Assembly: GCA_964465315.1 (NCBI GenBank)
Contig: CAYXIK010000001.1
Location: forward strand, 172,479 to 236,478
Direction: 5' to 3'
DNA from: an uncultured Gemmatimonadaceae bacterium
GTDB taxonomy: Bacteria > Gemmatimonadota > Gemmatimonadetes > Gemmatimonadales > GWC2-71-9
Length of the DNA: 64,000 bases
Shown: in pieces, positions 1-64,000 of the stretch
How the letters are laid out: each line of letters begins with the position of its first letter
Position numbering within the stretch: position 1 is the first letter of the stretch
Made by a program: the position numbers and the translations under genes
The notes under the pieces: model-generated
The model's input: the letters and a program-made list of their open reading frames with translations, nothing else
Databases searched by the model: none
Told to the model about the DNA's origin: nothing

Positions 1-495
1 GACCTGCGTGTCCTCCATCGCATCCTTAGCCGTCTGCAGCGTCGCCTCGGCGTTCACCACGGCGGCTTGTGCGGTCGCCTGGGCGAGCTTCGAGGCCTCG
101 TACTCGGTCTCCGCAATCGACTCAGACTTGTACAGGTCCTCGCTGCGCTTGAACTGGGCCGATGCGTTCCGGAGCTGCGCGCGCGCCTTGTCGAGCGCCG
201 CCTGTGCCTGTGCCAGGTTCTGCTCCGGAATGCGCGGGTCGATCCGCACGAGGAGCTGGCCCTTCTTCACCTCGTCCCCCGTTTGCACCGGCATCTCGGT
301 GATCTCGCCCCAGGCCTTGGATTTCACGCTGAACGTGAGGATCGGTTGCATCACCCCAGACGCGCTCGCCGTGACGACGATGTCGTGGTGCTCGACCGGG
401 ACCGCCTCGTAGAGCGGCGCCGTCTGGGCACTGTGGCAGGCCGCGGCGAACAGCGGGACCATGGCCGCTCTGCTGGAGGAGAGGAGGCGCGTCAT
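1..495 (-). CDS. Efflux membrane-fusion protein (HlyD/MacA family), N-terminal part; gene runs off the left edge
   Basis: Not in the ORF track because there is no stop inside the window. My translation from ATG 495 (ATGA overlap with the stop of 492..1241): [85 protein letters not shown]... It has a lipobox-like FAAAC, a lipoyl-like hairpin and a coiled coil ([17 protein letters not shown]), as in periplasmic adaptors. Confidence 0.7.
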
Positions 496-1241
496 GGCCG
501 CGACGCGCGCGGGGTGCTCTCGTCGCGTTCGACGAGCCCGTCGCGCAGGTGGATCTGGCGGGAGGCGTGCGCCGCGATGTCCGCCTCGTGCGTGACCAGC
601 ACGATGGTCTGTCCCGTGTCGTGCAACTCCTCGAACACACGCATGATCTCCTCGCCGGTGGCCGAGTCGAGGTTGCCCGTGGGCTCGTCGGCGAGGAGGA
701 TCGAGGGATCGTTCACGAGGGCCCGGGCAATCGCCACCCGCTGGCGCTGACCGCCGGAAAGCTCGTTCGGCTTGTGTTCCATGCGGTCGGCGAGCCCCAC
801 GCGTTCGAGGGCGCCGGCCGCCTTGTCGCGGCGTTCCTTGGCGGCGAGCCCCGCGTAGATCAGTGGCAGCTCGACGTTGTGGAGTGCGCTGGCGCGCGGC
901 AGCAGGTTGAACGTCTGGAACACGAATCCGATTTCCTTGTTGCGGATGCGCGCGAGATCGTCATCCGACAGGTCGCTGACCTTCTGCCCGTTGAGCCAGT
1001 ACTCGCCGGCGGTCGGCGTGTCGAGACAGCCGATGAGGTTCATGAGAGTGGACTTGCCCGAGCCGGACGGGCCCATGATCGCCACGAACTCGTTCTTCTT
1101 GATCTGGACGTGCACGCCGCGTAGCGCGCGCACCACCTCACCGCCCATGTCGTAGTCGCGCGCCAGCTTGTGCGTGAGAATCACGATGTCCGGCAACGGT
1201 GTGTCGCCGGTGCGGAACGTCATCATCTCGGCGGTGGTCAC
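492..1241 (-). CDS. ABC transporter ATP-binding protein (MacB/LolD-type stand-alone ATPase)
   Basis: 249 aa. Walker [10 protein letters not shown], signature [15 protein letters not shown], Walker [10 protein letters not shown]-loop LVTHE. The start overlaps the stop of the upstream TolC-like gene. Confidence 0.9.
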
Positions 1242-2548
1242 AGGGAGTGCCCCACCAGCGCTTCGACTTGGGCGCGAGCGATCAGGTAGTTGTACCGCGC
1301 CTGGATCTGGTTCACTTCGGCCTGCGTCAGGTTGGCTTCGGCCGTCAGCAGGTCGAGGAGGGTCGCGGCGCCGAGGCGGTAGCGCTCCTGCTGGACGCGG
1401 AGCGCCTCGGTAGCCGCCGCCGCGTTGTTACCGGTGATCGCGATCTGGGCGAACGCAGTAAACGTGGCGGCGATCTGTTGAGTCAGCTGAGCGTCGACTT
1501 GCCGTCGCGTGTCCGCAGCTTGTGCGCGGGCGAGATCGAGAGCGGTGGTGCTCTGCGCCGTCACCTGCTCGCGTTGAAAGCCATTGAACAAGGTCCACGA
1601 GAGCCCAATCCGCAGCTGGTTCAGGTTGCGCTGGGTTGAGCTTGGATCGAACCCGTTCCAGGGAGCGGTGGGCCCCTGGCTCGACGTGGTGTATGACGCA
1701 GTGAGTGTCGGCCAGTATTGGGAGCGAGACTGCCACATGGCCGCGGACGCGGCCCGCTCTTGGGCTGCGGCCTGCACCACGACGGGCGCCTGCTGCAGCG
1801 CCGCCGCGCGGAGACCTGTTGTGTCGGGGAGCGATGGCCGTTGCGAGTCGGGCACCGCCCGCACCGGCGCGTCCGCGCCGACCTGCCTCGCGAGGCTGGC
1901 CCGAGCGGTGGCGAGGTTGGCCCGGGCCTGGAGCGCCGCGAGCTGGGCATTGCCGAAATCGACGGTCGAGGTAAGAGTGTCGGCCCGGGTCGCCGCACCG
2001 ACCTGAAACCGGTTCACGGAGATTTGGCGCTCCTCCTTCGCGCGTTGCAGCTGGGCGTCGGCGACCCGCACCAACTCCTCATTCGCGAGGGCCGTGTAGA
2101 AGAGCTGCTGCGTAGCGACTGTTACTTGAAACCGTTGGTTGACGAGCCCCGCATCGGCCGCGTCCTCAGTCGCGTTAGCGTTTCGGTATTGGGCAATACG
2201 GCGAAACCCGGTGAACAGGTCGAGCGACGCGGTGAGTCCTGTGCTGTACTGGTACGCGCCCGTACCGCCCGCCTGCAGGCCGTTCACAACGGAGCCGGTG
2301 TTCTGGCGAAAGGCGCTTGAGCTCAACGTCACGGTGGGTAGGAAGGCGCCGTCGGCCGCTCGCTTCTGCCAGCCGGCGTTCGAAACCGCCCCCCGCGCCT
2401 GCACCATCGTCGGTTGCACGTCGAGCGCCCGGCGAACGGCCTCAGCCAGGGTCATCTCCAGCTGCGGCTGCTGCGCCCCGAGGCTCCCCCCGTTCGCGAG
2501 CAGCACCGACACGATTCCCGCGACGACTCCGTGCCGCGCGTGCATCAC
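1238..2548 (-). CDS. TolC-family outer-membrane efflux protein
   Basis: 436 aa. Signal-like N-terminus, twofold internal repeat, and a C-terminal [29 protein letters not shown] pattern typical of TolC/OprM-family proteins. The start is either GTG 2548 or ATG 2545. Confidence 0.85.
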
Positions 2549-2952
2549 TTCTTTTGCCCTCCCGAGTCACCCCGCTCCTGATCCTTCTGATGCCGGTACC
2601 GGGTGACATGGTCGCGGTACTTCGCCTGCTGGTCCAGGGTCAGGTGGCGCGACACCTCGGAGTCCATCACGGCGCGCATCGAGTCAAACCGCGGGCGCAC
2701 CGTCTCCCAGACCGCGCTCATGCGGGTCCAATGGCGCTGGACGATGGCGCGCACCGAGTCGTGCTGGAGTGGCGTGAGGTGCAGCTCCTCGTCCAGCTCG
2801 CTCATCATCCGATCGATGCCGCGCGGCCGCTCGGGTGCCGCGGCGGACGCGTACCGGACCCACAACGCCCGCCCCCCGGCACCCACGGCGGCACCCGCGG
2901 CGAAGGTGGCGGCGAGCAGTACCACGGCCCACGTCTTGGAACGATTCAGCAT
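2545..2952 (-). CDS. Periplasmic LTXXQ-motif protein (Spy/CpxP/ZraP-like)
   Basis: 135 aa. N-terminal anchor or signal (WAVVLLAATFAAGAAVG) and two LTXXQ motifs (LTPLQ, LTLDQ). It sits directly after the sigma/anti-sigma pair. Confidence 0.65.
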   Translation of the reverse strand: MLNRSKTWAVVLLAATFAAGAAVGAGGRALWVRYASAAAPERPRGIDRMMSELDEELHLTPLQHDSVRAIVQRHWTRMSAVWETVRPRFDSMRAVMDSEVSRHLTLDQQAKYRDHVTRYRHQKDQERGDSGGQKK

Positions 2953-2967
2953 GACGGCCTTCTCCTT

Positions 2968-3318
2968 CTACTGGTTGTCGATCACCGAGGCGAGGACGAT
3001 TTCGACCTCCCGAGGATGCGCGGGCGGCGATAGGAGCACATCCGTCATCGTGGGCCGCTGAGCTGGCGTAGCAACCCCCGCCCGGCCGACGAAATAGCCG
3101 GCGATGACCGCCACGAGGATCGCGGCGGCCACGCCCGCGCGCGCCCACCGCGCGAGCACGTGGTCCCACGACGTCGCACGCACATTCGCAGCCCGGGCCA
3201 GCACGCGGGCGACAAAGGCGGAGTTCCCGTCCTCGCCGTCCTCCGGGTCGAGCGCCCGTCGCAGGGCGTCTCCAAGCAACGGATCGGGCCGGTGATCGAA
3301 CGGCTGCAAGTCCTTCAT
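2968..3318 (-). CDS. Putative anti-sigma factor (single-pass membrane protein)
   Basis: I trimmed ORF 2968..3333 to ATG 3318. That ATG follows GGAAGGAGG and overlaps the sigma stop (ATGA). One central TM segment (AGVAAAILVAVIAGYFVG). The call rests on position after the ECF sigma; no ZAS motif is visible. Confidence 0.5.
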   Translation of the reverse strand: MKDLQPFDHRPDPLLGDALRRALDPEDGEDGNSAFVARVLARAANVRATSWDHVLARWARAGVAAAILVAVIAGYFVGRAGVATPAQRPTMTDVLLSPPAHPREVEIVLASVIDNQ

Positions 3319-3935
3319 GCGTCCTCCTTCCAATCCACGAGCAACGCGCGCAAACGCCGCCGCGCGTGAAATACTTCGGATCGCACGGTTCCCTCGGGAA
3401 TGCGAAGGATCTCGGCGATCTCGCCGTGCGAATAGCCTTCGACGTCGAATAGCACCACGGCCATCCGCCGTCGCTCAGGTAGCTCCGCCAGCGCTTCCCG
3501 TAACCGCTCCGCCAACGCGCGCCGCTCCGCGGTGGTATCGGGGCGCGGGCCGCCTGCCACGAAACCGAGGTCGAGCGGCTCAGCGCGTCGCACGGTGCGA
3601 CGGCGGCGGCGATCGGTAGCGGCGTTCGCGACGATGCGCAGGAGCCACGGGCCGAACGGGCGCCGCGGGTCGTACTGGTCGAGCTTCACGAGCGCCGAGA
3701 GCATGGCGTCCTGCGCGGCGTCGTCGGCATCCTCCGGATTGCCGAGGACGGCGCGCGCCACGCGCCGCGCGACACCGGCATACCGCTGAACCAGCGTGCC
3801 GAACGCCGCGCGATCACCCGCCACGGCGCGCGCCACCAAGTCCGCCTCGTCCTGATCAGCTATACGCGCGGCCTGCCGTGCGGGTTGGAGGGGCAGGGAG
3901 GGTCGAGGGGGAGGGGACCCCGGGGGATCAACCAT
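3315..3935 (-). CDS. ECF-type RNA polymerase sigma-70 factor
   Basis: I trimmed ORF 3315..4181 to ATG 3935. Region 2 (DAAQDAMLSALVKLDQYDPRRPFGPWLLRIVANAATDRRRR) and region 4 (RRMAVVLFDVEGYSHGEIAEILRIPEGTVRSEVFHARRRL) are both recognisable. Confidence 0.85.
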   Translation of the reverse strand: MVDPPGSPPPRPSLPLQPARQAARIADQDEADLVARAVAGDRAAFGTLVQRYAGVARRVARAVLGNPEDADDAAQDAMLSALVKLDQYDPRRPFGPWLLRIVANAATDRRRRRTVRRAEPLDLGFVAGGPRPDTTAERRALAERLREALAELPERRRMAVVLFDVEGYSHGEIAEILRIPEGTVRSEVFHARRRLRALLVDWKEDA

Positions 3936-5373
3936 CGTCCGCGTCCCTGGTGCGGCGTCGCTCGAACGCATAGCCGCTGAACGCCAGGGCCAGCGTGAAC
4001 GCGCCGACCGCGAGCACAATACCCATGACACGCGGGAATACGAGGAGCAGCCCGCCGGCGATCGCGCAACCGAGCGCCGCCGTGACCGCCATGGCGCGAC
4101 GGATCCCGCCCGCGACCCGCCGCAGCGCCACGACGGCCACGGCGCCGAGCTCGTATCCTGAGCGTTTGTGAGACGGGTCACCGGCTTCCGGGCTCGCGCC
4201 GGTGGCGGGGGTTCCCACGAGGCGCTCCGGTAACCTCAGGCGACGCGGCTGCAGCACGACCTCGACGCTCGAGGTGAGATCGTGCCGGAACTGTCGGGCG
4301 AGCTCCTCGGTCAGATGCTCGCACTCGGCCGCGAGATCGAGCTCGTAGTTCGTGAGCAGGCTCGAGACGTTCAGGTTGCTGGATCCGACCCGCGCCCAGC
4401 GCCGGTCCACGAGCATGGTCTTGGCGTGGATCATTGGGCCCTGGTACTCGTATACGCGCACGCCCGCGCGCAACAGGTCGCGATAGCCGACCCGAGTGAA
4501 GTTCCGGAGCACGGGTAGGTCGGTCGCGCCCGGGACGAGAACTCGCACGTCCACCCCGCTCTTCGCGGCGTCCACGAAGGCTGCGTACAGCGGCGCAGGT
4601 GCGACGAGGTACGCGTCCGTAATCCAGAGGCGCTCGGCGGCGCTCGCGGCGAGCAACTGCACCGCCCGGTACACCCGGGCGCGTCCGGGTACGCCTTCCA
4701 CGGCGCGCACCGTGGAGCCGCCCGCCGTCGCCGGGTCGGCGTCGAGTTCGTCGGGCGGGAGGGCCGCGCCGGCGCGGCTCCAGATGCGGGTGAACGCGCC
4801 GTCGAACGCAGCCGCGGCCGGCCCCGACACGGCGACCATCGTATCACGCCACGGCCGCCGGCCGCGCGCCAGATCGCCGGCCCACTCGTTCCCGATGCAC
4901 AGGCCGCCGAGCATCGCCCATCCGCCATCCACGACGAGCAGCTTGCGGTGGTCGCGTGACAGCAGGTCGAACGGATGCCGGGTGAGGAGGGGATTGAAGG
5001 CGCGCACCTCGACGCCAGCCCGGACGAGCCGGCGCCAGAAGCTCCGTGAGGTCCCGACGGAGCCGAGAGCGTCGTACAAGACACGGACGGGGACGCCCGA
5101 CCCCGCGCGCTCGACCAGCGCGTCGGCGAACCGGCGGCCGGTGGCGTCGTCCCGGATGATGTAGTTCTCGAGGTGGACCCAACGCTCCGCCCCGGCGATC
5201 CCGGCCACCATCGCATCGAGCGCACGTGGGCTGTCGGCGTAATGATCGAGCCGGTTGCCGCCGATCGGCCGCGCTCCCGCAGCGCGGTCGATCGCCAGCG
5301 TCAGCTCGTCGCGCTCGGCCGGGGAACGGGTCGCCCGCTCCTCGACGCGCGCCGCGGTAGTGGAGCCGCTCAC
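3928..5373 (-). CDS. Phospholipase D / cardiolipin synthase-like protein
   Basis: 481 aa. Two HKD motifs (HRKLLVVDG..., HAKTMLVDRRWARVGSSNLN). The hydrophobic hairpin is at the C-terminus (AMAVTAALGCAIAGGLLLVFPRVMGIVLAVGAFTLALAF). Confidence 0.85.
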   Translation of the reverse strand: MSGSTTAARVEERATRSPAERDELTLAIDRAAGARPIGGNRLDHYADSPRALDAMVAGIAGAERWVHLENYIIRDDATGRRFADALVERAGSGVPVRVLYDALGSVGTSRSFWRRLVRAGVEVRAFNPLLTRHPFDLLSRDHRKLLVVDGGWAMLGGLCIGNEWAGDLARGRRPWRDTMVAVSGPAAAAFDGAFTRIWSRAGAALPPDELDADPATAGGSTVRAVEGVPGRARVYRAVQLLAASAAERLWITDAYLVAPAPLYAAFVDAAKSGVDVRVLVPGATDLPVLRNFTRVGYRDLLRAGVRVYEYQGPMIHAKTMLVDRRWARVGSSNLNVSSLLTNYELDLAAECEHLTEELARQFRHDLTSSVEVVLQPRRLRLPERLVGTPATGASPEAGDPSHKRSGYELGAVAVVALRRVAGGIRRAMAVTAALGCAIAGGLLLVFPRVMGIVLAVGAFTLALAFSGYAFERRRTRDADDG

Positions 5374-5957
5374 CCCACCGACGCCTGCGCGCCCAGGCCG
5401 AGCGCGCTTTCCACCGGGCGGAGCGCCCGGATCACGAACGCGATGTGCTCGTCCAGCGGCACGCCCAGCTCAGTCGCCCCCTGATCGACTTCGGCCCGGT
5501 TTACGCCCTTCGCGAACGCCTTGTCCTTGAGCTTCTTCTTGACGGATTTCACCTCTAGATCCGCGAAGCTTCGGGATGGGCGCACCAACGCGCACGCTAC
5601 CAGGAATCCGCACAGCTCGTCGACGGCAAAGAGCGTCCGGGCCATCGGCGTGTCACGCGGCACGCCGGTGTACGTCCCGTGTCCGAGGATCGCCCGGCAG
5701 ACCGGCTCGGCGACCCCCTTCTCGCGTAGGAGCCGCGCGCCCCACGCCGGGTGGCCTTCGGTGGGCGAGTGCTCGTGGTTCGGGTATTTCTCGTAATCGA
5801 AGTCGTGCAACAGTCCCGCCAGACCCCACGCCTCCCCGTCCTCGCCGGACTTGCTCGCGTACGCGCGCATCGCCGCCTCGACCGCCAGCATGTGTTGCCG
5901 CAGGGACGGGGACTGAGTGTGCTCGTGCATCAGGTTGAGGGCTTCGGTTCTATTCAT
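5370..5957 (-). CDS. HD-domain phosphohydrolase
   Basis: 195 aa. H...HD signature (LRQHMLAVE ... GLLHDFDYEKY) plus downstream His residues (ILGHGTY). Confidence 0.8.
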   Translation of the reverse strand: MNRTEALNLMHEHTQSPSLRQHMLAVEAAMRAYASKSGEDGEAWGLAGLLHDFDYEKYPNHEHSPTEGHPAWGARLLREKGVAEPVCRAILGHGTYTGVPRDTPMARTLFAVDELCGFLVACALVRPSRSFADLEVKSVKKKLKDKAFAKGVNRAEVDQGATELGVPLDEHIAFVIRALRPVESALGLGAQASVG

Positions 5958-5978
5958 ACCTATCCGTTTGGCCCGGCG

Positions 5979-7823
5979 TCAACGAAGGTCGACCTGCCAC
6001 CGTTCCGCCCATAGCTCCGCCATCAAGAGGGGCCACAGTTTGCGAGCATTGTTACGCCGGCCGCTGCGGTGCTCCGCAAGCAGGCTCGCCGTCGGCGCAC
6101 CCTTGAACACCCGGGGCGCCGCGAGATACCGGTCGGCGAGCGGGGCCAGCCCCGCGTTGAGCCACCGCGCCACTGGCACCGAGAGGCCGCGCTTCCTCCG
6201 CCGGATCACGGCGGGAGGCACGAGGCCCGACGCAGCTTTCTTTAATATCGCTTTGGTGGTGAAGCCATGCACCTTGAGCGCCGACGGCGCCGGGAGGACC
6301 AGCTCCATCACTTCGCGGTCGAGATAGGGAGCGCGCGCCTCGATCGACGCGAGCATCGTTCCGCGGTCGACCTTTACGAGCAGATTGTCCGGCAAATACG
6401 TGAGAAGATCGAGCCAGAGGATCCGATTCATAGGATCGGTGCGGGGGAACGGCGCGAGCCGGCAGCCGAAGTCAGCGACGGCGCCTGCTCCCGCGGCCTC
6501 CGGCGCTGGGCCCAGCGCGCCGAACCAGGAGAGATGGCGCTCGAGCCACGGCAGCTCCGCGGCCCCCACGAACTGCTTGAGCAGGAACTCGAGCGTGACC
6601 TTGCCGGTCGACGTCGGCCAGCGCTCGACGGTCCAGCGGAGCGCGCGGCGCAATGCCCGAGGCGCGCGGAGGTAGGCGAGCGCCGCCGTGTGGCCCAGGT
6701 AGGTCGGGTAACCGCCGAACAGCTCGTCCGCGCCCTCTCCCGAGAGCACGACTTTCACGTGCTCCCGGGCTGCTTCGGCCAGGAGGTATGTTGGCAGGAT
6801 GGCGGGGTCGCCCACCGGCTCGGCGAGGGATTTGATGACGATGTCGAATGCCCGCTCGAGCGCCGTATCATCCGCCGTGACCACGTGGTGCACCGTGCGG
6901 ATATCGTGCGTCACCGCCTCGGCGTAGGCGCTCTCGTCGTAGCCCCGCTCCAGGAACTTCACCGAGTACGTGTGAATCCTCTCGCCGGCCATGACGCGCG
7001 CCGCCGCGCCGGCGAGGAGCGACGAATCGAGGCCGCCGCTCGTGAACACGCCGACCGGCACGTCGGACATTAGCTCGCGCTCCACCGCGCGGACGAGCGC
7101 GTCTTGGAGTGCGGCAGGCGACTCGAGGCGTGACGTTCGGGCGGCGACCTGCGCCGGGTCCCAATAGCGGTGCTGTGAGACACCGGTCCGATCCGCTACC
7201 AAGACGTGGGCGGGCTCGACCTTCGAGATGCCCTCGAGCATCGTCAGCGGAGCGGGGACGTAGCCGAGGGCGCTGTAGAGCGCGGCCGCCTGGGAATTCA
7301 AGCGCCGCTGCTGGTCGGGGTAGGCAAGAAGCGCCTGAACCTCGGAGGCGAACCGCAGCTCGCCTTCTATCTCCACCCAGAAGAGCGGCTTTTCGCCCGC
7401 CCGGTCGCGCGCCAGGATCAGACGCTGACGCCGATCGTCCCAGATCGCGAGGCCGAACATGCCCTCGAGCCGCGCCACGCCGTCGGGACCGAGCCGTTGG
7501 TACAAGGGGACGATGGTCTCGATGTCGCCGGTCGAGCGGAAGGGATAGCCGGCCCGGGTCCCCGCGAGGCGCAGATCGCGGGCGTTGTAGATCTCGCCGT
7601 TGCACACCATCCAGACGGAGCCGTCGGGATTCTGAAACGGCTGGTCGCCGGTGGTGAGGTCCATGATGGCCAGCCGGCGGGCGCCGAGCCGGGCGCGCTC
7701 GTGACCGACAGTGCGCTCACCGTCCGGCCCGCGATGCGCGAGGGCAGCCGCCATGGACGCGATGCAGTCGGGGTGCTTGAGCGGAGCGCCCGTGAGAGAG
7801 ACGGCGCCGAAGATACCGCACAC
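5979..7823 (-). CDS. asnB: Asparagine synthase (glutamine-hydrolysing) family amidotransferase
   Basis: 614 aa. N-terminal MCGIFG Ntn nucleophile and PP-loop SGGLDSS. Its start overlaps the stop of the GT-C gene by 1 nt. Confidence 0.9.
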   Translation of the reverse strand: MCGIFGAVSLTGAPLKHPDCIASMAAALAHRGPDGERTVGHERARLGARRLAIMDLTTGDQPFQNPDGSVWMVCNGEIYNARDLRLAGTRAGYPFRSTGDIETIVPLYQRLGPDGVARLEGMFGLAIWDDRRQRLILARDRAGEKPLFWVEIEGELRFASEVQALLAYPDQQRRLNSQAAALYSALGYVPAPLTMLEGISKVEPAHVLVADRTGVSQHRYWDPAQVAARTSRLESPAALQDALVRAVERELMSDVPVGVFTSGGLDSSLLAGAAARVMAGERIHTYSVKFLERGYDESAYAEAVTHDIRTVHHVVTADDTALERAFDIVIKSLAEPVGDPAILPTYLLAEAAREHVKVVLSGEGADELFGGYPTYLGHTAALAYLRAPRALRRALRWTVERWPTSTGKVTLEFLLKQFVGAAELPWLERHLSWFGALGPAPEAAGAGAVADFGCRLAPFPRTDPMNRILWLDLLTYLPDNLLVKVDRGTMLASIEARAPYLDREVMELVLPAPSALKVHGFTTKAILKKAASGLVPPAVIRRRKRGLSVPVARWLNAGLAPLADRYLAAPRVFKGAPTASLLAEHRSGRRNNARKLWPLLMAELWAERWQVDLR

Positions 7824-9502
7824 TACCGCCCCCTCCCCCGGCCCCGGGGAGGTCCGGGAGGTGGTGGAGGTTGTGAATCCGCACGAGGGCGGCAGGGGCC
7901 GTAGGCCGCGTAGTGATCGTCCGACGCCAGGAGCGGGAGCGCAGCGGCGAGCGCGGCGCGGGACTCGCGGTTTCCCGCGCTCGCGAGGAACACCGTGGGG
8001 ACTGCGCAGCGGGCGAGCGCCTCGCGCCAGAAGCTCGCCGGGAGGAGCGGCGAGCCGGGCATGGAGCGGAAGCGCTCGACGTTATCAGCGATGTAGTTGC
8101 TGGTGAGCTCCGCGCCCGTGGCCGTAGCAACCGGCACCATGCGTCGCAAGTAGAAAGGCAGTGAAGGCGGGTACGCGAGCACGCCCATAACCGAACCGGT
8201 GCCACTGCTCTCGCGCAACGCCACGGCCGTGGCGTTGGCGACGGCGCCGGACGAGCGGTCCTCGCCCACCGCGGTCAACAACCTGCCGGAAAGAAACGGG
8301 ATGGTCATCACGACTACGGCGTACCCGAACATGATCGTCCGGGGCCGCCGCGCGAGGGCGCCGAGTCCCACGAGGGCTGCGGAGCAGAGGGCGACGACCC
8401 CGAGCGCAACGGCGGTCGGTGGGATCGCGGACTTTTCAGCCGCTGTGAGACTGATCGGCGCGGGAAGCCACCAGGTCAGCGCCACGAGCGCTCCGCCCAG
8501 GAGAGCGGCGACCGGCACGTACGCGCGTGCCGCGGTGGTGCTTCCGCCGGAAGCGAAGTTGCGCGTGGCGGCGAGCGCGAACGCCGGGATGAGGGGCAGC
8601 ACGTACTGCGGCAGCTTCGACTGGTTGAGCGAGAGAAAGACGAGGGGCACGATCACCCAACATGCCAGCAGGAGCGGCTCACGCGCGGCCGGATCGCGCC
8701 GCGCCTCCCAGGCGGCACGCCACTGCTTCACGCGCGCCAAGGCCGGCACGATCCACGGGAAGGCCGCGAGCGGCAGGATCGGCAGATAATACCAGAACGG
8801 CGCCGTCCGATGAAAGCTGCGCGTGGTCACTCGCTCGAGCGTTTCGCGCACGAAGACGTAGTGCGGGAAGTCCGGGTGTCTGAGAGCCACCGCGGCGAAC
8901 CAGGGCAAGACGATCACAGCGAACGCCGCGAGCCCACGCCACGGAAACAGCCGACGCAGGGGCGCGCCAGTCAGGAGCGCGTGCGTAACGAGGGCGAGGA
9001 GCGGGATGGCGAGGGCGATCGGGCCCTTGGTCAGGGCCCCGACGGCGAGCGCGCTCCAGGCGGCGACGGGCCGTTCGTCCCAGAACCAGAGCACGGCTCC
9101 GGTCGTGCAGAGCGTGAGCGCGCTGTCGAAGATAGCCGTGCGGGCGTACGCGAGCGGGAGCAGCATGGTGGCATACGCGAGCCCCGCGATCCAGCCGGCG
9201 TCGTCCCCCCAGTGGCGCCGCGCGAACGCCACGAGCAGCGCAATCGTCGCGAGGGTCGCGAGATACGCGGGCAGCCGAGCCGCCGTTTCCGTCGGCCCGG
9301 CGACCTCCATGACCGCCGCGGCGGCGGCGAAATAGACGATCGGCTTATCGAGGTAGGGAAGCCCGTCGAGGTGGGGCACGACATAGTCGTTCGATTGCGC
9401 CATCTCGCGCGCGACTTCGGCGTTCCGGCCTTCGTCAGGGTCGAGCAGGCGATAGCCGTTCAGGTTCCAGCCGAGCGCCACCGCGGCGAGGACCAGGAGC
9501 AA
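7823..9502 (-). CDS. GT-C fold glycosyltransferase (ArnT/PMT-like, family 39/83-like)
   Basis: 559 aa with a TTG start. Many TM segments. N-terminal loop motif DPDEGRNAEVAREM...HLDGLPYLDKPIVYF as in ArnT/PMT enzymes. Confidence 0.8.
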   Translation of the reverse strand: MLLVLAAVALGWNLNGYRLLDPDEGRNAEVAREMAQSNDYVVPHLDGLPYLDKPIVYFAAAAAVMEVAGPTETAARLPAYLATLATIALLVAFARRHWGDDAGWIAGLAYATMLLPLAYARTAIFDSALTLCTTGAVLWFWDERPVAAWSALAVGALTKGPIALAIPLLALVTHALLTGAPLRRLFPWRGLAAFAVIVLPWFAAVALRHPDFPHYVFVRETLERVTTRSFHRTAPFWYYLPILPLAAFPWIVPALARVKQWRAAWEARRDPAAREPLLLACWVIVPLVFLSLNQSKLPQYVLPLIPAFALAATRNFASGGSTTAARAYVPVAALLGGALVALTWWLPAPISLTAAEKSAIPPTAVALGVVALCSAALVGLGALARRPRTIMFGYAVVVMTIPFLSGRLLTAVGEDRSSGAVANATAVALRESSGTGSVMGVLAYPPSLPFYLRRMVPVATATGAELTSNYIADNVERFRSMPGSPLLPASFWREALARCAVPTVFLASAGNRESRAALAAALPLLASDDHYAAYGPCRPRADSQPPPPPGPPRGRGRGR

Positions 9503-9568
9503 TGGCAGCCCCGTGGACGAGGGCGGGCGTGATGGCGAGGGCGGCGTGATGAGAATAAGCTATGGCGT

Positions 9569-10045
9569 GTGGGTGATCGAGCTCGGGCGCTAAAGCTATT
9601 CGAGCGCGCGTACCAGTGCCAGTTGGCGGGGGATCTGGCGGGCGCGATCCATTTGTATCAGGCGTCGCTCGCCGAACAGCCGACGGCGGAGGCGCATACG
9701 TTCCTCGGCTGGGTGTATTCGTTCGAGCAGCGCTACGACGCCGCCATCGCCGAGTGCAAGCGCGCGATCGCGACGGATCCGAGCTTCGGCAATCCCTACA
9801 ATGACATTGGGTGCTACCTGATGGCCCTCGGCCGCGACGACGAGGCGATTCCCTGGCTCAAGCAGGCGATGGACGCGACTCGGTATGAGGCACCCCACTT
9901 TCCGCACGTGAATCTCGCCCGGATATACGAGAAGAAGGGCCGCGCGCTCGACGCGGTGGCGGAGTACGGTCGCGCGCTCGAGAAGCTGCCCGGCTACGCC
10001 CCTGCGCTGTCGTCACTCCGGAGGCTGCAGGCCCGGGTCAACTAG
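9569..10045 (+). CDS. TPR-repeat protein
   Basis: 158 aa with a GTG start. Several 34-aa TPR-like units (e.g. AEAHTFLGWVYSFEQRYDAAIAECKRAIATDPSF, GNPYNDIGCYLMALGRDDEAIPWLKQAM). Confidence 0.7.
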   Translation: MGDRARALKLFERAYQCQLAGDLAGAIHLYQASLAEQPTAEAHTFLGWVYSFEQRYDAAIAECKRAIATDPSFGNPYNDIGCYLMALGRDDEAIPWLKQAMDATRYEAPHFPHVNLARIYEKKGRALDAVAEYGRALEKLPGYAPALSSLRRLQARVN

Positions 10046-10049
10046 ACCA

Positions 10050-11162
10050 ATGTCGCTTCCCCGCGAGGACGCCAACCTCCCGCGAGCGCTTGCACTCGCG
10101 CTCGAACCCGACGAGCGCGTGCTCTGGTCCAGCCGGCCTGCCGTCGGGGCCTCGGCGCTCCGGCTCCTGCCCATCGTCCTCGTCTGCTTCGCGTTCGGCG
10201 CGGGCGTGCTCTGGCTCGCGAGCACGGGTCCGGGACTCTCGGATGCCGCCTCCGATCACCTCGCGCGTGCCATCTTTCGGCCGCTTGGCGCCCTGATCAT
10301 CGTGTTGGCGATTGGTGCGTCGGTCCAGGAATACCGGCGCATTCAACGGACGGTCTACGCCATTACCGACCGCCGCGTCCTGAGCATGGACGTCGCGTCG
10401 TCCGGAAAGATCATCGAGCTCCGCGCGCCGCAGATCGAGACGGTGCAGCGGACGGAGCGACGGGGCGGCACCGGCGATCTGGCCTTTCTCGGGACGGGTC
10501 AGCTCGCGCGCGCCGGCGACCCGCTCGATCGCGGCCGGTCCGGCGCCCGCCTCTCCTTCATCGGCGTTCCCCACGTGCGGGAAGTCGAGCGCGTCGCCAT
10601 GGGGTTGCGACCGTCGGCACCCCGAGCCGGCGCTTCTCTGTCAGGCCTCTCGCCGACAGCGGCAGCCCGGTTCGAGCTCGTCGCCGGCGAGACCCTCCAA
10701 TGGTTCGGGCGGCCCCGCGCGGACTATGTGCCGCGCCGCTTGCGACGCCAGATTTGGGGTGCGGTGGCATCGGTCATCGTGGGTGGCTCGCTGTACTTCT
10801 TCGCGCCGAGTCTAGGCGAGCCCGACCCGTGGTGGCGTCTTCTTCTTCTCTCAGGAATCGGGTTCCTTGCCGCAGTGCTATGGCGCTGGGTGCGCCACGA
10901 GCCGCCGGCGGAGTCGTACGCCGTGACGGACCGACGCCTGATCATCGCCTCCGATGAGGCGCAGCGAGCGGTCGCCTCGTTCGAGCGCATTGACCCGCAC
11001 GAGCTTGTGACGGATGTTCGCGCGGATGGCGTGGGAGCGATCTACTTCGCCCGGGCGAAGGAGCCGGGCAGGGATCGTCCGCAGCGAGTCGGTTTCATCG
11101 GCATTTCCGACGTACGGGCCGTGGAGCGGCTGGTACGGGAGATGTTTCTGCGGCGGCGCTAG
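10050..11162 (+). CDS. Membrane protein with two bacterial PH (bPH/DUF304-like) modules
   Basis: 370 aa. Two copies of a [2 TM + soluble domain] unit, each with the Y-A-[IV]-T-D-R-R motif (YAITDRRVLSM, YAVTDRRLIIA). Confidence 0.65.
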   Translation: MSLPREDANLPRALALALEPDERVLWSSRPAVGASALRLLPIVLVCFAFGAGVLWLASTGPGLSDAASDHLARAIFRPLGALIIVLAIGASVQEYRRIQRTVYAITDRRVLSMDVASSGKIIELRAPQIETVQRTERRGGTGDLAFLGTGQLARAGDPLDRGRSGARLSFIGVPHVREVERVAMGLRPSAPRAGASLSGLSPTAAARFELVAGETLQWFGRPRADYVPRRLRRQIWGAVASVIVGGSLYFFAPSLGEPDPWWRLLLLSGIGFLAAVLWRWVRHEPPAESYAVTDRRLIIASDEAQRAVASFERIDPHELVTDVRADGVGAIYFARAKEPGRDRPQRVGFIGISDVRAVERLVREMFLRRR

Positions 11163-11179
11163 CCAGGCGCGGGCACAAC

Positions 11180-11722
11180 ATGCATCCACAACTCCAGCTC
11201 ATTGCCGACGAATATCGCGGCGCGCAGCGGCGCCTCCATGAGCTCGTGAGCGCGATTCCGGCCGAGCGCTGGTTGCAGCGGTCCGACCCGGACCGCTGGT
11301 CCGTCGCCGAGTGCGTGGCGCACCTCAACCTCACGTCCGCCGCCTACCTGCCGGTGCTCGAGGAAGCCCTCGGACGAGCCGCAGCCGTAGGGGCGAGCGC
11401 CCCCGCCCGCTACCATCGGGATCCCGTGGGCTGGCTCCTCTGGAAGACCATGGGCCCGCCGGTGCGAGTCCGAATAAAGACGATCGCCCGATTTCTGCCG
11501 TCCAGCGCGGTGGCTCCGTCGATCCTGATCGAGGAGTTCGATCGCCTGCAAGCTGCACAGATCGAGTCGGTCGGGCGGGCCCATGGCCTGCCGCTCGAGC
11601 GGGTGCGGGTGGCGTCGCCGTTCAACGCGCGCGTGCGGTACAATCTGTATTCTTGTTTCACGATTCTGCCGAGGCATCAGCACAGGCATGTGTGGCAGGC
11701 TGAGCAGGTATGGGCACCATGA
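11180..11722 (+). CDS. DinB-family (four-helix-bundle) protein
   Basis: 180 aa. WSVAECVAHL and C-terminal H..RH..Q motifs typical of the DinB_2/DUF664 group. Confidence 0.75.
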   Translation: MHPQLQLIADEYRGAQRRLHELVSAIPAERWLQRSDPDRWSVAECVAHLNLTSAAYLPVLEEALGRAAAVGASAPARYHRDPVGWLLWKTMGPPVRVRIKTIARFLPSSAVAPSILIEEFDRLQAAQIESVGRAHGLPLERVRVASPFNARVRYNLYSCFTILPRHQHRHVWQAEQVWAP

Positions 11723-12408
11723 CCGCCCTCTCGTTTCGTGACCCGGCCGCCGCTCGCGCTGGCGGCTACGTCCTTGTGGTGGCGACGATCCTCATCGCCG
11801 TCGGACTGCTCTTCCATCCGGTGCCCGCCGGTGGGTTCGAGGAACGACCCTCGGTCCTCCAGAACACGCCCTGGTGGGGACCGATCCACGTCGCCATTGC
11901 CGCGGGTTTCGTCCTGTGCGTCCTCGGTACGCTGCTCATGCTCTTGGCTGGTGGCTCGCTCACGCGCGCCTGGACGCTGGCGCTCGGCTGGGGCGCCATG
12001 ACGGTGGGCATGGTGTTCTTCACCGGCGTGGCCCTCATCAACGGCTGGGTGATGCACTTTCTCGTGGGCCGCGGCGCGCCCACGACCGACCCCGTGCTGT
12101 ACGATGCGTTCAACCGCCTCCTGATCGGCTACGGCTGGCTCGGCAATCCACTTTTTCTCGTCGGCCTGACGACGCTCGCGGTGAGCGAGGTGTCACGTCC
12201 ATGGCTGGGACTCCCACGTTGGACGGCCTGGCTGGGCGCCGCAACCAGCGTGCTCTCGTGGGGGCGCGGAATCGGGTCGGCCACCGGACTTTATTTCCTC
12301 GAGCCACTCATCTTCGCGAATATCCCCGCATTTCTCTGGCTCGGTTACACCGGGTGGTTCATCGGCAGACGAGCACAGAGAACGAGTCTGCTCGGTCCCA
12401 GCGCGTGA
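11719..12408 (+). CDS. Hypothetical polytopic membrane protein
   Basis: For ORF 11710..12408, ATG 11719 gives an ATGA overlap with the DinB stop, though ATG 11710 is also possible. Six or so hydrophobic segments. I do not recognise the family. Confidence 0.55.
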   Translation: MTALSFRDPAAARAGGYVLVVATILIAVGLLFHPVPAGGFEERPSVLQNTPWWGPIHVAIAAGFVLCVLGTLLMLLAGGSLTRAWTLALGWGAMTVGMVFFTGVALINGWVMHFLVGRGAPTTDPVLYDAFNRLLIGYGWLGNPLFLVGLTTLAVSEVSRPWLGLPRWTAWLGAATSVLSWGRGIGSATGLYFLEPLIFANIPAFLWLGYTGWFIGRRAQRTSLLGPSA

Positions 12409-12941
12409 CTACGTGCGTCGCCCTCCTCCGGGCCATCAACTTGGGCGCACACAATCCGGTCCCGATGGCCGACCTGCGCGGCATGGTCACCCGGCTCGGT
12501 TTCGGGGCAGTTCAATCGGTGCTCCAGACCGGGAATCTCGTGTTCGAAAGTGATGGACGGACCGGTACGCAGCTCGAGCGCCTGCTGGAGGGTGAAGCGA
12601 AGAAACGCCTTGCACTCGAAACCGACTTCTTCGTCCGGAACAGGCGGGAATGGCGAACCGCAGTCACGCGCAATCCGTTCCCCAAAGAGGCAAAGGTCGA
12701 TCCGGCGCACCTGGTGGTAATGTTCCTGAAGGACGCGCCTGACGCCGAGAGCGTGGAGGCGCTGCAGGCCGCCATTACCGGTCCCGAGGTCGTACGTGCG
12801 GTGGGCAAGCAACTCTACGTCGTGTACCCGGGGGGGATCGGCCGCTCACGACTGACGAACGCTGTGATCGAGAAGGCGCTGAGCACGCGCTGCACCGGTC
12901 GTAACTGGAACACGGTGCTGAAGCTCGGCGCCCTCACCTGA
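12405..12941 (+). CDS. DUF1697-family protein
   Basis: I trimmed ORF 11874..12941 to GTG 12405 (GTGA overlap). VALLRAINLGAHNPVPMADLR...TGRNWNTVLKL matches my recollection of DUF1697. Confidence 0.75.
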   Translation: MTTCVALLRAINLGAHNPVPMADLRGMVTRLGFGAVQSVLQTGNLVFESDGRTGTQLERLLEGEAKKRLALETDFFVRNRREWRTAVTRNPFPKEAKVDPAHLVVMFLKDAPDAESVEALQAAITGPEVVRAVGKQLYVVYPGGIGRSRLTNAVIEKALSTRCTGRNWNTVLKLGALT

Positions 12942-12951
12942 GAGAAGTCGC

Positions 12952-13281
12952 ATGGCCTTCGACGAGAAGCTGGCAGGACGCATCCGCAAGCGGCTCGGCA
13001 AGCGCGCCGGCCTCACCGAGAAACAGATGTTCGGCGGTATCGCGTTTCTGGTGAACGGCAACATGTGCTGTGGGGTACACGGCGAGGAGATGATCGTCCG
13101 CCTCGCCCCCGAGCAGACCGATCGGGCCCTGTCCGATCCCCACACACACCTCTTCGACCTCACCGGCCGCCCCATGAAGGGATGGATCCTGGTGAAGCCG
13201 AAGGGGTTGGCCACCGACGCCGCCCTTGCCAAATGGGTGGGGGTGGCGACCAAATACGCCGGATCGCTGCCGGCCAAATGA
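12952..13281 (+). CDS. TfoX N-terminal domain protein
   Basis: 109 aa. MAFDEKLAGRIRKRLG...EKQMFGGIAFLVNGNMCCGV... is the pattern of the TfoX/Sxy N-terminal domain. Confidence 0.75.
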   Translation: MAFDEKLAGRIRKRLGKRAGLTEKQMFGGIAFLVNGNMCCGVHGEEMIVRLAPEQTDRALSDPHTHLFDLTGRPMKGWILVKPKGLATDAALAKWVGVATKYAGSLPAK

Positions 13282-13284
13282 CGT

Positions 13285-13311
13285 TGTCGATTCCGCACTC
13301 CCCCGAGCGAC
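13285..13311 (+). promoter_or_regulatory. Candidate ECF42-type promoter (TGTCGA-N17-CGAC)
   Basis: TGTCGA at 13285..13290, a 17-nt spacer, then CGAC at 13308..13311. It lies about 50 nt upstream of the DGPF gene start. It matches the -35 TGTCGA / -10 CGxC motif I recall for ECF42 target promoters. Confidence 0.45.
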
Positions 13312-13360
13312 TATCTAGCGTCCACGCCAGATCAACCACGATGCAGAAGGGGAGGGCACG

Positions 13361-13717
13361 ATGCAGTATCTCTGCTTGATCTACGAAGACGAAAAGCTGT
13401 GGCAGAGGATGCCGAAGGGCGATGCGGAGAAGGCGTACGGCGAGTATTTCGCCTTCACCGAAGGCATCAAGAAGAGCGGCCACTACATCGGCGGCAACCC
13501 GCTGCAGCCCACGAATACGGCGACTACCGTGCGCGTGCGGAACGGGAAGGTCTCGACCACCGACGGGCCCTTCGCCGAGACCAAGGAGCAGCTCGGCGGC
13601 TACTACCTCGTCGAAGCCAAGGATCTGAACGACGCGATTCACGTCGCCGCGAGGATCCCGGGCGCACGCCTGGGCAGCATCGAGGTGCGGCCGATCATGG
13701 AGATCCCGCAGCGCTAG
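13361..13717 (+). CDS. YciI-like DGPF protein
   Basis: 118 aa. MQYLCLIYEDE..., with the DGPF motif (TTDGPFAETKEQLGGYYLVEA). A GAAGGGGAGGG Shine-Dalgarno lies upstream. Confidence 0.85.
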   Translation: MQYLCLIYEDEKLWQRMPKGDAEKAYGEYFAFTEGIKKSGHYIGGNPLQPTNTATTVRVRNGKVSTTDGPFAETKEQLGGYYLVEAKDLNDAIHVAARIPGARLGSIEVRPIMEIPQR

Positions 13718-13734
13718 CGGAGGAGAGCCCCCGG

Positions 13735-15000
13735 GTGAGCGAGGCCGCGCCCGAATCGGTGCGCGATATGGTAGACCGCGTCTATCGCTCCGACTCGCGT
13801 CGCGTCCTCGCCACGCTGATCCGCCTGCTCGGCGATTTCGACCTGGCCGAGGAGGCGCTGCACGATGCCTTCGCGGCCGCGGTGGCGCGCTGGCCGGGCG
13901 AGGGCGTCCCGGCGAATCCGCGCGCGTGGCTCGTATCGACCGGTCGCTTCAAGGCGATCGATGCGATGCGGCGGCGAGCACGGTTTGACGCCTCGCTCGG
14001 CGAACTCGCCCGGCGACTCGATTCGGAAACGAGTGACCCGGTCGAGCCCGAGGGAGAGGGCGAGGGCGTCGCGGACGACCCGCTGCGCCTGATCTTCACG
14101 TGTTGCCATCCCGCTCTGTCGCCTGACGCGCAGATCGCCCTGACCCTGCGCGAAGTGTGCGGGCTCACCACCGAAGAGATCGGCCACGCCTTTCTGACGC
14201 CCGCGCCCACGCTGGCGCAACGCATCGTACGCGCCAAGGCAAAGATCCGCGACGCGCACATTCCCTATCAGGTGCCCACGCACGCGGCGCTGCCCGAGCG
14301 GCTCGACCAGGTGCTCCGAGTGATCTATCTCGTATTCAACGAGGGTTACGCTGCGTCCTCCGGGGCGTCGGTGACGCGTCACGACCTGTCGGGCGAGGCG
14401 ATTCGTCTCGGACGGCTGCTGGTGGAGCTCCTGCCGGAGCCCGAGGCGATGGGGCTCCTGGCATTGATGCTCCTGCACGAGTCGCGGCGCGCCGCCCGGA
14501 CCTCGACCGGCGGCGAGCTGATCCTCCTCGCCGATCAGGATCGCTCACTGTGGGACAGGGACCAGATTGCGGAGGGCAAGGCGCTGGTGGAGGACGCGCT
14601 TTCCTCTCGGCGGATCGGCCCCTATACCCTCCAGGCGGCGATCGCGGCAGTGCACGCCGAGGCGCCGAGCGCCGCGGCGACCCATTGGGCGCAGATCGTC
14701 GCATTGTACGACGTGCTGGCGCGCGTCGACCCGACGCCCGTGGTCGAGTTGAACCGCGCCGTCGCGGTCGCCATGCGGGACGGCCCCGCGGCCGGTCTCG
14801 GGATCATCGACGCGCTGCTCGCGCGCGGCGACCTGAACGACTATCATCTGGCGCATTCGGCCCGGGCGGACTTGTGCCGTCGTCTTGGGCGGACCGCTGA
14901 CGCCCGCGTGTCGTACCAACGGGCCCTGGACCTCACGCGGCAGGAGCCCGAGCGGCGTTTTCTCGAGCGAAGGATGCGCGAGCTCGACCTCGAGGCGTGA
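13735..15000 (+). CDS. ECF sigma factor with long C-terminal TPR-like extension (ECF42-like)
   Basis: I trimmed ORF 13399..15000 to GTG 13735, which is preceded by GGAGGAG. Sigma region 2 (AEEALHDAFAAAVARWPGEGVPANPRAWLVSTGRFKAIDAMRRR), region 4 (ALTLREVCGLTTEEIGHAFLTPAPTLAQRIVRAKAKI), and about 230 further residues (...YHLAHSARADLCRRLGRTADARVSYQRALDL). Confidence 0.85.
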   Translation: MSEAAPESVRDMVDRVYRSDSRRVLATLIRLLGDFDLAEEALHDAFAAAVARWPGEGVPANPRAWLVSTGRFKAIDAMRRRARFDASLGELARRLDSETSDPVEPEGEGEGVADDPLRLIFTCCHPALSPDAQIALTLREVCGLTTEEIGHAFLTPAPTLAQRIVRAKAKIRDAHIPYQVPTHAALPERLDQVLRVIYLVFNEGYAASSGASVTRHDLSGEAIRLGRLLVELLPEPEAMGLLALMLLHESRRAARTSTGGELILLADQDRSLWDRDQIAEGKALVEDALSSRRIGPYTLQAAIAAVHAEAPSAAATHWAQIVALYDVLARVDPTPVVELNRAVAVAMRDGPAAGLGIIDALLARGDLNDYHLAHSARADLCRRLGRTADARVSYQRALDLTRQEPERRFLERRMRELDLEA

Positions 15001-15052
15001 CTTGCCATACCGCGTCGAGCGATTGTCGCATGACGTGCAGGAGGAGCGGGAC

Positions 15053-16099
15053 ATGCAGAGAGGTCCGCGGCACCCTTCCGTCATCGCGCTCAGCCTGCTG
15101 GTGGTCGCCGCGGGGCTGTCCTGCACCAAGGACGTCACCCAACCCCAGCTCACGCTCACGCAGCTGACTGTGGGCGTGCCGTTGACCGACCGGGTCTCTC
15201 GCGGCAGCGCGAAGGTCTACGTGGCGGGCGTCTCGCCGCGCGTGGTCTACCGGGTCAGCATCACCGGGCTCACGGACGACGTGGATCTCTACGTGTTCGG
15301 CGCCGATAGCACGTTCTCAAGCGTCGCTCCGTGCCTGATCGACCGCACGGTTTTCGTCAACACGGCACCGGAGGACTGCACTTTCATCGCCGGTTATAGC
15401 CACCTGTTTATCGGAGTCGATGGAACGTTCGTCTCCGCCTCAACGGCGTCGTACACGATCGAAGTGGCGCCGGTGACGTCGTCGAACCGCCTCATCCTGT
15501 CGACGCCGGTGCCGGATTCCGTCGCTGGCGGGGCCGCGAACCTGTATTCGGTCGCCGTCACGCCCGGCACGGCCTACACCTTTAGCATGACCGGACTTAC
15601 CGACAGCAGCGCAAGTCTGAACGTTGCGGACGGCACGCAAGTTCATACCTCCTTCCCCAAGGCCTCACCCAAGGATTTCACGGTGACCGCGTCGGACACG
15701 GTGCAGTATTTCGCGGTGGACGGATTCAACGTCGCGGGAGCGAAGGGTCACTTCGTCATCCTGGCGACGCCGGCGCCCGTCGTGGTCACGCCAATCGTAG
15801 GTACCTCGGGCAACGTGCCGGCAGCGACACCGACGATCGGATGGGTCGCGACCCGAAGCACGAGCCAATACCACACGGACGGTATTGCCGCGGGCAACCA
15901 TACGGTCAGCATTGTCGGACTGACCGCGGCCGCCGATTTCCACGTGTACGCCGATGGGACATACTCGCTGGAGTCCACCTGCACGACGGAGACCACCGGA
16001 GTGAGGGAGTGTATCGTGACGGGTCCCTCGGCGTACTTCGCGGTGTCCGCGGGACCTGTGAACACCGTCGGGGCCGGTTACATCATGCTGGTGTGGTAA
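15053..16099 (+). CDS. Lipoprotein made of three PPC-like (pre-peptidase C-terminal-like) beta-sandwich repeats
   Basis: I trimmed ORF 14885..16099 to ATG 15053, preceded by GGAGGAG. Lipobox LVVAAGLSC. Three repeats of about 105 aa share Y-x-[VF]-S-[IM]-x-GLT-x(2,3)-[DA]-[LF]-x-V (VYRVSITGLTDDVDLYV, YTFSMTGLTDSSASLNV, HTVSIVGLTAAADFHVY). Confidence 0.65.
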   Translation: MQRGPRHPSVIALSLLVVAAGLSCTKDVTQPQLTLTQLTVGVPLTDRVSRGSAKVYVAGVSPRVVYRVSITGLTDDVDLYVFGADSTFSSVAPCLIDRTVFVNTAPEDCTFIAGYSHLFIGVDGTFVSASTASYTIEVAPVTSSNRLILSTPVPDSVAGGAANLYSVAVTPGTAYTFSMTGLTDSSASLNVADGTQVHTSFPKASPKDFTVTASDTVQYFAVDGFNVAGAKGHFVILATPAPVVVTPIVGTSGNVPAATPTIGWVATRSTSQYHTDGIAAGNHTVSIVGLTAAADFHVYADGTYSLESTCTTETTGVRECIVTGPSAYFAVSAGPVNTVGAGYIMLVW

Positions 16100-16112
16100 T
16101 GCCCTCACGGGA

Positions 16113-16709
16113 GTGATCGACGATCTTCTGAGCCTGGTGGCTCCGAAGCGCGGGCATTTCCGCCTCGAATCGGGCCATCACTCCGGCCTCTGGCTCGATC
16201 TCAATGGGCTGTTCACCGAACCGCGGCGCACCCGGACGTTCATTCCGGAGCTCGCCCGCGTCATCCGACCTCACGACGTCGCCGGCATATGCGGGCCACT
16301 GGTCGGGGGCGCGTTGCTGGCCCAGATGCTCGCGTCCGCTCTCGACGTCGAATTCTTCTTCACGGAGCGCGAAGCGCTGGAAGATGGCGACGGCCTGTAC
16401 CGCGTGCGCTACCGTCTGCCAGCGGGAGTCCGGTCGCGGGTGTGGGGCAGGCGGCTCGCGATCGTGGACGACGCGATCAGCGCAGGTTCGGCCGTGCGGG
16501 GCACGCTCGCGGAGCTCGAGGCACATGGCGCCGAGACGGTGCTCGTCGCGACGCTCCTGCTCCTGGGCTCCGAGGCGGCACGGTACTTCGCGGAGCGTGG
16601 TCTTCCGCTCGAAGCAGTGAAGCGAGTGCCGTTCGAGCTGTGGGTGCCCGCGGAGTGTCCGTTGTGCGCGTCCGGTGCGCCCCTCCAGGACCCCACCGCG
16701 GCCGTGTGA
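16113..16709 (+). CDS. Phosphoribosyltransferase-domain protein (PyrE-like)
   Basis: 198 aa. GHFRLESGHHSGLWLDL and the PRPP-binding loop LAIVDDAISAGSAVRGT. Confidence 0.75.
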   Translation: MIDDLLSLVAPKRGHFRLESGHHSGLWLDLNGLFTEPRRTRTFIPELARVIRPHDVAGICGPLVGGALLAQMLASALDVEFFFTEREALEDGDGLYRVRYRLPAGVRSRVWGRRLAIVDDAISAGSAVRGTLAELEAHGAETVLVATLLLLGSEAARYFAERGLPLEAVKRVPFELWVPAECPLCASGAPLQDPTAAV

Positions 16710-16778
16710 GAGGTTTGTGCGTCCTCACGTTCGGTGCTAGTGTCCAGTCCGAGGAGCGATTCCTACACGGAGGTCCCG

Positions 16779-17348
16779 ATGGTACCGCTGTCTGCGCTGC
16801 TGCTCCCCGTCCTGCTGTCCGCCGTGCTCGTCTTCGTCACGAGCTCGATCCTCCACATGCTCACGCCCTGGCACAAGAGTGACTACCCCAAGGTGCCCAA
16901 CGAAGACCGCGCGATGGATGCGATCCGCGGGCTCGGCATCCCTCCCGGCGACTACATGATACCTCGTCCCTCGAATCGGGAGGAAATGAAATCGCCGGCG
17001 TTCAAAGAAAAACTCAAGCGGGGGCCGATCTTGGTGTTCACGGTGATGCCGGGCGGCGGGTGGTCCATGGGGAAGCCGCTCGCGCTGTGGTTCGTGTACG
17101 CCGTGGTCGTCGGGGTTTTCGCCGCGTACGTCGCGGGAAGCGCGCTGCCCGCCGGGGCGCCGTTCCGCTCCGTCATGCGGTTCGCCGGCACCACCGCGTT
17201 CGTCGGATACACGCTCGGACTGTGGCAGCTATCGATCTGGTACCACCGGTCGTGGACCACGACGATCAAGGCCACGGTGGACGGGCTGATCTATGCACTG
17301 TTGACGGGCGCCGCCCTTGGGTGGCTCTGGCCAAAGTTGAGCGCGTAA
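16779..17348 (+). CDS. Hypothetical membrane protein
   Basis: I trimmed ORF 16734..17348 to ATG 16779, preceded by ACGGAGGT. Four hydrophobic segments. I do not recognise the family. Confidence 0.55.
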
Positions 17349-17374
17349 GGTCGGATCGAAGCGCGACGCCGCGC

Positions 17375-18790
17375 ATGCACTTCCTGTTCGTAGCACTCCT
17401 GCTCGAGCTGGCAGTGGCCATGGCGGCCGGGGGGCAGACCTCGGCCGCCTTCGATTCAATCGACCGCTACATGGATGCGGAGCTCGCCCGGTATCGCATC
17501 CCGGGCGTTTCGGTCGCCGTCCTCCACGGCGACAGCGTCGTCTTCGCACGCGGCTACGGCTACGCCAACGTCGAGCTCCGTGTTCCGGCGAGCGACAGCA
17601 CGGTGTACCAATCCGGCTCCGTCGGCAAACAGTTCACTGCAGCGGCCGTCGTGATGCTCGCCGAGCAAGGTCGGCTGTCGCTCGACGACCCGATTACACG
17701 CTTTCTTCCGGAGGGCCCCGCCGCCTGGCGCCGAATCACCATTCGGCACCTCCTCACCCATACGTCGGGCATCGGCGACTATACCGACAGCACGCTGGAC
17801 GTGCGTCGAGACTACGCGGAAGCAGATCTCGTGCGCCTCGCCGCGCGCCAGGCCCTCGAGTTCGCGCCGGGAGAGCGGTGGAGCTACAGCAACACCGGCT
17901 ACGTCTTACTGGGCATCATCATCCATCGTGTCGCTGGCATGTTCTACGGCGACTTCCTCCGGGACCACGTGTTCCGGCCGCTGGGCATGCGCACGACCCG
18001 TATCATCTCGGAGGCGGACATCATTCCCAACCGGGCGGCTGGGTACCGCCTCGTGAATGACACCCTGAAGAATCAGGAGTGGGTATCCCCTTCGCTCAAC
18101 ACTACGGCCGACGGCGCGCTCTACTTCACCGTCCGCGACCTCGCGCAGTGGGCGATTGCCCTGAACCATTGGAGGATCCCGAGTCGGACCGGGCTCGAAG
18201 CGAGCTGGACGCCCGTCCGGTTGAACAGCGGAGGCACGTACCCGTACGGGTTCGGTTGGCAGATCACCCAGCAACGGGGGTTCCGGCGGATCGGCCACAG
18301 CGGCGCGTGGCAAGGCTTCCAGACCACGATTCAACGCTATCCGGACTTCGACCTCACCGTCATCGTGCTCGACAACCTCGCCGAGACGGCGCCCGAAACG
18401 ATGGCGATGAGCATCGCCGGAATCATCGAGCCACGGCTCATTCCTGCGCACGTGTGGCGAGGGTCGCCGTCGGGGGCCAAGCCACCGGAGACGATCGACC
18501 AGCTGCTGCGAGCCGTCGCGACGGGAACGGCATCGGATCGCTTGGCGCCAGGCCTCGACGCGTTCCTGTCCCCCGAACTACGTGACCGCATCGCGCGACG
18601 GCTCAAGCGCGCTGAGAACTGGACGTTCGTCGGCTGCGACGGCGTCGAAGGTCGCGGTCTCTCGCGTCTCGGGAGTCAGATTACCCGCATCTGCTACGCC
18701 AAGGGGCTCGGCCCTGCACCGAGCTCCCTCGTGACCGTGCTCTACGGAGCGGAGTGGCGCGCGGCGGGGATCGAGTTCTACTCGTTCTGA
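17375..18790 (+). CDS. Serine hydrolase (beta-lactamase/transpeptidase-like, class C/EstB-like)
   Basis: I trimmed ORF 17060..18790 to ATG 17375. Signal peptide present. SxxK (SVGKQF), YxN (YSNTGY) and HSG (in the KTG position). Confidence 0.85.
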   Translation: MHFLFVALLLELAVAMAAGGQTSAAFDSIDRYMDAELARYRIPGVSVAVLHGDSVVFARGYGYANVELRVPASDSTVYQSGSVGKQFTAAAVVMLAEQGRLSLDDPITRFLPEGPAAWRRITIRHLLTHTSGIGDYTDSTLDVRRDYAEADLVRLAARQALEFAPGERWSYSNTGYVLLGIIIHRVAGMFYGDFLRDHVFRPLGMRTTRIISEADIIPNRAAGYRLVNDTLKNQEWVSPSLNTTADGALYFTVRDLAQWAIALNHWRIPSRTGLEASWTPVRLNSGGTYPYGFGWQITQQRGFRRIGHSGAWQGFQTTIQRYPDFDLTVIVLDNLAETAPETMAMSIAGIIEPRLIPAHVWRGSPSGAKPPETIDQLLRAVATGTASDRLAPGLDAFLSPELRDRIARRLKRAENWTFVGCDGVEGRGLSRLGSQITRICYAKGLGPAPSSLVTVLYGAEWRAAGIEFYSF

Positions 18791-18811
18791 CTCGCCGCTG
18801 CTAGGCGCTCG

Positions 18812-19897
18812 TCAGTGCCTCGGGATTGGCGGAATGGAGTCCGTCAGCGGGCCATCGAGCTCGTCATATGCGCGATGCAGAAACCAATCGACGAGATACA
18901 GGTCAAACGCCTGGTTCAAGTCGGGGTCGTCGTGCGTGATCGCGAGCTTGAGATCGCGTACGCTGTCGATCGCGGCGGTGCGAGCCTGCTCGACATCGAG
19001 GCCCCGCGCCTTGGCCTCCCCACCCACACGCAGCAGCCTGCCCAAAAGGCTGATATTCGTCTCGAGCAGCGCCTTACCGCGGAGCGGCTCGCCGTGGCCG
19101 GGCACGAGCGCGTCGGCGTCGAGCGAGTCCATCCGCTCCAACGTGGCAAGCCAGCCCCGAGGATAGCAGCCGAGCGCGAACGAGATCGGATTAACGAGCA
19201 GATCCCCGGTCACCAGGATTCTTTCCTGCGGTAGATAGAGAAACGCGTCCCCGGGGGTGACGGCGCGATCATAGTGCAAGACCTGAATCCGGCGCTCGCC
19301 CAGATGAATCGTGAGCGAGTCGGTGAAGGTGAGGGTGGCGTAGGTGTGGTGCGCGCTGCGTTTCTCCGCGAGAAAGAAGCGGTCGTCCGCGAGGTGACGG
19401 CGCAGCCGCGGCAGGTCGGGTGATCCGGCCGGTGTAGTCGCGATTCGCTGCTCAATCGCGTGGATGTGCTGCGGGATCTGGCTGTCGAGCCCGGGCTGAT
19501 TGAAGGCGAGCGCGGGTCCACTCATCAAGTTGCGAGTCGTCTCGTGGGTGATTATCTCTACATCCGGGAACGCGCGCTGGTAGACCTCCGCGCCGTACCA
19601 ATGATCCCAGTGCCAGTGCGACATGACGAGATATCGCACGGGCGCCCGCGTAAGCTTGCGGATCTCGGCGAGCACGTGGGCGGCCGCGGTTGGTGTGCCG
19701 TTGGCGTCGAACACCAACACGCCGTCGCGCGACAGAATAGCCACGGCATTGCCGTCGAGCCCCACGTCGCTGTACGGCGGCGTGATGAACAGGTAGACAC
19801 CGTCAGCCACTACGATCTTTCGTGGTGGCGGATGGACCACGGCTGACCGTGACGGGGGCATGAGGAGCAGCAGGCTCATCGACAGTGCGCGCAGCAT
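18812..19897 (-). CDS. MBL-fold metallo-hydrolase (exported)
   Basis: I trimmed ORF 18812..20020 to ATG 19897. Signal-like N-terminus. HxHxDH motif (SHWHWDHW) and a distal PGHG. Confidence 0.8.
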   Translation of the reverse strand: MLRALSMSLLLLMPPSRSAVVHPPPRKIVVADGVYLFITPPYSDVGLDGNAVAILSRDGVLVFDANGTPTAAAHVLAEIRKLTRAPVRYLVMSHWHWDHWYGAEVYQRAFPDVEIITHETTRNLMSGPALAFNQPGLDSQIPQHIHAIEQRIATTPAGSPDLPRLRRHLADDRFFLAEKRSAHHTYATLTFTDSLTIHLGERRIQVLHYDRAVTPGDAFLYLPQERILVTGDLLVNPISFALGCYPRGWLATLERMDSLDADALVPGHGEPLRGKALLETNISLLGRLLRVGGEAKARGLDVEQARTAAIDSVRDLKLAITHDDPDLNQAFDLYLVDWFLHRAYDELDGPLTDSIPPIPRH

Positions 19898-19929
19898 GTG
19901 GGGGGCTCCGAAGGGAAGGACTCGGCGAG

Positions 19930-21018
19930 CTACCACGCCGCTGGCACCACGTCGCCCACGATCACGCCGAGCACGGCTTCGGCGAGGGCCTCGGGCGTCG
20001 TCTCGGTCAGGGCGTTCCACTCCGTCGTCGCCACGACGACCAGGTCACGGCTGGGGACGACGTACACGAACTGCCCCCCGTACCCCCAGGCGAAAAACGC
20101 GGCGGGGCCGGCGTCCGACACCCACCAGAGCATGCCGTACGTGACGTCACGCTGCGCGCCCACGGTTATCCGCCAGGGGAAGCGCGGCCGCGTGACCGAG
20201 TCGACCCAGCTCTGAGGCACGACGCTCGCGTCGCCCGACCAACCGCTCTGCAGATACAGCTGACCGAGCTTGAGGAGATCCCGCGCGCGCAGGGCAATCC
20301 CGGAGCCGCCGTTCACGGTGCCACGATCGAGCTCCTCCCATGCGACCGTGTCCACGCCGAGCGCACGGAACAGGTGAGCCGATGCGTACGCGGGCAGCGG
20401 TGTGGCAGCGGCTTCTTGGAGCACCACGCCGAGGGTATGCACCGCCGCTGAGTTGTACGTGAAACCGGCGCCGGGCGGCGTGGCGTGGGGGCGGTCGAGC
20501 AGGTACTGCACGTGGTCGTTAGCGACGATCCAGAGGTTGTAGTCTGGGCCGGTCTCCTCATTCCATTGGTAACCCGACGTCATGGTCAGGAGGTCGTGGA
20601 CCGTCACGGTGCTATCCACGGCGTCGAGGGTATCCGATGCCCCGAGATACGGGGCGATCGTCGTGCCGGTCCCGGGCAGCACTCCGTCCCGCAATGCGGT
20701 GCCGATCAGGGCCGACAGGATGCTCTTCGAGACCGAGCGGACGTCGAAGAGCGTGGTGGAGTCGACGCCGCCGAAGTAGTACTCCGCGACGAGCCGTCCG
20801 TGGCGCGCCACGAGGAGGCTCCTGAACCGGGGGATCGCGGCGGCGTGGCCGGACGCGCTGAGCAGGCCGATCGCGCTGACGCTCACTTCGCCCGGGCTCG
20901 CCCGCAACCACGCCTGCGACAGGTCGATGCGGACAGGAGACGTCGGGGCGGTGGGCGTCTCGCCGCAGCCGGCCGCAACGAGCAACACCGCGAGCCGGAC
21001 GACGCGGTACCGGCCCAT
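19930..21018 (-). CDS. Serine hydrolase lipoprotein (beta-lactamase-like)
   Basis: 362 aa. Lipobox LLVAAGC and SxxK (SVSKSI). Confidence 0.8.
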   Translation of the reverse strand: MGRYRVVRLAVLLVAAGCGETPTAPTSPVRIDLSQAWLRASPGEVSVSAIGLLSASGHAAAIPRFRSLLVARHGRLVAEYYFGGVDSTTLFDVRSVSKSILSALIGTALRDGVLPGTGTTIAPYLGASDTLDAVDSTVTVHDLLTMTSGYQWNEETGPDYNLWIVANDHVQYLLDRPHATPPGAGFTYNSAAVHTLGVVLQEAAATPLPAYASAHLFRALGVDTVAWEELDRGTVNGGSGIALRARDLLKLGQLYLQSGWSGDASVVPQSWVDSVTRPRFPWRITVGAQRDVTYGMLWWVSDAGPAAFFAWGYGGQFVYVVPSRDLVVVATTEWNALTETTPEALAEAVLGVIVGDVVPAAW

Positions 21019-21019
21019 G

Positions 21020-21433
21020 TCAGTGACCGCCCTGCGGCTGCTGCGGGAGCTGGCTTGCCGTCAACGGCACAGCGGCCTTCGTATCGCCGTCCACGGTGAT
21101 CTCGAAGCGGTACGCCCCGGCGTGCGGGAGCGGCACGTCAAACACCAGAATCGCTCCGGCTTCGATGTCGGTAACCCCCGCCGGCGGCTCCGCGAAGTTC
21201 ACCGCGCCGTTGCCCCCGAGCACCTCGGTGTCCTGATCGTCCAGCAGCCGGATCTGCACCTGGTGTTCGCCGATCTCGGTGCGCTTACCTTTGAGGCGCA
21301 GCACCAGATGAAGACGGGGGTGCATCGCGGGAAACTGCTGTACCCAGACGTGCTGGAAGATACCAAGCACGGAAAGCTTGCCCGCCTGATCGACGAGCGC
21401 GTAGTCGGCGATCACGGCGAAGTCGAGATGCAC
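21020..21433 (-). CDS. Hypothetical cytoplasmic protein (no signal peptide)
   Basis: 137 aa ORF packed tightly between neighbours, with 1-2 nt gaps on each side. I cannot assign a family with confidence. Confidence 0.5.
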   Translation of the reverse strand: MHLDFAVIADYALVDQAGKLSVLGIFQHVWVQQFPAMHPRLHLVLRLKGKRTEIGEHQVQIRLLDDQDTEVLGGNGAVNFAEPPAGVTDIEAGAILVFDVPLPHAGAYRFEITVDGDTKAAVPLTASQLPQQPQGGH

Positions 21434-21434
21434 G

Positions 21435-22571
21435 CTACTTCCGGGCGAACGGAATCGACGCGCGGGTCCGCTCCCACTCGAGCTTCAGAACCCCGCCCGA
21501 CCCCTGCGGGTCGATGGCGATAGTGAACTGCTCCACCGGTTGTCCCAGCGCCTCGACCTTCATGTTGAGTCGCGCGAAGTCGTATTTGGCGTCGTACGCG
21601 GTCCCCCATTGCCCGGTGTTTCGGTTGATGATGAGCTTCCAGGCGTCGCGCGCGGGGATGGTCCACAGGGTGTACTTCCCCGCGGGCACCGTCGTCCCAC
21701 CGATGATCAGGTCGGCGCTGGTCTCGAACACCGTCGCCTGGTTTGCGCCGGTGCGCCACACCTGGTTCCACGGCACCACGTTGCCGAAGATCACGCGCCC
21801 GCGCGTGGACGGTCGGCTGTAGCGCACCGACAGTAGGACGCCCGCCACGTTCGCCCGAACCGAATCGCTAGGCGATAACGTGCCCAGCGAGCGGGATGCG
21901 AAGGACTTGCCGAGGGCGTCGAGATCGAGGCCGCGCACGCGCTCGACGGTGATCTGTGCCGTGCCTCCGATGCCGGTGACGCCGAGCAGGGTGCCGCGCT
22001 CGTCGGCGCGGGCGCGGAGGGGGCCGATGGCGCCCAGCATCATGGTCAGGGAGTCGCCACCCCGACGACTCACGGTCACGGGCATGGGGTCCGTGTCACC
22101 CAGCGCGAGCATAGTAGTGGTGTATTGATCGCCGCCGGCGGCGCGGGCGCGGCGCGCGACCTCCTCCACGAGTCCGAATGCCTGGCCAAGGTAGGGGAGC
22201 GCGCCGGGGCCCACGCGCGCCCGGACGACCAGCGTCGAATCGCCGCTGGGCACCGTGGCCACCGCGGAGTCACCCTGGAACGTCTCCGTGGCCCTGGTTT
22301 CCGCCGGACCGGGCGCACCCGACACGTTGTGGGTGACGAGCTCGAACCGCTGAGCCGCGCCACCGGGACCGAAGCTGACGGTGTAGATGCGATGCACCGT
22401 GCGCGGGCTCCTGACGACCTGCTCTCCCTGAAGCCGGTCTGCGGTGCGCGTGTACTGCTCGATCGCGAGGGTATCACGACCCAACCGGACGACAAACTGC
22501 CCGGACTGACCGGGAAGCGCCCCGGGCGCGAGGAGCGCGGCGAGGAGGAGGGTGCGGGGCGCACGGCTCAT
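21435..22571 (-). CDS. Exported DUF2911-domain protein
   Basis: 378 aa with a signal peptide. The C-terminal motif VVPWNQVWRTGANQATVFETSADLIIGGTTVPAGKYTLWTIP is typical of DUF2911. Confidence 0.75.
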   Translation of the reverse strand: MSRAPRTLLLAALLAPGALPGQSGQFVVRLGRDTLAIEQYTRTADRLQGEQVVRSPRTVHRIYTVSFGPGGAAQRFELVTHNVSGAPGPAETRATETFQGDSAVATVPSGDSTLVVRARVGPGALPYLGQAFGLVEEVARRARAAGGDQYTTTMLALGDTDPMPVTVSRRGGDSLTMMLGAIGPLRARADERGTLLGVTGIGGTAQITVERVRGLDLDALGKSFASRSLGTLSPSDSVRANVAGVLLSVRYSRPSTRGRVIFGNVVPWNQVWRTGANQATVFETSADLIIGGTTVPAGKYTLWTIPARDAWKLIINRNTGQWGTAYDAKYDFARLNMKVEALGQPVEQFTIAIDPQGSGGVLKLEWERTRASIPFARK

Positions 22572-23737
22572 GTCTGCTTCCTTGTGAAGGGAATCAAGAT
22601 CCGCGTCGTCTCCCAGTCCACTTGCACCACGCCGCCTCTCCCCTGGGGGATAACTGCGATCGTGAACTGCTCGACTGCTCGCGGCAAGGACTGGGTCTGG
22701 ACGTCCACGCGCACCAGGTCCGAGTCAGCGGCGTAATCGGTGCCCCATAAGCGGGCGCGCGTGGGCAGGTTGCACGCGTCGCCCCCGCACGGCGCCAGGA
22801 TTTCCCGGTTGACGATGAGCTTCCAGCCGCCCGGCGACGGCAGGGTCCACAGGGTGTAGCTCCCCTTAGGGATCGTCTGCCCGCCGATGATGAGATCGGC
22901 GGATGTCGTGAAGCGCGTGGCGAAGTTGGCGCCGGTGCGCCACACCTGATTCCACGGTACGACGCCCCCGAAGATTCTGCGGCCCCGCATGGATGGCCGC
23001 CCGTAGTCGATCGCGATCCGGGCCCCATCGATCTCCGCGCGGACCGAGTCCGGCGGCGAGAGCTGGCCCAGCGGCCGGTCGGCGTGCGCCGCTGCGAACG
23101 CAGCGACATCCACCCTGGGCACGCGGGCGGCGATCACCTTCTGCGTGGTCAGTCGCCCGTCGACGCCCCGGATCCGGCCTGCGGCATCCACCTTGAAGAG
23201 CGTCGGCTGGTCGCCCTCGAACGCGACACCCATGGAGTCGGGAGTAGGGAACGTCACGGTAAGGTCGAACGGGGCGGTAGAGCCGAAGCTCAGGACCGGG
23301 ACCTTGACCGGAGACCCGCCGAGCTTTCGCGCACGCACACCGTACTGGTCGTACAACGCGTAGCAAAAATTGATGAACGGCACCGCGCCTTGCGGCGTCA
23401 TGACGTGCGCGGTGCTCGTCTGGCCGTTTCGGGTGACGTCGATGAACGCCTCCTCCTTCGTGAAGCGCGCCACGACGTGGCTGGCCGGCACGTCGGTAGA
23501 CCCGAGGGGCTGGTTGTCGACCTCGAGCCGGCTGATGAGGCCGTCCGCGCCCAAGTCCCCGACGAAGTGGCGGGAGATCACGGGCGCTCGATCGCGCATG
23601 ACCATATCGTCCACGACCCGATCGGCGGTGCGGGTGTAGCGCTCGACGCCGATCGTGTCCTTCCCGAGCGTGATGACGAAGGTTCCGCTATCGGCCGCCT
23701 GGGCGACGCCGGCGAGTAGCAACAGTGACAAGAGCAT
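22568..23737 (-). CDS. Exported DUF2911-domain protein (paralogue of 21435..22571)
   Basis: 389 aa. Same two-domain layout (FVITLGKDTIGVERYTRTADR... and VVPWNQVWRTGANFATRFTTSADLIIGGQTIPKGSYTLWTLP). 4-nt overlap with its paralogue. Confidence 0.75.
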   Translation of the reverse strand: MLLSLLLLAGVAQAADSGTFVITLGKDTIGVERYTRTADRVVDDMVMRDRAPVISRHFVGDLGADGLISRLEVDNQPLGSTDVPASHVVARFTKEEAFIDVTRNGQTSTAHVMTPQGAVPFINFCYALYDQYGVRARKLGGSPVKVPVLSFGSTAPFDLTVTFPTPDSMGVAFEGDQPTLFKVDAAGRIRGVDGRLTTQKVIAARVPRVDVAAFAAAHADRPLGQLSPPDSVRAEIDGARIAIDYGRPSMRGRRIFGGVVPWNQVWRTGANFATRFTTSADLIIGGQTIPKGSYTLWTLPSPGGWKLIVNREILAPCGGDACNLPTRARLWGTDYAADSDLVRVDVQTQSLPRAVEQFTIAVIPQGRGGVVQVDWETTRILIPFTRKQT

Positions 23738-23753
23738 GCAAGTCTCCGGTTGG

Positions 23754-24206
23754 CTAATGCACCCGAATCGATTTCACTTCGTCGTTCTGCGCAATCTTGT
23801 TCACCACGTCCAGGCCCTTCGTTACCTGTCCGAAAACCGTGTGGACACGGTCAAGATGTGGCTGGGGAGAATGGCAAATGAAGAACTGGCTGCCGCCAGT
23901 GTTCTTGCCGGCGTGGGCCATGGAGAGCGTGCCCGCCACGTGCTTGTGCACGTTCTTTTCGGTCTCGCACTTGATGGTGTAGCCGGGTCCACCGGTGCCG
24001 ACCGGCCCCTTGCCACTCTTCGAGTAGGGGTCTCCGCCTTGGATCATGAAGTTGGCGATCACGCGGTGAAACTTGGTGCCGTCGTAGAAGCCAGAATTCG
24101 CGAGCTTCGCAAAGTTGGCCACTGTGTTGGGCACTTCATCGGCGAAGAGCTCGACGTCGATCCGGCCCTTCGCGGTCTCGAATATGGCCTGCTTGGTGGG
24201 CATCAT
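23754..24206 (-). CDS. Cyclophilin-type peptidyl-prolyl cis-trans isomerase
   Basis: I trimmed ORF 23754..24419 to ATG 24206 (ATGA overlap with the AKR stop). [15 protein letters not shown] ... [19 protein letters not shown]. Confidence 0.9.
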
Positions 24207-25174
24207 CGCTCCAATGAGAGGTTTTCCTCCACCTGCGCGATGGTCTTCATTCCCACAATCACGACCGAGACCGCCTCGTTGTCCAGTACGAACCGCAACG
24301 CCAGCTGCGCGGGAGTGACCCCCGCCTGACCCGCGAGCTCTTTCACGCGCTCCCCCAGCGCCGCGATCTGGGTCACGTAGGGACGCGGCATGCGGGCACG
24401 GATGTCGCCCTTTTCCCACGTGCTGGCAGGACCGTACTTGCCGGCGAGCAGCCCGTTGGCGAGCGGCTCCCGCGCGATGACGGCCACGTTCGCGGCGCGC
24501 GCGGCGGGAAAAACGCGGTCTTCCGCCTCGCGGCGGATCATGTTGTAGACGATCTGCACCGCGTCGGGCCGCGTCACCTCCACGGCGGCGAGTCCTTCTT
24601 CGGGCGTATGCACCGATACACCGTAGAACCGGATCTTCCCTTCTTGCTTCAGGTCCTCGAGGACTTGGTAGGTCTCGGGGTTCGCGGTCAGGCCGAGCGC
24701 CGGATTGTGCAGCTGCAGCAGGTCGATGTAATCGGTGCGTAACCGGCCGAGGGATCGCTCGACGGCGAAGCGGATGTATCCCGGGGAGAAGTTGGCGTCA
24801 TGGGTGATCGGGAGCGGGGCATCGGGTGCGACCTGTGTGAGCGGGCGGTCGAAGACGTCGGCGAGGCGGCCGAGGAGCAGGGGATTGACGTCGCGGTTGT
24901 AGAAATTGCCCCCGACCTTGGTCGCGACAATCACATCCTTGCGGATGCCCTCGAACGTCTCGCCCAAGATCTCTTCGGAGTGGCCGTGCCCGTACACATC
25001 GGCCGTGTCGAAGAAGTTGCATCCCAGCTCGTATGCGCGCCGCACAGCGCGCCGCGATTCCGCGTCGTCGGTAGCGCCGTACGAGTTCCCGAACCGGTTT
25101 CCGCCGATGGCCCAGGCGCCGAACCCGATGGGACTCACGGCGAGTCCCGTGCGTCCGAGCACCCGGCGCGTCAC
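24203..25174 (-). CDS. Aldo/keto reductase
   Basis: I trimmed ORF 24203..25477 to GTG 25174 (GTGA overlap). [20 protein letters not shown]..., [25 protein letters not shown]. Confidence 0.85.
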
Positions 25175-27153
25175 GAGAGCAGCGTGCCCAGTGCCTCGGG
25201 CGTGACGACCGGGAGCGAGCAGGTCGTGCCGAGGCACACCGTGGCCACCGGTCGCTCCGCGATCTTCCGGATGACAACCTTCCGGGGCCGATACGCCTGC
25301 AGAGCGACGAGGTGCATGTCGCACGCCGCCCCATGTCCCTTCGCGCCCGACACCTCGACCCTGGTCACGGGATTCAACGCCCAATCGACGGCGGACAGGA
25401 GCGTGGCCCCGTACAGGGCGAACTGTCCCGCCGTCCCACCAAACGTCCGGAGCTGCCGGTCGAGCAGGCGACGCCATTCGGCGTCGTCAGTGAGGGCCCA
25501 GAGCCGCGCCAACGCCAGGGCCGCGACTCCGTTTCCGGACGGCGTGGGGGCGTCCTGGATCGGCTTGGCAGGGGTGGCGAGATAGGCAGCGCCGCCACGA
25601 CCGCGTCCCACGTCGAAGAACCCGCCCTTCTCCTCGTCCCAGTGAGCGCGGCTACAGTAGTGTATCGCGGCCGTCGCTCGGGTGAGCCAGGCGTCGTCGC
25701 CCGTTGCCTCGTATGCGTCGAGGAACGCGCACGCGGCGTAGACGTTGTCCTCGAGGAGCCCGCGCGGCTCGGCACGCCCGACCACGTGGCTCATGCCACC
25801 AGCCTCATCCCACGCCTCGGCCCAGATTCGGGACAGGACTTTGAGCGAAACGGTGTTGCAGTCGGGGCGGTCGAGCACGGCACCTGCGTGCAGAAAAGCG
25901 GAGGCCATCATCGCGTTCCAGTTGACGTACGGCGTCGTGTCGACATACGGCGCCTTGCGCCGGTCGCGTGCGGCCTTGAGCTTCCGCAGCGCTTCCTTGA
26001 GCACCCACCATTCATCGTCGCCGGCCGGGTCGGCCTTCCACCACAGTACGTTCTTCTCGTGATCGTGGTGCATCTCTCCGGGCACTTCGACATCGAACAT
26101 GCGCCGCACGACGTCGAACTCCCGCTCGGACAGCACGGCCTTCATTTCATCCGGCGTCCAAGTCCAATAGTTCCCGTCGTCGCCGAACGCCACGTCCGCA
26201 TCCTGAGACGTGTAAAACGCCCCGGCGTCGCCGTCGGACAACACCTCCTGCACCCAGGCTACGATGCCGAGGGCGACGTCCTTGAAAAGGGGATTCCTGA
26301 GCGCGGCGTAGCCGTCGAGGTATGCATGCAGGAGCTCCGAGTTGTCGTACGCCATCTTCTCGAAGTGCGGGACAATCCAGCGCTCGTCCACCGAGTACCG
26401 ATGGAACCCGCCACCCACGTGGTCCCGGATCCCGCCCTTCGCCATGCCGGTGAGGGTCTGCTCCACCACCTGCCGCATCCAGTCCGCCTGTGTATCGAAC
26501 CAGCGCGCGAGGAGGAATCGAACGCCCGCCGGGTGGGGGAACTTGGGGGCGGTGCCGAAGCCCCCGTACCGGATGTCGAACAGCCGTGCCATCTCCCCCG
26601 CCGCGCGGTCGAGGAGTTCGAGCGTGATCTCGCCGGCCTTCGCCTCGTCCAGGGCCTCGGCCACGTGCCGGCGGATGGCGGTGGCGTTTTCTCTCACCTT
26701 CTCGCGCTGCTGGCGATAGATCCCCGCCACCTGCTTGAGCACTGAGACGAACCCGGGCCGGCCGTAGTGGTTCTCCTCTGGGGGGAAGTACGTGCCGCCG
26801 AAGAAGACCTCGCCCTCGGGCGTCAAGAACGCGGTGAGCGGCCAGCCGCCCTGGCCGGTCAAGGCCTGCACGGCCCGCTGATAGCGCGCATCGACGTCGG
26901 GCCGCTCGTCGCGATCGACCTTGATGCACACGAACTCGCGATTCAGGAGCTCGGCCACTTCGGGATCCTCGTACGATTCGCCATCCATCACGTGACACCA
27001 GTGGCACCAGACGGCACCGATGTCGAGCAGGATCGGCTTGTCTTCAGCCCGCGCGCGCGAGAACGCAGCCTCGCTCCAGGGGTGCCAATGCACCGGCTGG
27101 TGGGCGGCGGACTTGAGATAGGCGGAGGGTTCGGAAGCGAGGAGGTTCGGCAT
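25171..27153 (-). CDS. Thioredoxin-domain protein of the DUF255/YyaL family (thioredoxin-like N-domain plus alpha/alpha-toroid)
   Basis: 660 aa. HQPVHWHPWSEAAFSRARAEDKPILLDIGAVWCHWCHVM is the hallmark N-terminus of this family. Confidence 0.85.
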   Translation of the reverse strand: MPNLLASEPSAYLKSAAHQPVHWHPWSEAAFSRARAEDKPILLDIGAVWCHWCHVMDGESYEDPEVAELLNREFVCIKVDRDERPDVDARYQRAVQALTGQGGWPLTAFLTPEGEVFFGGTYFPPEENHYGRPGFVSVLKQVAGIYRQQREKVRENATAIRRHVAEALDEAKAGEITLELLDRAAGEMARLFDIRYGGFGTAPKFPHPAGVRFLLARWFDTQADWMRQVVEQTLTGMAKGGIRDHVGGGFHRYSVDERWIVPHFEKMAYDNSELLHAYLDGYAALRNPLFKDVALGIVAWVQEVLSDGDAGAFYTSQDADVAFGDDGNYWTWTPDEMKAVLSEREFDVVRRMFDVEVPGEMHHDHEKNVLWWKADPAGDDEWWVLKEALRKLKAARDRRKAPYVDTTPYVNWNAMMASAFLHAGAVLDRPDCNTVSLKVLSRIWAEAWDEAGGMSHVVGRAEPRGLLEDNVYAACAFLDAYEATGDDAWLTRATAAIHYCSRAHWDEEKGGFFDVGRGRGGAAYLATPAKPIQDAPTPSGNGVAALALARLWALTDDAEWRRLLDRQLRTFGGTAGQFALYGATLLSAVDWALNPVTRVEVSGAKGHGAACDMHLVALQAYRPRKVVIRKIAERPVATVCLGTTCSLPVVTPEALGTLLS

Positions 27154-27163
27154 TCGGGGAAAG

Positions 27164-28351
27164 CTAACCCTTCAAATACCGCACCACCGTCTGCGAGAGC
27201 AGCTCCGTCCCGATCACGAGGCTTTCCTCGTCGATATCGAACGTCGGGCTGTGATGAGGCGACGCCTTCCCATCGGGGCGCGCCGACCCGACGAACGCGA
27301 ATGCGCCCGGCACTTTGGCGAGAAAGAAGGACATGTCCTCTCCGCCCATTGTGCGGACACCTTCCGCGAGCCGCTCGGGGCCGACGATATCGCGCGCCGC
27401 GTCCTTCATGAGCACGGTCATCGCGGCGTCGTTCACCAGCGGTTTGGTCATCCGCCGATAACGCACCTCCGCGCCCGCTCCGAACGCCCGAGCGATCCCC
27501 TGAGCCGTCTCCTCGAGAAGCCTGGGCACCTCGTCGTAGAACTTGCCGCCGAACGTTCGCACGGTACCGCGCAGGTCGGCCCGACCGGGGATGACGTTGA
27601 ACGCGTGCCCCGCGTTCACCTGCGTGACCGAGATGACACCTTCCTCGAACGGATTGCGGCGCCGAGAGATGAGGCCTTGCAGGCCCGTCACGACGTGGGC
27701 CGCGATCAGCACGGGATCGATCGCTTGGTGCGGCGCGGCCGCGTGGCCGCCCTTCCCGAGGATCGCGATCTCGAACTCGTCCACGGAGGCCATCACCGGC
27801 CCGGCCGTGAGGGCGATGGTGCCGACCGGCAAGTCGTTCCACAGGTGGATCCCGAACGCGGCGTCGACGGTCGGCGTTTCCAGCACGCCCGCAGCGATCA
27901 TCGCCTCCGCTCCGTTCGAGATCTCCTCGGCGGGCTGGAACGCGAACTTCACCCCGCCCGGGAGGAATGCGGCGTGCAGCCGCCGCGCCACCTCGAGCCC
28001 GATCGCGACGTGCCCGTCGTGCCCGCACGCGTGCATCTTGCCCGCGTGCGTCGAGCGGTACGGGACGTCGTTCGCCTCCTCGAGGGGGAGCGCGTCCATA
28101 TCGGCGCGGATCAGCACGCAGCGCGACCGACCCTTGGCCGCGCCGTCGCGCAGCCCCACGACGCCGGTCCTCCCGACCCCCGTTTGCACTGAGTAGCCGA
28201 GCTTGCCGAGCCGCTCCGCCACGAGCGTGCTGGTGCGGCGCTCCTCGAAGCCCAGCTCGGGGTGTTGGTGGAGATCGCGGCGGGTCGCGACCAATTGGGC
28301 GCGGTCGATGGGCGGGAGGGTCGATGTCATGCGGGCTTCTTGGTCTCGCAC
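27164..28351 (-). CDS. M20-family amidohydrolase (hippurate hydrolase / N-acyl-amino-acid amidohydrolase-like)
   Basis: 395 aa. RRDLHQHPELGFEE, IRADMDALP, MHACGHDGH. The start is either GTG 28351 or ATG 28330. Confidence 0.85.
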   Translation of the reverse strand: MRDQEARMTSTLPPIDRAQLVATRRDLHQHPELGFEERRTSTLVAERLGKLGYSVQTGVGRTGVVGLRDGAAKGRSRCVLIRADMDALPLEEANDVPYRSTHAGKMHACGHDGHVAIGLEVARRLHAAFLPGGVKFAFQPAEEISNGAEAMIAAGVLETPTVDAAFGIHLWNDLPVGTIALTAGPVMASVDEFEIAILGKGGHAAAPHQAIDPVLIAAHVVTGLQGLISRRRNPFEEGVISVTQVNAGHAFNVIPGRADLRGTVRTFGGKFYDEVPRLLEETAQGIARAFGAGAEVRYRRMTKPLVNDAAMTVLMKDAARDIVGPERLAEGVRTMGGEDMSFFLAKVPGAFAFVGSARPDGKASPHHSPTFDIDEESLVIGTELLSQTVVRYLKG

Positions 28352-28364
28352 CTCGTCGGGGACC

Positions 28365-29057
28365 TCACACGCGCGAGCTCGGACACAGCCTGTTCACCAC
28401 GCATATCTCGCATTTCGGCCGTCGCGCGATACATACGCGGCGCCCGTGCAGGATCAGCGTGTGCGAGAACCACGTCCATTTGTCGCGGGGCACGACTGCC
28501 ATCAAGTCGCGCTCGATTTTCACGGGATCCTTTTCCTTGGTGAAGGCCAGGAGCGTGGCGAGACGCTGGACGTGCGTGTCGACGACCACCCCCTCGTTCT
28601 TCCGGAACCAGGTGCCGAGGACCACGTTCGCGGTCTTTCGCCCAACACCGGGAAGCTCAACAAGCTGTTCCATGGTGTCGGGCACGTGGCCGCCGTGGCG
28701 CTCCACGACGGCCTGCGCCATGCCGATGATCGACTTGGTCTTGTTACGGAAGAACCCGGTGCTGTGGATCTCCTGCTCGAGCACCTGGGGGTCGGCGCCC
28801 GCGAAGTCCGCCGCGGTCTTGTACTTCGCGAACAGGGTCGGGGTCACCAGGTTCACCCGTGCATCAGTCGACTGCGCGGACAGGATGGTCGCGACGAGCA
28901 GCTCGAGCGCGCTCCGGTGATCCAAAGCGCATGTGGCGTCCGGGTACTCGCGCTCCAGACGCGCGATGACTTTGCGGACGCGCGCCCGAAGCGCGGCGGG
29001 CGTCTCGTGCACTCTCCCCAGGGGCTTCCGTGGTCGAGCCTTGGTCTTCGTGGCCAT
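28365..29057 (-). CDS. nth: Endonuclease III
   Basis: I trimmed ORF 28365..29144 to ATG 29057 (TGATG overlap with the PolX stop). HhH-GPD motif (LPGVGRKTANVVL) and a C-terminal 4Fe-4S Cys cluster (CIARRPKCEICVVNRLC). Confidence 0.9.
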   Translation of the reverse strand: MATKTKARPRKPLGRVHETPAALRARVRKVIARLEREYPDATCALDHRSALELLVATILSAQSTDARVNLVTPTLFAKYKTAADFAGADPQVLEQEIHSTGFFRNKTKSIIGMAQAVVERHGGHVPDTMEQLVELPGVGRKTANVVLGTWFRKNEGVVVDTHVQRLATLLAFTKEKDPVKIERDLMAVVPRDKWTWFSHTLILHGRRVCIARRPKCEICVVNRLCPSSRV

Positions 29058-30664
29058 CAGGCCGTCACGGCGCGGCGTTGCCGGGCGAACGCGAGGAATC
29101 CCTCCGCGTCGCGCGTGTTGAGTACGTCGGCCGGCTCGAGCCACCCCTTCCGGGCGATCCCGAGGCCGATCGCGACGTTCGCGACCCCGGCAGTCGAGTG
29201 CGCGTCCGCCCCGATCGAGACCATGACCCCTAGCTCGCGGGCCCGCCGCACCATGCGCCAGTCGAGGTCGAGGCGATGTGGATCCGCGTTCACCTCGATC
29301 GCAATACCGCGGTCGGCTGCGGTCCGGAGCACGCGCTCGAGATCGATAGCGTAGGGCTCGCGCTGCAGCAGCAGGCGCCCAGTCGGGTGGCCCAAGATCG
29401 TGAGACGGGGATCATCCATGGCGGTCAGCACGCGCCGCGTCATCTCGTCTTCGGACATGCCGAAGCGCGAGTGAATCGAGCCGATCACGAAGTCGAACCG
29501 ATCGAGCACGTCCGGGCCGTAGTCGAGCGTGCCGTCAGCGAGGATGTCGGCCTCCACCCCCTTCAGCACGCGCGTCCCCACCGTCCGGGCATTCAGGGCG
29601 GCGATCTCGGCATGCTGCCGGGCCACGTCCTCGGCCCGAAGGCCGCCCGCATACGCAGACGACTGCGAGTGATCGGTGATGCCCACCCACTCGTATCCGG
29701 CGGCGCGGCATGCCGCGGCCCATTCCGCGATCGTGACCGTGCCGTCTGAGTAATGAGAGTGGCAGTGCAGGAAGCCGCGCAGGTCGGCCCGCGCCACGAG
29801 GTCCGGCAGCCGGCCGGCGGCTGCCGCATCGAGCTCGTCCCCGGCCTCGCGCAGCTCGGGCGGCACCCAGGGGAGACCGATTGCTCGATAGACACTCGCC
29901 TCGTCGGGGAAAGACGCCTCGAGCGAGATACCGGCTGCTCGGGCCCGGGCCTCGAGCGCCGTCACGTGCGCGGCGGAGCCGGTCGCCCGTATCCAGTCGA
30001 ACCCGAACCGCTCGCGCGTCGTGAGCAGCACGTCGACCACGGTGCCGGAGGCAAAGCGAAGCGTGATCGCTCCCGCTTGGCCACCGATCTCCGTGACGCC
30101 AGGCGCCTGACCGAGCCGGTGGATCAGCGCGTCCCGGGCGGCGGCGTCGGCATGGGCGGCGATCAGGTCCAGCCGTCCGATCACCTCGCAGCGACGGCGC
30201 ACGGCCCCGGCGATTTCGACCCGCAGCACCCCCTCGAGCTCCCCCAACGCGAGCCGTACTGCTTCGATTTCCTCGCGGGCGTGATGGAACAATCGAACCC
30301 CCGTGGCCTGGCGGAGGAAGGCGATGCCACGAAGGACGGTCTCGGCCGTCTTCGCCCCGAATCGCGGGAGCGCGGCCAGGCGCCCGTCGGCGGCGGCGGC
30401 CTCGAGCTCGGCGAGTGACTCGATCCCGAGCGCCTCGTGGATCTGGCGCACCTTCGTGACGCCCAGGCTCGGGATCCGAAGCATCTCCACGAGCCCCGGC
30501 GGTACCTGCTCCCGGAGCTCGTCGAGTGCCGTCGAGCGGCCGGTGGCGAGGATCTCCGATCGCGCGACCCGCTGGACCACCCGCACCCGTGCGGCGCTCT
30601 CTCCCCTGAGCTCAAGGACCGCCGCGAGCTCCTGCAGGGTGTGATTGACGGCTTGTCGGTCCAT
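29057..30664 (-). CDS. polX: PolX-family protein with C-terminal PHP domain
   Basis: I trimmed ORF 29057..30721 to ATG 30664. HhH segments, the nucleotidyltransferase motif region (IAGAVRRRCEVIGRLDLIA) and PHP motifs (LHCHSHYSDG, GITDHS). Confidence 0.85.
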   Translation of the reverse strand: MDRQAVNHTLQELAAVLELRGESAARVRVVQRVARSEILATGRSTALDELREQVPPGLVEMLRIPSLGVTKVRQIHEALGIESLAELEAAAADGRLAALPRFGAKTAETVLRGIAFLRQATGVRLFHHAREEIEAVRLALGELEGVLRVEIAGAVRRRCEVIGRLDLIAAHADAAARDALIHRLGQAPGVTEIGGQAGAITLRFASGTVVDVLLTTRERFGFDWIRATGSAAHVTALEARARAAGISLEASFPDEASVYRAIGLPWVPPELREAGDELDAAAAGRLPDLVARADLRGFLHCHSHYSDGTVTIAEWAAACRAAGYEWVGITDHSQSSAYAGGLRAEDVARQHAEIAALNARTVGTRVLKGVEADILADGTLDYGPDVLDRFDFVIGSIHSRFGMSEDEMTRRVLTAMDDPRLTILGHPTGRLLLQREPYAIDLERVLRTAADRGIAIEVNADPHRLDLDWRMVRRARELGVMVSIGADAHSTAGVANVAIGLGIARKGWLEPADVLNTRDAEGFLAFARQRRAVTA

Positions 30665-30687
30665 GCTGAGAACGTAAGAAGAAGGCG

Positions 30688-30730
30688 GGAAGGTTGGAAG
30701 GTTGGAAGGTGTCTCATTCAACCTTCCAAC
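30688..30730. repeat. Tandem GGAAGGTT x3 overlapping a perfect 10-bp inverted repeat
   Basis: GGAAGGTT units at 30688, 30696 and 30704. GTTGGAAGGT (30701..30710) pairs with ACCTTCCAAC (30721..30730) across a 10-nt loop. The element lies in the 78-nt gap between the hydrolase stop and the polX start. Confidence 0.8.
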
Positions 30731-30742
30731 AGTCCAACCGTC

Positions 30743-31597
30743 TCACGCCTTGGGCAAGAATCCGTCCAGCGCCCGCACGAAGTCTTCCGTCGCTTCGACG
30801 TGCGGTGCGTGTCCGGTGGCGAGCTCGAACACCCCGGTCGAGAGGAGCGCCGCGGTCTCGCGGGCCGCCTCGATCGGCATGGGGTCGTAAATGCCATGCA
30901 GGAGCAGGGAGCGGGGCGCGCTACCATCGGGGAATGTCTGCCGGATTCGTCCCCGGAGGTCGTACTCTCCCAGACTGTCCCAAACCGCCCGCCGCGTACG
31001 CTCCGTCACGCGGAACGGGGTCATTTCTTTCGCGTGACTCGGGTCGCGAAAGTAGCCGGCGACGGATAGCGCGAATGCAATGCGGCGATACCTTTCGGGG
31101 TCGGTCTTCGCCAACCCCAGGGCCACGAGCTCGGCGCGACTCCGAGCGATCCACGGCTGGGCCATCCGGGCGGCGAAGCGGCGCTCGAACTGGTCGCGCC
31201 ACGCCGCCGTCACGGGCGCGGCGGAGACGAGCGCGAGCCGCGCGATCCGGTCCGGATGCTCGAGGGCGTACAGCACGGCGAGCAGGCCCCCCCAGGAGTA
31301 GCCGAGCAGGGTGAGACGTTCGAGCCGCCAGTGGTCGCGCAGGGCGTCGAGATCGACCACGTGCTCGCGCCACCCGACCGCCGCGTCGCGCGCGACGGGT
31401 GACCGGCCGCCGCCGCGTTGATCGTAGTACAGGAGGGCGCGCCCCTCCGAGAGTCGGTCGTACTGGGGGAGGAGATAGTCGTGGTGGGCGCCCGGGCCGC
31501 CGTGGAGAACCACCACGGAGGGGCCGTCTCCCACGCGTCGCGTGTAGAGGCGGACGCCGTTCACCTCGACCGTCGATTCCGTCGGCGCTCGAGACAT
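30743..31597 (-). CDS. Alpha/beta hydrolase (proline iminopeptidase-like)
   Basis: 284 aa. HGGPG oxyanion motif and nucleophile elbow GYSWGG. Confidence 0.8.
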   Translation of the reverse strand: MSRAPTESTVEVNGVRLYTRRVGDGPSVVVLHGGPGAHHDYLLPQYDRLSEGRALLYYDQRGGGRSPVARDAAVGWREHVVDLDALRDHWRLERLTLLGYSWGGLLAVLYALEHPDRIARLALVSAAPVTAAWRDQFERRFAARMAQPWIARSRAELVALGLAKTDPERYRRIAFALSVAGYFRDPSHAKEMTPFRVTERTRRAVWDSLGEYDLRGRIRQTFPDGSAPRSLLLHGIYDPMPIEAARETAALLSTGVFELATGHAPHVEATEDFVRALDGFLPKA

Positions 31598-31627
31598 CGC
31601 GCCTGAAATTACACGGTTCCGAATGCC

Positions 31628-33394
31628 ATGAAGCCGCTACGCTTTCCACCCGCTCTCACGCCACCGGGCTTCCGGCGGCTAGGGCTCGCCGACATCGCGA
31701 TCCTCTGCCTGGTGGGCGGCGTGATTGCGACGGTGGTCGCATTCGCGCGGGAGTTCGAGGCGCCGTTCATGCAGGCGGTGCGTATCGACCTGAGCCCTGC
31801 GGCACTGCCGCGCTACACGCTGTACTCGCTTTCGCGCGGCATCATCGCGCTCCTCATCTCGTACCTCTTTGCCCTGGCGTTCGGTGCGGCGGCTGCGAAA
31901 TCGCGCGCCGCAGAGCGGCTGCTGCTTCCGCTGCTCGACATTCTGCAGAGCATCCCGGTGTTGGGCTTTCTCCCCGGGCTCGTGCTCGGGCTGATGTCGC
32001 TGTTTCCGACCCGTAACGTCGGGCTCGAGCTCGCGGCCATCCTGATGATCTTCACCGCCCAGGCTTGGAACCTGGCGCTGTCATTTTACAACTCGCTCAC
32101 AGGTCTGCCGGCGCCGCTGCGCGACGCGTGCAAGGTGGCGGGGTGGCCCCCGCGGCGCACCTTTTGGCAGCTCGAGGTGCCCGCCGCCGCACAAGGCCTG
32201 GTGTGGAACGGGATGCTGTCGATGGCCGGCGGCTGGTTCTTCCTGATGGTGAACGAAGCCTTCCGCCTGGGAGATCGCGACTACCGCCTGCCCGGGGTGG
32301 GATCCTACATGAGCGTCGCGCTCGACGAGGGCAACGTGCCGGCGATGGCGCTGGCAATCGGTGCGATGATCGTGATGATCGTTTGCGTCGATCAACTGCT
32401 GTGGCGCCCGCTGGTCGTCTGGGTGGAGAAGTTCCGACTGGACGAGACCGCAGGCGGGCCCCCGGCCGCGTCGTCGTGGGTGCTCGAATTTCTGCGGCGG
32501 GCGCGCCTGCCGCGGCGCGCGGCCGTCCTGCGGCGGCGCGCCTACCGCACGGCACGACGGGCGGCGCGGCCGCTGGAGGCGCCGTTCAGGACCGTCGGTC
32601 CCGTGATTCTGCGGGCGCCGCGCCTCGCATTCGCGTATCCCGCCGCGCGGAAAATCGGCGCCGGGCTGATGATCGTCGGTGTCGCGGCCGCGGCCCTCTG
32701 GGGGGCCTGGCGTCTGTGGCTGCTCCTGGCCCAGCTGGGTTGGGCGGAGTGGGGCGATCTGGTCGGGTCGGCCTCGCTCACGTTTGTCCGTGTGATGGGC
32801 GCGGTGCTCCTCTCGACCCTGTGGGCCCTGCCGGCCGGGGTGGTGATCGGCCGTTCACCGCGTCTGGCGAGCGCGCTACAGCCGGTGATTCAGGTCATCG
32901 CCTCATTTCCCGCGCCCATGCTCTTTCCCCTCGTGGTCCTCCTGTTCGAACGCGTCGGTATCGGGCTCGGGCTGGGCGCCGCGGCCCTGATGGTGCTCGC
33001 GGGACAGTGGTACATCCTCTTCAACGTCATCTCTGCGGTGGCCGCGATCCCCGAGCAGCTCAAAGACGCGACGACGGTGTTTCGGTTGCCGCGTATTGCG
33101 CGCTGGCGCGCCCTGTACTTGCCGGCGGCGTTCCCCGCCCTCGTCACGGGGTGGGTGACCGCGGCGGGAGGAGCATGGAACGGGTCGATCGTCGCTGAAT
33201 ACATTGAGGCGGGAGGGAAGCTGCGGGTCACCAGAGGACTCGGCAGCTTGATCAGCGAAGCGACGGCGCACGCCAACTTCCCGCTCCTCGCCGGGGGGAT
33301 CGCACTGATGAGTCTCATCGTGGTCGGATGGAACCGCGTCGTCTGGCGCTCGATGATGGAGTGGGCCCGAACGCGCTTCGGGCTCGAGACATGA
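31628..33394 (+). CDS. ABC transporter permease with duplicated permease domain (NitT/TauT-like)
   Basis: 588 aa with about 12 TM segments in two homologous halves, as in the 'duplicated permease' anion-transport group. Confidence 0.8.
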   Translation: MKPLRFPPALTPPGFRRLGLADIAILCLVGGVIATVVAFAREFEAPFMQAVRIDLSPAALPRYTLYSLSRGIIALLISYLFALAFGAAAAKSRAAERLLLPLLDILQSIPVLGFLPGLVLGLMSLFPTRNVGLELAAILMIFTAQAWNLALSFYNSLTGLPAPLRDACKVAGWPPRRTFWQLEVPAAAQGLVWNGMLSMAGGWFFLMVNEAFRLGDRDYRLPGVGSYMSVALDEGNVPAMALAIGAMIVMIVCVDQLLWRPLVVWVEKFRLDETAGGPPAASSWVLEFLRRARLPRRAAVLRRRAYRTARRAARPLEAPFRTVGPVILRAPRLAFAYPAARKIGAGLMIVGVAAAALWGAWRLWLLLAQLGWAEWGDLVGSASLTFVRVMGAVLLSTLWALPAGVVIGRSPRLASALQPVIQVIASFPAPMLFPLVVLLFERVGIGLGLGAAALMVLAGQWYILFNVISAVAAIPEQLKDATTVFRLPRIARWRALYLPAAFPALVTGWVTAAGGAWNGSIVAEYIEAGGKLRVTRGLGSLISEATAHANFPLLAGGIALMSLIVVGWNRVVWRSMMEWARTRFGLET

Positions 33395-34695
33395 CGCCGG
33401 GTGCCGTTCTGCTCGAGGCGCAGCATGTCACGCAGCGCTTCCGGCTCCCCAATGGACAGAACCTCGAGGCCTTGCGTGACGTGTCGCTCGCCGTGTGCGA
33501 GAACGAGGTGGTCGCCCTGGTGGGGCCGTCGGGGTGTGGCAAGAGCACGCTGTTGCGCCTCTTCGCCGGGCTCGCCCGTCCCACCGAAGGCACGGTCCTG
33601 TACCGCGGGCAGCGCCTGGACGGCGTGCTCGCGGCCGCCGCGATGGTATTCCAGTCGTTCGCCCTCCTCCCGTGGCTGACCGTCACCGAGAACGTCGCGA
33701 TGGGTCTCGAGGCCCGGGGCGTAGACGGCGCCGCCCGGCGCGACGCGGTCGCCCGTGCCATCAATCTGGTGGGCCTCGATGGGTTCGAGCAGGCATACCC
33801 GAAAGAGCTGTCCGGCGGCATGAAGCAGCGCGTGGGCTTCGCGCGCGCCCTCGCGGTGGCCCCCGAGATCCTGCTCATGGACGAGCCGTTCGGCGCACTC
33901 GATCCCCTCACCGCCGAGAACCTGCGCAGCCAGGTAGTGGACCTGTGGCGCGATGCCGCGACCGGCGTGAACACCCTCGTGGTCGTGACGCATTCGGTCG
34001 AGGAGGCGGTGTTCCTGGCGGGGCGGATCGTGGTGTTCGGCACCAACCCCGGTCACGTACGCGAGGAGCTCGTCAACCCGCTGCCGTATCCCCGCGTGGA
34101 GCGGAGCCCCGACTTCGAGCAAATGGTGGATCGGTTGCACGCTATTCTCACGGCGACGCTCCTTCCCGAGCCCGCGCCGGCCGCGCCGCAGCGCCTCGTG
34201 CCGTTCCCGAGGGTCCACGTGTCCGAAGTCACCGGTCTCCTCGACCACCTACTCACCCGCCCCGACGGCAAGGGTCCGGTGTTCGAGCTCGCGGAAGACC
34301 TCGGGGTCGATTACGACCGGATGTCGGCCGTGGTGCGCGCGGCCGAGCAGCTCGGCTGGGTCACGACGCCGGGTGAAATCGTCCAGCTGACGCAGGCAGG
34401 GCGCGAGGTGATGGCCATGGACGACGCGGCGCGAAAGGACGCCACGCGGGCCCGGCTCGCCAAGCAGCCACTGTTCGGGCGGCTGATCGCCATGCTCAAG
34501 GAGAGCGACGGCTCAGTAGAAGACGAAGAGGTACTCGCCGACCTCACCATCTACTTCCCGTTTATTCCGGCCGACTCCTTGTTCGCCACGCTGGTGGAAT
34601 GGGGGCGTTACGCGGAGCTGGTCGACCACGATACGGACGCCGGTCGTATCTCCCTGCTTGGGTGGGAGAGCGCCGCCGAGGCACGCGCCGAGTAG
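33391..34695 (+). CDS. ABC ATP-binding protein (NitT/TauT-like) with C-terminal accessory domain
   Basis: I trimmed ORF 33328..34695 to ATG 33391 (ATGA overlap). GPSGCGKSTL, LSGGMKQRVGFARAL, LLMDEPFGALD, VTHSVEEA. About 190 extra C-terminal residues follow (…LGWVTTPGEIVQLTQAGREV…). Confidence 0.85.
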   Translation: MTPGAVLLEAQHVTQRFRLPNGQNLEALRDVSLAVCENEVVALVGPSGCGKSTLLRLFAGLARPTEGTVLYRGQRLDGVLAAAAMVFQSFALLPWLTVTENVAMGLEARGVDGAARRDAVARAINLVGLDGFEQAYPKELSGGMKQRVGFARALAVAPEILLMDEPFGALDPLTAENLRSQVVDLWRDAATGVNTLVVVTHSVEEAVFLAGRIVVFGTNPGHVREELVNPLPYPRVERSPDFEQMVDRLHAILTATLLPEPAPAAPQRLVPFPRVHVSEVTGLLDHLLTRPDGKGPVFELAEDLGVDYDRMSAVVRAAEQLGWVTTPGEIVQLTQAGREVMAMDDAARKDATRARLAKQPLFGRLIAMLKESDGSVEDEEVLADLTIYFPFIPADSLFATLVEWGRYAELVDHDTDAGRISLLGWESAAEARAE

Positions 34696-34706
34696 CGGCG
34701 GTCGGA

Positions 34707-35651
34707 TTACTGGGCGAAGCAGAAGAACCGGACGTGATTCGGCGCGAGGCCTCCCGTGAGCCGCGCGAGAGCTGCCTGCCCGCCCTTGGCGAGGCGTGTC
34801 GCGGTGTCGCCAGCCAGGGCCGCCTGGTAGAGGGCGATCGCCCGCCCCTTCGCCGAATCGGCTGCGGGCAAGAACTTGGTCGAGTCGGCGTTCTCCTTCC
34901 CGAGGCCGGACGACAGCGCGACGATGTCACGATAGGCGTCTGCTTCCAGCAGCTGCGCGGTCCACTTGATCTCGGAGTCCGCGGGAGCGGCGACGAGCGG
35001 CTCGAGCCGCGCGACGATGCCATAGTAGGGCTGCGGCGAGTCTCCGCCTGCGCAGTCCGCTTCGAGCAGGAGCAACGCCGCCCGCTGGCCCATGGTCCCG
35101 GTCGGATCGAGGCGCGCCGCCTGCTGAACCCAGCCCCCCGCATACGCCATTTCGCCGCTCGCGGCCGACAGCTCGGAGCTTGCGCCGAGCGCCTTCAGGC
35201 GGCTCCGCGCCTGGGCCAGCTGCTGGCCCGGGTCGGTGAAGCCGAAGGGGTGCCACGCCAGGCGCAGCACCCGGTCCGCGACCAGATACGCGGCGGCTTG
35301 CCGAACCGAATCCTTGCCCCGCGCTCCCTTGAGCCACGTCTCGAGCGTCGTCACGAAGTCGTAGGGCGCCATGTCCGCGTATTTGCCCGACTCGTCCCGC
35401 GACTGGCGTACGATCTCGAGGATCCCGGCGGAGGAGCGGGGCGGTGGCCCGGCCTCCCGGATCCACTTGTTGATGAGGAGCACCTGCCGCTGGTAGTACT
35501 CCGGTTGCGTCTCGCCGCGCGGCGCGACGATATCGGCCGTGACCGTGGAGGCGCCGTGACGGGGAGGCCCCCCGGCCTCGTCGCTCGAGGAACCGCACCC
35601 GAGGAACAGCGGGATGGCGAATATGAGCAGGGCATGACCAGGGAGGCTCAT
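34707..35651 (-). CDS. Hypothetical lipoprotein
   Basis: I trimmed ORF 34707..35687 to ATG 35651. Lipobox LFLGCGSSS. The rest looks helical, and I do not recognise the family. Confidence 0.5.
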   Translation of the reverse strand: MSLPGHALLIFAIPLFLGCGSSSDEAGGPPRHGASTVTADIVAPRGETQPEYYQRQVLLINKWIREAGPPPRSSAGILEIVRQSRDESGKYADMAPYDFVTTLETWLKGARGKDSVRQAAAYLVADRVLRLAWHPFGFTDPGQQLAQARSRLKALGASSELSAASGEMAYAGGWVQQAARLDPTGTMGQRAALLLLEADCAGGDSPQPYYGIVARLEPLVAAPADSEIKWTAQLLEADAYRDIVALSSGLGKENADSTKFLPAADSAKGRAIALYQAALAGDTATRLAKGGQAALARLTGGLAPNHVRFFCFAQ

Positions 35652-35708
35652 CGGACCCTCGCGAATGGGGTGACGGCTAGGCGCCAAGCTAAAAGGCCCC
35701 GGCCCGCG

Positions 35709-36158
35709 TTACAATAGGACGGCGAGCGCGTCGGCTATTTCCTTGACCGTGCGATGGTGCTCCGAAGTGAAACCTGCCGGGACGTCGGAATCGATGTCGA
35801 GTTGTCCCAGGATCGTCGTGCCGCGCCGAATCAGGACTACCAGCTCGGAGCGGGTCTCGAGGTTGCAGGCGAGGTAGTTGCCCACCGCGGTTACGTCGGG
35901 CACGTTCTGGTCCTCGCCGCTCGCCACCGCCGTCCCACACACGCCCTGACCCACGGGAATGCGGGTGTGCTCTGTTTCCCGCCCGGCGAACGCCTCGAGG
36001 ACGAGCTCACCGTCGTCCAACATGTACGCGTATACCGACGTGAAGGGAGGGCCGAGTCGTCGGATTCGCTCGCACGCGAGGCGCAGCAGATCGCTGCGGG
36101 AGACGTCGTGCAGATGCGCGGCGCGGAGGGCGCGGACGATCGGGCTGGTTGCGAGCAT
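35709..36158 (-). CDS. GAF-domain protein (free methionine-R-sulfoxide reductase/YebR-like)
   Basis: 149 aa. GQGVCGTAVASGEDQNVPDV...YLACNLETRSELVVLI...GQLDIDS pattern of single-GAF MsrC-like proteins. Confidence 0.75.
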   Translation of the reverse strand: MLATSPIVRALRAAHLHDVSRSDLLRLACERIRRLGPPFTSVYAYMLDDGELVLEAFAGRETEHTRIPVGQGVCGTAVASGEDQNVPDVTAVGNYLACNLETRSELVVLIRRGTTILGQLDIDSDVPAGFTSEHHRTVKEIADALAVLL

Positions 36159-36203
36159 GCGGCTATATCTATCTTTGGCGCGACGCTCCTGGAAGCGGCC
36201 CCT

Positions 36204-36773
36204 GTGCCCATTCGTCTCCTAGTCCTCATCCCCGTCGCCGCCGCCATCAGCCTCGCTCTTTCGGCCGCCGTGGATGCCGTGGCACTCCCGCTCTTCCTCG
36301 ACACCACGGGGACGATCCTCGCGACCGCGCTCGGAGGCCCGGTCGTCGGTATCGCGACGGGCGTCGTGACCTCGGCGGTGAATTCTCTGCGGAACCCGAC
36401 GTTCTGGCCGTTCGTCGCGGTGCAGATCATCGTAGCTCTGTACGCCTGGATGGCCGCGCGGGCCGGCCTCTTCCGGAGCTTTAAAATCGCCGTTCCCGCG
36501 GGATTCGGGCTCGGCGTGATCGCTGCCCTCACGTCGACGCCGATTTCCTACCTGGTCTTCGGGTGCGCCACGACCGGCGGGATCGCTCTCACCACGGCAC
36601 TCGGCAAGGCCTTGGGGCTTCCGCCCCTGGGCGCCTGCTTCTTCGGGAGCTTCGTGGCCGACTTCGGGGACAAGGCGGTGACCTTCGCGCTCGTGACCTC
36701 GGTGCTTCACGGTCTCCCACGCCGCACCGCGGCGCGGTTCCCGTGGGCGCTGCGCGCCATCGGCGCGGCGTGA
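36204..36773 (+). CDS. Putative ECF-transporter substrate-capture (S) component
   Basis: I trimmed ORF 35754..36773 to GTG 36204; the start is uncertain. About 190 aa and about 6 TM segments. LDTTGTILATALGGPVVG resembles S-component motifs. It is the first gene of the T-A-A' operon. Confidence 0.5.
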   Translation: MPIRLLVLIPVAAAISLALSAAVDAVALPLFLDTTGTILATALGGPVVGIATGVVTSAVNSLRNPTFWPFVAVQIIVALYAWMAARAGLFRSFKIAVPAGFGLGVIAALTSTPISYLVFGCATTGGIALTTALGKALGLPPLGACFFGSFVADFGDKAVTFALVTSVLHGLPRRTAARFPWALRAIGAA

Positions 36774-37471
36774 CCCGGCTCCATCCGTTCACCTTGCTGG
36801 CGATGGCGGGAGCACTTCCCGCGCTCGCGTGGATCCTGCCCTCCCCAGTGGCCGGGCTCACGTGTGCTGTCTTAGCGCTGGCGCTCACGCTGACCCCCGG
36901 CTCCACGGACACGGTCACTGGCGTGTCCGCGCGCTGGCGCCCGGGGTTCGTCGTCTTCCGGACGGCGCTCTTCACCGCGGCCCCGTTCTGGCTGTTCCTC
37001 CTGCTGCTGCACGACGTCCCGACGACCGTCAGGATCGGCCTTCGCATTACGACGATGGTCGCGAGCTTCGTGTGGGTCGCCGCCGCGGTGCCGTCTCCGC
37101 GGTTGGTTGAGGCGATGGTCGCGGCAGGATGGAGCGCGATCGTGGCGTACGTATTCGCGGCCACGCTCTCGGCGGCGCCGGTGCTGCGGGCGCGCGCTCG
37201 GCGGATAGCGGACGCACAACGCTGCCGTGGGTTGTCCCCACGAGGCGGGCTCGCCCACCGGCTGCGCGCGCTCCGCGCCCTCGCCCTCCCACTCATCCTG
37301 TCGGCGCTCCACGAGGTGGACGAGCGGGCCCTCGCGCTCGAGACCCGCAGGCTCGTTCCGGGAGCGCGGCGCACTCCACTTTCACCGCCACCCGACCCCC
37401 TGGCCCAGCGGATGGCACGCTGGGGCCTCGTGGCGGCCTGCGCTGCGGCGCTCGCCTGGCGATTCCGGTGA
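36770..37471 (+). CDS. ECF-transporter transmembrane (T, CbiQ/EcfT-like) component
   Basis: GTG 36770 gives a GTGA overlap. 233 aa. N-terminal LHPFTLL, and cytoplasmic Arg-containing coupling segments (ADAQRCRGL, ALALETRRL). Confidence 0.6.
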   Translation: MTRLHPFTLLAMAGALPALAWILPSPVAGLTCAVLALALTLTPGSTDTVTGVSARWRPGFVVFRTALFTAAPFWLFLLLLHDVPTTVRIGLRITTMVASFVWVAAAVPSPRLVEAMVAAGWSAIVAYVFAATLSAAPVLRARARRIADAQRCRGLSPRGGLAHRLRALRALALPLILSALHEVDERALALETRRLVPGARRTPLSPPPDPLAQRMARWGLVAACAAALAWRFR

Positions 37472-38256
37472 CCCGTCTCGCCCTGGAGCGCGTGACGTTT
37501 CACTATCCGGCGACCGAGGTTCCGGCCCTCGAGGACGTGTCGCTCGACGTGGCGGGCGGTGAAGTCGTGGCGCTCGTAGGGGGCGTAGGCGCGGGGGCCT
37601 CGACCGTGCTGCTCGTCGCCGGAGACCTGGCGCCTCGAGTCGTGGGAGGACGTCTGGAAGGGCACGTCACGTTCGACGGGCAGGGTCCGAGGGGAATCGT
37701 CTTGCCGACCCCGTGGACGCAGCTCTCGGGGATGGCCTTTACCGTCTGGGACGAGGTGGCGTTCGGGCCCGCCAACCTTGGCCTCCCGCGGGACGATATC
37801 GTGCGTCGGGTCGATCACGCCGTCTCGCGGCTCGGCCTCGAAGACCTCACGTCGCGTGATCCCACGACCCTCTCGGGCGGAGAGCTTCAGCGCGTGATCG
37901 TCGCAGGGATCCTCGCCATGCAGCCGACGTTGTTGCTGCTGGACGAGCCCACGGCGGAGCTCGACCCCGCCGGGGCGCGCTCGGTGTGGCAGCTCGTTCG
38001 CACGCTGGCGACCGACGGCACGGCCATCATCGTGGCGACCACTGACCTCGACGCGGTTCCCGTGGTCGCGGACAGGGTGGTCTGGCTGGAGCGCGGTCGG
38101 GTGGCGGCGACGGGCCCCCCGGCGCTACTGGCGGGCGACGCGCTGGTCGTCGCGAACCAGGGCACCACCGTGGCGACGGTGTGGCACGCGGCGGGGCTCC
38201 CTGCGCCCTACCCGCTCACCGTCGCACAGGCAGCGCAGCGTTGGGGTCGCCGTTGA
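37468..38256 (+). CDS. ECF/ABC ATPase with degenerate Walker A and H-loop
   Basis: GTG 37468 gives a GTGA overlap. 262 aa. The Walker A position reads GGVGAGAST (Lys replaced by Ala). Signature LSGGELQR, Walker B LLLLDEPT. The H-loop position reads VATTDLD (His replaced by Thr). Confidence 0.8.
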   Translation: MTRLALERVTFHYPATEVPALEDVSLDVAGGEVVALVGGVGAGASTVLLVAGDLAPRVVGGRLEGHVTFDGQGPRGIVLPTPWTQLSGMAFTVWDEVAFGPANLGLPRDDIVRRVDHAVSRLGLEDLTSRDPTTLSGGELQRVIVAGILAMQPTLLLLDEPTAELDPAGARSVWQLVRTLATDGTAIIVATTDLDAVPVVADRVVWLERGRVAATGPPALLAGDALVVANQGTTVATVWHAAGLPAPYPLTVAQAAQRWGRR

Positions 38257-39077
38257 GTGCCGCCCTGCGACTGGACGGTGTTTCGTTCGCCTATGGAGCC
38301 GTGCAGGCGTTGGCGAATGTCTCGCTGGCGGTCGCTCCGGGAGAGCGCGTCGCACTGCTCGGGCGGAACGGCGCCGGGAAGTCTACCCTGGTGCGACTGG
38401 TCACAGGCCTCGCGCGTCCCGCGGCGGGCACAGTCTGGGTGGGAGACTGGGACACGCGAAACCGGACGCCGGACCAGCTGGCCCGGCGCGTGGGTTCCGT
38501 GTTTCAGCACGCTGACCAGCAGCTCTTCGCCCGCACGCTCGAGGACGACGTCGCGTTGGGCCCCCGAGCGCTGGGCCTGGCGCCGGCGGATGTCGCGGGA
38601 CGCGTCACGCGCGCGCTGGCGGTGCTCGAGCTCGCGACGCATGCGCGCGAGCATCCGTACGATCTGCCACCGGCGCTCCGGAAGCTGGCGGCAGTTGCGG
38701 GCGCGCTGGCACTCGAGCCTGCCGTGCTCGTGCTGGACGAGCCCACTGCGGGACTCGACCGCGTCCTACGCGCGCGCGTCACCCGCGCACTGCTCGAACG
38801 GGCGACCGATGGCGCGGCGCTCCTCGTGATCACGCACGATCTGACGTTCGCGGCGGAACTACTGGACCGCGCGGTGGTGCTCGACCGCGGTCGCCTCGCA
38901 TGCGATGAGTCGCTCGCGAGCTTGCTCGGGGCCGCGGCACGGCTCGACACGCTCGGACTCGTGCCGCCACCCGTGGCCGCGCTGTCGACGGCACTCGACC
39001 TTCCGGGCCGGCCCATCCGTGCGGCGGAAGCTGCGCGAGTGCTGGCGCGCGTTGCAGGGGGTAGGGCAGAGCCCTAG
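38253..39077 (+). CDS. ECF/ABC ATPase with canonical catalytic motifs but degenerate signature
   Basis: TTG 38253 gives a TTGA overlap. 274 aa. Walker A GRNGAGKST, Walker B VLVLDEPT, H-loop VITHDL. The signature position reads LPPAL instead of LSGGQ, and its spacing to Walker B is the same as in the upstream ATPase. Confidence 0.8.
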   Translation: MSAALRLDGVSFAYGAVQALANVSLAVAPGERVALLGRNGAGKSTLVRLVTGLARPAAGTVWVGDWDTRNRTPDQLARRVGSVFQHADQQLFARTLEDDVALGPRALGLAPADVAGRVTRALAVLELATHAREHPYDLPPALRKLAAVAGALALEPAVLVLDEPTAGLDRVLRARVTRALLERATDGAALLVITHDLTFAAELLDRAVVLDRGRLACDESLASLLGAAARLDTLGLVPPPVAALSTALDLPGRPIRAAEAARVLARVAGGRAEP

Positions 39078-39090
39078 ATTGACCCGCCCG

Positions 39091-40923
39091 ATGGCGACGC
39101 TCGAGAATTTTGCCACGCGGTTCGCACGCTGCGTGAGCCTGTTCCGAGATCCGGGCGCGAAGGACGAGCAAAAGGCCGAATTCCGCGCGCTCGCATCCCT
39201 GTTGAAGGACACCTCCGTGTCGGTTCGCGTGGCCGGCGGCCGCATCGAGGTGAACGGCGTGCCGTGCGAAGGGGAGACCCTCACCGGGCTGGTGCAGCGC
39301 CTGGACCTGCACGGCATCGCAGAGATCAGCCTCGCCGCCGATCCGCCCCCCGCGCAGTTATTCGAGCTCATGAAGGGGCTGGCCGAGCAGCCGGGGGGCG
39401 GGGACGATGTGGTCACCCGGCTCGCCGCTGTCGGTGCGAGCGGGATTCGAGTCGTCCCCGCTGCCGCGACCCCCGCGCCCACACCACCGACGTCCCGCGG
39501 TCCCGTTGCCTCGCCGGCTGACTTCGATGCGCGAGAGCCCATCGTCCCGCAGCCCGGCGCTCACATCGACCGGAAGGGGCATCCGCTGGGGACGGAGGGC
39601 ATTTTGCGTGGTGAAGCCTGGCAGGACATCAAGTCTGTGCCGCTCTCCGGCGTGCCGCTCGTGATGCACGACCCACCCCCTCCCTCGGCCGCGGACGCGC
39701 TGCCCGGGACGGCGGCTCCGGCAAAGCCGCCCGAAGACGAATCGGAGCTCTCGCTTTCAGTCGGGCGATCGGGCTCTCCGCCGCCCCCTCCGCCTCCACC
39801 TGCCGCCGCTCCGCCGGCGGGGGCGCCACCGCGACGTGTGTCAGCGGCCGAGCGGCCGCCCGCTTCCGAGCCTCCCGCCAGCCCGCCGGTCTCATCCGCA
39901 CCGACCACCGCACGGCCTCCCCTGCCGGCAGGCGCGGCCGACGTGCTCGCCGAGCTCGAACGGAACCCGACCGCCCCCAACGTGGGCGACCTGCTCGCCG
40001 CGCTCGTACGAAACGCCGAAACGGCCGTCAAGCAATCGCGCTTCGAGCAGGTGCTCGGCGTGATCGCCGGCATCATCCACGTAGAGCAGCGCGTCTCGGA
40101 GACGAGCGGCATGCGACGCCAGTACGCGATCGCGGTGCGCCGCATCTACACGAAGCCCGTGCTCCAAGCGCTGGCACACCTCCTGGCCACGCCCAGGTAC
40201 CGGGCCGACGCCGTGGCGGCGCTGCAGCGGGGCGGGGCCACGGCCGTGGAAGTTCTCATGGACCTGCTCGTGGCGGCCCCCACCGTGAGCGAGCGCCGGG
40301 CGGTGTTCGACGCGCTCAAGCAGATGACCGAGGGCACGGAACAGCTGATCCACATGCTGGACCATCCGGAGTGGTTCGTCGTGCGCAACGTGGCCGAGCT
40401 GCTGGGCGAGCTGGGCATGGATGAGGCGGTCCCCGCCCTCGCGCGACGGCTCGATCACGCAGACGAGCGGGTGCGCAAGGCGGTGGCGATGGCGCTCGCC
40501 AAGATCGGCACCCGCAACGCCGCGGAGCCGCTGCGCCGCGCGCTCCGCGACCGCTCGCTCGAGGTTCGGCTGCAGGTGGCGCTGGGGATCGGCGGGCGCA
40601 AGTCGAGCGCCCTCGCGATGCCGCTCGTAGTTGCGATGGAGGAGGAGAAGGACGAGGCGGTGGTCCGAGAGCTGATCCTCGCGCTCGGGCGCATCGGGAG
40701 TCCGGATGCCGTGCAGGCGCTCATCAAGTGGGCGCAGCCTGCGGGCCGCATCTTCGGTCGCAAGCCCAGTGCGCTGCGCTTGGCTGCGGTGGACGCATTG
40801 CGGCTCGCGGCGACGCCCGCCGCCCTGGGGACGCTCGAGGGGTTGGTGGACGACAGCGACCGCCAGATCCGCGAGGCGGCGAAGAACGCCGTCACGGAGC
40901 TCCGGCGGCCGCCACGTCCCTAA
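39091..40923 (+). CDS. HEAT-repeat protein with long Pro/Ala-rich linker
   Basis: I trimmed ORF 38905..40923 to ATG 39091. 610 aa. N-terminal globular part, a low-complexity region from about 39460 to 39950 (includes SPPPPPPPPAAAPPAGAPP), and C-terminal PBS-lyase/HEAT-like repeats (DERVRKAVAMALAKIGTRNAAEPLRRALRDRSLEVRLQVALGIGG...). Confidence 0.7.
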   Translation: MATLENFATRFARCVSLFRDPGAKDEQKAEFRALASLLKDTSVSVRVAGGRIEVNGVPCEGETLTGLVQRLDLHGIAEISLAADPPPAQLFELMKGLAEQPGGGDDVVTRLAAVGASGIRVVPAAATPAPTPPTSRGPVASPADFDAREPIVPQPGAHIDRKGHPLGTEGILRGEAWQDIKSVPLSGVPLVMHDPPPPSAADALPGTAAPAKPPEDESELSLSVGRSGSPPPPPPPPAAAPPAGAPPRRVSAAERPPASEPPASPPVSSAPTTARPPLPAGAADVLAELERNPTAPNVGDLLAALVRNAETAVKQSRFEQVLGVIAGIIHVEQRVSETSGMRRQYAIAVRRIYTKPVLQALAHLLATPRYRADAVAALQRGGATAVEVLMDLLVAAPTVSERRAVFDALKQMTEGTEQLIHMLDHPEWFVVRNVAELLGELGMDEAVPALARRLDHADERVRKAVAMALAKIGTRNAAEPLRRALRDRSLEVRLQVALGIGGRKSSALAMPLVVAMEEEKDEAVVRELILALGRIGSPDAVQALIKWAQPAGRIFGRKPSALRLAAVDALRLAATPAALGTLEGLVDDSDRQIREAAKNAVTELRRPPRP

Positions 40924-40978
40924 GGCTGGTTCGGCTTCGACTGTGCCGTCAGGATCCCCGGGCCGGTAAACGCGAAGC

Positions 40979-41224
40979 TCAGGCAGGCGGTCTGGAGCCC
41001 CACCGGAGCGAGCCCGATACCCAACAGAAGGCCAGCCCGCCCAGCGTCTCGATCAGCATTCCCCTGTAACCGAGCAGCGTCGGGAACGGGTAATGGAGCG
41101 AGCCCAGGAAGCCGATAAATCCCTGCATGGCCGGTCCCGGGAACGGCGGTCCGATGAGCTTGCCAAGGCCGTGCATGAGAAGAATGAATCCCACCACCAC
41201 GAGGCCTGGGTTGTTCAACCTCAC
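40979..41224 (-). CDS. Small DoxX-like membrane protein (possibly frameshifted at its 3' end)
   Basis: GTG 41224 follows a strong AAGGAGGA Shine-Dalgarno. VVVGFILLMHGLGKLIG... resembles the DoxX N-terminus. See the finding on the alternative 3' frame reaching 40920. Confidence 0.4.
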   Translation of the reverse strand: MRLNNPGLVVVGFILLMHGLGKLIGPPFPGPAMQGFIGFLGSLHYPFPTLLGYRGMLIETLGGLAFCWVSGSLRWGSRPPA

Positions 41225-41238
41225 GGCGTCCTCCTTGG

Positions 41239-42309
41239 TTAGGCGGGAATGAAGCTCACCTTGGGATCCAGCCGGCGCGCGAACACTGCGAGCAAGCGGG
41301 CCGCCCGCTCGAGATCCTCCCGCGCCACCATCTCGTTCGGGCTGTGCATATACCGGTTGGGAACGCTGACGAGTCCCGTGGGAATCCCGCGAAGCGCGTT
41401 GTAGATCGCGTCGGCATCGGTGCCCGTGTCGTGCGGGGCGGCCTGTATGCTGTAGGGAATCTTTTCCCGCTCGGCGCACTCCGCGAGCATGTCGAACACC
41501 ACGGGGCTTACCGCCGAGCCGCGCGACAGGACGGGCCCGCCTCCCAGTTTGTGCTCGCCGGCGCGCTTCTTTTCCGCGCCAGGCCAGTCTGTCGCGTGCG
41601 TCACATCCACCACCAAGGCGACGTTCGGCTCGATTCCGACCGCGCTGGTGCGGGCACCGCCGCCGGTCCAGGCGATCTCCTCGCGCGTCGTGGCCACGGC
41701 AAACACCGCGGCGTGCTTCGGGCGGTCCTCGGCGAGCAAGCGCAGGGCCTCGGCCACTACGTAGGCGCCGATCCGGTTGTCGATGCTCCGGGAGACAATG
41801 CGGCCGTTGGGATATTCCGCCACCCGCGCGTCGAGCACCGCCGCGTCGCCGACCCGCACGCGCTGGAGGGCTTCGGCCTTACTGGTCGCGCCGATATCGA
41901 TCCAGAGGTCCGTGATCTTCGAGACCTTGTCCATGTCGTCGCGCTTCATCAGGTGGACCGCCTGTTTCCCGATCACGCCGGGTACCGGGCCCGCCGGCCC
42001 GGTGATCACGACCCGTTGCCCGACCAGCACTTGAGAGTCCCACCCGCCGATCCCCGCGAAGTACAGGTAGCCCTCATCGTCCACGTGTGTTACCTGCAGG
42101 CCAATCTCGTCGATGTGCCCCGCGAGCATGAGCCGGGGAGCCCCCTTGGGGTTCAAGGTCGCCACCGAGTTGCCGTGCACGTCGGCCGTCACCTGCTCGG
42201 CGAATGTCTTGACCTGGTCGCGCCAGACGCGCGCCGGCGCCGTTTCGAAGCCCGAGGGTCCAGGAGTGTCGAGGAGTCGCTTCAAGAAGTCGAGGGTGTC
42301 TCTAGTCAT
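41239..42309 (-). CDS. M42-family aminopeptidase (FrvX/CelM-like)
   Basis: 356 aa. LLDTPGPSGFE, MLAGHIDEIG, SIDNRIG, DVTHATD are motifs typical of M42 peptidases. Confidence 0.85.
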   Translation of the reverse strand: MTRDTLDFLKRLLDTPGPSGFETAPARVWRDQVKTFAEQVTADVHGNSVATLNPKGAPRLMLAGHIDEIGLQVTHVDDEGYLYFAGIGGWDSQVLVGQRVVITGPAGPVPGVIGKQAVHLMKRDDMDKVSKITDLWIDIGATSKAEALQRVRVGDAAVLDARVAEYPNGRIVSRSIDNRIGAYVVAEALRLLAEDRPKHAAVFAVATTREEIAWTGGGARTSAVGIEPNVALVVDVTHATDWPGAEKKRAGEHKLGGGPVLSRGSAVSPVVFDMLAECAEREKIPYSIQAAPHDTGTDADAIYNALRGIPTGLVSVPNRYMHSPNEMVAREDLERAARLLAVFARRLDPKVSFIPA

Positions 42310-43307
42310 GGCTTGATGGGCGTTGGTGTCGAAAGGGGTACGCGCAGGCGCGCGTGAATGCTATCGGCGGCCGCGCCGATCGCGAGCGTCGGCTGGAAGC
42401 CGACGCGGACCGGGATCGCCGTGATGCCGATGCGGTGATCCGGCGTCACTACCACTCGCAAGATGGCGGACAGGCGAGTCCACGGATCGGTTTGCATGAA
42501 CACAAAGTTGCCGAGTGACTGGACGATCGGCTTGTGCTTGTACCACATCACGGGCTGCAGCACGTGTGGGTGGTGAGCGAGCACCAGATCCGCGCCCGCG
42601 TCGATGAGGTCGTAGAGGAGCTCCCGGTGGTAGTCGGGGGCCGAATCCGCGTACTCGCGGCCTCCATGAACGCTCACGACGACCAGGTCCGCGCGGCCGC
42701 TCGCCTTGAGCGCGCGGATCGCCGGAGAGATCCACGTCGTGTCACCCCAGGCGATCCAGTCAGCGCCCGCGTGCTTGTAAAAGGTGTACGGTGCCGGATT
42801 CCAGGCACGGGTGATCGCGAAGAACGCAACCCGCCAGCCGCGCCGCTCCAGGATCACCGGCTGCTCCGCCATGTCCCGTCCGAAGCCGGAGCCCACGAAC
42901 CGGACGCCCGCGCGCGTGAGCTGCCGCATCGTCTCCTCGACGGCTGGCTGGCCTACGTCCCAGGCGTGATTGTTCGCGGTGCTCACGACGTCGAATCCGG
43001 CGCGGGCCAGCGCGACGGCGGCGGCCGGGGGCGCGGCGAACACGCCCCCTGAGTCCGGCTCCGGACTCGAGTCGGGCGCGATCGGGCTCTCGAGATTCCC
43101 AAAGGTGATGTCCGCGGCCGACAATGAGTCGCGGAGGGCGAGGAACGGGTAGAGCGTGTCGCCGCTCAACAGCCGTGCCTTCACGATGCCCCGCCCGAGA
43201 TTGATATCCCCTACGGCGTAGAGCCGGAGGGTGTCTGCCGGCTGCTGCGAGCCCCCTCCCAACCTCCCGAGTGCCACCAGGCTAAGGGCGACGAGCGCGA
43301 CGATCAT
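42306..43307 (-). CDS. CapA-family metallophosphatase-like protein
   Basis: 333 aa with an N-terminal anchor. YAVGDINLGR ... FGNLESP ... TANNHAWD ... SVHGGREY pattern of the PGA_cap/CapA family. Confidence 0.8.
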   Translation of the reverse strand: MIVALVALSLVALGRLGGGSQQPADTLRLYAVGDINLGRGIVKARLLSGDTLYPFLALRDSLSAADITFGNLESPIAPDSSPEPDSGGVFAAPPAAAVALARAGFDVVSTANNHAWDVGQPAVEETMRQLTRAGVRFVGSGFGRDMAEQPVILERRGWRVAFFAITRAWNPAPYTFYKHAGADWIAWGDTTWISPAIRALKASGRADLVVVSVHGGREYADSAPDYHRELLYDLIDAGADLVLAHHPHVLQPVMWYKHKPIVQSLGNFVFMQTDPWTRLSAILRVVVTPDHRIGITAIPVRVGFQPTLAIGAAADSIHARLRVPLSTPTPIKP

Positions 43308-43326
43308 CGCAAGGTCACGCGGGAGG

Positions 43327-44196
43327 TCATCCGATCATCAACCGAGAGAGAAGCTCGGCCGCGTCCACGAGCCGTGGTCCCGGGCGGGACGTGTAGGCGT
43401 TCCCGTCGATCAGCTCGGTCCGGCGCCCGCCCGCCAACAGGGATCGCGCGTCCGAGTCGGCGACATTCGCGAGCTCCGACCGGGCGCGCTCCACATCGAA
43501 TCCGCACAGGGCCACCACGACCAGGTCGGGCGCGAGCGCCAGGAGCTCGCTCCAGGGGCGCGCGCGGGACCGCTCGCCGGCCGTGCCCCCCACGTCCTCC
43601 CCGCCTGCCAAGGTCACGAGTTCGGGCACCCAATGTCCCGCGACGTATGGCGGATCCAACCACTCGAGCACCAGCACACGGGGCCGTCCAGGCTGTCGTC
43701 CTCCTTCCGCCCCTCTCCTTTGGGCGACGCGCCGCAGGCGGTACCGTAGGCCATCCACGAGCTCCTCCGCCTCGTCCCGCAGCTCCAACGCCTCGCCAAT
43801 CTTCCCGATGTCCGCAAACACACCTTCCAGCGTGTGGGCGTGCAGGGTCACCACCCATGGCGTGGGCATCAGCGCGGCGACCACGCGGGCCAGCTCGGCT
43901 TCGCCCACCGCGCAGACATCGCATACCGACTGCCCGATCAACACGTCCGGGCGCAGGTGCGCGACGAGGTTCAAATCCACGGTGATGGGGGCCGTGCCGG
44001 AGCGCTTGGCCTCGGCCGTCGCGCGGTCGATCGCGCCCGAGGGCAAGGCGGGGTCGATCGCCGTTCCGGTGACCCGCGGCAGCGAGCGGACCCCCGGCGG
44101 AAAATCGCACTCGTGCGACACACCTACGAGCTGACCTATCGCACCCAGGGCGGCGACGATCTCCGTGGCCGCCGGGAGCAGCGATACGACGCGCAT
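43327..44196 (-). CDS. Periplasmic-binding-protein fold (BtuF/FhuD-like, cluster A) protein without signal peptide
   Basis: I trimmed ORF 43327..44226 to ATG 44196. MRVVSLLPAATEIVAALGAIGQLVGVSHECDFP... is typical of cobalamin/siderophore-type binding proteins. No signal or lipobox is visible. Confidence 0.7.
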   Translation of the reverse strand: MRVVSLLPAATEIVAALGAIGQLVGVSHECDFPPGVRSLPRVTGTAIDPALPSGAIDRATAEAKRSGTAPITVDLNLVAHLRPDVLIGQSVCDVCAVGEAELARVVAALMPTPWVVTLHAHTLEGVFADIGKIGEALELRDEAEELVDGLRYRLRRVAQRRGAEGGRQPGRPRVLVLEWLDPPYVAGHWVPELVTLAGGEDVGGTAGERSRARPWSELLALAPDLVVVALCGFDVERARSELANVADSDARSLLAGGRRTELIDGNAYTSRPGPRLVDAAELLSRLMIG

Positions 44197-44253
44197 GCCG
44201 ATAATGTAGGGGCCCCCGTTTCCCAAATGCGGGGTCCCGACACGGGGCCGCCG

Positions 44254-46425
44254 TCACTGCGGACGAAGGGCGATGCGGTAGAGCAGAACGCCGAGGACCG
44301 CGAACAGCAGGTAGGCGAGCACGCTCGACTGGGCGAGGCCACCCAGCGCGTGGAACAGGGGGACCTTCTCGGCCAGCGCGTCCGCCGAGCCGAGCACGCC
44401 GGCGATCGCCGCGAGCACGATGCCGCAGATCGCGCCGCCCGCGATGAGGCCGCTCGAGAACAGCACTCCCGGTCCGGACTCGACCTCGGCGATCGACTGC
44501 TGCCGGGACTGAGCCCGGCGCTCGATCAGCCACCGGATCACGCCGCCCGCGAACATCGCCGAGGACGTCGAGATCGGGAGGTACACGCCGACCGCTACCG
44601 GCAGGGCCTGCACGCCCATGAGCTCGATCGCGATCGTCACGAACACACCGAGCAGTACGAGCGCCCACGGCAGCTTATGGGTGAGGATGCCGTCGGTGAT
44701 GAGGGCCATGATCGTTGCCTTTGGGGAATCGAGTCGGGGAATCGTTCGGCCTTTGAACTCGTGAATGCGGCCGCCGATGCCCGGATCGACCACATAGCGC
44801 AGCTCATGGGTCGCGGGATCCATCAGGTACTTCCCAGCGGCCACACCCTCGGTGATGACGTACACGCGGACCACCTGGTAGGAGGCGTGGTCCACCGAGT
44901 CGCTGGCCGCGATTTTGAACCCCGACATCGTCTGCGGCAGGATCTCGACCGGCGCGCGGGTGCCGGCCGCCGGCGCCAATGCCTGTGCGCTGAAGGCCGG
45001 ATGCGATTCGGGGACCGGGTACGTGTAGGCGCGGTTGAGTAGCGTGAGAGTCCACCCGACTACCACCGCCGAGCCAAGGGCGCCTACGAGGATCGCCAGC
45101 TGCTGGCGCCGCGGGGTGGAGCCCACGAGGAAACCGGTCTTCAAGTCCTGAGACGTGTTGCCGGCGTTCGCGGTCGCGACCGCTACGACCGCCGCGATCG
45201 AGATCGCTTGAACACGATGGTCCACGCCGGTCCAGCCGATCGCGACGAAAATCAGGCATGTGCCAAGCAGCGCAGCGATGGTCATTCCTGAAATCGGGTT
45301 GGCTGAGGAGCCGATCTGCCCGGTGACGCGCGAGGACACGGTGGCGAAGAAAAACCCGAAGACCACGATCAGGATCGCCCCGAGCAGGTTGACGCCCACC
45401 TGTGGCAGCAGGGCGAGCACGATGGCGAGGGCAACCGAGCCCCCCACGGTGAGAGAGATCGGCAGGTCGTCTTCGGTCCGCAGCCGGGCCACGGCCTGAC
45501 CCATGCGCGAGTCCCGCAGGTCTTTGAGGCTCGAGGCGAAGGAGCTCACGATCGTCGGGAGCGAACGCGCGAGCGCGATGATGCCTGCTGAGGCGACGGC
45601 GCCGGCGCCGATGTAGAACACGAAGCTGGCGCGGATCTCAGCGGGGCTCATGTCGCGGATCAACTTGACGGCGGGAAACCCGAACGGCTCCGTGAGGCCC
45701 GATCCAACCAGCTTAATGGCGGGCGCGAGCACCAGATACGCGAAGCACCCGCCGGCGAACAAGTAGCCGGCGATGCGCGGGCCGATGATGTAGCCCACGC
45801 CCATGAGCTCGGGCGACGTCTCCGTGAACACCGCGGCCCCGGGGTAGAACCCGAGCGCCTTGCCGGGCACGTCCGGCCAGAACTTGAGGCCCGCCTGCAG
45901 GAACTTGTAGACGAAGCCAACGCCAAAGGCCTGGAATACGCGCTTGGCCTGCAGGCCGCGCTCCTCCCCGGCGATGAGCACTTCCGCGCAGGCCGTGCCC
46001 TCCGGGTAAACCAGCGTATCGTGCTCTTTCACGATCAGCGCCCTGCGGAGCGGGATCATCATCAGGATGCCCATCAAGCCCCCGACCGTGGCGAGGACGG
46101 CGACCCGACCGATGTCCAAGTCATAGCCCATCAGGAGGATCGCGGGGATCGTGAACACGACGCCGGCGGCCACGGAATCGCTGGCCGACCCTGTTGTTTG
46201 CACGATGTTGTTTTCGAGGATGGACGTCCGGCCCAGCGCGCGGAAAATCGTAATGGACAGCACCGCGATGGGGATCGAGGAGCTCACGGTGAGCCCGATC
46301 TTGAGGGCGAGGTAAACGCTCGACGCGCTGAAGATCAGCCCGAGCAGAACCCCGAGGATCAGGGCGCGCGCCGTCAGCTCGGGGGGCGACTGCGACGCCG
46401 GGACGTACGGTTGATGGTCGGGCAT
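44254..46425 (-). CDS. OPT-family oligopeptide transporter
   Basis: I trimmed ORF 44254..46767 to ATG 46425. 723 aa and highly polytopic. ELTARALILGVLLGLIFSASSVYLALKIGLTVSSSIP is a hallmark OPT N-terminus. Confidence 0.85.
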   Translation of the reverse strand: MPDHQPYVPASQSPPELTARALILGVLLGLIFSASSVYLALKIGLTVSSSIPIAVLSITIFRALGRTSILENNIVQTTGSASDSVAAGVVFTIPAILLMGYDLDIGRVAVLATVGGLMGILMMIPLRRALIVKEHDTLVYPEGTACAEVLIAGEERGLQAKRVFQAFGVGFVYKFLQAGLKFWPDVPGKALGFYPGAAVFTETSPELMGVGYIIGPRIAGYLFAGGCFAYLVLAPAIKLVGSGLTEPFGFPAVKLIRDMSPAEIRASFVFYIGAGAVASAGIIALARSLPTIVSSFASSLKDLRDSRMGQAVARLRTEDDLPISLTVGGSVALAIVLALLPQVGVNLLGAILIVVFGFFFATVSSRVTGQIGSSANPISGMTIAALLGTCLIFVAIGWTGVDHRVQAISIAAVVAVATANAGNTSQDLKTGFLVGSTPRRQQLAILVGALGSAVVVGWTLTLLNRAYTYPVPESHPAFSAQALAPAAGTRAPVEILPQTMSGFKIAASDSVDHASYQVVRVYVITEGVAAGKYLMDPATHELRYVVDPGIGGRIHEFKGRTIPRLDSPKATIMALITDGILTHKLPWALVLLGVFVTIAIELMGVQALPVAVGVYLPISTSSAMFAGGVIRWLIERRAQSRQQSIAEVESGPGVLFSSGLIAGGAICGIVLAAIAGVLGSADALAEKVPLFHALGGLAQSSVLAYLLFAVLGVLLYRIALRPQ

Positions 46426-46471
46426 AGGGCGGAGAATGTGAAGCTGCACGGCGAAAGGCGGTAGAGGCGCG

Positions 46472-47644
46472 TCACGCCCGTGCCGGACGGGCGTGATGCT
46501 TGACGCGTGCCAGGCGGCGGGAAGCCTCGAGCAACATCTCTTCCGTCTTGCAGAAGGCGAACCGGACCAGCCGCCGACCCAGGTCGGGTCGGCTGAAGAA
46601 GCTCGAGCCGGGCACCGGCGCGACGCCGATCTCCTTCGTGAGCCAGAACGAGAACTCGTCGTCCGGCAGGTCTGAGATTGCCGAGCAATCCGCCAGTATG
46701 TAATACGCCCCCTGGGGCCGTGTGCACGCGAATCCGGCGTCCAGCAGGGCCCGGCAGAGCAGGTCACGCCGCGCGCGGTAGTCGCGGGCCAGGCTGTCGT
46801 AGTAATCCCGACCCAGCGTCTCGAGTCCGACCGCGACCGCCTCCTGGAGCGGTGCCGGTGCGCCGACCGTCAGGAAGTCGTGCACCTTCCGGATGGCGTC
46901 GGTCGCGTCCGGCGGAGCGACGATGGTGCCGATGCGCCACCCGGTCACGCTGAACGTCTTCGACGCCCCGCTGATCGTGATCGTCAAGTCACGCATGCCG
47001 GGCAGCGTAGCGATCGGAACGTGCTCCCCTTCGTAGTAGATGTGCTCGTAAATCTCGTCCGTGACGGCGTAGGCTTCGTGGCGCCGGCATAACTCCGCAA
47101 TCCCCTCGAGCTCGCGTCGGGACAGAACCCGCCCGGTCGGGTTGTTGGGCGTGCATACGATGATCGCCCGGGTGCGTGACGAGAAAGCGGCGGTGAGGCG
47201 ATCGAGATCGAGCTCCCCACCCGTGGGGAGCGGCACGTACACGGGCCTGGCGCTGCAGAGAATCGCGTCGGGGCCGTAGTTCTCGTAGAACGGCTCGAAC
47301 ACGATCACTTCATCGCCGGGGTCGACGATGGCGAGGAGTGCCGAGGCCATCGCCTCGGTGGCCCCGCAGGTGACGGTGATCTCGGTCTCGGGATTCACGC
47401 TCATCCCGTACCACTCCGCGTACTTTCGCGAGAGGGCATCTCGCAGCCGCTTCGCGCCCCAGGTGATGGCGTACTGGTTCACGTCGTCGCGGATCGCGCG
47501 GGCCGCCGCTTCCTTCAGGACGACCGGCGCAGGGAAATTGGGGAACCCCTGGGCCAGGTTGATCGCCCCGTGCTCGGCGGCGAGCCGGGTCATTCCCCGG
47601 ATGACCGACTCCGTGAAGGAGTGTGTGCGTCGGGCGGTATGCAT
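46472..47644 (-). CDS. Class I/II PLP-dependent aminotransferase
   Basis: 390 aa. LAQGFPNFP, TCGATEA, and SGASKTFSVTGWRIG (PLP lysine motif). Confidence 0.9.
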   Translation of the reverse strand: MHTARRTHSFTESVIRGMTRLAAEHGAINLAQGFPNFPAPVVLKEAAARAIRDDVNQYAITWGAKRLRDALSRKYAEWYGMSVNPETEITVTCGATEAMASALLAIVDPGDEVIVFEPFYENYGPDAILCSARPVYVPLPTGGELDLDRLTAAFSSRTRAIIVCTPNNPTGRVLSRRELEGIAELCRRHEAYAVTDEIYEHIYYEGEHVPIATLPGMRDLTITISGASKTFSVTGWRIGTIVAPPDATDAIRKVHDFLTVGAPAPLQEAVAVGLETLGRDYYDSLARDYRARRDLLCRALLDAGFACTRPQGAYYILADCSAISDLPDDEFSFWLTKEIGVAPVPGSSFFSRPDLGRRLVRFAFCKTEEMLLEASRRLARVKHHARPARA

Positions 47645-47665
47645 GGAGTCGGAACTTACAAGCGA

Positions 47666-47694
47666 AAGGCCCCGGCCAAAACGGCCGGGGCCTT
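47666..47694 (-). terminator. Intrinsic-terminator-like hairpin after 47723..48274
   Basis: AAGGCCCCGGCC (47666..47677) and GGCCGGGGCCTT (47683..47694) form a perfect 12-bp GC-rich stem with a 5-nt loop. On the minus strand the hairpin is followed by TTTCGCTTGT. Confidence 0.6.
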
Positions 47695-47722
47695 CATATT
47701 CGCGACTAGGTCCTGCCCGCGG

Positions 47723-48274
47723 TCACGGGCTGAGGTTGCCGAACCAAATGAAGCTGGCGCCGCCCCCGTCGATGAGGGTGATCGTCCAGCCGAAGCCGCC
47801 CGCGCACGCGGGCCCGCTCGTCGGGAACGTCTCGTGCCAGCCGGTCTGCGTCACTTCACAGAGCGTGTACGTGCCGGCCGGAAGACCGGTGAACGAATAA
47901 TTGCCCGATGCATCGGTCACCGCCGTTGCGTTCACCGGGCCGGTGAGTTGCAGGCACCAGTTCTGCAGACCAGGCCATGGCGACGCGTCGACGTACACCT
48001 GCCCGTCGATCGACGCGGTCCCACCGGACGGCGCGGAATTGACGCACGTCGAGCCCGTCTGGGGCGGTGGGGGCGGAGGTGGGGGCGGGGGCGGCGGCGG
48101 GGGCGGCGGCGGGTCCTGAGGCACGCACAGCCCTTGATGAGCATGCGCGGTCCCCTGGGCCGACCGATTGCTGGTGCCCTGGCCGTTGTTACAGGAGCTC
48201 TTGCCAGGCAGCTGCGACACGCCAATCGCCAGCGGCGTGGCCAGCAAGGCAAGCAGGACTATGTAGGCACGCAT
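47723..48274 (-). CDS. Secreted Cys-rich protein with 17-residue polyproline spacer and SdrD-B/Cna-B-like C-terminal domain
   Basis: I trimmed ORF 47723..48379 to ATG 48274. Signal peptide MRAYIVLLALLATPLAIG, C-x15-HAHQGLC module, 17 consecutive Pro codons (48062..48112), then VTDASGNYSFTGLPAGTYTLCEVTQTGW. Confidence 0.65.
   Translation of the reverse strand: MRAYIVLLALLATPLAIGVSQLPGKSSCNNGQGTSNRSAQGTAHAHQGLCVPQDPPPPPPPPPPPPPPPPPQTGSTCVNSAPSGGTASIDGQVYVDASPWPGLQNWCLQLTGPVNATAVTDASGNYSFTGLPAGTYTLCEVTQTGWHETFPTSGPACAGGFGWTITLIDGGGASFIWFGNLSP
48062..48112 (-). repeat. Pro17-coding CCN run (G-tract-rich on the plus strand)
   Basis: I read the codons directly. There are seventeen consecutive NGG triplets on the plus strand in the gene's frame. 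The plus strand shows at least six runs of 3-5 G. Confidence 0.9.
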
Positions 48275-48330
48275 CGACACTCCTAGCTCGTTTTGAGGGC
48301 TGAGGAGGGGCGCTGCGGCCTCAGCGTGAC
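48275..48330 (-). promoter_or_regulatory. Conserved 5' leader block with hairpin (copy A)
   Basis: Long identical runs are shared with 49121..49178 (TCCTAGCTCGTT, GGCTGAGGAGGGG, CGCTGC, CCTCAGCG). GCTGAGG (48299..48305) pairs with CCTCAGC (48319..48325). Confidence 0.45.
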
Positions 48331-48552
48331 TTGCCCAGTGCCGGGGGCGGGAGGACACATCGCTCGCGTTCCCACGCATACCACCGGGCGCCCCGAAGAT
48401 CGCAACAACCGGCCCGGAGGGCTGTGCGACTCGTCACTAATGGCGTAAGCGCAGGTGATAACTACAGTTACACTATCAAATCGGCGCGGCGGGGGCGATA
48501 GTTAGCCTGGCGGCCCTTGTTTGCATCACTGTCGTGACAGCATGAACACATC

Positions 48553-48584
48553 GAGGCCCCGGCGGGAGACTGTACCGGGGCCTC
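48553..48584 (-). terminator. Terminator-like hairpin after 48611..49120
   Basis: GAGGCCCCGG (48553..48562) pairs with CCGGGGCCTC (48575..48584), a 10-bp stem with a 12-nt loop, 27 nt downstream of the stop. The U-tract is weak. Confidence 0.45.
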
Positions 48585-48610
48585 GTGTACCTTTCCGGGT
48601 CCAACCTCAC

Positions 48611-49120
48611 TTACAGCGGCGCATTTACGAACGAGACGAAGCCCGATTCCGAGTTGTCGAACACGCTGATCGTCCAACCGATGCCGGACGGGCACGTAGG
48701 CCCGGAGGTCGGGGAAATCTCTTGGAAGCCGGTTTGGACCTCTTCGCAGACCATGTACGTGCCTGCCGGTAGGCCCGGAACCACGTAGCTGCCCGAGGCG
48801 TCGGTGACGGCCTGTGCCGTGACCGGGCCGCTGACGTCGATGCACCAACCTGCTAGACCTGTGAACGCGACGTCGAGCAGCACCGTCCCCGTAATGGACC
48901 CGGTCCCACCTGAGGGCGGGGACTGCACGCAGCCCGTCGGGGGGGGCGGCGGGGGCGGGGGCTGAGGCGCGCAGAGCCCCTTATGGGCGTGTACCTGCCC
49001 TGAATCCGACCGATTCTCATCGCCGTTGCCGTTGTCACAAGAGCTGTTGCCGGGCATCTGGGACATGCCCAAAGCCAGCGGCGACGCGACCAAGGCGAGG
49101 ACAAAAATGAGGGCTCGCAT
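48611..49120 (-). CDS. Secreted Cys-rich protein with 8-residue polyproline spacer (paralogue of 47723..48274)
   Basis: 169 aa. Signal peptide MRALIFVLALVASPLALG, C-x15-HAHKGLC, Pro8 (48938..48961), then VTDASGSYVVPGLPAGTYMVCEEVQTGF. All six Cys are in the same positions as in the paralogue. Confidence 0.65.
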   Translation of the reverse strand: MRALIFVLALVASPLALGMSQMPGNSSCDNGNGDENRSDSGQVHAHKGLCAPQPPPPPPPPTGCVQSPPSGGTGSITGTVLLDVAFTGLAGWCIDVSGPVTAQAVTDASGSYVVPGLPAGTYMVCEEVQTGFQEISPTSGPTCPSGIGWTISVFDNSESGFVSFVNAPL

Positions 49121-49178
49121 GATACCTCCCTCCTAGCTCGTTAAGGCTGAGGAGGGGGCGCTGCACCCTCAGCGAGAC
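49121..49178 (-). promoter_or_regulatory. Conserved 5' leader block with hairpin (copy B)
   Basis: Homologous to 48275..48330. GCTGAGG (49146..49152) pairs with CCTCAGC (49167..49173). The Shine-Dalgarno AGGAGGGAGG lies directly upstream of the ATG. Confidence 0.45.
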
Positions 49179-49296
49179 GTACCAAAAAGGTCGTTCGCAG
49201 CCACGACGGCAGGCTGTGGGGTGCGTCACAAAATAATTGTAAGAGATTGCGATGCTTGTACTTATGAGTTATCGCTTCGATCTCGCCTCGACGGAC

Positions 49297-49317
49297 GCCG
49301 ACGTCTGACCCGTCGGC
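49297..49317 (-). terminator. Weak hairpin after the acyl-CoA dehydrogenase gene
   Basis: GCCGACG (49297..49303) pairs with CGTCGGC (49311..49317) across a 7-nt loop. There is no clear U-tract. Confidence 0.3.
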
Positions 49318-49330
49318 CTGGCCATCTGCC

Positions 49331-50491
49331 TCATCGCAGGAGCTGCTTCGCAATCGTGTTGAGCTGCATGTTGCTCGTGCCCTCGTAGATTGTCCCGATC
49401 TTCGCGTCGCGATAGAACTTCTCGACCGGGTACTCCTTGGTGTAGCCATAACCGCCGAATAGCTCGACGGCGAGCGACGTCACGTGTTCGGCCACCTGGG
49501 AGGCTAACAGTTTCGCCATCGCCGCCTGCATCGTGTAGGGCTCGCCCGCATCCTCGAGCCGCGCGGCGTTGTACACCATGAGGCGCGCCGCTTCGAGCTC
49601 GGTGGCGGCCTGCGCCAGTTGGAACTGCACCGCCTGGAAATCGCCGATCGGCTTCCCGAACTGCTTGCGCTCCTTCACGTACTTGAGGGCGGCCGTCAAC
49701 GCGCCGCGCGCCACCCCAATCATCTGGGCGCCGATCCCGATCCGGCCTGTGTTCAGCGTCTCGATCGCGACCTTATATCCGATGCCCACCTCTCCCACCA
49801 CGTTCGCGGCAGGAACCTCACACCCGTCGAGGATCAGCTCGCACGTGCTCGACGCCCGGATGCCCAGCTTGTCCTCCTTCTTGCCGACCGAAAAGCCCTT
49901 GAATCCACGCTCGACTGCGAAGGCGGTGATGCCCTTGTAGCCTTTGGCGAAATCGGTGTTGGCGAAAATGATGAAGAGTCCGGCTTCGGCGCCGTTCGTG
50001 ATCCACAGCTTGCGGCCCTCGAGGACCCAGGTGTCGCCGTGCCGGGTGGCACGGGTCTGAAGGCCGAACGCGTCCGAACCCGATTCGGGCTCCGACAGCG
50101 CGTATGCGCCCAATAACGAGGTCGCGAGGCGGGGCAGGTAGCGCCGCCGGAGATCGTCGCTCGCCCACTTACGGAGGAGCGTGTTGACCAGCGTGTTCTG
50201 GACGTCCACGAAGATCGCCACCGAGGCGTCCACGGCCGACAGCTCCTCTACCGCGAGCACGGTCATCAGCAGGTTGCCGCCGGCGCCCCCGAGCGACTCC
50301 GGGATCTCGATCCCCATGAGCCCCAGCTCGAAGCACTGCTGGAGCAGGTCGGGATCTACCGTTGACGCTCTTTCCATGCTCGCGACGCGCGGCCTCACCT
50401 GGCGCTCCGCGAAGCCGCGTACCGTGTCGCGGAACAGCTCTTCCTCTTCGGAGAGCTTCGTGAGGGGGACGGTAGCCGTGATCTCGGGCAT
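49331..50491 (-). CDS. Acyl-CoA dehydrogenase (short/branched-chain type)
   Basis: 386 aa. YALSEPESGSDAF, WITNG, and a C-terminal YEGTSNMQLNTIAK, all hallmark ACAD motifs. Confidence 0.9.
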   Translation of the reverse strand: MPEITATVPLTKLSEEEELFRDTVRGFAERQVRPRVASMERASTVDPDLLQQCFELGLMGIEIPESLGGAGGNLLMTVLAVEELSAVDASVAIFVDVQNTLVNTLLRKWASDDLRRRYLPRLATSLLGAYALSEPESGSDAFGLQTRATRHGDTWVLEGRKLWITNGAEAGLFIIFANTDFAKGYKGITAFAVERGFKGFSVGKKEDKLGIRASSTCELILDGCEVPAANVVGEVGIGYKVAIETLNTGRIGIGAQMIGVARGALTAALKYVKERKQFGKPIGDFQAVQFQLAQAATELEAARLMVYNAARLEDAGEPYTMQAAMAKLLASQVAEHVTSLAVELFGGYGYTKEYPVEKFYRDAKIGTIYEGTSNMQLNTIAKQLLR

Positions 50492-50508
50492 CGGCGTCCG
50501 AATCTAGC

Positions 50509-50922
50509 TTACCGGTCCTTCAGCCGGCGCACGAACTTGAGGCCCGACCACACGTCGTCCACCGCCGCCACCTTCACGTCCACGAGTCCATGCTCGAGCC
50601 CGACCGCTCGGACCACGTCCTCCGTGAGATCCGTCGCCACACCGGACGTTTTCTTGGGCCACGAAATCCACAACATGCCGGCAGGGGTGAGAGACCGGGC
50701 GAGCTTCGCAAACTCGCGCTCCAGTGCCTGCTTCTCACTCGTGAAGAACTGGATGAAGTCGAGCAGGCCGGCCACGCGTAGCGCGCGGTTCACTCGCTGG
50801 GGAAGCTTGCCAAGCGTGCGATCATAACCCTTTGGCGCGTTCAGAATCGCGATGGTCGTGCCGGGCTTGATCCCGAGCTTCTCGACGAGCGGCTTGCCCG
50901 AGTACCCGGCGACCTTCCCCAT
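50509..50922 (-). CDS. DUF3052-like protein
   Basis: 137 aa. The N-terminus GYSGKPLVEKLGIKPGTTIAILNAP and LWISWPKK match my recollection of DUF3052. Confidence 0.6.
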   Translation of the reverse strand: MGKVAGYSGKPLVEKLGIKPGTTIAILNAPKGYDRTLGKLPQRVNRALRVAGLLDFIQFFTSEKQALEREFAKLARSLTPAGMLWISWPKKTSGVATDLTEDVVRAVGLEHGLVDVKVAAVDDVWSGLKFVRRLKDR

Positions 50923-50944
50923 CCTCCCCCGTCCTCCCAGACCT

Positions 50945-52210
50945 TCACTGCGCCTTGTACATCACCCGCCAGATCCGGCCCAATGCATCGTCGGTGATGT
51001 ACAGGGAGCCGTCCGGCCCGACGGCCACGCCGACGGGCCGGTGTTGCGGCCCGACGCCGTCTTGGTGCCAGAACCCCTCGGCAAACGTCTCGTACGTGGT
51101 CGGCCCGACGGGCTTGCCGTCCTTGAACGGGACGAAGACGATGCGGTAGCCCGCCTGCGGCAGCGGGGCCCGGTTCCATGACCCATGGAACGCGACGAAT
51201 GCGCCGCCGCGATACCGGGCGGGGAACTGCGTCCCCCCATAGAATGTCAACCCGTCGGGCGCCCAATGCCCGGGGAACGCGACCGCCGGCTCTTTCTTCT
51301 GCGCGCAGCGCCCGACCTGCTTGCCGTCGCCGCCGTACTCCGGCGCCAGGACGAGGTGGCCAAGCTCCAGGTCGTGATAACAGTACGGCCAGCCGAAGTC
51401 GTCGCCCTCATTCACCCGCAGAAGCTCTTCTGAGGGCTTCTCGGCGTTCTGCTCGTCGTTGAACAGCTTCGGCCAGTTTTGTCCAAGCTGGTCGCGGCCG
51501 TGCTGCGTGGACCAGACCTGGCCGTCCGGTGCGACGGCGAGCCCTACAGCGTTGCGGATACCGGTCGCATAGCGCGCGCTGCTCGCTCCAGTCTGGTTCG
51601 CCTTCGAGGCGTCGAACCGCCAGATGCCTGAGCGAATCGCGAGCTCCGGGCAGGGGTCCCGCCCTGGTGACTCGAGCGTGCGGTCGACGACTTGGCAGGA
51701 GTTCGTCGCCGACCCAAAATTCACGAAGAGTGTCTTGGCGTCGGCCGACAGTGCCAGGTTCTTCGCCGTGTGGTCGCCGTCGCTCGGCAGGTCACGCGCG
51801 ATCACCTGTGGCTCACCGATCGGTGTAAGCTGCCCCGCGTGCATTGGATAGCGGAGCACGGTGGACCGCGTCGCGAAGTACAGGCCGCCCGCTGAGAGCG
51901 CGATTCCGGTGCCGCCCGCGGCGCCGAAATGCACCTCGACGTCCGCCCGGCCGTCCCCCGTCGTGTCGCGCAGCGCGAGGACGCCGCCGGGCCCGCCGCG
52001 CCGATTCTCCAAGGCGACGAACAGGTCCCCGTTGGGCGCGACGGCGAGGTGCCGAGGCGCGCCCACGTTGTCGGCGACCACGACGGCGCAGAATCCCGGT
52101 GGTAGCGTCAGCTCGCCGTTGTCGGCACTGCAGGCTGGCAGACGGTTAAGCGGATAGACGGATAGTGACAGCGCTGCGAGACCCGCCGCAGCGATCGTTT
52201 TGCGCGTCAT
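50945..52210 (-). CDS. PQQ-dependent sugar (glucose/sorbosone) dehydrogenase-like beta-propeller
   Basis: 421 aa with a signal peptide. LPPGFCAVVVADNVGAPRHLAVAPNGDLFVA... and GRIWRV at the C-terminus are typical of soluble GDH/sorbosone dehydrogenase family proteins. Confidence 0.75.
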   Translation of the reverse strand: MTRKTIAAAGLAALSLSVYPLNRLPACSADNGELTLPPGFCAVVVADNVGAPRHLAVAPNGDLFVALENRRGGPGGVLALRDTTGDGRADVEVHFGAAGGTGIALSAGGLYFATRSTVLRYPMHAGQLTPIGEPQVIARDLPSDGDHTAKNLALSADAKTLFVNFGSATNSCQVVDRTLESPGRDPCPELAIRSGIWRFDASKANQTGASSARYATGIRNAVGLAVAPDGQVWSTQHGRDQLGQNWPKLFNDEQNAEKPSEELLRVNEGDDFGWPYCYHDLELGHLVLAPEYGGDGKQVGRCAQKKEPAVAFPGHWAPDGLTFYGGTQFPARYRGGAFVAFHGSWNRAPLPQAGYRIVFVPFKDGKPVGPTTYETFAEGFWHQDGVGPQHRPVGVAVGPDGSLYITDDALGRIWRVMYKAQ

Positions 52211-53217
52211 GACTTCCTTCCCTCCGACGGCCCTGCCAGCATCTCGCGAATGCCCCCGAGCGACGAGAGCACGCCCGTCGCCTCGTAGGGCAAGTAGATG
52301 ACTTTATTGCTCTGGGGGCTTGTGACCATGTCCTTTAGGGCTTCGATGTACCGAATCGCGATCAAGTACCGCGCCGGGTCCCCGCCGGTTCCCTTGATGG
52401 CGGTCGTGATCCGCTCGATCGCCTGAGCCTCCGCCTCGGCCACCTTGAGGCGCGCGCTGGCCTCCGCCTCAGCAGCGAGGATCTTCGCCTGCTTTTGGCC
52501 CTCGGCCTGATTGATCTCCGACTGCCGGATGCCTTCTGACTGGAGGGTGCGCGACTGCTTCTCGGCCTCGGCGGTGAGGATCGCGGCTCGCCGGTCCCGC
52601 TCGGCGCGCATCTGCTTTTCCATCGCGTCACGGATGTCACGCGGCGGGTTGATGTCCTTGAGCTCCACCCGGCTCACTTTCGCGCCCCACTTGTGAGTGG
52701 CTTCATCCAGGATCTCACGCAGCTTGGCGTTGATCGTGTCGCGGGACGAGAGCACGTGGTCGAGCTCCATCTCGCCAATCACGTTGCGGAGCGTGGTCTG
52801 CGTCAGCTTCTCGATCGCGTCCGGCAGGTTCGCGATCTCGTATGTGGCGCGCACCGGGTCGGTGATCTGGGAATAGATCAGCGCGTCGATCTCGACCACC
52901 ACGTTGTCCTTGGTGATCACGTTCTGGCGCGGGAACACGTACACCGTTTCGCGCAGGTCGATCTTGTCGGTCCGAAAGTGACGCGCGAACGAGTCGCCCG
53001 CCGGGGTGACGATCACCTGGTGCCAGTCGATCGGTCGGGGCCTATCGAGCAGCGGGTTGATGAAGTTGAGGCCGGAGTTGAGCGTCCTGTGGTACTTGCC
53101 CAGCCGCTCGATGATCATCGTCTGGGCCTGCTGCACGATGCGGATGGCCTTGGACACGTACACGAGGACTACGACTCCACCCGCCAGGAGGGCGAGCTGG
53201 TAGAGCGAGAAGGGCAT
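52207..53217 (-). CDS. SPFH/Band-7 (stomatin-like) protein
   Basis: 336 aa. N-terminal TM segment, IVQQAQTMIIERLGKYHRTL, and a coiled-coil Ala/Glu-rich tail. Confidence 0.9.
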   Translation of the reverse strand: MPFSLYQLALLAGGVVVLVYVSKAIRIVQQAQTMIIERLGKYHRTLNSGLNFINPLLDRPRPIDWHQVIVTPAGDSFARHFRTDKIDLRETVYVFPRQNVITKDNVVVEIDALIYSQITDPVRATYEIANLPDAIEKLTQTTLRNVIGEMELDHVLSSRDTINAKLREILDEATHKWGAKVSRVELKDINPPRDIRDAMEKQMRAERDRRAAILTAEAEKQSRTLQSEGIRQSEINQAEGQKQAKILAAEAEASARLKVAEAEAQAIERITTAIKGTGGDPARYLIAIRYIEALKDMVTSPQSNKVIYLPYEATGVLSSLGGIREMLAGPSEGRKS

Positions 53218-53220
53218 GGC

Positions 53221-53691
53221 TTACGTCTCCTTGTCCACGTACAGGGTGGTCCCTTCCACCCGTACGACCATCACCCGGGTTCCGGGCTCGAGCGCCGCGT
53301 CCAGGAGCGACGCCGCGCGCCAGTCTTCCCCTTCAACGAGCACCCGTCCCTTCCCCGTCCCGGGGTCGATGCGCTCCGACACGATCCCCACGCGCCCGGC
53401 GAGCGCATCCACGTTCGTTCGGATCTCGGTGCCCCGAGGGTGGAGGTAGCGGAGCAGCGAGGGACGGATGCCGACGAGGGAAAGGAGGGTCCCCGCTGCG
53501 AAGGTCAGGGCCGGAACGAGGGCCCCCGGAGCCACCAGGGAGACCACGCCGGCGGCGAGGCAGCCGACCGCCACCGAAAGGAGCCAGAACCCCGGGGCGA
53601 CCATTTCGGCCACGAATAGGAGCAGGGCGGCCACGAGCCAAACTTGCCATTCGTGCAAGGCGCGGTTCTCCAAGCGGCGGATCTGACGCAC
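53221..53691 (-). CDS. NfeD-family membrane protein
   Basis: I trimmed ORF 53221..53811 to GTG 53691 (TTG 53658 is also possible). Two or three TM segments plus a C-terminal OB-like domain (GKGRVLVEGEDWRA...PGTRVMVVRVEGTTLYV). It is the classic partner upstream of SPFH genes. Confidence 0.7.
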   Translation of the reverse strand: MRQIRRLENRALHEWQVWLVAALLLFVAEMVAPGFWLLSVAVGCLAAGVVSLVAPGALVPALTFAAGTLLSLVGIRPSLLRYLHPRGTEIRTNVDALAGRVGIVSERIDPGTGKGRVLVEGEDWRAASLLDAALEPGTRVMVVRVEGTTLYVDKET

Positions 53692-53809
53692 GGAACTTAC
53701 CGCCGCAACCGTCGGCCCGCTTCCCCTATCCAACAGCAAGCACGGCCGTGAAACACCCCTGCCGGATGGCCGTAGCGCCGTCATCACCCCATGGCTGGAG
53801 GTTGCCCTC

Positions 53810-54862
53810 ATGTACGCTCCGTTGATCGCCGCGACGCTCCTCGTGCCGGTCGCGTCGGCCGCGCAGCAACCCGAGCGACGTGTGGTGCCCGGTGACCACG
53901 TCGCGGTCTACAACCTCGCGGGCCTGGTGCGCGTCGAGCGGGGCGGCGGCGCGGACGTCGTGGTGGAGCTCACGCGGGGTGGGCGCGACGCCGGTAAGCT
54001 TGCGATCGCCACGGGGCCGCTCCGGGGGCGGGAAACGCTCCGGGTGATGTATCCGGACGACGAGATCGCGTATGGCGAGCTCGGCCGGGGCTCCACGACG
54101 CTGCACGTGCGGGACGATGGCACGTTTAACGACCACGACGGCCGTCACTGGTTCGACGACGGCCGGCGCGTGCGGATCAGCGGCTCGGGGCGTGGACTCG
54201 AAGCCCACGCGGACCTCCGGATCGCGATCCCACCCGGCAAGCGGGTCGACGTCTATCTCGCAGTGGGTCGCGTGACCGTCTCCACCGTCGAGGGCGATCT
54301 GCGCGTGGACGTCGCCTCCGCGGACGTCACGGCTGATCACGTGAAGGGCACGCTGACCGTGGACACGGGCTCCGGCGACGTCCACCTGAGCGACGCTCAG
54401 GGCGACGTGAGTCTCGACACCGGGTCGGGCGACGTGACAGTGAGCGGTATGAGCGGGAACGAGCTGAAGCTCGACACCGGGTCGGGGAGCGTCTCAGCCG
54501 ATCGCGTCACCGCCGACGTGCTGAAGATCGACACCGGCTCGGGCGACGTCACCGCCTCCTCCATCCGGTCGACCGATGTCAACATCGACACGGGCTCGGG
54601 TGGAGTGCAGCTCGACCTCTTGTCCGACCTGGCATCGCTGTACGTGGACACCGGCTCCGGCGATGTGACGGTGCGGATTCCCGTCGCGTTCGGAGCGGCC
54701 GTGGACATCGAGACGTCGAGCGGCGCCATCGACCTCGAGGACGTGGTCGTAAAGGCCACGCGCCTCGAGGAGGATCACGTCGTGGGCGAGATCGGCGACG
54801 GCAAGGGCCGCGTGAAGATCGAGACCGGGTCGGGCGGTGTGCGAATCGTTCGGACGCGATAG
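53810..54862 (+). CDS. DUF4097-like beta-helical repeat protein
   Basis: 350 aa with a signal peptide. At least seven D/E-T-G-S-G-x-V units occur every 18-20 aa (54355..54845). Confidence 0.75.
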   Translation: MYAPLIAATLLVPVASAAQQPERRVVPGDHVAVYNLAGLVRVERGGGADVVVELTRGGRDAGKLAIATGPLRGRETLRVMYPDDEIAYGELGRGSTTLHVRDDGTFNDHDGRHWFDDGRRVRISGSGRGLEAHADLRIAIPPGKRVDVYLAVGRVTVSTVEGDLRVDVASADVTADHVKGTLTVDTGSGDVHLSDAQGDVSLDTGSGDVTVSGMSGNELKLDTGSGSVSADRVTADVLKIDTGSGDVTASSIRSTDVNIDTGSGGVQLDLLSDLASLYVDTGSGDVTVRIPVAFGAAVDIETSSGAIDLEDVVVKATRLEEDHVVGEIGDGKGRVKIETGSGGVRIVRTR

Positions 54863-54869
54863 CCGCGGC

Positions 54870-57800
54870 TCAATCTGCGGGGGCAGCGTCGGTGGCGGGC
54901 CCGCCGCCCGCCGCTGCCCGCGCCAGCGACCTGCGACCGAACAAGCCCTGCAGCTCGTCCAAATACGTGTAAATCACCGGCGTGACATACAGCGTGATCA
55001 CCTGCGAGAACGCGAGCCCGCCCACCACCGCGATCCCGAGCGGGCGGCGCGACTCAGAGCCCTGGCCCACCCCCAGCGCGATCGGCAGCGTGCCCATAAG
55101 GGCCGCCATCGTCGTCATCATGATCGGGCGGAAGCGGATGCTGCACGCCTGCAAGATGGCGTCGTGGGCGGTCTTCCCCTCGTTGCGCTGTGCCTCCAGG
55201 GCGAAGTCGATCATCATGATGCCGTTCTTCTTCACCAGTCCCACGAGCATGATGATCCCCACGAAGGCGTAGACACTCAGGTCGACCCGGAAGATCAACA
55301 ACGTCAGCAACGCGCCGAACCCTGCGAACGGCAGCGCCGAGAGGATCGTGAGCGGATGGATGAAGCTCTCGTACAGGATCCCCAATACCATGTAGATCAC
55401 GAACACGGCGAGCACGAGGAGGACGAGCAGCCCCGCCTGGCTCGATTGGAACGCCTGAGCGGTGCCAGAGAAGCTGCTCGTGATGCTGGACGGCAGCGTT
55501 TGTCGTGCCACGCGCTGCACGTCGGCGACGGCGGTGCCGATCGAAACGCCGGGCTTCAGGTCGAACGACAGCGTGACCGACGGCAGCTGGCCCGCGTGAT
55601 TCACCGTCAGCGGGCCGACGCTCGAGGTGATCGTGGCCAGCGATGCCAGCGGCACCAGCGCGCCGTTCTGCGAGCGGATGTGGAGCAGGCTCAGTGCCGA
55701 CAGATCCTGCTGGTACTCGGGCAAGAGCTCCATGACCACCCAGTACTGGTTGGTCGGCGTGTAGATCGTGGAGACCTGGCCCGAGCCGTAGGCCTCGTAC
55801 AGGGCTTGCTCGACCTGTTGCGCGGTGACCCCCAGCGCGGCGGCCCGGTCGCGGTTGATGGCCACGGTGGCCTGCGGGCTTGAGATCTGCAGGTCGGTTG
55901 TGACATTCACCAGGCCGGGCAGCTCGCGCAGCTTGGTCTCGAGCTGCTTGGAGTTGTCGTATAGCGCGTGGATGTCCGGGCTTTGCAGCGTGAACTGGTA
56001 CTGACTCTTCGAGAGCCGCCCTCCGATGCGGATGGGCGGCGGGTTCTGAAGGAAGACCTGAATCCCGGGGATTCCCGCCAGCTTGGCATTGTAGACCCGG
56101 ATCAGCTGGTCCACGCTCAGACGACGTTGGGAGCGGGGCTTGAGCTGCAGAAACACGCGCCCCTGGTTGATCTGGCCCCCGCCAAGGAATGACATCATCC
56201 CGTCCACGTTGGCCGTGTCCCGCTGCAGGATGGCCATGACCTGGACCTGATGGCGGACCAGATCGTCGTACGACGTCCCCTGGACCGTTTCGGTGGTCCC
56301 GAAGATCTGGGAGCTGTCCTCGCTCGGCAGGAACCCCTTCGGCACCGCGACGAAGAGTACCGCCGTCGCCACGAGAATCAGGGCGGAGAACGCCAGCGCC
56401 GCCGCCCGCTGCTGCATTACCCAGCTCAGGCTGTCCTCGTACGCACGCAGCACGCGCTCGTACACGCGTTCCGACACCTCGTAGAACCTCCCGTGACGCG
56501 CCTCACGCGTCGCCTTGAGGAATCGGCTGCACAGCATCGGTGTCAGCGTCAGCGAGACGACGCCGGAGACGAGGATCGCCGCACCGATGGTCACAGCGAA
56601 TTCGTGAAACAGCCGCCCGATGATCCCGCCCATGAACAACACCGGGATGAACACCGCGGCGAGCGACAACGTCATGGAGAGGATCGTGAACCCTACTTCG
56701 CGCGAGCCGGCAAACGCGGCCTGTAGGGGCGGCGTCCCTTTCTCCATGTGCCGCACGATGTTCTCGAGCATTACGATGGCGTCGTCCACGACGAACCCGA
56801 CGGACAGGGTGAGCGCCATCATCGAGAGGTTGTCGAGGCTGTAGTTGAGCGCGTACATCACGGCGAACGTGCCCACCAGCGAAAATGGCAGCGCGAGGCT
56901 CGGGATGACCGTCGCCGACAGGTTGCGAAGGAAGAGGAAGATGACCAGGACGACGAGCGCCAGGGTCAAGAACAAGGTGAACTTGACGTCCGCGAGCGAG
57001 GCGCGAATCGAGTCCGAGCGGTCGAAACGCAACTCCAGGTCCACCGCCCCCGGCAGGAGCTGCCTCAAATTCGCCATGACGGTCCGCACGCGTCCGGCGA
57101 CCTCTACGGTGTTCGCGCCCGGTTGGCGCTGGATGGCGAGGACGATCGACCTGCTGCCGTTGTACCACGCCGCGCTCTTGTTGTCCTGCACGTCGTCCAG
57201 CACGTGGCCGACGTCTTGGAGGCGCACCGGAGCGCCGTTGCGATACGCGATCACAAGCGGTCGGAACGCCGTGGCGTCCTGAAGCTGTCCCGTCGCCTGC
57301 ACCGTGTACGCGCGGTGCGGCCCCCACAGAATTCCAGTGGGCAGATTCACGTTGCCAGCTGCGATTGCAGCAGCCACTTCGTCAATACCCAAGGATCGCG
57401 TCGCCAGGGCCTTGGGATCGAGCTGGACCCGCACCGCGTACTTCGCCGCGCCGTAAACGTTGACCTGCGCCACGCCGTCTACGGTGGACAAGCGCTGCGC
57501 GATGAAGGTCTCTGCGTATTCGTCCAGATCCGACAGCGACAGCGTGCCGGAGCTCATGGCGTAATAGATGATCGGCTGGTCGGCCGGATTCACCTTCTGG
57601 TACGAGGGCGGCACGATCCCTGTGGGGAGCTGGCGCAGCGTCTTGGAGATCGCCGCCTGCACGTCCTGCGCGGCCGCATCGATGTTTCGGTCCAAGGTGA
57701 ACTGCAGGGTGATGCTGGTGCTCCCGAGGCTCGACGAGGAGGTCATCTGGTCCACGCCGGCGATCGTCGAAAACTGCTTCTCGAGCGGCGTCGCCACCGC

Positions 57801-57983
57801 CGACGCCATCGTCTCCGGGCTCGCCCCGGGGAGGCTCGCGCCCACCGAGATGGTGGGGAAATCCACATTCGGAAGGTTGCTCACGGACAGGAGTCGATAC
57901 GCCATCAGCCCGAAGACGAGGATGCCCATCATGACGAGGGTCGTCATGACGGGTCGCTTGATGAACAGGTCCGAGATGCTCAC
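54870..57983 (-). CDS. RND efflux permease (AcrB/HAE1-like)
   Basis: I trimmed ORF 54870..59201 to GTG 57983, which is preceded by GGAGGGGG and overlaps the MFP stop (GTGA). 1037 aa. SISDLFIKRPVMTTLVMMGILVFG is a hallmark N-terminus. Confidence 0.9.
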   Translation of the reverse strand: MSISDLFIKRPVMTTLVMMGILVFGLMAYRLLSVSNLPNVDFPTISVGASLPGASPETMASAVATPLEKQFSTIAGVDQMTSSSSLGSTSITLQFTLDRNIDAAAQDVQAAISKTLRQLPTGIVPPSYQKVNPADQPIIYYAMSSGTLSLSDLDEYAETFIAQRLSTVDGVAQVNVYGAAKYAVRVQLDPKALATRSLGIDEVAAAIAAGNVNLPTGILWGPHRAYTVQATGQLQDATAFRPLVIAYRNGAPVRLQDVGHVLDDVQDNKSAAWYNGSRSIVLAIQRQPGANTVEVAGRVRTVMANLRQLLPGAVDLELRFDRSDSIRASLADVKFTLFLTLALVVLVIFLFLRNLSATVIPSLALPFSLVGTFAVMYALNYSLDNLSMMALTLSVGFVVDDAIVMLENIVRHMEKGTPPLQAAFAGSREVGFTILSMTLSLAAVFIPVLFMGGIIGRLFHEFAVTIGAAILVSGVVSLTLTPMLCSRFLKATREARHGRFYEVSERVYERVLRAYEDSLSWVMQQRAAALAFSALILVATAVLFVAVPKGFLPSEDSSQIFGTTETVQGTSYDDLVRHQVQVMAILQRDTANVDGMMSFLGGGQINQGRVFLQLKPRSQRRLSVDQLIRVYNAKLAGIPGIQVFLQNPPPIRIGGRLSKSQYQFTLQSPDIHALYDNSKQLETKLRELPGLVNVTTDLQISSPQATVAINRDRAAALGVTAQQVEQALYEAYGSGQVSTIYTPTNQYWVVMELLPEYQQDLSALSLLHIRSQNGALVPLASLATITSSVGPLTVNHAGQLPSVTLSFDLKPGVSIGTAVADVQRVARQTLPSSITSSFSGTAQAFQSSQAGLLVLLVLAVFVIYMVLGILYESFIHPLTILSALPFAGFGALLTLLIFRVDLSVYAFVGIIMLVGLVKKNGIMMIDFALEAQRNEGKTAHDAILQACSIRFRPIMMTTMAALMGTLPIALGVGQGSESRRPLGIAVVGGLAFSQVITLYVTPVIYTYLDELQGLFGRRSLARAAAGGGPATDAAPAD

Positions 57984-59095
57984 TTGTCCCCCTCCGGCGC
58001 AGACGGTGACTCGGCCATGCCCTTCACCTCGACGGGCGCGCCCGAGACCAAGCGCACCTGCCCGTCGGTCACCACCTGGTCCCCGGGCCGCACGCCCTGC
58101 GCGATGACCGTGTAAGGACCGGCAGTGCGCTCGACCGAGACGGACTGCGAGCGGGCGGTCCCGTCCTGGTTGAGCACGAACAGGTACGTGCCCTGTTGCC
58201 CGGTCATCACCGCCTGGGACGGCACGACCACGGCGCTGTCCTCGATGTAGAGCTGGAGCCGGACGTTCAGGAACTCGCCCGGCCACAGGGCGTTGTCGCG
58301 ATTCGGGAACTCCGCCTTGAGCAGCACGGTCCCGGTCGCGGTGTCCACCGCGTTGTCCACGAACGTCAGCACCCCCTCGCTGAACACCGTGTCGCTCTTC
58401 CCGGGGCTCGCGAGCACCGGCAGGCGGTTCTGACGATAGCGCTGGATGTTGGCGAGGTGTTGCTCGGGGACCGCGAAGCGCACGAGGGCAGGACGGACCT
58501 GGTTGATCACCACCAGCGGATCTGGCGCGTTGGCCCGGACCAGATTTCCCTCCCGCAGCATCAGGCGTCCGGTGCGCCCCGCGATGGGCGCGCGGACAGT
58601 GGCCCACTCGAGATTGAGCCGGGCGTTCGCGACGGCGGCGGAGTCCGACCGCACGGCCGCCTGGAGCGCTTCGGCCGAAGCCCGTTTCGCGTCGTAATCG
58701 GATTGCGTCACGTAGTCCTGCTTGACGAGCGCCGCGTACCGTTGTGCGTCGAGCGTGGCGCTCTGCGCCTGTGCCTGGTCCCGGGCGAGCATCGCTTCGG
58801 CTTGATCCATCGCCGCCTGAAACGGCCGCGGATCGATCTCGAACAGCGTCTGCCCGGCCGTCACCTCGTCTCCTTCGCGGAAGGCGACGTGCGTGAGGAT
58901 CCCGGACACCTGCGCCTGGACCGACGCCGTCTGACGTGGCTCGACCGTGCCGGTCGCGAAGATCTCGAAGGGCATCGGCCGCTGCTGGGCTCGTGCGATC
59001 GTGACGGGCACGCGCGACGGGCCCCCAGCCCCCTTGCGCGAGCAGCCGAGAGCGAGCGTCCCAAAGAGAACGGCGATGGCAGTGATGAGCTTCAT
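57980..59095 (-). CDS. RND efflux periplasmic adaptor (AcrA/MexA-like lipoprotein)
   Basis: 371 aa. Lipobox LALGCS, lipoyl hairpin (VSGILTHVAFREGDEVTAGQTLFEID) and a coiled coil. Confidence 0.9.
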   Translation of the reverse strand: MKLITAIAVLFGTLALGCSRKGAGGPSRVPVTIARAQQRPMPFEIFATGTVEPRQTASVQAQVSGILTHVAFREGDEVTAGQTLFEIDPRPFQAAMDQAEAMLARDQAQAQSATLDAQRYAALVKQDYVTQSDYDAKRASAEALQAAVRSDSAAVANARLNLEWATVRAPIAGRTGRLMLREGNLVRANAPDPLVVINQVRPALVRFAVPEQHLANIQRYRQNRLPVLASPGKSDTVFSEGVLTFVDNAVDTATGTVLLKAEFPNRDNALWPGEFLNVRLQLYIEDSAVVVPSQAVMTGQQGTYLFVLNQDGTARSQSVSVERTAGPYTVIAQGVRPGDQVVTDGQVRLVSGAPVEVKGMAESPSAPEGDK

Positions 59096-60628
59096 TTACT
59101 TCGGCGTTCCGGTGGTGTCGGTTTGCATCTGGAGCTGGCTCGATCCATCGAGCCCGAGGATTCCCACGTCGTGGGCGAGCTGGGCGAGCGCCGTGTTCCA
59201 CGAGAAGCGCGCCTGGATCGCCTGTGCGCGCGCACTTGCCAGGGCGACCTGCGCCGTCAGCAGGTCGAGCAGGCTCCCGGCGCCCGCCTTATAGCGTCCG
59301 AGCGCCACCTGCTCAGATTCGGCGGCGCTCGCGAGGAGGTCCCGGCTGGTGCGCACCTGCTGCGTCGATGTACGGAGGGCGTAATACGCGTTGAAGACTT
59401 CGTACACGACCTGCTGCTCGAATCCCTGCGCGCGCAGTGCGGCCGCGTCTGCGGCCGCGGACGCGGCCTTCACGTCGTAGATCTGGGACCAGCCCGAAAA
59501 TATCGGGATCGAGAGGGTCAGGGTGGCCGTGTACCCATTCCCCGGGGGCGGGGTCGGGGTGGGCGGATTGCGGACGAAGTAGGTCTGGTTCGCGGTCCCG
59601 CCGACCGAGAGGGAGGGCAGGGCCTGGGACCTGGCGACGCTCACCCGCGCGCGGGCCTGCTCGACCAGCGCGCGCTGGGCCGCGAGGTCGGGGCGCTCGC
59701 GGATCGCGTGGGCGATCAACGTGTCCACGCCTTCGACGATTCCCAACGGCAGGGTGGTGTCCGGTAACACCGCGATGTCGTACGGGACGTTGGCGGGCAG
59801 TCCCATGGACAGCGCTAACGCCCCCCGCGTGGTTTGCAGATTGCCCTGTGTCGACTCGAGCGCCAGCCGAGCCTGCGACAGCGCCGTCTTCGCCTGAAGC
59901 ACGTCCGCGATGGTGGCGAGGCCGACCCGGTGCCGTTGTTCGGCCGCTTCGAGATTCGTCTGGGCCTCCGCCAGGGTGGTCTGCTGCGCGTCGAGCAGCG
60001 CCTTCGTGCCCATGTAAAGGAAGTAGGCTTGCTGAACCCCGAGTACGACGGTCTGCAAGGTCGCGTTGTGGATCCAGTCCGCCGCGAGGAGCGCTTCCCG
60101 CGCCACGCCGATCGATCCTGAGCGGCCGCCGAAGTCGAGCAAGAGCCACGAGACGTTGAGACTGGGGCCAAAGGACTGCTGTTTCGCGGCCAGGACGCCA
60201 CCCGAGGCGATGCGCTTGATGGCCTGGGCCGTCCCGACGGCCGTCAGCGTGGGGTAGTATTGTCCCTTCGCGGCGCCGTAGGCGGCCGCTGCTGACCGGG
60301 CGTCCGCCCAGGCCGCACTTGTGGCGGTATTGTTCCGCAGGGCGATGTCGATGACGTCGGTGAGCGTGAGCTGCGCGATCCGGGTGGCAAGGTCGGGCGG
60401 CAGCTCCGGCGGCGGCGTCGGGTGCCGGGGCGCGGCCGGGGCGAGGGGCGGCGTCCATGCTACGTTGGGGGCCGGCGCGGTCCCGGCGACGCCGCGCACG
60501 CCCGGCGAACCGCAGCTCGCGAGCAGCGCCACACTGCCTCCCCATAACGTTCCGAGCCGAAACGTCCGCCGCGCGGGGGGACGGCTGCGGAGGACGTCTG
60601 GCTGGTGCGTCAGCATCCGATTGCGCAT
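59096..60628 (-). CDS. Outer-membrane efflux lipoprotein (NodT/OprM family)
   Basis: I trimmed ORF 59096..60937 to ATG 60628 (ATG 60616 is also possible). Lipobox LLASCGS and TolC-type repeat helices. Its stop directly abuts the adaptor start. Confidence 0.85.
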   Translation of the reverse strand: MRNRMLTHQPDVLRSRPPARRTFRLGTLWGGSVALLASCGSPGVRGVAGTAPAPNVAWTPPLAPAAPRHPTPPPELPPDLATRIAQLTLTDVIDIALRNNTATSAAWADARSAAAAYGAAKGQYYPTLTAVGTAQAIKRIASGGVLAAKQQSFGPSLNVSWLLLDFGGRSGSIGVAREALLAADWIHNATLQTVVLGVQQAYFLYMGTKALLDAQQTTLAEAQTNLEAAEQRHRVGLATIADVLQAKTALSQARLALESTQGNLQTTRGALALSMGLPANVPYDIAVLPDTTLPLGIVEGVDTLIAHAIRERPDLAAQRALVEQARARVSVARSQALPSLSVGGTANQTYFVRNPPTPTPPPGNGYTATLTLSIPIFSGWSQIYDVKAASAAADAAALRAQGFEQQVVYEVFNAYYALRTSTQQVRTSRDLLASAAESEQVALGRYKAGAGSLLDLLTAQVALASARAQAIQARFSWNTALAQLAHDVGILGLDGSSQLQMQTDTTGTPK

Positions 60629-60721
60629 TCGGCTCTGTGCGAAAGGGTGGCGGCTGGACCGGTCTTCCCCGGAGTATACGCACGGCTGGGCAGGTGCGTG
60701 GAGGCAGGAGGAGGCGTCCCC

Positions 60722-61108
60722 GTGGCTGATGCCGAGCGGGTGCGGCTGGACCGATGGCTCTGGGCCGCGCGTTTTTTCAAGACGCGGGCGCTCGCGGCCG
60801 CGGCGATCGGCGCCGGGAAGATTCAGGTCAACGGCGCCCGAGCCAAACGCGCCAAGCCGGTCGCCGTCGGCGACCAGCTGCGCATCCGACGGGGGCCGTT
60901 CGAATACGTCGTGCGCGTGCGGGGCCTTTCCGAGCACCGCGGCCCGCCGGCTACGGCCGCGACGCTGTACGACGAATCACCGGACGGCAAGCGGCTGCGG
61001 GAGCGACTCGCGGAGCGGCTGCGGGTTGCCCCGTCGCTCCGTTACGAAGGAAAAGGCCGGCCGACGAAGCGGGAGCGGCGGGAGATCGAGAGATTCAAGG
61101 GGGAGTGA
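60722..61108 (+). CDS. hslR: Ribosome-associated heat-shock protein Hsp15 (S4 domain)
   Basis: I trimmed ORF 60605..61108 to GTG 60722. VRLDRWLWAARFFKTRALAAAAIGAGKIQVNG is the Hsp15 S4-domain signature. The C-terminal tail is basic. Confidence 0.75.
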   Translation: MADAERVRLDRWLWAARFFKTRALAAAAIGAGKIQVNGARAKRAKPVAVGDQLRIRRGPFEYVVRVRGLSEHRGPPATAATLYDESPDGKRLRERLAERLRVAPSLRYEGKGRPTKRERREIERFKGE

Positions 61109-61132
61109 GCGGCCGTGCGGACGCCCCGCCCT

Positions 61133-61600
61133 TCAGCCCCTGCGCCGTAATCGCTTCAAGAGCTGAATCTGCCCCGTGTGGTATAGATCGTGTGCGGCGA
61201 TGCCGCCGATATGCTGGGCGTTGGTCCAGGTCGAGCGCCATCCCTTCGCGTTGAGCCGGGCAGGCGGGAAGCGAACGATGGCCGCACGGAGCAGCCGGTG
61301 TTCCTCCTTGAGGAGCGCCACGTCACGCCGCCAGGCCGCGGCGTTCGGTCGCTCGGGCAGCCGGGGCCAATTGGAGCCGCCGCGCGGGAACGTGAGCGTC
61401 GCGTCCCGGGTCAACCGCCGCCGCACGATGTACTTCCAGTACGCGGTGTGCAGCACGACTTCCCAGATATTGTGTCGCCCTCGGCCCGGGCGCCATAACG
61501 CCTCGCGGTAGGTAAGGCCGCGGATCGAACCCCAGAGCGCCGTTCCGTGCCAGGCCCGGCGATTGAAGGCTTGATCGAACAGGTCGAGGAGCTGTGACAT
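61133..61600 (-). CDS. DinB-family protein
   Basis: I trimmed ORF 61133..61678 to ATG 61600. WHGTALWGSIRGL ... HTAYWKY ... HDLYHTGQI (DinB_2-like His triad). Confidence 0.75.
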   Translation of the reverse strand: MSQLLDLFDQAFNRRAWHGTALWGSIRGLTYREALWRPGRGRHNIWEVVLHTAYWKYIVRRRLTRDATLTFPRGGSNWPRLPERPNAAAWRRDVALLKEEHRLLRAAIVRFPPARLNAKGWRSTWTNAQHIGGIAAHDLYHTGQIQLLKRLRRRG

Positions 61601-61611
61601 GCGACGATCGC

Positions 61612-62186
61612 TCACGAGTGCCCCCGAGTGATGCCGCGCGTATCCAGGATCATCATCTTCTGCCAGATCTTCCGCCACAGCCCCGTAGTGAGGTTTTCCA
61701 CGTCGTTCACGGCCTCGAGGACCACGGCGTCCTGAAAATCCTGCACGTATAGCGTAGCTACCTTACTCGTCAGCGACAGCATTTCGGTGCAGTAGTCCAG
61801 GTAGCCTGAGAGCTCGAAGCGCATCGTAGTGGGGCGCGGGGACGACTCGGCGGTCACGCGCTCCGCCAGGAATTGATCCGCGTCCTTCGCGAGCTGATGC
61901 ATGTCCACGAGGTGCGCGATGCTCCGTAGCTCGTGGAGGGCGTCGAGCGTGCGGCGGCGACGGATCCGCGTCTCGGCGTTCGCGAGGAACAGCACGGCGA
62001 CCCCGAGGAACACGACGTTCTGAATAGCCTGCGAGGATTGCGGGAAGTTGGCGCGGTTTCCGTCGCGGCCGAGAGCAGATCGTCGCACACACCCGTTAGC
62101 CCGGACTCCGGAAAACGCTCGTCGATGCGAAGGCGCAGACGCCGGATGGTCTCGATGATCTGCGCCCCGTCGAGGTAGCGATACAT
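61612..62186 (-). pseudogene. Conserved-looking hypothetical gene interrupted by an apparent -1 frameshift
   Basis: ATG 62186 (TGATG overlap with the upstream stop) opens MYRYLDGAQIIETIRRLRLRIDERFPESGLTGVCDDLLS in one frame. The protein-like sequence continues in the -1 frame as ORF 61612..62088 (…ALGRDGNRANFPQSSQAIQNVVFLGVAV…HELRSIAHLVDMHQLAKD…). The 575-nt span is not a multiple of 3. Confidence 0.45.
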
Positions 62187-62737
62187 CAGGGCAAGAGGTC
62201 CGCCGGAATGGGGTGGGCGGCGTCTTCCTCGGACCAGATGGCCGAGGCTACCCACCAGCGCGTGCCATCCCAGAAGAGCTGCAAGGCATTCACGCCCCGG
62301 CCTTGCACAGGCCCGTCCGCGGTGCGGTGCTCCTCGTACGTGCTGAACACCTGCACGATATTGCCGTACGCGCGGGTCACTCGATGGATCTCGCGCTCGA
62401 AGAAGCCGTCGTGCACCATCGCGGAGTCGGATCCGTCCACGAACGCCTGATGGTCCATCACCCGTGCGTAAGGCCGCTCCTTGGCGAACCCGGTCGCGAC
62501 GAACCGAAGGTCGGGGATGTACAGCGAGCGGTCGCGGGACCACTGGCGCGGCTCGCCCGCCGGCCCGCTGATCACGTCATAGTACGCCTTGACGACGCCA
62601 TCCACGCTGGCCACGTCGGCGGCGCGCGGGGCGACCGTCGGGACGCTCACGTGGCGGCGGGCGGGAGTCTGGGCGGCGAGCGACGCGGGAAGGGCCAAGA
62701 ACGCGAGCAGCGAGCGGAGCAATGCAGGTCGGGACAT
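62186..62737 (-). CDS. Exported NTF2/SnoaL-like (DUF4440-like) protein
   Basis: I trimmed ORF 62186..62986 to ATG 62737. Signal peptide LLAFLALPASLAAQ. VVKAYYDVISG ... LQLFWDGTRWWVASAIW is the pattern of NTF2-like folds. Confidence 0.6.
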   Translation of the reverse strand: MSRPALLRSLLAFLALPASLAAQTPARRHVSVPTVAPRAADVASVDGVVKAYYDVISGPAGEPRQWSRDRSLYIPDLRFVATGFAKERPYARVMDHQAFVDGSDSAMVHDGFFEREIHRVTRAYGNIVQVFSTYEEHRTADGPVQGRGVNALQLFWDGTRWWVASAIWSEEDAAHPIPADLLP

Positions 62738-62771
62738 GGCGTCTCCGGATGAGTGAGGGAGCTGAGCTAAC

Positions 62772-64000
62772 CTATTGAAGCCCGATCGCCACGCCCAGCC
62801 CGATGGCACCCGCGCCCAAGGCCAGAAGGCCGAGCAGGAGCGGGAGGGCGAAGCGCAGCCACTCTTCGTAGCGCACCTGGGCCGCGGCGAGGATCGCCAT
62901 GAGGGCGCCGTTCGTCGGGGTGAACAGCTCGCAGAGGCCGCCGCCATACTGGTAGGCGAGGACCGTGACCTGGCGCGACAGGCCAAGCAGGTCGGCGACC
63001 GGCACGAGAATCGGCAGGGTGAGCACGGCGTGCCCGCTGGGACTGGGCACGGGGACGTGCACGAGCGCGTGAACGATCATCATTCCGAGCGCGGCGAACG
63101 CGAGCGGCACGTGGGCGAGAGGCGTAAAGAGACCGTGCACGATCGTGTCCACGATCCGCCCCTCATCGAGCGTCACGAAAATGGCGCGCGCAAAGCCGAT
63201 GAGCAGGGCGGCATACGCCATCGAGCGGAAGCCCGTCACGAACGCCTCCGCCGTACCGCCCACGCCGAGCCCACCCGCTAGCCCCGCCACCACGCCCATC
63301 ACGAAGAAGAGCGCCGCCATCTCGTTGAACCCCCAGCCGGCGCGGAGCACGCCGACCACCAGCGCACCGAAGGTCACCAGCACGAGTAGGAGCACGGCGG
63401 CGCGGCGGGCGTCCAGCGTCGCGGTGCCTGGTGCATCGCTTGTCGCGGGAGCCGGGTCCGCGCGAGTCCGGACGGCGTATCGCACCGTTCCCCAGATCCA
63501 TAAGGCCAATGCGCTGGTGAGGAACGCCACCCGGAACATCCACCCGGAGAGGAGCTGGAGCTGTGCCAGCTGTTGGGCGATGCCGACCTGAAAGGGGTTG
63601 ATGGGACTGAACGCCGCGCCGACCGCGGCGGCACCGAGGCTCATCGAAACCGCGACGGTCGGCCGAAATCCGAGTCGCCGCGCGAGCAGGATCATCACCG
63701 GGACGAGCGCGATGATCTCTTCTTTCATGTTGTCGAGTACGCCGCCCAGTGCGAAAGCCAGGGATGCCACCGGGATGACCAGTGCCTCGGAGTGTCCGAA
63801 GCGCCTTACCAGCCAGTCCACACCCCGCCGCAGCGCGCCGGTTTCGTCCACCACCGTGAATGCGCCACCGATCAGGAAGACGAAGAAGATCACCGCCGCG
63901 GCATCCGCCATGCCCCGCGGGATCGCGACCAGGGCTTGAAATGCCCCGACGGGGCGCGGGGGAACGGCGTGATAAGTCCCCGCGACCACCACCCGTCGGG
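62772..64000 (-). CDS. YfcC/DcuC-family polytopic carrier, C-terminal part; gene runs off the right edge
   Basis: ORF 62772..63992 is still open at the window edge. FFVFLIGGAFTVVDETGALRRGVDWLVRRF and many TM segments resemble the YfcC (C4-dicarboxylate anaerobic carrier-like) family. Confidence 0.65.
   Translation of the reverse strand, partial: RRVVVAGTYHAVPPRPVGAFQALVAIPRGMADAAAVIFFVFLIGGAFTVVDETGALRRGVDWLVRRFGHSEALVIPVASLAFALGGVLDNMKEEIIALVPVMILLARRLGFRPTVAVSMSLGAAAVGAAFSPINPFQVGIAQQLAQLQLLSGWMFRVAFLTSALALWIWGTVRYAVRTRADPAPATSDAPGTATLDARRAAVLLLVLVTFGALVVGVLRAGWGFNEMAALFFVMGVVAGLAGGLGVGGTAEAFVTGFRSMAYAALLIGFARAIFVTLDEGRIVDTIVHGLFTPLAHVPLAFAALGMMIVHALVHVPVPSPSGHAVLTLPILVPVADLLGLSRQVTVLAYQYGGGLCELFTPTNGALMAILAAAQVRYEEWLRFALPLLLGLLALGAGAIGLGVAIGLQ

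Follow-up and report, generated by a model that had tools for sequence, protein, structure and literature searches.

Can an ECF importer be driven by two ATPases when only one of the two composite ATP sites is complete? The question is raised by a four-gene operon from a Gemmatimonadales soil bacterium that lies in the 64,000-nucleotide stretch of DNA analyzed here (the window). The genes encode, in order, an S component, a T component, and two ABC ATPases that we designate A1 and A2. Neighboring genes share 4 bp at each junction through the start-stop overlaps GTGA, GTGA, and TTGA, just as the original prediction had read the four reading frames. We consider it likely that the operon specifies a dedicated importer of the group I-like form S-T-A1-A2, whose motor, judged from its motifs, would be an obligate heterodimer of A1 and A2 in which only one ATP site is catalytic. 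The upstream region and the two membrane components are as follows.

36159..36203, no strand assigned: divergent intergenic region of 45 bp, from a minus-strand GAF/fRMsr-like gene to the S gene, read from the sequence
36204..36773, plus strand: S component, 189 amino acids, GTG start, related to the CD3073 family (NF045596, AF2 model, Foldseek)
36770..37471, plus strand: T component of the CbiQ/EcfT type (PF02361), 233 amino acids, GTG start in the S stop codon (GTGA)
37214..37231, plus strand: T coupling-helix motif 1, AQRCRG (Arg153-Gly154), Arg and Gly invariant in 52 of 52 T orthologues
37337..37351, plus strand: T coupling-helix motif 2, LETRR, first Arg invariant in 52 of 52 T orthologues

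The first gene, originally proposed to encode an S component, matches the NCBIfam profile of CD3073-family ECF S components (NF045596) over its full length (E = 5.1e-21; 75.1 bits; residues 7–174 on profile positions 2–171 of 174). This score lies below the equivalog cut-off of 180 bits, so the protein is a relative of the CD3073 family rather than an equivalog member; it is 25–33% identical to the members from Peptostreptococcaceae and Cetobacterium. Its AF2 model (pLDDT 87.9; pTM 0.84) was compared with the PDB using Foldseek, and the best 14 matches were all ECF S components, including RibU, ThiT, BioY, and PanT (TM 0.40–0.59). The operon thus begins with a membrane-integral protein that has the six-helix ECF S fold and substitutes for a soluble binding protein, and a gene for the latter is absent from the operon. 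Homologues of S that are likewise 189 amino acids long support the start at position 36204; S is 73–97% identical to 120 homologues. The proposed T component, at 38.9 bits, exceeds the gathering score of 25 for PF02361 (CbiQ) and contains both Arg-bearing coupling-helix motifs that characterize CbiQ/EcfT proteins, the second of which reads ETRG in most T orthologues. Retention of both motifs indicates that both ATPases should still grip T.

The presence of S, T, and ATPase genes in one operon is the arrangement of group I (dedicated) ECF systems, and the order S-T-A1-A2 is the same in all Gemmatimonadota loci. The sequence evidence supports classification of the locus as a putative ECF-type importer composed of an S component, a CbiQ/EcfT-type T component, and two ABC ATPases of the ECF/CbiO clade. 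Import itself is assumed from the family, and by analogy with other ECF S components the substrate is probably a small, micronutrient-like solute. The upstream gap was predicted to be too short for a riboswitch; its length of 45 bp is correct, Rfam yielded no family at E ≤ 1 over positions 34500–39500, and a promoter scan found nothing in 36159–36203. Neither a riboswitch nor a biosynthetic neighbor identifies the substrate, and in Butyrivibrio an HD-GYP signaling domain is joined to an S-like domain from the same family (L068). These observations would fit a sensor or signaling device, an exporter, or a flippase built around an S-like membrane domain. We regard such a role as improbable, since the complete S-T-A-A architecture and the coupling-helix Arg motifs are of the ECF importer type, and the S relatives of Peptostreptococcaceae occur as single genes, the arrangement anticipated for group II S components, which draw on one general ECF module.

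Having assigned the complex to the ECF importers, we turn to its ATPases. The motifs of A1 were located by a phmmer alignment to the solved CbiO structure 5x3x_A (E = 3.7e-36).

37468..38256, plus strand: ATPase A1, EcfA1-like, 262 amino acids (PF00005, 66.7 bits; best NCBIfam match TIGR04520)
37504..37506, plus strand: A1 A-loop Tyr13, kept; Tyr in 120 of 121 homologues
37579..37605, plus strand: A1 Walker A, GGVGAGAST, aligned to GPNGAGKST of 5x3x; Lys replaced by Ala44 (GCC, 37597–37599)
37693..37716, plus strand: A1 Q-loop region, GIVLPTPW, aligned to GLVLQDAD of 5x3x; Gln replaced by Pro80 (37705–37707)
37870..37884, plus strand: A1 signature, LSGGE, intact; Ser, Gly, Gly, and Glu invariant in 121 of 121
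37930..37965, plus strand: A1 Walker B, LLLLDE (37930–37947), and D-loop, TAELD, kept; Asp159 in 121 of 121, Glu160 in 120 of 121
38032..38046, plus strand: A1 H-loop position, VATTD, aligned to FSTHD of 5x3x; His replaced by Thr192 (38041–38043)

NCBI and Logan data contain a protein (P0001) identical to the 262-residue A1. The alignment bears out the reported exchanges of the Walker A Lys for Ala and the H-loop His for Thr, as well as retention of LSGGE and the Walker B Asp-Glu pair. The replacement of the Q-loop Gln by Pro is a fourth lost element that the original prediction had missed. Across 121 sequences, the Walker A Lys column contains Ala in 114, Thr in 6, and Gly in 1, and never Lys; orthologous loci carry Ala, Thr, Gly, or Cys. 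The four commonest states of the H-loop column are Ser (112), Thr (4), Asn (3), and Gly (1), and His is not among them. The Gly scaffold and the Ser-Thr pair of the P-loop are kept. In its Q-loop region, A1 contains a conserved novel motif, P-x-P-W, with Pro80 present in 114 of 121 sequences and Pro82 and Trp83 in all 121.

The second ATPase shows the opposite pattern. Its columns were fixed by alignment to CbiO 5x3x (E = 1.9e-38).

38253..39077, plus strand: ATPase A2, EcfA2-like, 274 amino acids, TTG start in the A1 stop codon (TTGA) (PF00005, 85.7 bits)
38361..38387, plus strand: A2 Walker A, GRNGAGKST, canonical; Lys in all orthologous A2 proteins
38496..38516, plus strand: A2 Q-loop, SVFQHAD, canonical Gln (alignment to 5x3x; orthologous loci)
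38664..38678, plus strand: A2 signature position, LPPAL in place of LSGGQ, aligned on the LSGGQ of 5x3x and 4mki_B
38724..38759, plus strand: A2 Walker B, VLVLDE, and D-loop, TAGLD, canonical (alignment to 5x3x; orthologous loci)
38826..38840, plus strand: A2 H-loop, VITHD, canonical His (alignment to 5x3x; orthologous loci)

Here too the motifs fall where they had been placed, namely canonical Walker A, Walker B, and H-loop sequences together with LPPAL at the signature. The equal spacing of signature and Walker B claimed for the two proteins also holds, at 24 residues to the Walker B Asp in both. Orthologues of A2 read LPPAL, LPPPE, LPPPW, LSPAL, LPLPL, IPLAQ, LSAAH, or similar at this position; the pattern x-S-G-G-x never occurs. 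The best NCBIfam and PDB matches place both ATPase domains in the CbiO/EcfA clade: A1 aligns best to TIGR04520 (ECF_ATPase_1; 157.9 bits) and to CbiO 5x3x and EcfA1 8bmr/5d3m, and A2 to TIGR04521 (ECF_ATPase_2; 183 bits) and to CbiO 5x3x and EcfA2 4mki_B. Both scores fall below the respective equivalog cut-offs of 315 and 330 bits, which indicates that A1 and A2 are paralogous relatives rather than general-module ATPases or orthologues of characterized proteins.

Dimers of ABC nucleotide-binding domains (NBDs) are universally head-to-tail, and the P-loop of A1 and the LPPAL sequence of A2 should therefore line the same composite site. The non-consensus catalytic residues are confined to one NBD (Lys to Ala, Gln to Pro, and His to Thr in A1, with A2 canonical), and the non-consensus signature lies in its partner (LPPAL in A2, with LSGGE of A1 intact), so the defects would fall together. 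The consensus site comprises Walker A, the Q-loop, Walker B, and the H-loop of A2 along with LSGGE and the D-loop of A1, all of which are canonical and conserved. In the reciprocal site, which combines the P-loop side of A1 with the signature of A2, four elements are missing: the Lys of Walker A, the Gln of the Q-loop, the His of the H-loop, and LSGGQ. A natural A1~A2 fusion encoded in a syntenic locus has an N-terminal half resembling A1 (GAVGAGCTT, ATDD) and a C-terminal half resembling A2 (IPAPA), which supports the notion that A1 and A2 act as one heterodimer in that order.

The absence of several catalytic residues at once could indicate that the operon is decaying or non-functional, that A1 is a pseudo-ATPase in the course of being lost, or that the assembly contains errors. 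Indeed, A2 is frameshifted in one distant homologue from Vicinamibacteria (L067). This reading is effectively refuted by conservation. The reading frames are intact, and the complementary pattern occurs in 120 of 120 A1 homologues (65–100% identity to A1) and in 43 of 43 complete Gemmatimonadota loci, obtained from independent assemblies, in which S identity falls to 44–47%. A locus in which A1 is only 53% identical (L086) has the same non-canonical states, and a milder form is found in systems of Vicinamibacteria and Chloroflexota with a homologous S component. Neither the profile nor the structure-anchored alignments place a Lys, His, or LSGGQ at the catalytic columns, and close as well as distant orthologues share the non-canonical states rather than canonical motifs. 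Compared with loci of at least 73% S identity, dN/dS was 0.14–0.31 for A1, 0.15–0.25 for A2, and 0.035–0.20 for S; compared with the three most distant loci, it was 0.24–0.44 for A1 and 0.19–0.41 for A2, values that are rough because dS is near saturation. Purifying selection acts to a similar degree on A1 and A2, and the LSGGE sequence of A1 is invariant. The asymmetry is thus an evolutionarily conserved feature of the heterodimer, as in degenerate-site systems.

The original prediction called the second site fully degenerate. This holds for Lys, Gln, His, and the partner signature, but not for the A-loop Tyr, the Gly scaffold and Ser-Thr pair of the P-loop, or the Walker B Asp-Glu pair. The near invariance of Tyr13, the Gly scaffold with Ser45-Thr46, and Asp159-Glu160 points to conservation of the A1 pocket instead of erosion, and the pocket may still have a binding function. 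Degenerate sites of TM287/288, TmrAB, and Pdr5 bind nucleotide tightly without hydrolyzing it, and in Pdr5 a Cys occupies the Walker A Lys position of a site that nevertheless binds ATP; loss of this Lys alone is therefore no proof that nucleotide binding is lost. The single-site model could be refined by tightly held, unhydrolyzed ATP or ADP in the A1 pocket, where the nucleotide would play a structural or regulatory part and keep A1 and A2 partly engaged. Conservation of the adenine-stacking Tyr13 (120 of 121), Gly38, Gly41, Gly43, the Mg-coordinating Ser45 with Thr46, Asp159, and Glu160 is consistent with this refinement. However, Lys, Gln, His, and the entire partner signature have disappeared together, which is deeper than in most degenerate sites of exporters, where the Walker A Lys is usually retained. 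In addition, the two prolines of LPPAL would remove helix-dipole and backbone contacts to the γ-phosphate. We consider a bound nucleotide possible, at somewhat less than even chances.

It is tempting to speculate that the old ATP pocket has instead been put to a new use. The replacement residues G-A-G-A-S-T, L-P-T-P-W-T-Q-x-S-G-M, and A-T-S-D in A1 and H-P-Y-D-L-P-P in A2 are near-invariant, unlike the neutral erosion expected of a useless site. According to this proposal, the dead pocket of A1 (GAGAST, LPTPW, ATSD) and the HPYDLPP segment of A2 would form a new functional element that gates toppling of S, either by binding a regulatory ligand other than ATP, which would act as an allosteric signal, or by serving as a protein-protein latch free of nucleotide. 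The same conservation may reflect only constraints on NBD folding or the interface, the data hint at no ligand, and the A2 signature is quite variable in the wider family (LPPAL, LPPPE, LPLPL, IPLAQ, LSAAH). We therefore judge a repurposed pocket unlikely. Were it to exist, the widespread degeneration of site 1 would mark a mechanistically distinct subclass of dedicated ECF transporters that spends one ATP per cycle.

We return to the preferred model of an A1:A2 motor with a single catalytic site. From the established ECF/ABC mechanism, binding of Mg-ATP at the lone consensus site would cause asymmetric closure of the dimer, with the dead site and the C-terminal dimerization regions typical of ECF ATPases acting as a permanent hinge. 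This motion, transmitted through the coupling helices of T, would topple or release the S component, and hydrolysis of one ATP per cycle would reset the transporter; hydrolysis at the dead site would be impossible. A parallel is provided by ECF-FolT2, in which ATP remains on EcfA and ADP on EcfA′ under turnover (PMC10368641). In the present locus the EcfA1-like subunit carries the dead P-loop, and we count this parallel in favor of single-site catalysis.

Among 144 representatives of fused ECF-type ATPases, deviations occur at the same site in 62% and at the other site in 6%. Catalytic-side defects in the N-domain are associated with signature defects in the C-domain (37 of 41 versus 49 of 103; Fisher p = 1.3e-6). 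The Walker A Lys is absent from only 5 of the 144, and the His, too, is retained in many. Nor is the design confined to this locus, which is an extreme member of a widespread pattern, as deviations of the same polarity, in milder form, occur in over half of the fused representatives examined. These results suggest that numerous dedicated ECF systems of Gemmatimonadota, Vicinamibacteria, and Chloroflexota, with ATPases either fused or paired, share hard-wired asymmetry of one polarity. A search of accessible reviews and papers found no published description of degenerate-site ECF importers, in line with the initial impression that such asymmetry had yet to be characterized in this class.

The best current evidence on the ATP cost of an ECF cycle, and on whether the two sites have separate roles, is the asymmetric nucleotide occupancy of a single cryo-EM structure (PMC10368641). 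An ECF transporter whose second site has been switched off genetically in nature offers a ready-made test case. If the complex transports, one ATP site is enough for toppling and reset of S. The polarity matters because the dead P-loop belongs to the EcfA1-like subunit and would indicate which site is dispensable. The principle of a consensus site paired with a degenerate site would thereby extend from ABC exporters to one type of importer.

Like CbiMNQO, BioMNY, and YkoEDC, the group I ECF systems, the locus encodes S, T, and ATPases in one operon without a soluble binding protein; its T is of the CbiQ type, and CbiO (5x3x, 3gfo) provides the closest solved structures to its ATPases. CbiO and BioM are homodimers with two identical consensus sites, whereas the two different ATPases of the locus build one consensus site and a second that is dead. 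The S component is related to CD3073 rather than to CbiM, BioY, or YkoE. In YkoD, two ATPases are fused into one protein (PMC5037267). With the group II EcfA-EcfA′-EcfT modules of L. brevis (4huq), L. delbrueckii (5d3m/8bmr), and T. maritima, the locus shares an EcfA1-like/EcfA2-like heterodimer, one T, and two Arg motifs. Both ATPase subunits of these group II modules are normally canonical, as are all motifs in the one EcfA2 structure that we aligned (4mki_B). Functional asymmetry of the two sites is a further shared trait, having been seen under turnover (PMC10368641); that of the locus is hard-wired. Unlike group II modules, the locus module is dedicated to one S encoded upstream, and its ATPases score below the TIGR04520 and TIGR04521 cut-offs.

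In heterodimeric ABC exporters, complementary, co-evolved loss of catalytic residues in one NBD and of the signature in its partner leaves one consensus site (PMC3971661; PMC12038006). TM287/288, TmrAB, BmrCD, TAP1/2, and MsRv1273c/72c share this pattern of complementary losses with the locus. These exporters are of type IV, their NBDs are fused to the transmembrane domains, and their degenerate sites usually keep Lys and bind ATP; the locus combines an ECF importer scaffold with loss of Lys, Gln, His, and the signature. Such asymmetry is known from exporters, and what appears new, as read from the motifs, is its occurrence in the ECF importer class. In the eukaryotic ABCG-type exporters Pdr5 and ABCG5-G8, the Walker A Lys is replaced, as are the H-loop and the partner signature. 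Degeneration is comparably deep in these proteins, but their membrane architecture is unrelated. Similar in design are metagenomic fused ECF-type double ATPases (for example, Kouleothrix P0339/P0396 and the Trep_Strep-linked P0245), encoded in S-T-A~A operons, in which the P-loop of the N-domain likewise faces a non-consensus signature in the C-domain; such signatures include LSRGQ, LSKGE, LPPAL, and IPPAR. Homology extends to the S component of Kouleothrix, which shares 44% and 36% identity with that of the locus across two segments. The fused ATPases mostly keep the Walker A Lys, whereas the Gemmatimonadota pair is split into two genes and represents the extreme of this series.

The operon comprises four genes arranged head to tail, and the predicted translational coupling agrees with the open reading frames and with the GTGA, GTGA, and TTGA start/stop overlaps between successive genes.

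36204–36773, forward strand: S component (S), 189 amino acids, GTG start
36770–37471, forward strand: CbiQ/EcfT-like T component (T), 233 amino acids
37468–38256, forward strand: first ABC ATPase (A1), 262 amino acids
38253–39077, forward strand: second ABC ATPase (A2), 274 amino acids

The GTG start of S at 36204 is supported by its homologues, which are also 189 amino acids long. The G+C content of the window is approximately 68%, the closest relatives of its proteins come from Gemmatimonadales metagenome-assembled genomes, and a protein identical to A1 over 262 amino acids is present in public data (P0001). S is separated from a divergent upstream gene by 45 bp (36159–36203), as originally described, and the claim that this gap leaves no room for a riboswitch agrees with an Rfam search of 34500–39500, which yielded no family at E ≤ 1; a promoter scan likewise picked up nothing in the gap.

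Profile searches also sustained the assignment of the membrane components. S matches NCBIfam NF045596 ("CD3073 family putative ECF transporter S component") over its whole length with an E-value of 5.1e-21; its score of 75.1 bits does not reach the equivalog cut-off of 180, and Pfam ECF_trnsprt gave no significant match to S. An AlphaFold2 model of S generated from 31 homologues has a mean pLDDT of 87.9 and a pTM of 0.84. Searched against the PDB with Foldseek, this model has an ECF S component as each of its 14 best matches (RibU, ThiT, BioY, and PanT among them) and no other fold; TM-scores range from 0.40 to 0.59 and E-values are weak. T scores 38.9 bits on CbiQ, above the gathering threshold of 25, and contains both Arg motifs typical of ECF T components (AQRCRG and LETRR), with their arginines invariant in 52/52 orthologues. 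Both A1 and A2 are ABC ATPases (66.7 and 85.7 bits on PF00005) whose top-scoring NCBIfam models are ECF_ATPase_1 (for A1) and ECF_ATPase_2 (for A2), with scores well under the equivalog cut-offs, and whose closest solved structures are CbiO (5x3x, 3gfo) and EcfA1 or EcfA2. By these family matches, the operon is identified as an ECF-type transporter with a complete set of parts that are relatives, not orthologues, of characterised ones. A role other than import is very unlikely for an operon in which S, T, and both ATPases all match ECF families.

S is far better conserved than its own motor: its identity to the homologous locus L001 is 96%, whereas that of A1 is 77% and that of A2 81%, and the corresponding dN/dS is 0.035 for S and about 0.14–0.15 for the ATPases. 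Cysteines C121 and C145, together with many polar residues, are invariant in S. A literature search for CD3073 found no paper.

Alignment of A1 and A2 with the CbiO structure 5x3x_A using phmmer set the motif columns.

Motif states of A1 and A2 in the columns of CbiO 5x3x_A
Walker A: A1 GGVGAGAST, Lys replaced by Ala44; A2 GRNGAGKST, canonical
Q-loop: A1 GIVLPTPW, Gln replaced by Pro80; A2 VFQHAD, canonical
Signature: A1 LSGGE, intact; A2 LPPAL on the LSGGQ column
Walker B: A1 LLLLDE, intact; A2 VLVLDE, canonical
H-loop: A1 VATTD, His replaced by Thr192; A2 ITHD, canonical

The alignment upheld what the original prediction had said of A2, namely that it is canonical apart from LPPAL at the signature, and of the Walker A and H-loop substitutions and retained LSGGE and Walker B of A1; the list of losses in A1 had overlooked the Q-loop Gln. 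Three independent alignments agree, which rules out the Lys, Gln, and His losses as alignment artefacts. Gln85 of A1 was considered as a shifted Q-loop Gln and rejected; its counterpart is the second of the conserved Gln residues in the ECF "NPDNQ" stretch, and A2 has this too.

Nucleotide-binding domains of ABC proteins universally dimerise head to tail, such that each composite site pairs one domain's catalytic side with the signature of its partner. All defects therefore share one composite site, formed by the catalytic side of A1 and the signature of A2 (the dead site). The reciprocal site, built from the catalytic side of A2 and the signature of A1, is complete as judged by its motifs.

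The dead site had been called fully degenerate. This holds for Lys, Gln, His, and the partner signature, all of which are gone, but not for the A-loop, P-loop scaffold, and Walker B, which are kept. Among 121 A1 sequences (A1 and its best 120 homologues, 65–100% identity), the adenine-stacking A-loop Tyr13 is kept in 120, and the P-loop glycines, Ser45-Thr46, and Walker B Asp159-Glu160 are also conserved. The replacement residues themselves are nearly invariant: the Lys column contains Ala in 114 sequences, Thr in 6, and Gly in 1; the Gln column Pro in 114, Ala in 4, and Ser in 3; and the His column Ser in 112, Thr in 4, Asn in 3, and Gly in 1, with His not among the listed states. P82, W83, Q85, S87, and G88 are each present in 121/121 sequences, as are S, G, G, and E of LSGGE. 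In A2, H-P-Y-D stands immediately ahead of the signature. Since both retained and replacement residues of A1 are conserved, the dead pocket is a conserved structure rather than an eroded one. With Tyr13 and the P-loop scaffold kept, it is possible, though less likely than not, that the dead site holds a structural nucleotide. Repurposing of the pocket, to which the near-invariant replacements might point, is unlikely.

A scan with the S-component alignment, limited to one genome per species, identified 80 loci. The gene order S-T-A1-A2 is found in all Gemmatimonadota loci, and the complementary states in all 43 of these with both ATPases complete: A1 is without Lys, Gln, and His, and A2 retains Lys, Gln, Asp-Glu, and His and never shows an x-S-G-G-x signature (LPPAL, LPPPE, LPPPW, LSPAL, LPLPL, IPLAQ, and similar variants). 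Canonical orthologues, which would have counted against the prediction, are absent from these 43 loci. Three distant loci (L054, L055, and L057; S identity only 44–47%) share the complementary states, as does a further lineage (L086; A1 identity 53%) with LSAAH as the A2 signature and D-D as the A1 Walker B. Pairwise dN/dS against loci with S identity of at least 73% is 0.14–0.31 for A1, 0.15–0.25 for A2, and 0.14–0.33 for T, with S much more constrained (0.035–0.20); values for all four genes climb to about 0.2–0.5 against L054, L055, and L057, and the figures are rough because dS is about 1. These sequence comparisons indicate that the states of A1 and A2 are due to neither chance, error, nor decay; a decaying operon, which the motif losses alone could suggest, is scarcely credible against this record of conservation.

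The asymmetry spreads more widely than the original prediction had proposed. A syntenic metagenomic locus (L081) encodes A1 and A2 as one fused protein of 590 amino acids (A1~A2) in which the degeneracy is equally complete; this supports an obligate A1:A2 pair. A Vicinamibacteria locus (L067; S 32% identical, CbiQ T, ATPases split) shows milder degeneracy: A1 retains Lys and has Glu in place of Gln and Gln in place of His, and the A2 signature is VLLGM. At 8210–9012 of this locus, a frameshift divides the A2 homologue into two overlapping reading frames; the split is either an error of long-read assembly or the mark of a pseudogene. Kouleothrix (Chloroflexota) has an S-T-A~A operon with a homologous S (two segments, 44% and 36% identical) and a fused ATPase that has lost the N-half Gln and carries LPPAL in the C-half. 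S homologues of Peptostreptococcaceae are solitary in group II style; those of Cetobacterium adjoin two canonical ATPases. A 714-amino acid protein of Butyrivibrio sp. JL13D10 (L068, 5965–8109) joins an S-homologous membrane domain (residues 12–192) to HD-GYP (HD_5), in which the ECF S-like fold apparently serves as a sensor.

An exhaustive HMMER search of 1.84 billion representatives with A1 matched mostly fused double ATPases. In a sample of 144 with two complete domains each, possibly biased because the query is itself degenerate, both sites are canonical in 52; site 1 (N-domain catalytic side and/or C-domain signature) deviates in 90 (62%), site 2 in 9 (6%), and the Walker A Lys is missing in 5. 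C-signature defects track N-side defects in these proteins (37/41 vs 49/103; Fisher p = 1.3e-6). Two degenerate fused genes belong to S-T-A~A operons whose S components are of other kinds, in one case Trep_Strep-like.

The surrounding genes were searched for a pathway, and none was indicated.

31628–34695, forward strand: type I ABC importer pair, upstream of the operon, two overlapping genes
34707–35687, reverse strand: 326-amino acid open reading frame, no Pfam match
35709–36158, reverse strand: GAF protein of the free methionine-(R)-sulfoxide reductase (fRMsr) family, 149 amino acids, divergent, 45 bp from the S start
39091–40923, forward strand: HEAT-repeat protein, 610 amino acids, Pro-rich middle and C-terminal HEAT repeats, start 14 bp past the A2 stop

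An M42 peptidase is also among the neighbours. Synteny is broad across the clade and so has little to say about function. The importer pair consists of a 588-amino acid permease (two BPD_transp_1 domains) and a 455-amino acid ATPase with a C-terminal AAA_assoc_C; a binding-protein gene was not seen beside it, and about 31 loci carry the pair close to the ECF operon. Unlike its neighbours, the 326-amino acid frame occurs in only 3 related loci. Among PDB structures, the GAF protein best matches Ta0848 (4mmn), E. coli YebR (1vhm), and fRMsr of S. aureus and N. meningitidis. Its homologue lies upstream of S in 56/59 Gemmatimonadota loci and in distant L055, L057, L081, and L086, a conservation that could reflect a methionine-sulfoxide-related substrate or plain synteny. 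The HEAT-repeat gene, which may be co-transcribed with the transporter, has homologues after A2 in 38 loci and in L086 (gap 5 bp); none follows the fused gene of L081. Across 13 distant loci, no riboswitch lies directly upstream of the S homologues; the Rfam matches there (cobalamin, glycine, M-box, and SECIS elements) are unrelated and kilobases from S. In Peptostreptococcus, Ezakiella, Paraclostridium, and one Clostridiaceae genome, SECIS elements and glycine riboswitches occur within a few kb of the solitary S homologues but not next to them (L070, 1183–1220; L071, 9816–9853; L075; L076).

Overall, the original observation is confirmed and its interpretation supported, with corrections on the Q-loop, the extent of degeneracy, and the wider spread. 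The operon most likely encodes a dedicated ECF importer driven by an A1:A2 motor with a single catalytic site. The steps beyond this architecture are modelled on the established ECF mechanism: ATP would bind the site formed by the A2 P-loop and A1 LSGGE, the dimer would close asymmetrically with the dead site engaged throughout, movement would reach S via the two T coupling helices, and one ATP would be hydrolysed per cycle. The value of the system lies in a natural single-site ECF motor, predicted from its genes, and in the hint that such asymmetry may be common among dedicated ECF systems.

The asymmetry had been proposed as uncharacterised for ECF importers, and we found no description of a degenerate site in them in the searchable full-text literature, the coverage of which excludes many subscription papers. 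General ABC reviews assign degenerate sites to exporters, in which complementary losses that leave one consensus site are described (PMC3971661, PMC12038006); ECF papers matching degenerate- or consensus-site searches treat both sites as canonical, and the YkoE paper says of YkoD no more than that two ATPase domains are fused in it (PMC5037267). The design of one consensus and one degenerate site is already known from exporters, and its ECF version appears to be new. In the turnover structure of ECF-FolT2, ATP occupies EcfA and ADP occupies EcfA' (PMC10368641), a polarity like that of A1 and A2 if A1 corresponds to EcfA1, as we infer.

Follow-up and report, generated by a model that had tools for sequence, protein, structure and literature searches.

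A family of predicted exported proteins from soil Gemmatimonadales with a Cys-bounded head, a variable linker, a CnaB-like body and a conserved 5′ leader

Two adjoining genes, here called A and B, belong to an unannotated protein family with at least 180 distinct members, seen only in soil Gemmatimonadales metagenomes. The explanation that we favour, at somewhat better than even chances, is that of lineage-specific, exported head-stalk-body proteins with a drifting linker and a leader that can sequester the Shine–Dalgarno (SD) sequence. The proteins would be small, exported by the Sec route and stabilised by disulfides; the head would be a His-bearing loop of ~23 aa closed by two Cys, the stalk a low-complexity linker free to vary in its exact length and chemistry, and the body a single CnaB/SdrD-B-type beta-sandwich carrying four conserved Cys. 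The features of both genes are collected in Table 1; the window is the whole 64-kb stretch of DNA that was analysed.

Table 1. Features of genes A and B and their flanking sequences (positions are those of the window)
Feature	Position	Strand	Description	Basis
Gene A	47723..48274	minus	183-aa paralogue, 17 Pro	ORF list, independent gene calls
Signal-peptide-like N-terminus of A	48212..48274	minus	MRAYIVLLALLATPLAIGVSQ	read from sequence
N-module of A	48125..48193	minus	CNNGQGTSNRSAQGTAHAHQGLC, 23-aa loop between two Cys	direct sequence reading
Polyproline tract of A	48062..48112	minus	17 codons, mixed CCG/CCC/CCA/CCT	direct codon reading
C-domain of A	47726..48046	minus	CnaB/SdrD-B-type beta-sandwich, four conserved Cys	Pfam, family alignment
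5′ leader of A, conserved	48275..48437	minus	contains the three elements listed next	
A leader, GTGAC-N-CACAG	48422-48437	minus		
A leader, hairpin	48299-48325	minus	GCTGAGG-N13-CCTCAGC	
A leader, SD	48280-48284	minus	AGGAG	
Hairpin 3′ of A	47660..47692	minus	intrinsic-terminator-like, GGCCCCGGCC-GTTTT-GGCCGGGGCC then TTTCGCTT	sequence reading
Gene B	48611..49120	minus	169 aa; signal peptide, Cys-loop, 8 Pro, CnaB-like domain	ORF list, translation
Signal-peptide-like N-terminus of B	49058..49120	minus	MRALIFVLALVASPLALGMSQ	read from sequence
N-module of B	48971..49039	minus	CDNGNGDENRSDSGQVHAHKGLC	direct sequence reading
Polyproline tract of B	48938..48961	minus	8 codons	direct codon reading
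C-domain of B	48614..48931	minus	same fold as that of A	AlphaFold, Foldseek
5′ leader of B, conserved	49121..49229	minus		
B leader, GTGAC-N-CACAG	49214-49229	minus		
B leader, hairpin	49146-49173	minus		
B leader, SD	49125-49134	minus	AGGAGGGAGG	
Hairpin 3′ of B	48553..48584	minus	terminator-like, G+C-rich, GAGGCCCCGG...CCGGGGCCTC	sequence reading

The initial annotation had described two neighbouring minus-strand paralogues sharing a signal-peptide-like N-terminus, a Cys-loop, a Pro run and a beta-sandwich, and this is what we find: both ORFs are present, the proteins are 55% identical (E 4e-58 in a protein comparison), each contains the four segments and all six Cys align between the copies. 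Read mechanically, the ORF of A runs from its stop side at 47723 to 48379 and gives 218 aa. Translation almost certainly begins instead at the ATG at 48274 (MRAYIV...), since AGGAG sits 6 nt upstream, all homologues begin with MRA or MRV, the 35-codon extension is unconserved and independent gene calls (L001 and L002) yield 183 aa; the 218-aa form was accordingly rejected. Nor are the two Pro runs, uninterrupted and of 17 and 8 residues on direct codon reading as had been stated, a product of assembly. The 51-nt tract of A is identical in L001 and L002, which stem from two separately assembled sequencing runs, and independent assemblies match both tracts base for base, which together with dN/dS values of 0.09–0.21 rules out the artefact. 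Among ORFs of at least 100 codons, the window holds only one other run of at least 8 Pro.

Sequence comparison indicates that both genes are under purifying selection (dN/dS of 0.09–0.15 for A against its orthologues and of 0.21 for B against L019), and the exact B protein is found in 7 contigs. Orthologues of A with 83–90% identity are present at four loci (L012–L015), while B lies on a long branch of its own and is missing from four close relatives, so that the differences between A and B go far beyond the spacer. By these phylogenetic criteria the two genes are old, diverged paralogues. Each appears to be a separate transcription unit with its own terminator, because a leader and a terminator hairpin are present at each gene; the hairpin 3′ of B also follows family genes at other loci in the alignment, and two terminator-like matches returned by a scan did not correspond to the real hairpins. 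That A and B form an operon with the metabolic genes beside them was rejected in view of the same leader and terminator arrangement and of the different gene context of another family locus, L005. Synteny with acyl-CoA dehydrogenase, aminotransferase and OPT transporter genes looks purely positional, and no conserved functional neighbours pointing to a pathway were found around A, B and the related loci.

The N-termini of both copies read as signal peptides, in agreement with the original proposal. Their layout, MR followed by 15–17 hydrophobic residues and G-V-S|Q, is kept family-wide, with M1, R2, A9, L10, P14 and Q21 showing little or no variation in the family alignment. The six Cys, of which the head has two and the body four, are likewise invariant or nearly so, which argues for an extracytoplasmic location of the family proteins. 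The best reading is that A, B and their relatives are Sec-exported, disulfide-stabilised proteins of the envelope or surface that present a small loop with His on a stalk. When searched for anchoring signals, A and B showed neither LPXTG nor a lipobox nor a T9SS domain. A lipoprotein was rejected because no lipobox can be read from the sequence, the first Cys lying ~7 residues past the VSQ site after KSS, NSS, GSN or RNK, and a sortase substrate because LPXTG and a hydrophobic tail are absent, A and B ending in ...FGNLSP and ...FVNAPL right after the last strand. Export as T9SS cargo was discarded since Por_Secre_tail gave no match in NCBIfam or Pfam at E values up to 1.

The assignment of the C-terminal domain to the SdrD-B/Cna-B type was borne out by Pfam, AlphaFold and Foldseek, which place it among CnaB/SdrD-B/transthyretin-like domains. 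Over the C-terminal ~105 aa, SdrD_B, CarboxypepD_reg and SpaA match at or just below the Pfam thresholds; for SdrD_B (PF17210), A scores 29.7 bits, equal to the gathering threshold of 29.7, and B scores 19.7 bits, which is below it, and precomputed matches to PF17210 and PF13620 exist for most relatives. In the AlphaFold model of B, residues ~65–169 form an 8-strand sandwich with pLDDT >90, which Foldseek matches to the UafA B-region, CnaB2, TIE, SdrD and pilins (E 2e-6 to 1e-3). E126 and N166 are nearly invariant in the domain. A CnaB isopeptide domain was rejected because no Lys is conserved in it and the first strands of A and B have none. The MSCRAMM and pilin models of NCBIfam reach only 8–13 bits against A and B, and the NCBIfam scan as a whole returned noise. 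The sandwich would provide a stable or anchoring body.

It is in the spacer that our data depart from the initial annotation, according to which a PPII ruler keeps the same two domains at two fixed distances. In a survey of spacer lengths of the kind suggested there, 183 parsed relatives fell into four linker classes and the spacer turned out to be the least constrained segment of the protein. Linkers range from 7 to 99 residues in the whole family: Pro-rich ones show a continuous length distribution from 7 to 45 aa, flexible (GGTT)n linkers have 33–70 aa, and in 90 of the 183 relatives one or two TSP3 repeats occupy the polyproline position. The TSP3 repeat (PF02412, DxDxDGxxDxxDxCP...GC) is absent from A and B by sequence and Pfam. 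According to PMC12045341, which cites Dai et al. 2017, TSP3 repeats bind calcium, contain an intra-repeat disulfide and, in outer-membrane proteins of bacteria, join the barrel to the OmpA domain. Even among A orthologues of 85–90% identity the tract consists of 19, 17, 15, 7+L+8 or 4+L+10 Pro, and a more distant A-type relative (L097, 69% identity) has 13. The sister contig L019 carries 8 Pro in its A-type and B-type genes alike, although the A-type gene breaks off at the end of the contig, 21 nt beyond the tract, and B-type relatives have 4, 8, 8 and 10 Pro. Orthologous A tracts of 8–19 Pro differ through in-frame indels and Pro-to-Leu changes, and C-domains of close kinship bear differing heads and linkers. 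This range within one orthologue group, together with the changing linker type, indicates at the sequence level that the spacer is an evolvable stalk or linker rather than one of two rulers of set length.

It is quite improbable that the two paralogues work as a pair, with rigid PPII helices setting the same head and body at ~25 and 53 angstroms and the length difference itself being the selected trait. Such a pair would fit with two uninterrupted Pro runs that differ by a factor of two and recur in independent assemblies, with purifying selection on both genes and with the frequency of tandem pairs, found on 36 of 95 locus strands in a family sample skewed by the many loci that entered it via the leader motif itself. 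However, it has to contend with the 8–19 Pro of A orthologues, the equal tracts of L019 (with the truncation mentioned above), the complete absence of B from four close relatives and the flexible (GGTT)n or TSP3 linkers at the same place. Moreover, A and B differ also in head charge and in 45% of their residues, and the commonest tandem pair elsewhere in the family, of std and ins types, is another combination. Under the drifting-linker explanation, length would change through in-frame slippage of the CCN repeat and, in the longer term, the linker would be replaced by PPPVVN, GGTT or calcium-binding TSP3 repeats; 17 versus 8 Pro would then be one snapshot of this drift in two old paralogues.

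Where the proteins reside is a related question, and on our explanation they would be in the periplasm or on the cell surface. Retention in the periplasm, with the linker spanning part of the envelope in the manner of OmpA-family hinges or the TonB rod, is unlikely. The disulfides would suit an oxidising periplasm, a signal for surface anchoring was looked for and not found, and both main types of linker, Pro-rich and TSP3, also occur in OmpA-family hinges. On the other hand, neither end of the protein has a membrane anchor, a beta-barrel or a peptidoglycan-binding domain, and linkers of 7–99 residues are hard to square with a fixed envelope width.

The loop sequences quoted previously for the head are exact, and 16 of 25 positions are identical between the two copies, the loop of B being more acidic. 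The HAH pattern reported as invariant does hold within the A/B pair; across the family S, N, Y, K, R or Q can take the place of its first His, and conservation in the head is limited to R-S..G...A-[HY]-x-G-x-C. A type-1 loop consensus was built from 94 distinct loops, and a second loop type exists with a conserved G-H-D-x-x-H-C...H-P-G pattern. The AlphaFold model gives the head a pLDDT <60, for which reason it may be disordered. No relative of the head was found in Pfam, NCBIfam or PDB: a head-only PDB search gave chance matches to FXYD peptides alone (E 0.6 or worse), and a head-only profile search recovered fragments of the same family and nothing else. The family profile recovers 31,129 SdrD_B-type proteins via the C-domain, and a whole-protein profile search of 1.8 billion representatives was dominated by giant multi-repeat SdrD_B proteins and uninformative on the head. 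A search for related loci with a single protein gave 8 loci; the 97 homologous clusters are all unnamed or 'hypothetical', and their named sources are Gemmatimonadales or Gemmatimonadetes MAGs. The view that this domain combination is not a described family thus stands, Pfam, NCBIfam, profile and PDB searches having placed neither the N-module nor the whole protein.

In the explanation that we favour, the stalk would hold the head out at a distance for ligand binding, with a metal ion as a possible ligand. That metal capture is the actual purpose of the protein, the Cys-closed loop with its 2–3 His and several Asp/Asn taking up Cu, Zn, Ni or Ca as a periplasmic or extracellular buffer or chaperone, seems doubtful to us. 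The mean number of His (2.3 per type-1 and 2.8 per type-2 loop), the conserved His-containing pattern of type 2 and the addition in many relatives of calcium-binding TSP3 repeats are consistent with it. Yet one His alone is nearly invariant in type-1 loops, the first His of HAH is readily exchanged, the PDB search revealed no likeness to any solved metal site and metal-homeostasis genes are absent nearby. Metal binding by the head and EF-P dependence of the Pro runs are both reasonable hypotheses.

A nearly invariant 5′ leader precedes every family gene, and ~164 of the 168 evaluable metagenomic matches to its hairpin stand before a family gene. An anti-SD element within the leader has two possible partners, an upstream SD mimic and the real SD, and these mutually exclusive pairings have similar predicted stability across 64 distinct leaders. 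The anti-SD element could in this way sequester the ribosome-binding site, and from the predicted pairings the leader looks like a translational switch. The fold z-score is significant for the leader of B (−2.98) and not for that of A (0.15); RNAalifold on 45 leaders recovers the SD-proximal hairpin only. Support for the structure comes from conservation and two G-U-compatible variants, with no true covariation. With 20 long leaders, RNAalifold proposed upstream G+C-rich helices that have many mismatches and almost no compensatory changes, and a structured region upstream of the leader hairpin was not upheld on these grounds. An Rfam scan of positions 47000–50000 at E values up to 1 gave no match on the gene strand, its sole match being SAM-Chlorobi (E 0.8) on the opposite strand, and a sigma-70 promoter scan found no promoter.

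Such a leader points to heavy translational control, and one may ask if the proline tract itself acts mainly in translation, a strong EF-P-dependent pause throttling or timing synthesis and export together with the SD-sequestering leader. Consecutive prolines do stall ribosomes, for which EF-P compensates only partly (PMC5811046). This possibility is nevertheless very remote: many members with the same leader have 2–5 consecutive Pro, or TSP3 or GGTT linkers, hence a long pause is not essential to the family. A bolder proposal is that family and leader form an undescribed, lineage-specific envelope system, with a new class of cis-acting translational switch made up of SD mimic, anti-SD and SD, a stalk of 7 to ~100 rigid or flexible residues tuned by selection so as to set a physical distance within the cell envelope or on its surface, and tandem copies of different reaches; we regard it as speculative and improbable. 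A literature search combining Gemmatimonadetes and polyproline found nothing relevant.

Very little experimental work exists on Gemmatimonadales, which are abundant soil bacteria. The family is widespread, conserved and, to judge from the leader sequence, evidently tightly regulated, predicted to be exported, and without annotation. It represents a natural series in which linkers that vary widely in length and stiffness connect one head and one body, with Pro runs of up to 19, and this series should lend itself to studying the limits that linker physics and EF-P-dependent translation set for exported proteins. The small disulfide-closed module is a new candidate for ligand or metal binding, and the compact, almost invariant leader resembling a translational switch is a candidate for reporter fusions. 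So far the family touches no long-standing open question.

The closest known counterparts of the body are the MSCRAMM/pilin B-repeat and CnaB domains (SdrD B, UafA B, Cna B, SpaA; PF17210, PF17802, PF13620), with which A and B share the transthyretin-like sandwich and the typical pattern TDxxGxYxFxGLPxGxYxVxE...GW...P...FGN. The domains of Gram-positive bacteria are likewise stalk or body modules of exported proteins. In contrast to them, A and B have a single domain copy in a protein of 170–180 aa from a diderm phylum, lack LPXTG and a conserved isopeptide Lys, and possess four conserved Cys and a novel N-terminal loop. As to the linker, E. coli OmpA has a Pro-rich hinge and TonB a Pro-rich rod, and low-complexity spacers such as the TonB rod and the Pro/Thr- or Gly/Thr-rich linkers of secreted glycoside hydrolases vary fast between conserved modules. 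The family linkers share this fast change in length and composition, whereas catalytic, carbohydrate-binding and TonB C-terminal domains were not detected in the family, and pure runs of 15–19 Pro are unusual even among such linkers. The family also lacks the beta-barrel and OmpA_C domain of OmpA-family proteins, and the genes of the window have polyproline only; the same two linker chemistries are found between modules in that family (Pro-rich in E. coli OmpA, TSP3 in OmpA-like proteins and Myxococcus TraB), and the TSP3 units of our relatives bear the paired Cys of the calcium-binding repeat. Finally, the leader, which matches no Rfam family, resembles ROSE and fourU thermometers and riboswitch expression platforms in having an anti-SD able to pair with the SD, here in competition with an upstream SD mimic, giving two exclusive helices of similar predicted stability.

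Genes A and B, two adjacent paralogues, belong to a family of presumably exported CnaB-domain proteins whose small head is novel and whose linker, in some members homopolymeric proline, is unusually plastic. The initial annotation had called two minus-strand ORFs here, with runs of 17 and 8 prolines, and both the ORF listing and direct codon reading bear this out. The mechanical ORF of gene A reaches an ATG at 48379, giving 218 aa, a form we rejected since the added N-terminal stretch is not conserved in orthologues. As judged from the sequence, translation almost certainly begins at the ATG at 48274, with AGGAG located 6 nt upstream; all homologues begin with MRA/MRV, and gene callers also arrive at 183 aa on independent contigs. 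The two proteins are indeed paralogous (55% identity, E 4e-58) with all six Cys aligned. The proline tracts are real: assembly accidents are ruled out by L001 and L002, separately assembled contigs from two sequencing runs which carry the same gene pair and an identical 51-nt proline tract. Purifying selection acts on both genes: dN/dS is 0.21 for B and, in comparisons of A with four orthologues, 0.09-0.15. When all window ORFs of 100 codons or more are considered, there is one other run of 8 Pro and none longer. This run is found in a ~600-aa protein (ORF 38905..40923), within a central part rich in Pro and Ala; the C-terminal part of the protein resembles, by eye, HEAT-type repeats. The genome thus has 8-Pro runs outside the family as well.

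Positions of genes, proline runs and putative regulatory elements in the window
Feature	Gene A	Gene B	Strand	Remarks
Gene	47723-48274	48611-49120	minus	A, 183 aa; B, 169 aa
Proline run	48062-48112	48938-48961	minus	A, 17 consecutive Pro, CCG/CCC/CCA/CCT mixed; B, 8 Pro
Leader	48275-48437	49121-49229	minus	
GCTGAGG-N13/14-CCTCAGC	48299-48325	49146-49173	minus	directly before the Shine-Dalgarno sequence
GTGAy-N6/7-CACAG	48422-48437	49214-49229	minus	110-165 nt upstream of the start codons
Terminator-like hairpin, GGCCCCGG...CCGGGGCC	47660-47692	48553-48584	minus	G+C-rich, after the gene; T-rich tail after A
Other 8-Pro run	39778-39801		plus	within ORF 38905..40923; not in A or B

Among 183 proteins, four classes can be distinguished for the segment separating the last Cys of the head from the first Cys of the body. 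Pro-rich linkers (82 proteins) range continuously from 7 to 45 aa and include (PPPVVN)n and (PVVQP)n; 11 proteins have (GGTT)n linkers of 33-70 aa, 79 contain one TSP3 repeat, mostly in exactly 42 aa, and 11 contain two (79-99 aa). In seven proteins at least 11 Pro follow one another without a break, the longest such run having 19. The A-type tract itself counts 19 Pro at locus L014, 17 in the window, 15 at L015 and 13 at L097, whose protein is only 69% identical to A, and reads 7+L+8 at L013 and 4+L+10 at L012; at L019 it has 8 Pro, like the B-type neighbour, in a gene truncated where the contig ends, 21 nt past the tract. These differences consist of in-frame codon indels and CCN-to-CTN changes, the pattern given by slippage in an imperfect trinucleotide repeat. 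The linker is therefore plastic, and the proposal that polyproline spacers act as a ruler holding the same two domains at fixed distances finds no support in this survey, because the spacer is conserved neither in length nor even in stiffness.

Nor can the pair be considered a single protein produced in a short and a long version. A neighbour-joining tree of C-domains places A within the large 'standard' clade and B, together with its L019 orthologue, on a long separate branch; B is absent from L012 to L015, close relatives of A. Elsewhere the usual tandem pair begins with a 'standard' gene whose linker is hypervariable, followed downstream by a very uniform gene of 210-211 aa, which encodes a type-1 head, a 42-aa linker with exactly one TSP3 repeat, and a beta-sandwich insertion. 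Taken together, this argues for two old, diverged paralogues in the window. The 210-211-aa paralogue, usually downstream of the variable gene (L009, L016, L018, L022, L026 and others), is missing from the window's lineage. The window shares with L009-L012 the order acyl-CoA dehydrogenase, family gene(s), aminotransferase, OPT transporter and periplasmic binding protein; the context differs at L005. At L010 and L012 a SusC/SusD-like pair, whose TonB-dependent receptor carries a CarbopepD_reg_2 domain, is inserted upstream of the dehydrogenase gene; the window has no such pair at that position.

The regions upstream of A and B resemble each other more than the proteins do. This leader also precedes every family gene in loci L005-L140, nearly invariant; orthologues that differ by 0.6-0.7 substitutions per synonymous site have almost the same leader sequence. 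Even the looser pattern CTGAGG-N8-16-CCTCAG has only two sites in the window, both in these leaders (0.07 expected). The motif is family-specific in metagenomes: ~164 of the 168 evaluable exact matches have a family gene within 140 nt downstream, the remaining four sitting inside unrelated sequence. Folding predicts two mutually exclusive pairings. In one, an anti-SD (the 3′ arm and the preceding CCCCU) pairs with the 5′ arm, a mimic of the SD (GCUGAGG), leaving the SD free; in the other, the same anti-SD (CCCCUCCUCAGC) sequesters the real SD, AGGAG or AGGGG, and the 5′ arm makes a small alternative hairpin. The two states have similar predicted energies across 64 distinct leaders (-13.9 +/- 1.9 kcal/mol for the free SD, -15.7 +/- 3.1 kcal/mol for the sequestered one), and in 59 of these leaders the SD helix can pair along its full length. 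The only stem variants, in L005 and the L040 group, are A-to-G changes that keep G-U pairs and may hint at base pairing in RNA, as opposed to a palindrome in DNA; no true covariation was seen, and the leader has no Rfam match. On the basis of these foldings, the leader looks like a candidate translational switch.

Further upstream, the leader contains conserved blocks, GTGAy-N6/7-CACAG and GCGAyc-UU, for which no structure could be established from the leader alignments. The former could be an operator or promoter part; its version in L012-L015 reads TGTGATAAATTTCACA, a perfect CRP/FNR-type palindrome. Both terminator-like hairpins were missed by a simple terminator scan. Since each gene has its own leader and its own such hairpin, A and B would be separate, individually controlled transcription units. 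Ribosomes stall at consecutive prolines, which EF-P compensates only partly (PMC5811046), and the proline tracts would accordingly be expected to depend on EF-P. A long translational pause cannot be essential, because other members under this leader contain few prolines in a row.

As sampled, the family is restricted to Gemmatimonadales. A query with B returned 97 clusters, all unnamed or 'hypothetical', the named ones being Gemmatimonadales/Gemmatimonadetes MAGs; species-representative genomes gave eight loci, all Gemmatimonadales, and the leader-motif scan of metagenomes added more than 120. The 183 distinct proteins were parsed from these three sources. Several of the entries P0083-P0096 (source 'src') are chimeric, joining a family N-terminus to a recurrent artefact peptide (...RSEEHTSELQSR.LVCRLLLEKKK...), and are to be left out of family statistics. 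As many as three family genes can follow one another (L078, L115, L121, L135).

A conserved signal-peptide-like N-terminus and six conserved Cys suggest export. At least two head types exist, C-x-N-G-...-R-S-x-x-G-x-x-x-A-[HY]-x-G-x-C (type 1, as in A and B) and N-x-G-x-G-H-D-x-x-H-C-...-H-P-G-...-N-K-C (type 2). A third, strongly acidic type (e.g. ...DGENDDNEQCEKDDDDC...) was noticed at L078 (three hairpins), L115, L121 and L135. The HAH motif described as invariant is not, its first His varying among relatives; type-2 loops have three conserved His and type-1 loops only one, nearly invariant. Metal binding by the head is a possibility. The AlphaFold model of head and linker is of low confidence. 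The head has no relative in Pfam, NCBIfam or PDB, and a profile search with the head alone recovered only same-family fragments. Neither head nor whole protein thus matched a described family, as the initial annotation had supposed for the domain combination.

The C-terminal ~105 residues were correctly assigned to an SdrD-B/Cna-B type beta-sandwich. They match SdrD_B, CarboxypepD_reg and SpaA at or just under Pfam thresholds, and AlphaFold with a 45-sequence alignment gives an eight-strand sandwich (pLDDT above 90). Foldseek relates this model to the UafA B region, CnaB2, the B. anthracis TIE protein, SdrD, several pilin CnaB domains and the carboxypeptidase D transthyretin-like domain (E 2e-6 to 1e-3). 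A family profile found 31,129 proteins in 1.8 billion representatives, all via the C-domain and mostly giant multi-repeat proteins. Together with the fold relatives, this makes the body a generic CnaB/SdrD-B unit.

Since rigid polyproline, flexible Gly/Thr repeats and TSP3 units interchange at the linker position, the linker would hold the head on a stalk from the body. In PMC12045341 (citing Dai et al. 2017), TSP3 units are described as binding calcium via a disulfide-dependent fold and as connecting the barrel and OmpA domain of bacterial outer-membrane proteins; in this family they lie between head and body. In contrast to CnaB isopeptide domains, the family body has no conserved Lys with which to form the isopeptide bond; four conserved Cys are present instead. 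The CnaB-type body is of an already known kind; the head module is novel, the family uncharacterised and its leader family-specific.
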